From positions 1-6,448 of the forward strand of contig NW_021829336.1 in assembly GCF_006345805.1 (NCBI RefSeq): DNA of 6,448 nucleotides, written 5' to 3'. Numbering within the stretch: position 1 is the stretch's first letter; the number at the start of each line of letters is the position of its first letter. The stretch is from Octopus sinensis. Its lineage: Eukaryota. The translations under genes were made by a program, and so were the position numbers. Below are positions 1 through 6,448 of the stretch, in pieces. The notes under the pieces were generated by a model. That model did not search any database and had not been told where the DNA came from. It saw only the letters and a program-made list of their open reading frames with translations.

Positions 1-370
1 TTAAAATTCAATATTTGAACAGAGAAATTTGAATAAGTGTTTTATTTATGCAAAGAAGTGGAGGAATGGAACCGTGTCATGTTTCAGGCTTGTCTTGAAA
101 TTCCAGCACATTTTTGTTTGTTTTTGTGAGAATTTTCTTTTCCGTAGAATTCTTGTGAAATATTTCACTGATGGCACCAGGTTCAAATCCCGTTCCGAAC
201 GATTATTCCTGCGAGTTGTTGTTATTCTTGTTGTTGTCGTCAAATTCTTCACCACTATCGTCCAAGAAGCTCGTTAATCAAACTCATTTTTTCTATTTAT
301 CATTTTGTATTTCTACGAAATTTCTAGATCTACACAGTCGAAAACTCAGCCTAATAAATATAAAAGTGTA

Positions 371-585
371 AAAGGCGACGAGGTGGCAGAACCGTTACCC
401 CACGAGGGAAAATGCTTAGTGGCATTTCATCTGTCTTTACGTTCTGAGTTCAAATTCCGCAAAGGTCAACTTTGCCTTTCATTATTTATTTCGGGTCGAT
501 AAAATAACTAGTTGAGCACTGGGGTTAATGTCACTGACTCAGCCCCTTCCTGAATTTGGTGGTTATGTTCCAAAATTTGATACCA
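371..585 (+). mobile_element. tRNA-derived SINE, copy 1 (Octopus-type, degraded)
   Basis: A-box-like TGGCAGAACCGTT (384-396) and B-box GTTCAAATTCC (448-458) with Pol III type-2 spacing. Clearly homologous to the adjacent copy at 602-800 (shared GTTCTGAGTTCAAATTCCGC, GGTCRACTTTGC.TTTCAT). Resembles an abundant Octopus SINE as recalled; not database-checked. Confidence 0.75.
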
Positions 586-601
586 GTGTTTCATTCACTA
601 C

Positions 602-800
602 AAAAGGCGGCGCGCTGGCAGAATCGTTAAAACCGGAGAAAATACTCAACGACATTTCATCCATCCTCGCGTTCTGAGTTCAAATTCCGCCGAGGTCGAC
701 TTTGCTTTTCATTTCCTTCGGGGTCAATAGAATGAGTACCAATCAAAAACTAGACTCGATGTAATCGACTAACGCTTTCTTCAAAATCAATCGGCTGGCA
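602..800 (+). mobile_element. tRNA-derived SINE, copy 2 of the same family (degraded, 3' end approximate)
   Basis: A-box-like TGGCAGAATCGTT (616-628) and B-box GTTCAAATTCC (678-688). Collinear with 371-585 at an offset of about 230 bp. Confidence 0.75.
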
Positions 801-806
801 AAATAA

Positions 807-936
807 AAAGAACCTACCTTGTGACGTTCCGTGTGTCACTGAATCTACGAGAAAAGAACGCACGTTTGTGGAGTATTCAGTCGCTTGCACGTTAAATGCA
901 ACCGGAACACTCGTCGTCGTAACCGATGGAGGGCCA
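807..936. mobile_element. Fragment of another interspersed repeat (probable SINE 3' part), internally deleted
   Basis: Motifs GTGTCACTGAATCT, TGTGGAGTATTCAG..CTTGCACGTTAA and CTCGTCGTCGTAACCGATGGAG match my recollection of a common Octopus repeat. There is no second copy in the window to confirm it. Confidence 0.4.
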
Positions 937-1219
937 GTTTGATTTCTCTGTCGTTCAAACTCAGGCCATTAGCGAACCTTAAGTTATTCTCAGACTGTAT
1001 GTCTAGTCAGAATACAAACAACAAAGTGGATGTCATGGAAGCTGTTGGTTTTTCCTTCCGTTGACCGAAGAACAGATGAAGTCTCTCATTAACAATAGGA
1101 AAGAAAACTTCGATAATTATCGGGAAGTTTATAATCTTCCACACACTTTCCGTCAATCAGATTCTGTTCGACAAACGTTTTATTCGGCCCCAGGCAGTAA
1201 TAAACATATTATTAAATTT

Positions 1220-1280
1220 GCAGCATCGTGGAATTGAACTCGAGACCAAATAGTTGGGAACAGAACATCTACACTCACAC
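1220..1280 (-). mobile_element. Degenerate tRNA-like SINE head fragment
   Basis: The minus strand reads TTCCCAACTATTTGGTCTCGAGTTCAATTCCAC, with a B-box-like GAGTTCAATTCC. It resembles the head of a second cephalopod SINE family (recalled). Confidence 0.4.
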
Positions 1281-1823
1281 CTCTATAGAAACAGATGCAT
1301 AAACATCTAATTTATTCTAAGTATTCTGCATGTGATCCAACCATATGTGAACCTGCAGGATTGATTTTATACTTCTGCATGTAATCTATCGAAGTAAGAA
1401 AGAAAATATCGCACAAGGACACCACAAAATAAATATTTACTTAACACACGATGTGATTTAAACCTGTTTTTTTCCCATGTTATCCAGTAAGATATGTTCT
1501 GTCTCTACCTTTACAGTTTAACATAGGCAACTGAAATATTCGTTGAAGTCTGCTATTAACGCTTAAGTATTCATTCTACGAGGTGTGAACAGACATAAAG
1601 CCATGTCGTTTACTTGCAGAAACCAATAATTTTCCCGGCCGTCTCCAAACGAACAATTATCAACAGCCGATTCATTCATAGACACATTTTCAAACAAAAG
1701 TTGGGTTTTTATATCTCAGAGATAAAAATACATAACATCGTTTTGCACTTTAAAAAGACATTGATTTAAAACTAATCCGATTTTCATTGGCAGACTAAGC
1801 TAATTCCCAATACCTACCCGCCA

Positions 1824-1842
1824 ACCTACCTACCTACCTACC
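1824..1842. repeat. (ACCT)n tetranucleotide microsatellite
   Basis: acctacctacctacctacc, about 4.75 units. Confidence 0.9.
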
Positions 1843-1846
1843 CACT

Positions 1847-1912
1847 TATATGTGCGTGTGTGTATATGTGTGTGCATCGATGTAGGTATATAAATACTTT
1901 ATTGCATATATG

Positions 1913-1943
<31 letters not shown>

Positions 1944-2042
1944 GTACATCTATACATACATACATACACATATATAGCTATATATATGCGCATATATATA
2001 TTTTATACAAATGAAAATATGTATATATATGTGTGTATATGC

Positions 2043-2085
<43 letters not shown>

Positions 2086-2099
2086 CATTATATATTATA

Positions 2100-2139
<40 letters not shown>

Positions 2140-2192
2140 GTGATTGTGTACTGATATAAATATATATATACATATGTATATGTATATATATA

Positions 2193-2227
<35 letters not shown>

Positions 2228-2289
2228 GTGTGTGTGTGTGTATTTATAGATCTATATGTATATATGTATATATGTATATATATATATAC

Positions 2290-2327
<38 letters not shown>
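1847..2327. repeat. Compound, interrupted (TA)n/(TG)n/(CATA)n microsatellite
   Basis: Long TA runs with TG and CATA interruptions, seen directly. Confidence 0.95.
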
Positions 2328-2328
<1 letters not shown>

Positions 2329-2635
2329 TTAAATAACTTTAATGGAGTTAGACTTCATAATTATATATAATTCAAATATTCGTGTATATAAGTGTATACA
2401 TATATATATTAATGTTGGTGGGGGGGGGCTGTATGTGTATTATTTTTCTGGTCTTCTCCGTCTAAATATCCTTTTCCACAGCGTCATCTCTTCCACTGGT
2501 TTTTCTTTTATTTATTTCGCACCTAACATCTACTTAAATATAATCTACAAATTATATTCACATTTATAACAATAATAGTCGAGACAGAATTACAAATAGG
2601 CGGTCTTCAAACGGACACAAGCGTTCGCAGGGAAG

Positions 2636-2732
2636 TGTATATGTCTGCGAGTGTTTTTGTGTGTGTGTACATAGATATACATGGGTATGTATATATGGAC
2701 ATGCCTATCTATATATCCAGATATCCATACGT

Positions 2733-2763
<31 letters not shown>

Positions 2764-2781
2764 ATATGTATGTGTGTGTTG

Positions 2782-2854
<73 letters not shown>

Positions 2855-3136
2855 TATACATACATAGATATAATATATATACGTATATATACGTACCACA
2901 CACATATATATATATATACAGGCATATATGTATACATATACATTTAAATATGTCTGCAATTTTGAGTGTATGTGTGTGGGGGTGAGAAAGATGAGTGCGT
3001 GTGTGTATATATTGTATATATATATGTGTATATATATGTGTATGTATATATAATATATATATATATATATGTATATATATACATATATATATGTATATAT
3101 GTATATTATATATATATCTATATATATATATATATA
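2636..3136. repeat. Compound (TA)n/(TG)n/(CA)n microsatellite; left flank of the retrozyme insertion
   Basis: Seen directly. It includes a long pure (TA)n run around 2787-2848 and ends in (TA)n abutting 3137. Confidence 0.95.
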
Positions 3137-3259
3137 ATAACAATTTAGGAATGGCCTAGACAGGCCATTCGTCCACTAGAAAGAGCAGCCATAACTCCAA
3201 CCGCCAAGTAGTGTAATTCGGAAATAAGGTGAAAATTTAAAAACATTTACCCTAATTCA

Positions 3260-3360
3260 TCTTTATATACGATGCATCGTTTCAGTGTCTTTAATGATAG
3301 AACCAGCTTAATAAATTAAATAAGCTAGTCTACCATAGGTCACACTTCATCAGTAAAAGA
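3260..3360 (-). ncRNA. Type I hammerhead ribozyme, copy 1 (1-nt insertion in stem I; predicted cleavage 3268/3267)
   Basis: Minus strand: UCUUUUA-CUGAUGA (3353-3347)-AGUGU...ACACU-GAAA (3283-3280)-CGAUGCAUCG-UA|UAUAAAGA. Core intact; stem I has a single bulge and stem II has small indels. Confidence 0.8.
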
Positions 3361-3733
3361 AACCTGGGAGAGACGGATATATCGAGGCGACTGTATCAAT
3401 GCCTCGGGAATATCTGTCTTAAAATTTTCAAGACCAACGCATTCGCGCCAAACTTATCGGCAGCAAATATAAACTGCCGATTCAATCTCAGAATTAGTCA
3501 GAAAATTATCAATTAATCAATTTAGGGTAGCAAAAAATTCAGTAAAAATTTATCGCTACCAGCGGCCCAATGGAAAAGAGAAAATAGTCAAAGACTAAAT
3601 ATGTATAAATATACCAATTTAGGAATGGCCTAGACAGGCCATTCGTCCACTAGAAAGAGCAGCCATAACTCCAACCGCCAAGTAGTGTAATTCGGAAATA
3701 AGGTGAAAATTTAAAAACATTTACCCTAATTCA

Positions 3734-3834
3734 TCTTTTATACGATGCATCGTTTCAGTGTCTTTAATGATAGACCAGCTTAATTAAATTAAATTAAGCT
3801 AGTCTACCATAGGTCACACTTCATCAGTAAAAGA
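3734..3834 (-). ncRNA. Type I hammerhead ribozyme, copy 2 (predicted cleavage 3741/3740)
   Basis: Minus strand: stem I UCUUUUA/UAAAAGA (7 bp perfect), CUGAUGA (3827-3821), stem II base AGUGU/ACACU, GAAA, stem III CGAUGCAUCG, GUA cleavage triplet. Confidence 0.9.
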
Positions 3835-4207
3835 AACCTGGGAGAGACGGATATATCCGAGGCGACTGTATCAATGCCTCGGGAATATCTGTCTTAAAAT
3901 TTTCAAGACCAACGCATTCGCGCCAAACTTATCGGCAGCAATATAAACTGCCGATTCAATCTCAGAATTAGTCAGAAAATTATCAATTAATCAATTTAGG
4001 GTAGCAAAAAATTCAGTAAAAATTTATCGCTACCAGCGGCCCAATGGAAAAGAGAAAATAGTCAAAGACTAAATATGTATAAATATAACAATTTAGGAAT
4101 GGCCTAGACAGGCCATTCGTCCACTAGAAAGAGCAGCCATAACTCCAACCGCCAAGTAGTGTAATTCGGAAATAAGGTGAAAATTTAAAAACATTTACCC
4201 TAATTCA

Positions 4208-4308
4208 TCTTTTATACGATGCATCGTTTCAGTGTCTTTAATGATAGACCAGCTTAATTAAATTAAATTAAGCTAGTCTACCATAGGTCACACTTCATCA
4301 GTAAAAGA
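4208..4308 (-). ncRNA. Type I hammerhead ribozyme, copy 3 (predicted cleavage 4215/4214)
   Basis: Identical to copy 2; CUGAUGA at 4301-4295. Confidence 0.9.
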
Positions 4309-4683
4309 AACCTGGGAGAGACGGATATATCCGAGGCGACTGTATCAATGCTCGGGAATATCTGTCTTAAAATTTTCAAGACCAACGCATTCGCGCCAAA
4401 CTTATCGGCAGCAAATATAAACTGCCGATTCAATCTCAGAATTAGTCAGAAAATTATCAATTAATCAAATTAGGGTAGCAAAAAATTCAGTAAAAATTTA
4501 TCGCTACCAGCGGCCCAATGGAAAAGAGAAAATAGTCAAAGACTAAATATGTATAAATATAACAATTAGGAATGGCCTAGACAGGCCATTCGTCCACTAG
4601 AAAGCAGCAGCCATAACTCCAACCGCCAAGTAGTGTAATTCGGAAATAAGGTGAAAATTTAAAAACATTTACCCTAATTCATC

Positions 4684-5068
4684 TTTTAAGACAGATATTC
4701 CGAGGCATTGATACAGTCGCCTCGGATATATCCGTCTCTCCAGGTTTCTTTTACTGATGAAGTGTGACCTATGGTAGACTAGCTTAATTAATTTAATTAA
4801 GCTGGTCTATCATTAAAGACACTGAAACGATGCATCGTATAAAAGATGAATTAGGGTAAATGTTTTTAAATTTTCACCTTATTTCCGAATTACACTACTT
4901 GGCGGTTGGAGTTATGGCTGCTCTTTCTAGTGGACGAATGGCCTGTCTAGGCCATTCCTAAATTGTTGTATTTATACATATTTAGTCTTTGACTATTTTC
5001 TCTTTTCCATTGGGCCGCTGGTAGCGATAAATTTTTACTGAATTTTTTGCTACCCTAAATTGATTAAT
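4684..5068 (+). mobile_element. Inverted 385-bp partial copy of the retrozyme unit
   Basis: Reverse complement of 3986-4372 with about 4 differences. Joined to the array via shared TTTTA (4684-4688). Ends at ...TGATTAAT (5068), followed by (AT)n. Confidence 0.92.
4747..4846 (+). ncRNA. Type I hammerhead ribozyme, copy 4 (plus strand; predicted cleavage 4839/4840)
   Basis: TCTTTTA (4747-4753), CTGATGA (4754-4760), AGTGT (4761-4765) ... ACACT (4819-4823), GAAA (4824-4827), CGATGCATCG (4828-4837), TA (4838-4839) | TAAAAGA (4840-4846). Confidence 0.9.
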
Positions 5069-5090
5069 ATATATATATATACATACATAC
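5069..5090. repeat. (AT)n/(CATA)n microsatellite; right flank of the retrozyme insertion
   Basis: atatatatatatacatacatac immediately after the inverted arm. Confidence 0.9.
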
Positions 5091-5220
5091 GTGCATCTTA
5101 CATTAGTATAAATTAAATTTTTTCCCTCAAATCATTTATCTTCGCAGAGAACTCCTTAAAAATGGAAAGAACATAAATCATATTTTAATATTTAAAATAT
5201 AACTAAATATATTTCATTAT

Positions 5221-5400
5221 TTCTTACTCATCGATTCAGCCATCAGCCAGCGCCCACGCTGGGGCACCGACTTGAAGATTCCTTAATCGAGTGAATCGGC
5301 CCCGGTGTGTTTTATTGAATCGCTAGGTTAGCAAACAGTGGTTGTCGACGGACATAGGCACAAAGACATACACACAGTCACACACACAGATACATACAAG
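5221..5400 (-). mobile_element. Degraded SINE 3' portion with CA-rich internal segment
   Basis: GCTGGGGCACCGACTTGAAG, TAATCGAGTGAATCGGCCCC, GAATCGCTAGGTTA and GGTTGTC followed by a CA-rich tract match, in order, my recollection of the antisense strand of an Octopus SINE (possibly the same family as 1220-1280). Not database-checked. Confidence 0.45.
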
Positions 5401-5432
5401 GACGCAGTCAAATGATTGCAACAAGTATAAGA

Positions 5433-5464
5433 ATATATATATATATGTACAGTATGTATGTTTG

Positions 5465-5502
<38 letters not shown>
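5433..5502. repeat. (TA)n/(TG)n microsatellite
   Basis: Seen directly. Confidence 0.9.
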
Positions 5503-5503
<1 letters not shown>

Positions 5504-5506
5504 TTG

Positions 5507-5512
5507 TAGTTC

Positions 5513-5551
<39 letters not shown>

Positions 5552-5623
5552 TAGTAACAGTAGCAGCAGCAGCAGCAGCAGTAGTAGTAGTTAGTAGTAG
5601 TAGTAGTAGTAGTAGTAGCAATA
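5507..5623. repeat. Compound trinucleotide microsatellite (TAG)n-(CAG)n-(TAG)n
   Basis: TAG run from 5513, CAG run at about 5564-5581, then TAG again with one extra T. Confidence 0.95.
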
Positions 5624-5676
5624 ATGGATACAGAATATTGAATATACTGGAAACTTTAGTATATGGCATTTATGTG

Positions 5677-5896
5677 GTGTGTGTGTGTGTGTATTTATAT
5701 ATATATATATATACACCATATATATATATGTATATATACATATACAATATATTGTATATAAATATACATATATATTTATATATTATATATATATATTTAT
5801 ATATGTATATATATATTTTTTATTATATATATATGTATATTATTATAATATATATATTTATATATGTATATTATTATATTATTTTATATATATATA
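5677..5896. repeat. Degenerate (TG)n/(TA)n low-complexity tract
   Basis: Seen directly. Confidence 0.9.
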
Positions 5897-5985
5897 ACTT
5901 AGATAACTTTGATAGGTTTCGGCCAGTATAGGCCCAGGGCTACAGCCATTCCTGTAATTACACGCAACTTTCATGTTACTACAAC

Positions 5986-6017
<32 letters not shown>

Positions 6018-6108
6018 CATGTGTGTGTGTGTGTGTGGTGTGTGTGTGCGTACAGATAGATAGATAATACATACATACATGCATACATACATAGACAGAC
6101 AGACACAC
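5986..6108. repeat. Compound (TA)n-(TG)n-(GATA)n-(CATA)n-(GACA)n microsatellite
   Basis: Seen directly. Confidence 0.9.
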
Positions 6109-6154
6109 AAATTTGGGATATGTAAGATATTTATTTACATCATTTACGATGATG

Positions 6155-6420
6155 TATATATGTATGTATATCGAAATATGTCTATATCGATAAATATGTG
6201 AGTGTGTGTGTGTTAGTGTGTGTGCGTGTGTGTGTGTGTTTGCTTGTGTTTGTGTGTGTGTTTGTTCCTGTGTGTGTGTGTATTTGTATGTGTGTGTGTG
6301 TGTGCTTGTGTAAACTGAGTGAATTAGTTACAGAGATGTGTGTGATTGTGTGTACGAGACTGCGCGTATTTGCTTGTATCCGCGTGTGTATATCTGCATA
6401 TATATATATATGTATGTAGG
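6155..6420. repeat. Degenerate (TG)n-rich low-complexity tract
   Basis: Seen directly. Confidence 0.85.
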
Positions 6421-6448
6421 TGTGTTTCTGTATCGAAGCGTGTGTCAA

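What the first reader, a model, noticed from the sequence alone, without database searches (positions are those of the whole stretch)
3137..4688. 474-bp tandem repeat is a hammerhead-ribozyme retrozyme, probably from a cephalopod
Seen: every complete unit has a full Type I hammerhead on the minus strand. The core (CUGAUGA...GAAA...GUA) is intact, all three helices pair, and there is no ORF. Established: non-LTR retrozymes in animals (e.g. newt/axolotl satellite 2, corals, mussels) are tandem short non-coding units with Type I hammerheads. They are transcribed as multimers, self-cleave to monomers and accumulate as circRNAs. Inference: this locus should give 473-474-nt linear and circular RNAs starting UAAAAGAUGAAUU. 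The monomer is longer than the roughly 170-400 nt I recall for animal retrozymes. I know of no described cephalopod family, but cannot check that.
Basis: partly seen in the sequence, partly recalled or inferred. Interest (0 to 1): 0.92.

Follow-up and report, generated by a model that had tools for sequence, protein, structure and literature searches.

The report
Octopus hammerhead-ribozyme retrozyme repeat
A 474-base non-coding repeat in what is almost certainly octopus DNA carries a complete self-cleaving hammerhead ribozyme motif and is laid out like an insertion made by a Penelope-like retroelement, so it is a new member of the known animal "retrozyme" class, not a new kind of element.

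Summary
The repeat is real: period 473-474 bp, 3.27 units on the minus strand (3139-4688), about 99% identical. The type I hammerhead (HHR) motif is also real. All invariant core bases are present, with helices of 7, 5 and 4 bp, against about 7e-5 expected by chance per unit. Three corrections apply. (1) One of the three minus-strand ribozymes (3268-3353) has a bulged helix I. (2) The element extends to 5073 as an inverted, 5'-truncated copy on the plus strand, carrying a fourth intact ribozyme (4754-4839). (3) No Rfam hammerhead model detects the motif, most likely because helix II is 64 nt long and starts with A-U instead of G-C. The minus-strand array begins exactly at the predicted cleavage site. 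It abuts the inverted copy through a 5-nt microhomology, and both outer ends run into (TA)n. That is the published insertion pattern of Penelope-like elements (PLEs). Flanking SINEs match only Octopus records. The unit has no ORF and no protein homologues, and its RNA is strongly structured on the ribozyme strand only. The 474-nt length has precedent (pDo500 at about 500 bp; retrozymes of 51-972 bp). Self-cleavage, circular RNA and copy number could not be tested. Verdict: new member of a known kind, moderate interest.

The parts
3139..4688 (-). Tandem array of 3.27 retrozyme units: m1 4688-4215, m2 4214-3741, m3 3740-3268, partial m4 3267-3139. Its 5' end on its own strand (4688) is U1.1, the first base after the predicted cleavage site.
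   Evidence: TRF; unit alignment; BLAST of the unit against the window
4208..4308 (-). Hammerhead 1, intact. Helix I 5' strand 4308-4302; core CUGAUGA 4301-4295; helix II 4294-4231 (5 bp, a 5x5 internal loop, a 19-bp hairpin); GAA 4230-4228; helix III 4227-4216 (4 bp plus a UGCA loop, a 12-nt palindrome); A17 at 4215; cleavage between 4215 and 4214; helix I 3' strand 4214-4208.
3734..3834 (-). Hammerhead 2, intact and identical in sequence to hammerhead 1. C3 at 3827; cleavage between 3741 and 3740.
3259..3360 (-). Hammerhead 3. The core is intact, but helix I is interrupted by a 1-nt insertion (GTATATAAAG) and the helix II hairpin has indels. It is probably weakened. C3 at 3353; cleavage between 3268 and 3267.
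4684..5073 (+). Inverted, 5'-truncated copy (unit positions about 319-474, then 1-233), joined head to head to the 5' end of the array.
   Evidence: inverted repeats I1-I9
4747..4846 (+). Hammerhead 4, intact, on the plus strand. C3 at 4754; cleavage between 4839 and 4840.
4684..4688 (.). Head-to-head junction: a 5-nt microhomology (TTTTA) shared by the two copies. Homology of the minus-strand copy stops exactly at 4688, the cleavage site.
   Evidence: read from the sequence
2743..3138 (.). Left-hand (TA)n-rich microsatellite, the presumed target. The array's 3' end (unit positions about 129-145, itself TA-rich) merges into it.
   Evidence: TRF
5074..5092 (.). Right-hand remnant of the (TA)n target, abutting the 3' end of the inverted copy.

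Best explanation
This is one insertion of a non-autonomous, non-coding retroelement of the animal non-LTR retrozyme class, sitting in an octopod genome. Proposed life cycle: the array is transcribed on the ribozyme strand as a multimer. The type I hammerhead cuts after GUA. It may act alone, since it has a 4-bp helix III, but more efficiently as a double hammerhead, in which two copies form a 12-bp helix III from the palindrome ACGAUGCAUCGU. Cutting yields 474-nt monomers with 5'-OH and 2',3'-cyclic phosphate ends that helix I holds side by side, and a host RNA ligase circularises them. Monomeric, multimeric or circular RNA is then copied back into DNA by the reverse transcriptase and GIY-YIG endonuclease of an autonomous Penelope-like element.

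At this locus the break was in a (TA)n microsatellite, and both DNA ends primed cDNA synthesis at AU-rich internal sites of the RNA. One cDNA ran 3.27 units to an RNA 5' end created by the ribozyme. The other ran 0.82 units. They joined head to head through 5 nt of microhomology.

Shown here: the anatomy, the statistics, the folds, the junction positions and the host. Inferred: catalysis, circular RNA, the PLE partner and the twin-priming mechanism.
For: Complete HHR core and three helices in 3 of 4 copies, far beyond chance. The unconstrained MFE of the linear monomer forms helices I, II and III on its own. The active fold lies 1 kcal/mol above the MFE of the isolated ribozyme, and a dimer gains 14.7 kcal/mol through a 12-bp intermolecular helix III. 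A palindromic helix III/loop 3 is the hallmark of metazoan type I and PLE hammerheads (PMC4209133). The circular monomer folds to -146.8 kcal/mol, z = -7.7, 62% paired. The antisense circle reaches only -114.4, and the sense fold contains 17 G.U pairs, so the structure is specific to the ribozyme strand. There is no ORF and no protein homologue. GC is 36%. The ribozyme is present in one polarity only. The architecture is a tandem array plus an inverted 5'-truncated copy at the 5' end, in a (TA)n target. This is the published PLE insertion pattern (PMC8557442). Hammerhead pairs 100-700 bp apart on opposite strands have been reported for PLE-related motifs. The array's 5' end coincides with the cleavage site. 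For a random breakpoint the chance is about 1/474 per end, or roughly 1% allowing for the microhomology. The two 3' ends lie at different internal positions (about 130-145 and 233), as expected for a template without a fixed 3' end. The host lineage has recently active PLEs: 31 families in O. vulgaris (PMC13282606). Retrozymes have been linked to PLE pLTRs (bioRxiv 10.64898/2026.07.22.740005).
Against: No Rfam hammerhead covariance model matches at any threshold. The base pair 10.1-11.1 is A-U, not the highly conserved G-C. Natural exceptions do exist: compensatory changes at these positions in Dolichopoda and a U.U mismatch in axolotl HHR_Amex2. Helix III forms with a probability of only about 0.13 in the isolated monomer. 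The usual loop 1-loop 2 contacts cannot be recognised, because helix II carries a 5x5 internal loop and a 19-bp hairpin instead of a small loop. No second locus or related species could be found. So there is no covariation evidence, no copy number and no proof of mobility. The four copies are about 99% identical and count as a single observation. The cleavage-site junction is likewise one case. No target-site duplication can be read in a microsatellite. No PLE coding sequence lies in the window.
Confidence: 0.75

Rival explanations
1. It is an ordinary satellite or tandem duplication grown by unequal crossing-over or replication slippage. The hammerhead is then a dead relic, or it never functioned.
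For: Rfam models do not match. A-U at 10.1-11.1 departs from the consensus. Only one locus is available, and the copies are near-identical, so no selection can be shown. One copy already has a damaged helix I.
Against: The full descriptor has a chance rate of about 7e-5 per unit. All invariant bases are intact in four copies. The 12-nt palindrome sits exactly at helix III. RNA structure is strong and strand-specific. Unequal crossing-over does not explain an inverted 5'-truncated copy whose partner begins exactly at the cleavage site.
Confidence: 0.1
2. It is part of an autonomous Penelope-like element (its pseudo-LTR region), not a separate non-autonomous retrozyme.
For: PLE pLTRs carry hammerheads and form tandem/inverted structures. 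PLE hammerheads tend to have a larger helix II.
Against: The repeated unit is 474 bp, not a 3-4 kb element. No ORF lies in or next to it: six-frame Pfam of the left flank finds nothing, the right flank is microsatellite and SINE-like sequence, and the unit's peptides have no homologues. PLE min-HHRs have little or no helix III, whereas this one has 4 bp plus a tetraloop.
Confidence: 0.08
3. The tandem/inverted layout is an assembly artefact of a repeat-rich region, and the biology of the junctions is not real.
For: Most differences between copies are 1-nt indels in homopolymer or AT runs, a typical long-read error pattern. Craig et al. note that PLE structures often cause assembly problems.
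Against: The junctions are clean and sit at meaningful positions (cleavage site, microhomology, TA-rich sites). An artefact would not create the ribozyme itself.
Confidence: 0.05

Closest known systems
Non-LTR retrozymes of invertebrates, e.g. Mytilus galloprovincialis repeats of about 350-390 bp (Cervera & de la Pena, NAR 2020, PMC7229834)
   Same: Mollusc host. Short non-coding tandem units with low GC. One type I hammerhead per unit, in one polarity. Highly self-paired RNA. The archetypal loop 1-loop 2 nucleotides are not recognisable, as is also reported for the mussel ribozymes.
   Different: The unit is longer (474 nt). Helix II is 64 nt, with an internal loop and a 19-bp hairpin. 10.1-11.1 is A-U. 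No sequence similarity could be tested. Expression and circular RNA are shown for the mussel, not here.
Newt/axolotl satellite 2 retrozymes (about 330-350 bp), which act as double hammerheads
   Same: Tandem units with a type I HHR. Helix III with a palindromic loop, favouring a dimeric active form. Here the predicted gain is 14.7 kcal/mol with a 12-bp helix III.
   Different: The amphibian helix III has 1-2 bp and conserved loop-loop contacts. Here it has 4 bp plus a UGCA loop, so monomeric cleavage is also plausible.
Dolichopoda cave-cricket pDo500 satellite (about 500 bp) with a hammerhead (PMC2837043)
   Same: Comparable unit length. Single- and double-hammerhead modes have both been proposed. 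Natural variation at positions 10.1/11.1.
   Different: Insect host. The 49-nt ribozyme has short helices. Activity and conservation are documented across 12 species there, and not here.
Hammerheads in pseudo-LTRs of Penelope-like elements, and the PLE insertion architecture (PMC4209133, PMC8557442)
   Same: Partial tandems. An inverted 5'-truncated copy abutting the 5' end. (TA)n microsatellite targets (reported for Naiad). A larger helix II. A palindromic helix III region. Hammerhead pairs on opposite strands 100-700 bp apart.
   Different: No RT or GIY-YIG ORF. The unit is 474 bp. PLE min-HHRs lack a real helix III and keep G10.1-C11.1, with an extra base after A9. No 30-40 bp 'tail' was identified.

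Membership tests
Hammerhead ribozyme, type I | Invariant core: C3 U4 G5 A6 N7 G8 A9, G12 A13 A14, the A15.1-U16.1 pair, and H17 (not G) at the cleavage site | tested here: met
   CUGAUGA ... GAA A ... U A present in all 4 copies
Hammerhead ribozyme, type I | Three helices around the core, with helix I open and helices II and III closed (type I topology) | tested here: met
   Helices of 7/5/4 bp in 3 copies; the 4th has a bulged helix I. The helices are recovered by unconstrained folding.
Hammerhead ribozyme, type I | G10.1-C11.1 at the base of helix II (highly conserved, not invariant) | tested here: not met
   A-U here. Natural exceptions are documented, so this lowers the expected activity without excluding membership.
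Hammerhead ribozyme, type I | Match to the curated Rfam hammerhead covariance models (an operational criterion, not a defining one) | tested here: not met
   No hammerhead family even at E<=10 on the 136-nt segment. My explanation is the 64-nt helix II, which I could not verify with a trimmed construct.
Hammerhead ribozyme, type I | Covariation supporting the helices | tested here: inconclusive
   Only 4 near-identical copies and no relatives found
Hammerhead ribozyme, type I | Site-specific self-cleavage | not testable with these tools
   Indirect only: the array's 5' end coincides with the predicted cleavage site
Metazoan non-LTR retrozyme | Short tandem DNA repeats (150-450 bp in PMC7229834; 51-972 bp in the 2026 preprint) of low GC, without LTR, PBS or PPT | tested here: met
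   474-bp unit, 3.27 plus 0.82 copies, 36% GC, no terminal repeats other than the units themselves. PBS and PPT were not searched for specifically.
Metazoan non-LTR retrozyme | Non-coding, with one type I HHR per unit | tested here: met
Metazoan non-LTR retrozyme | Highly self-paired RNA | tested here: met
   z = -8.0 (linear) and -7.7 (circular), 62% paired
Metazoan non-LTR retrozyme | Expressed as linear and circular monomer RNAs | not testable with these tools
   No transcriptome access
Metazoan non-LTR retrozyme | Multicopy and dispersed in the genome (evidence of mobility) | not testable with these tools
   No cephalopod genome could be searched by DNA. The 20 kb of O. vulgaris DNA fetched holds no copy. 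The insertion architecture is the only indirect evidence.
Autonomous Penelope-like element | An ORF encoding a PLE-type RT and GIY-YIG endonuclease | tested here: not met
   No ORF in the unit, no Pfam domain in the left flank, and a right flank made of microsatellite and SINE-like sequence
Autonomous Penelope-like element | Insertion architecture: partial tandem plus an inverted 5'-truncated copy at the 5' end, with microsatellite target bias | tested here: met
   compared with the description in PMC8557442
Plant LTR retrozyme | Type III hammerheads inside two LTRs, with PBS and PPT and 4-bp TSDs | tested here: not met
   The hammerhead is type I, there are no LTRs, and the units are simple tandems
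Viroid-like or HDV-like exogenous circular RNA | Ribozymes in both polarities and/or a coding region; not integrated in host DNA | tested here: not met
   HHR in one polarity only; embedded between host microsatellites and octopus SINEs

The most novel reading that the evidence does not exclude
This locus may preserve a single PLE-mediated, twin-primed retrotransposition of a ribozyme-processed retrozyme RNA. The features are a 5' end at the cleavage site, an inverted 5'-truncated partner, microhomology joins and a (TA)n target. If the same footprint recurs at many octopus loci, it would be direct structural evidence for the still hypothetical retrozyme-PLE partnership, and for hammerhead cleavage in vivo. 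The ribozyme would also be an extended-helix-II variant that Rfam cannot see. In that case cephalopod genomes, and other genomes annotated with Rfam, could hold a sizeable unannotated population of hammerheads and small circular RNAs.
Probability: 0.3. Interest if true: 0.55.

Novelty: new member of a known kind. Interest (0 to 1): 0.38.

Why it matters
Retrozymes are a recently recognised source of abundant small circular RNAs in animals, and their mobilisation by Penelope-like elements is proposed but not demonstrated. A cephalopod family would extend the known host range within molluscs. I found no paper describing one; the only record was a count of Rfam hammerhead hits in the giant squid.

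The specific value of this locus is twofold. First, it shows a hammerhead that passes the structural descriptor but escapes every Rfam model, a warning for annotation pipelines. Second, its junctions read like a footprint of ribozyme cleavage followed by PLE-style integration. That makes the partnership testable by a simple genome-wide survey of insertion ends. None of this changes the current picture of what retrozymes are.

Tried and rejected
1. Rfam cmscan, three ways (whole window at E<=1; repeat at E<=10; 136-nt ribozyme at E<=10): no hammerhead family. The only hits were weak miRNA-like matches to the helix II hairpin and to the TA/TG microsatellites, all far below gathering scores.
2. 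Concatenated stop-free peptides of the unit against 5.8 billion proteins, hoping that gene callers had emitted spurious ORFs from related repeats: no hit.
3. Exact DNA pattern scans of the metagenome collection (two patterns) and the viral contigs: no hit. These collections are not expected to hold cephalopod DNA, so the negatives say little.
4. A literature string search for the SINE core: no hit.
5. The 20 kb of O. vulgaris chromosome fetched through a SINE-derived protein: no retrozyme copy, no hammerhead under Rfam or a relaxed descriptor, no PLE ORF.
6. Six-frame Pfam scan of the left flank for RT or endonuclease remnants: nothing.
7. tRNA scan for the SINE heads: nothing.
8. I considered querying for an octopus PLE protein in order to compare its pLTR hammerhead. 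I dropped the idea because I had no reliable query sequence and the chance of hitting the right one among about 31 families was low.
9. A hammerhead on the opposite polarity, and a circular open reading frame (474 = 3 x 158): neither is present.
10. I looked by eye for Pol III A/B boxes in the unit and found no convincing match. This is not a tool result.
Full report
1. THE OBSERVATION

Tandem Repeats Finder reports a 474-bp period with 3.3 copies and 98% matches at 3124-4688. Read on the minus strand and phased at the predicted cleavage site, the array consists of m1 4688-4215 (474 nt), m2 4214-3741 (474), m3 3740-3268 (473) and a partial m4 3267-3139 (129).

The string CTGATGA-N(40-70)-GAAA-N(8-14)-GTA occurs four times in the window, against 0.01 expected from dinucleotide shuffles. 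I also wrote a stricter descriptor that requires helix I of at least 5 bp, helix II of at least 4 bp and helix III of at least 3 bp, with U16.1 and a non-G at position 17. In 20 Mb of first-order Markov sequence generated from the unit's own dinucleotide transitions it gives 0.15 hits per Mb on both strands, or about 7e-5 per 474-nt unit. The motif is therefore not a chance match.

All invariant core positions are present: C3 U4 G5 A6 U7 G8 A9, G12 A13 A14, A15.1-U16.1 and A17. No frame is open: the longest stop-free stretch in a trimer of the unit is 47 aa, and there is one 51-aa ORF in m1 only.

(a) Only two of the three minus-strand ribozymes pass the descriptor. The one at 3268-3353 has a T inserted two bases into the 3' strand of helix I (GTATATAAAG), which leaves a bulge, and it has indels in the helix II hairpin.

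(b) The element does not stop at 4688. A partial copy in the opposite orientation occupies 4684-5073 on the plus strand (unit positions about 319-474, then 1-233). It carries a fourth, intact ribozyme at 4754-4839.

(d) The 474-nt length is not unusual. The Dolichopoda pDo500 hammerhead satellite is about 500 bp (PMC2837043). The defining retrozyme paper gives 150-450 bp for the repeats (PMC7229834). A 2026 preprint reports consensus lengths of 51-972 bp.

3. ANATOMY OF THE RIBOZYME

Helix I has 7 contiguous pairs (UCUUUUA/UAAAAGA). After an asymmetric internal loop comes a distal CCC/GGG extension.

Helix II is 64 nt long. It has 5 bp at the core (AGUGU/ACACU), a 5x5 internal loop, and a 19-bp hairpin with two G.U pairs and a 6-nt loop. 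The pair next to the core is A10.1-U11.1 instead of the highly conserved G-C. Natural departures at this position are known: compensatory changes in Dolichopoda and a U.U mismatch in axolotl HHR_Amex2.

Helix III has 4 bp with a UGCA loop, and the whole segment ACGAUGCAUCGU is a 12-nt palindrome.

My explanation for the Rfam failure is the roughly 50-nt insertion in helix II, together with the A-U pair and the atypical helix III.

4. ENERGETICS

The unconstrained MFE of the linear 474-nt monomer (-152.1 kcal/mol, z = -8.0) forms helices I, II and III on its own, and helix I brings the two ends together.

For the isolated 138-nt ribozyme, the best structure containing the active pairs lies 1.0 kcal/mol above the MFE. 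The competitor pairs UGAUG of the core with CAUCG of helix III. Pair probabilities in helices I and II run from 0.74 to 0.98 (most at 0.83 or above), whereas those of helix III are only about 0.13.

Two copies together gain 14.7 kcal/mol over two monomers by forming a 12-bp intermolecular helix III with swapped helices I. This is the double-hammerhead geometry described for newt satellite 2 and proposed for most metazoan type I and PLE hammerheads, whose signature is a palindromic helix III/loop 3 (PMC4209133). I therefore expect cleavage mainly in multimeric transcripts, with some monomeric activity possible because helix III is longer here than in amphibians.

The circular monomer folds to -146.8 kcal/mol (z = -7.7, 62% paired) and keeps helices II and III. 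The antisense circle reaches only -114.4 kcal/mol. The sense fold has 17 G.U pairs among 146, and the mirrored structure is 24 kcal/mol worse on the antisense strand. The structure is thus a property of the ribozyme-strand RNA, not of the DNA.

5. ARCHITECTURE OF THE INSERTION

The minus-strand array and the plus-strand copy are joined head to head. Homology of the minus-strand copy ends at 4688, which is U1.1, the first base after the cleavage site. The next base (4689) departs from the unit. Homology of the plus-strand copy begins at 4684. The two copies therefore share the 5-nt microhomology TTTTA. For a random breakpoint the chance of ending exactly there is about 1/474 per end, and roughly 1% if the microhomology window and both copies are allowed for. 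This is a single case noticed after the fact.

The two outer (3') ends lie at different internal positions of the unit. The array ends at about unit positions 129-145, inside the unit's own TA-rich stretch TTATATTTATACATATTT, which blends into the (TA)n microsatellite at 2743-3138. The inverted copy ends at position 233 (…GATTAAT) against a short (TA)n remnant at 5074-5092.

Craig et al. [quoted passage not shown] They name (TA)n microsatellites as preferred targets of Naiad PLEs. Cervera and de la Pena noted hammerhead pairs 100-700 bp apart on opposite strands.

The locus fits that pattern point for point. The exceptions are that no 30-40 bp tail was recognised, and no target-site duplication can be read inside a microsatellite.

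6. HOST

Windows 371-525 and 603-741 hold two copies of a SINE that are 79% identical to each other. I recognised it from memory as an octopus SINE and then tested that.

Peptides translated from it hit only two proteins among 5.8 billion: a hypothetical protein of Octopus vulgaris and a protein of O. bimaculoides, through their SINE-derived segments. The O. vulgaris locus (GCA_951406725.2, OX597819.1) matches both SINE copies at 80% DNA identity. It has the same TA/TG-microsatellite texture as the window.

An octopod host is well supported. The species is not determined.

In O. vulgaris, SINEs make up 11.6% of the genome, and 31 PLE families with 336 insertions are classed as recently active (PMC13282606). 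A candidate autonomous partner therefore exists in the lineage.

7. MECHANISM PROPOSED

Shown: the anatomy, the statistics, the folds, the junction positions and the host.

Inferred:
- The ribozyme strand is transcribed as multimers.
- Self-cleavage after GUA occurs mostly through double hammerheads.
- A host RNA ligase circularises the 474-nt monomers, whose ends are held together by helix I.
- A PLE RT/endonuclease reverse-transcribes the RNA at a break in (TA)n.
- Both DNA ends prime at AU-rich internal sites of a multimeric or circular template.
- One cDNA runs off at a ribozyme-made 5' end after 3.27 units, and the other stops after 0.82 units.
- The two join by microhomology.

The different 3' ends and the unit-phased 5' end are what this model predicts. 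Unequal crossing-over does not predict them.

8. COMPARISON WITH WHAT IS KNOWN, AND NOVELTY

The element meets every testable criterion of the metazoan non-LTR retrozyme class (PMC7229834). It is not an autonomous PLE, since it has no ORF and the flank has no Pfam domain. It is not a plant LTR retrozyme, since the hammerhead is type I and there are no LTRs. It is not a viroid-like agent, since it has one polarity and is integrated among host repeats.

Retrozymes are already described in molluscs (mussel) and "from molluscs to arthropods". In addition, 235 Rfam hammerhead-1 hits were counted in the giant squid genome (PMC6962438). I found no paper describing a cephalopod retrozyme. The two octopus/cephalopod repeat papers I read mention no ribozyme.

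This is therefore a new member of a known kind, with two points of added interest. Its hammerhead has a long helix II and is invisible to Rfam. Its insertion footprint links ribozyme cleavage to PLE-style integration.

9. LIMITS

No cephalopod genome or transcriptome could be searched by nucleotide sequence. Copy number, dispersion, covariation, expression and circularity are all untested.

The four copies differ by about 3 substitutions and about 12 single-base indels in 1940 nt. Several further apparent substitutions are alignment shifts around indels. The indels sit in homopolymer or AT runs and may be assembly errors, so even the bulge in the third ribozyme should be confirmed on reads.

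Confidence that this is a genuine retrozyme-class element: 0.75. Interest: 0.38.

Noticed in passing
window 371-525 and 603-741 (+): Two adjacent direct copies of an octopus SINE, 79% identical to each other and about 80% identical to a copy on O. vulgaris chromosome OX597819.1. SINE-derived peptides also appear inside annotated Octopus 'proteins' (P0001, P0002), i.e. probable annotation artefacts or exonised SINEs.
   Followed up: yes
window about 5230-5430: A GC-richer segment (…GCCAGCGCCCACGCTGGGGCACCGAC…GGACGCAGTCAAATGATTGCAACAAG…) that I recall as resembling another octopus SINE family in reverse orientation. Only 5397-5484 matched the O. vulgaris locus (80%), and that match partly overlaps microsatellite sequence.
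   Followed up: partly
window 1903-3136, 5433-6311: Dense (TA)n, (TG)n, (TAG)n and compound microsatellites. They produce dozens of sub-threshold Rfam 'miRNA' hits (mir-297, mir-3149, mir-466 and others), all far below gathering scores. These are artefacts of simple repeats.
   Followed up: yes
window 4215-5073: The head-to-head copies form inverted repeats up to 286 nt long at 99% complementarity. A transcript crossing the junction would fold into long double-stranded RNA, a plausible substrate for ADAR editing or small-RNA pathways in an octopus. This is pure speculation.
   Followed up: no
window 3139-5073: About 12 of the 15 or so real differences between copies are single-base indels in homopolymer or AT runs. 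This looks more like long-read consensus error than mutation, so fine differences between copies, including the helix I bulge at 3266, need read-level confirmation.
   Followed up: partly
window 4231-4294 (-) and equivalents: The 19-bp AU-rich hairpin inside helix II has two G.U pairs, so it is better paired in the ribozyme-strand RNA than in the antisense. Three of its four copies differ only in or next to the loop; the third copy (in unit m3) also has an inserted base in the 3' arm of the stem. Its role is unknown: a tertiary contact through the 5x5 internal loop, a protein-binding site, or a later palindromic insertion.
   Followed up: partly
window 3741-4214: The unit length 474 is 3 x 158, which would allow an endless ORF on a circle, but all six frames are closed.
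   Followed up: yes
L001 2185-2490 (+) and 4139-4954 (-): In the O. vulgaris locus the same roughly 90-aa ORF start (MLSLIARAKNPGNSCLSV…) appears twice in inverted orientation around a microsatellite block, which indicates an inverted repeat of an unidentified element.
   Followed up: no

What the first reader, a model, noticed from the sequence alone, without database searches (positions are those of the whole stretch)
4682..4690. The array's RNA-sense 5' end coincides with the predicted ribozyme cleavage site
Seen: predicted cleavage sites fall at 3267/8, 3740/1 and 4214/5, so the next is 4688/4689. The fourth copy matches the unit up to exactly ...CATCTTTTA (4688) and then switches to the inverted arm. 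With the 5-bp microhomology there are 6 possible breakpoints, so a random break would include the cleavage site about 6/474 (~1.3%) of the time. Inference: the cDNA ran off the 5' end of a self-cleaved RNA. This is genomic evidence that the ribozyme was active in vivo and that the array arose by reverse transcription rather than unequal crossing-over. The cDNA also crossed three uncleaved or re-ligated sites, implying a multimeric or circular template, or template jumping.
Basis: partly seen in the sequence, partly recalled or inferred. Interest (0 to 1): 0.85.

Follow-up and report, generated by a model that had tools for sequence, protein, structure and literature searches.

The report
Ribozyme repeat array ending at cleavage site
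A 474-bp tandem repeat carrying a hammerhead self-cleaving RNA motif sits inside a (TA)n microsatellite next to an inverted partial copy of itself, and the join between the two falls exactly at the predicted RNA cleavage site; this fits a known kind of ribozyme-bearing retroelement, but one locus cannot prove that the ribozyme set the end.

Summary
The forward array (3137-4688, 3.3 units of 474 bp) matches its unit up to base 4688. It then switches to an inverted partial unit (4689-5068) across a 5-bp microhomology, TTTTA (4684-4688). A complete type I hammerhead core lies on the minus strand. Its cleavage positions are 4214/5 and 3740/1, a damaged copy lies at 3267/8, and one lies on the plus strand at 4839/40. 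The next site in register is 4688/9. Only 1 of 20,000 shuffled units gives such a motif, although Rfam reports no hammerhead here.

The coincidence is weaker than a proof. It is 1.3% under a uniform null, 1.7-2.3% given 5-bp microhomology, and about 3-5% if either arm may hit the site. No other copy could be retrieved.

The locus matches what is published for Penelope-like elements and animal non-LTR retrozymes: head-to-tail units, an inverted 5'-truncated copy at the 5' end, and a (TA)n target. Origin by reverse transcription is therefore likely (about 0.8) and already the published model. Run-off at a self-cleaved 5' end is plausible (about 0.5) but unproven. This is a new member of a known kind. 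The hypothesis can be tested genome-wide.

The parts
2743..3136 (.). Left flank: long impure (TA)n microsatellite into which the element is embedded
   Evidence: TRF period 2, 197 copies; read directly
3137..4688 (-). Arm A: 3.3 head-to-tail units of 474 bp, with the ribozyme RNA sense on the minus strand. The RNA-sense 5' end is at 4688 (phase 1, U1.1 of the hammerhead 3' product). The 3' end is at about 3137 (phase ~130). TRF extends the match to 3124 inside the TA run.
   Evidence: TRF 3124-4688, period 474, 98% matches; unit alignment; ATAACAATTTAGG at 3137
4208..4308 (-). Complete type I hammerhead: UCUUUUA-CUGAUGA-AGUGU(...19-bp hairpin...)ACACU-GAAA-CGA(UGCA)UCG-UA|UAAAAGA. Cleavage between 4215 and 4214.
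   Evidence: Descriptor hit with helices I/II/III; local fold z=-5.5; monomer MFE forms the three-way junction
3734..3834 (-). Second complete hammerhead; cleavage between 3741 and 3740
   Evidence: Descriptor hit
3260..3360 (-). Third hammerhead copy, damaged. Helix I 3' strand reads UAUAAAGA (one extra base) and the helix II hairpin carries indels. Nominal cleavage at 3268/3267.
   Evidence: Fails the descriptor; variants seen in the alignment
4684..4688 (.). Head-to-head junction: 5-bp microhomology TTTTA shared by arm A and arm B. Base 4688 is the last base that matches the forward unit and equals the first nucleotide 3' of the in-register cleavage site.
   Evidence: null models
4689..5068 (+). 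Arm B: inverted partial unit of 380 bp, RNA sense on the plus strand. The RNA-sense 5' end is at phase 316-321, so it is 5'-truncated and not at a cleavage site. The 3' end is at phase 229.
   Evidence: BLAST of the reverse complement against the array, 98.7%; inverted repeats I1-I7; phases
4747..4846 (+). Complete hammerhead inside the inverted arm; cleavage between 4839 and 4840. The cDNA for this arm crossed the site without stopping.
   Evidence: Descriptor hit on the plus strand
4368..4372 (+). TAAAA that the 3'-terminal TTTTA (4684-4688) of a run-off cDNA could pair with in a snap-back. Extension from there would copy 4367 down to about 3989 and give exactly arm B.
   Evidence: Read directly; geometry is inferred. 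Copy variants do not discriminate (edit distances 4-9).
5069..5082 (.). Right flank: short (AT)7 run followed by unique sequence. Any target-site duplication is hidden in the TA repeat.
3141..3149 (-). CCUAAAUUG motif 4 nt inside the 3' end of arm A
5054..5062 (+). The unit's only other CCUAAAUUG motif, 6 nt inside the 3' end of arm B

Best explanation
The 3137-5068 block is one insertion of a non-coding, hammerhead-bearing retroelement: an animal 'non-LTR retrozyme', the kind thought to be moved by the reverse transcriptase/endonuclease of Penelope-like elements (PLEs). It lies in a (TA)n microsatellite.

Shown:
- Each 474-nt unit encodes on the minus strand a complete type I hammerhead that would cut GUA|UAAAAGA.
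- The monomer RNA is unusually self-paired.
- The block consists of 3.3 head-to-tail units plus an inverted 5'-truncated 0.8 unit. The two are joined head-to-head (RNA 5' end to RNA 5' end) through 5 bp of microhomology.
- Both outer (RNA 3') ends abut TA repeats.

Inferred:
- Reverse transcription was primed from TA-repeat target DNA on A/U-rich stretches of a circular or multimeric retrozyme RNA. This gave a multi-unit cDNA.
- The long cDNA stopped where its template ended, at a 5' end made by hammerhead self-cleavage. For a circular template this means the circle opened at that site.
- Its terminal ...TTTTA-3' then paired with a TAAAA. That TAAAA lay either on the same cDNA (snap-back priming at 4368-4372) or at the 3' end of a second cDNA primed from the other target strand (twin-priming-like, as usual for PLEs). 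This produced the inverted arm.

My probabilities: hammerhead motif genuine 0.95; whole block made by retrotransposition 0.8; junction position actually set by a self-cleaved RNA 5' end about 0.5. The confidence given for this explanation refers to that last step.
For: - Hammerhead: descriptor hits only at the three phased sites, and 1 of 20,000 shuffles gives any hit.
- Monomer fold: MFE -152 kcal/mol against -104 +/- 6 for shuffles, z=-8.0, with helices I, II and III drawn in the MFE. The opposite strand folds less well (z=-5.9).
- ACGAUGCAUCGU is a perfect 12-nt palindrome at helix III. This is the hallmark of animal type I hammerheads that can act as dimers (PMC4209133).
- Retrozyme traits: tandem units, GC 36%, no ORF above 51 aa, no protein homologues. 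These match PMC7229834.
- PLE traits: partial tandems, an inverted 5'-truncated copy at the 5' end and (TA)n insertion bias are described in PMC8557442. Retrozymes are proposed as PLE derivatives in 10.64898/2026.07.22.740005.
- Junction: the donor match ends exactly at U1.1. The chance is 1.3% (uniform) to 1.7-2.3% (microhomology-conditioned).
- Microhomology at the very end of the donor is what annealing of a run-off cDNA 3' end predicts.
- Both outer ends lie 4-6 nt after the unit's only two CCUAAAUUG motifs. This is as expected if both are reverse-transcription start sites.
- Precedent for ribozyme-defined 5' junctions exists in R2 (PMC3774820).
Against: - This is one locus and the coincidence was noticed after the fact. 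Allowing either arm to hit a site raises the chance to 2.6-5.5%.
- The breakpoint is ambiguous over six positions.
- The same cDNAs crossed four intact cleavage sites without stopping (3 in arm A, 1 in arm B).
- Arm B's own 5' end is not at a site.
- No poly(A), no recognisable target-site duplication and no second copy are available to show mobility.
- Rfam does not recognise the hammerhead.
- A10.1-U11.1 replaces the common G-C pair, and activity is untested.
- Copy variants do not tell snap-back from other routes.
Confidence: 0.5

Rival explanations
1. The block is a retrotransposition product, but the junction position is chance. Two cDNAs were primed from the two target strands (two-ended, twin-priming-like TPRT typical of PLE insertions), or one 5'-truncated cDNA was involved. 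They were joined wherever a few bases of microhomology allowed. Hammerhead cleavage played no part in setting the end.
For: - The head-to-head layout with an inverted 5'-truncated copy is routine for PLEs, including clades that have no hammerhead at all (Naiads; PMC8557442). The inversion therefore does not need a ribozyme.
- Arm B is truncated at phase 316-321, away from any cleavage site.
- TTTTA/TAAAA words are common in this 64% A+T unit: TAAAA occurs 4 times per unit.
- Both outer ends look like equivalent priming sites.
Against: Among the 172 possible 5-bp forward/inverted junction classes, only 3 end exactly at the site and 4 include it. This reading needs a 2-5% coincidence.
Confidence: 0.3
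2. The array is an ordinary satellite that grew by unequal crossing-over or replication slippage. The inverted arm arose later at the DNA level by a microhomology-mediated template switch or fold-back during replication or repair (FoSTeS/MMBIR-like). No RNA was involved.
For: - A 5-bp microhomology at an inversion junction is the classic signature of replicative template switching.
- The geometry (3' end at 4688 pairing with 4368-4372 and copying back) works for any DNA polymerase.
- There is no poly(A) and no visible target-site duplication.
Against: - The block is compact and bounded on both sides by the same (TA)n tract.
- Both outer ends fall at equivalent CCUAAAUUG+A/U contexts.
- All copies are about equally diverged, with 4-9 differences.
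- This exact architecture is the documented product of PLE-type retrotransposition (PMC8557442).
- A second template switch back to the flank would be needed.
- It also needs the same 2-5% coincidence.
Confidence: 0.12
3. The inverted junction is an assembly or read artefact, such as a chimeric or fold-back long read collapsed into the consensus.
For: - Differences among copies are mostly single-base homopolymer indels, which is typical of long-read consensus.
- PLE-type tandem/inverted structures are known to trouble assemblies (PMC8557442).
Against: - The junction is not a zero-spacer palindrome as fold-back reads give. The arms are offset by 316-321 nt of phase.
- The inverted arm has private variants and runs on into unique flank.
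Confidence: 0.04

Closest known systems
Animal non-LTR retrozymes (Cervera & de la Pena 2020, PMC7229834; review PMC7761336)
   Same: [quoted passage not shown]
- Low GC (36% here).
- No LTR, PBS or PPT and no coding capacity.
- Highly self-paired monomer RNA.
- The published model is target-primed reverse transcription of a circular RNA giving tandem cDNA copies.
   Different: - The unit is 474 bp, slightly above the published 150-450 bp range.
- Helix II is very long: 5 bp, an internal loop and a 19-bp hairpin.
- A10.1-U11.1 replaces the usual G-C pair.
- Rfam models do not detect it.
- Expression, cleavage and circularisation are untested.
- The papers read here do not describe array 5' ends relative to the cleavage site.
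Penelope-like element (PLE) insertion architecture (Craig et al. 2021, PMC8557442; Cervera & de la Pena 2014, PMC4209133)
   Same: - Head-to-tail partial tandems.
- An inverted 5'-truncated copy immediately at the 5' end.
- Insertion into microsatellites, including (TA)n, which hides target-site duplications.
- Hammerheads in the repeats.
- Hammerhead pairs 100-700 bp apart on opposite strands have been reported in Schistosoma.
   Different: - There is no RT/GIY-YIG ORF here, so the element is non-autonomous.
- The hammerhead is a full one with helix III, not the minimal PLE variant.
- The 30-40 bp 'tail' could not be identified.
R2 and other LINEs with HDV-like or twister ribozymes at the 5' end (PMC3774820; PMC7761336)
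   Same: A self-cleaving ribozyme makes the 5' end of the template RNA, and that end corresponds to the 5' junction of the insertion.
   Different: - The ribozyme class differs: HDV-like or twister, not hammerhead.
- Those ribozymes stay on the element downstream of the cut. Here the hammerhead core lies upstream of the cut and is lost from the terminal unit.
- R2 is site-specific and autonomous.
L1 twin priming (5'-inverted L1 insertions; PMC2912911, PMC2837659)
   Same: Two cDNAs are primed from the two target strands and joined head-to-head with microhomology at the inversion junction.
   Different: - There is no poly(A) tail and no clear target-site duplication.
- The inner and outer ends of the two arms are not contiguous in phase (130 against 316-321).
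- The likely enzyme is a PLE RT/GIY-YIG, not the L1 ORF2 protein.

Membership tests
Hammerhead ribozyme, type I | Conserved core C3 U4 G5 A6 N7 G8 A9, G12 A13 A14, A15.1-U16.1 and H17 at the cleavage site | tested here: met
   CUGAUGA ... GAAA ... U-A| is found at three phased sites. 1 of 20,000 shuffled units gives a hit.
Hammerhead ribozyme, type I | Three helices around the core, with helices II and III capped by loops and helix I open | tested here: met
   Helix I 7 bp, helix II 5 bp plus a 19-bp extension, helix III 4 bp plus a UGCA loop. All are present in the MFE of the 474-nt monomer.
Hammerhead ribozyme, type I | Match to the curated Rfam hammerhead covariance models | tested here: not met
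   No hammerhead family is listed at E<=1 on the window or at E<=10 on 3120-5075. The likely cause is the ~60-nt helix II insertion, but I could not test that.
Hammerhead ribozyme, type I | Self-cleavage at the predicted phosphodiester | not testable with these tools
   Needs in vitro transcription of monomer and dimer constructs.
Animal non-LTR retrozyme | Short tandem repeats (150-450 bp) each carrying a type I hammerhead, with low GC | tested here: met
   Period 474 (slightly long), 3.3 copies plus 0.8 inverted, GC 36%; criteria from PMC7229834.
Animal non-LTR retrozyme | Non-coding; no LTR, PBS or PPT | tested here: met
   Longest stop-free stretch is 47 aa. A concatenated six-frame query finds no homologue.
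Animal non-LTR retrozyme | Monomer RNA highly self-paired | tested here: met
   z=-8.0 against shuffles.
Animal non-LTR retrozyme | Expressed as linear and circular monomer RNAs; many dispersed genomic copies | not testable with these tools
   No transcriptome and no host genome are available. No other copy turned up in any collection searched.
PLE-type insertion | Partial head-to-tail tandem plus an inverted 5'-truncated copy adjacent to the 5' end | tested here: met
   Arm A 3137-4688 (-) and arm B 4689-5068 (+) are joined head-to-head; criterion from PMC8557442.
PLE-type insertion | Microsatellite target, such as (TA)n, obscuring the target-site duplication | tested here: met
   (TA)n at 2743-3136 and (AT)7 at 5069-5082.
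PLE-type insertion | RT plus GIY-YIG endonuclease ORF | tested here: not met
   No such ORF exists in the window. The element would have to be mobilised in trans.
PLE-type insertion | 30-40 bp 'tail' extension at one end | tested here: inconclusive
   The two 3' ends differ in phase (130 against 229). No separate tail could be defined from one locus.
L1-like twin priming | Poly(A) at the 3' end, a target-site duplication, and inverted and direct segments contiguous in the template | tested here: not met
   There is no poly(A). Any duplication is hidden in the TA repeat. The phases are not contiguous.

The most novel reading that the evidence does not exclude
Hammerhead self-cleavage defines the 5' terminus of the RNA template used when PLE machinery copies retrozymes. 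The run-off cDNA 3' end then primes the inverted 5'-truncated copy that is so typical of PLE-type insertions, either by snap-back or by annealing to a second cDNA. This would give the hammerheads of retrozymes and PLEs a concrete role in integration. It would also explain the tandem/inverted architecture, and the signature would be readable genome-wide.
Probability: 0.3. Interest if true: 0.65.

Novelty: new member of a known kind. Interest (0 to 1): 0.4.

Why it matters
The role of hammerheads in PLEs is called 'unknown' or 'a mystery' in the reviews read here (PMC7761336, PMC8557442). The origin of the tandem/inverted PLE insertion structure is also said to be undefined. If array 5' ends and inversion junctions are enriched at the cleavage site across a genome, that would be the first genomic footprint linking ribozyme cleavage to retrozyme/PLE integration. 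R2 ribozymes offer the parallel. It would also support reverse transcription, rather than unequal crossing-over, as the source of these 'satellite' arrays. From this single locus the idea is only a lead that can be tested cheaply.

Tried and rejected
- Other copies of the family. Exact-product look-ups of the 33-aa and 51-aa repeat ORFs found nothing on record. A 21-mer from the hammerhead had 0 hits in viral contigs and metagenome contigs. A gapped core pattern, CTGATGAAGTGT N40-70 ACACTGAAAC, had 0 hits in metagenome contigs. In genome contigs it had 1 hit, in a Hyphomicrobiales MAG, which has no helix I or III and is a chance match; I estimate about 2 such hits by chance. A 404-aa concatenate of all stop-free stretches of the unit found no homologue. 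The enrichment test could therefore not be run.
- Rfam. No hammerhead was reported. The mir-297/466/3149 and MIR7723 hits are microsatellite or inverted-repeat artefacts far below the gathering scores.
- Using copy-specific variants to decide whether arm B was copied from units u4/u3 (snap-back). The edit distances of 4-9 are uninformative.
- Target-site duplication. It is hidden by the TA repeat.
- Organism identification. ARAGORN found no tRNA, a text search for the SINE-like B-box string found nothing, and there is no credible coding ORF. The microsatellite and SINE-rich look suggests an invertebrate such as a cephalopod, but this rests on my own impression only.
- Remnants of the unit elsewhere in the window. 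None were found.

Full report
**What is there.** The window is A+T-rich eukaryotic DNA full of (TA)n, (TG)n and (TAG)n microsatellites. Tandem Repeats Finder reports one long-period array, 3124-4688, with period 474, 3.3 copies and 98% matches. Directly after it, 4689-5068 is the reverse complement of the same unit at 98.7-99% identity. The left boundary of unit-specific sequence is 3137 (ATAACAATTTAGG). The right boundary is 5068 (...CCCTAAATTGATTAAT). Beyond them lie (TA)n at 2743-3136 and (AT)7 at 5069-5082. No other fragment of the unit occurs in the window.

**The ribozyme.** On the minus strand each unit reads UCUUUUA-CUGAUGA-AGUGU...ACACU-GAAA-CGAUGCAUCG-UA|UAAAAGA. This carries every conserved hammerhead core position:
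- C3-A9, G12-A14, A15.1-U16.1 and H17 = A.
- Helix I is 7 bp.
- Helix II is 5 bp, prolonged by an internal loop and a 19-bp hairpin.
- Helix III is 4 bp with a UGCA loop.

Helices II and III are capped and helix I is open, so it is type I. A descriptor I wrote finds it only at minus-strand H17 = 4215 and 3741 and at plus-strand H17 = 4839 in the inverted arm. Only 1 of 20,000 dinucleotide-preserving shuffles of the unit gives any hit on either strand. The 474-nt monomer in this sense folds to -152 kcal/mol against -104 +/- 6 for shuffles (z = -8.0). The minimum-energy structure itself draws helices I, II and III with the core unpaired. The other strand folds less well (z = -5.9). ACGAUGCAUCGU is a perfect 12-nt palindrome. 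This is the feature that lets animal type I hammerheads pair as dimers in multimeric RNA (PMC4209133).

Against this, Rfam lists no hammerhead family, even at E<=10 on 2 kb. I suspect the long helix II is the cause but could not test that. The copy at 3267/8 has an extra base in helix I (TATAAAG) and a damaged helix II, and it fails the descriptor. Catalysis is untested.

**The observation.** Cleavage positions on plus-strand coordinates are 4214/5 and 3740/1, nominally 3267/8, and 4839/40 in the inverted arm. The next in register is 4688/9. The sequence is ...CATC[TTTTA]AGACAG.... TTTTA (4684-4688) belongs to both arms, with mismatches on both sides. That gives six possible breakpoints. The last base that can be assigned to the forward unit, 4688, is the complement of U1.1, the first nucleotide of the hammerhead 3' product.

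**How surprising is it?**
- The uniform null gives 6/474 = 1.3%.
- I listed all maximal microhomology blocks between the periodic unit and its reverse complement. Of 172 possible 5-bp junction classes, 3 end exactly at the site (1.7%) and 4 include it (2.3%). Other length ranges give 0.2-2.9%.
- A hit by the inverted arm's inner end would have been equally noteworthy. The fair figure is therefore 2.6-5.5%.

This is suggestive, not significant, and it was noticed after the fact.

**Anatomy in RNA sense (U1.1 = phase 1).**
- Arm A runs from phase 1 (4688) through three intact cleavage sites to phase ~130 (3137).
- Arm B runs from phase 316-321 (4684/4689) through one intact site to phase 229 (5068).
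- The arms are head-to-head, with RNA 5' ends at the junction and RNA 3' ends facing the TA repeats.
- Both 3' ends lie 4-6 nt after the unit's only two CCUAAAUUG motifs (phases 118 and 215). Both are followed by A/U-only sequence that merges into the TA repeat.
- The unit has 24 A/T-only stretches of 5 nt or more, so I estimate the chance of this at roughly 2-4% (no null model was run).

This second coincidence suggests that both outer ends are places where reverse transcription started on target (TA)n DNA.

**What it is.** The traits match animal non-LTR retrozymes: type I hammerhead in each unit, tandem units of a few hundred bp, GC 36%, no coding capacity and a strongly self-paired RNA (PMC7229834). 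[quoted passage not shown] PLEs have been proposed as the mobilisers of retrozymes (PMC7229834, PMC7761336). A 2026 preprint argues that animal retrozymes are PLE derivatives (10.64898/2026.07.22.740005). The published model already has a target-primed circular RNA copied into tandem cDNA. So 'array arose by reverse transcription' is likely here (I put it at about 0.8), but it is not a new idea.

**How the junction may have formed.** If the long cDNA (the plus strand of arm A) ran off a template whose 5' end was made by hammerhead cleavage, its 3' end would be ...CATCTTTTA-3'. For a circular template, the circle would have opened at that site after about 3.3 turns. Those five terminal bases can pair with TAAAA at 4368-4372 on the same strand. 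Extension would then copy 4367 back to about 3989, which is exactly arm B (snap-back, read). Alternatively they can pair with the TAAAA-3' end of a second cDNA primed from the other target strand, as in twin priming. The similar contexts of the two outer ends favour this second route. Copy variants cannot separate the two routes: arm B differs from every candidate source by 4-9 edits. Microhomology lying at the very end of the donor is what a run-off end predicts.

Weighing a plausible 10-30% chance that an arm is 'full length' against a 3-5% chance coincidence, I put the run-off reading at about 0.5.

**Rivals.**
- (a) Retrotransposition, but with a junction set only by microhomology. PLE clades without any hammerhead make the same inverted copies (PMC8557442). 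Probability 0.3.
- (b) A DNA-level template switch in a satellite that grew by unequal exchange. Probability 0.12. It is disfavoured by the compact block inside one TA tract, the matching outer ends and the evenly diverged copies.
- (c) An assembly artefact. Probability 0.04. The junction is not a zero-spacer palindrome, and arm B has private variants.

**Comparison with known systems.** A ribozyme-made RNA 5' end that equals the 5' junction of the insertion is established for R2 with HDV-like ribozymes (PMC3774820). It has been suggested for other LINEs (PMC7761336). For hammerheads in PLEs and retrozymes the role is still called unknown (PMC7761336, PMC8557442). In the papers I read I found no statement that array ends or inversion junctions map to the hammerhead site.

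**What failed.** I could not retrieve any other copy of the family from any collection (the one hit is chance). The decisive tabulation of termini therefore remains to be done in the source genome.

**Verdict.** The locus is a new member of a known kind, a hammerhead retrozyme insertion with PLE-type architecture. The cleavage-site junction is a good hypothesis that can be tested genome-wide, not yet evidence of in vivo ribozyme activity.

Noticed in passing
window 3137-3149 (-) and 5053-5068 (+): Both RNA-sense 3' ends of the two arms lie 4-6 nt after the unit's only two CCUAAAUUG motifs (phases 118 and 215) and then merge into the TA repeat. This may mark a preferred start site for reverse transcription. 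I estimate the chance at roughly 2-4%.
   Followed up: partly
window 370-483 and 602-713: Two copies of a ~114-bp SINE-like repeat, 79% identical, with a tRNA B-box-like GAGTTCAAATTCCGC. A similar GGTTCAAATCCCG lies near 180-193. ARAGORN calls no tRNA.
   Followed up: partly
window 3260-3360 (-): The hammerhead at the u2/u1 boundary is decayed. It has an extra base in helix I (UAUAAAGA) and indels in the helix II hairpin of unit u2.
   Followed up: yes
window 3137-5068: Differences among the repeat copies are mostly single-base homopolymer indels (CCC/CC, GG/G, AAA/AA). These could be real decay or long-read consensus errors.
   Followed up: no
window 1903-3136, 5433-6311: Rfam 'mir-297/466/3149/1277' matches are all in TA/TG microsatellites and lie far below gathering scores. 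The MIR7723 match at 4648-4880 is just the inverted repeat around the junction. All are artefacts.
   Followed up: yes
window 4606-4688 and 4840-4922: The head-to-head junction creates an 83-nt perfect inverted repeat with a 151-nt spacer. Longer imperfect arms are also present. This is a potential cruciform or hairpin and a likely source of assembly or replication trouble.
   Followed up: no
window 5513-5618: (TAG)n/(CAG)n trinucleotide repeat of about 35 copies, flanked by TA and TG microsatellites.
   Followed up: no
L001 1497-1569 (-): The only hit of the gapped hammerhead-core pattern in bacterial and archaeal genomes (a Hyphomicrobiales MAG). It lacks helices I and III and looks like coding sequence, so it is a chance match.
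   Followed up: yes
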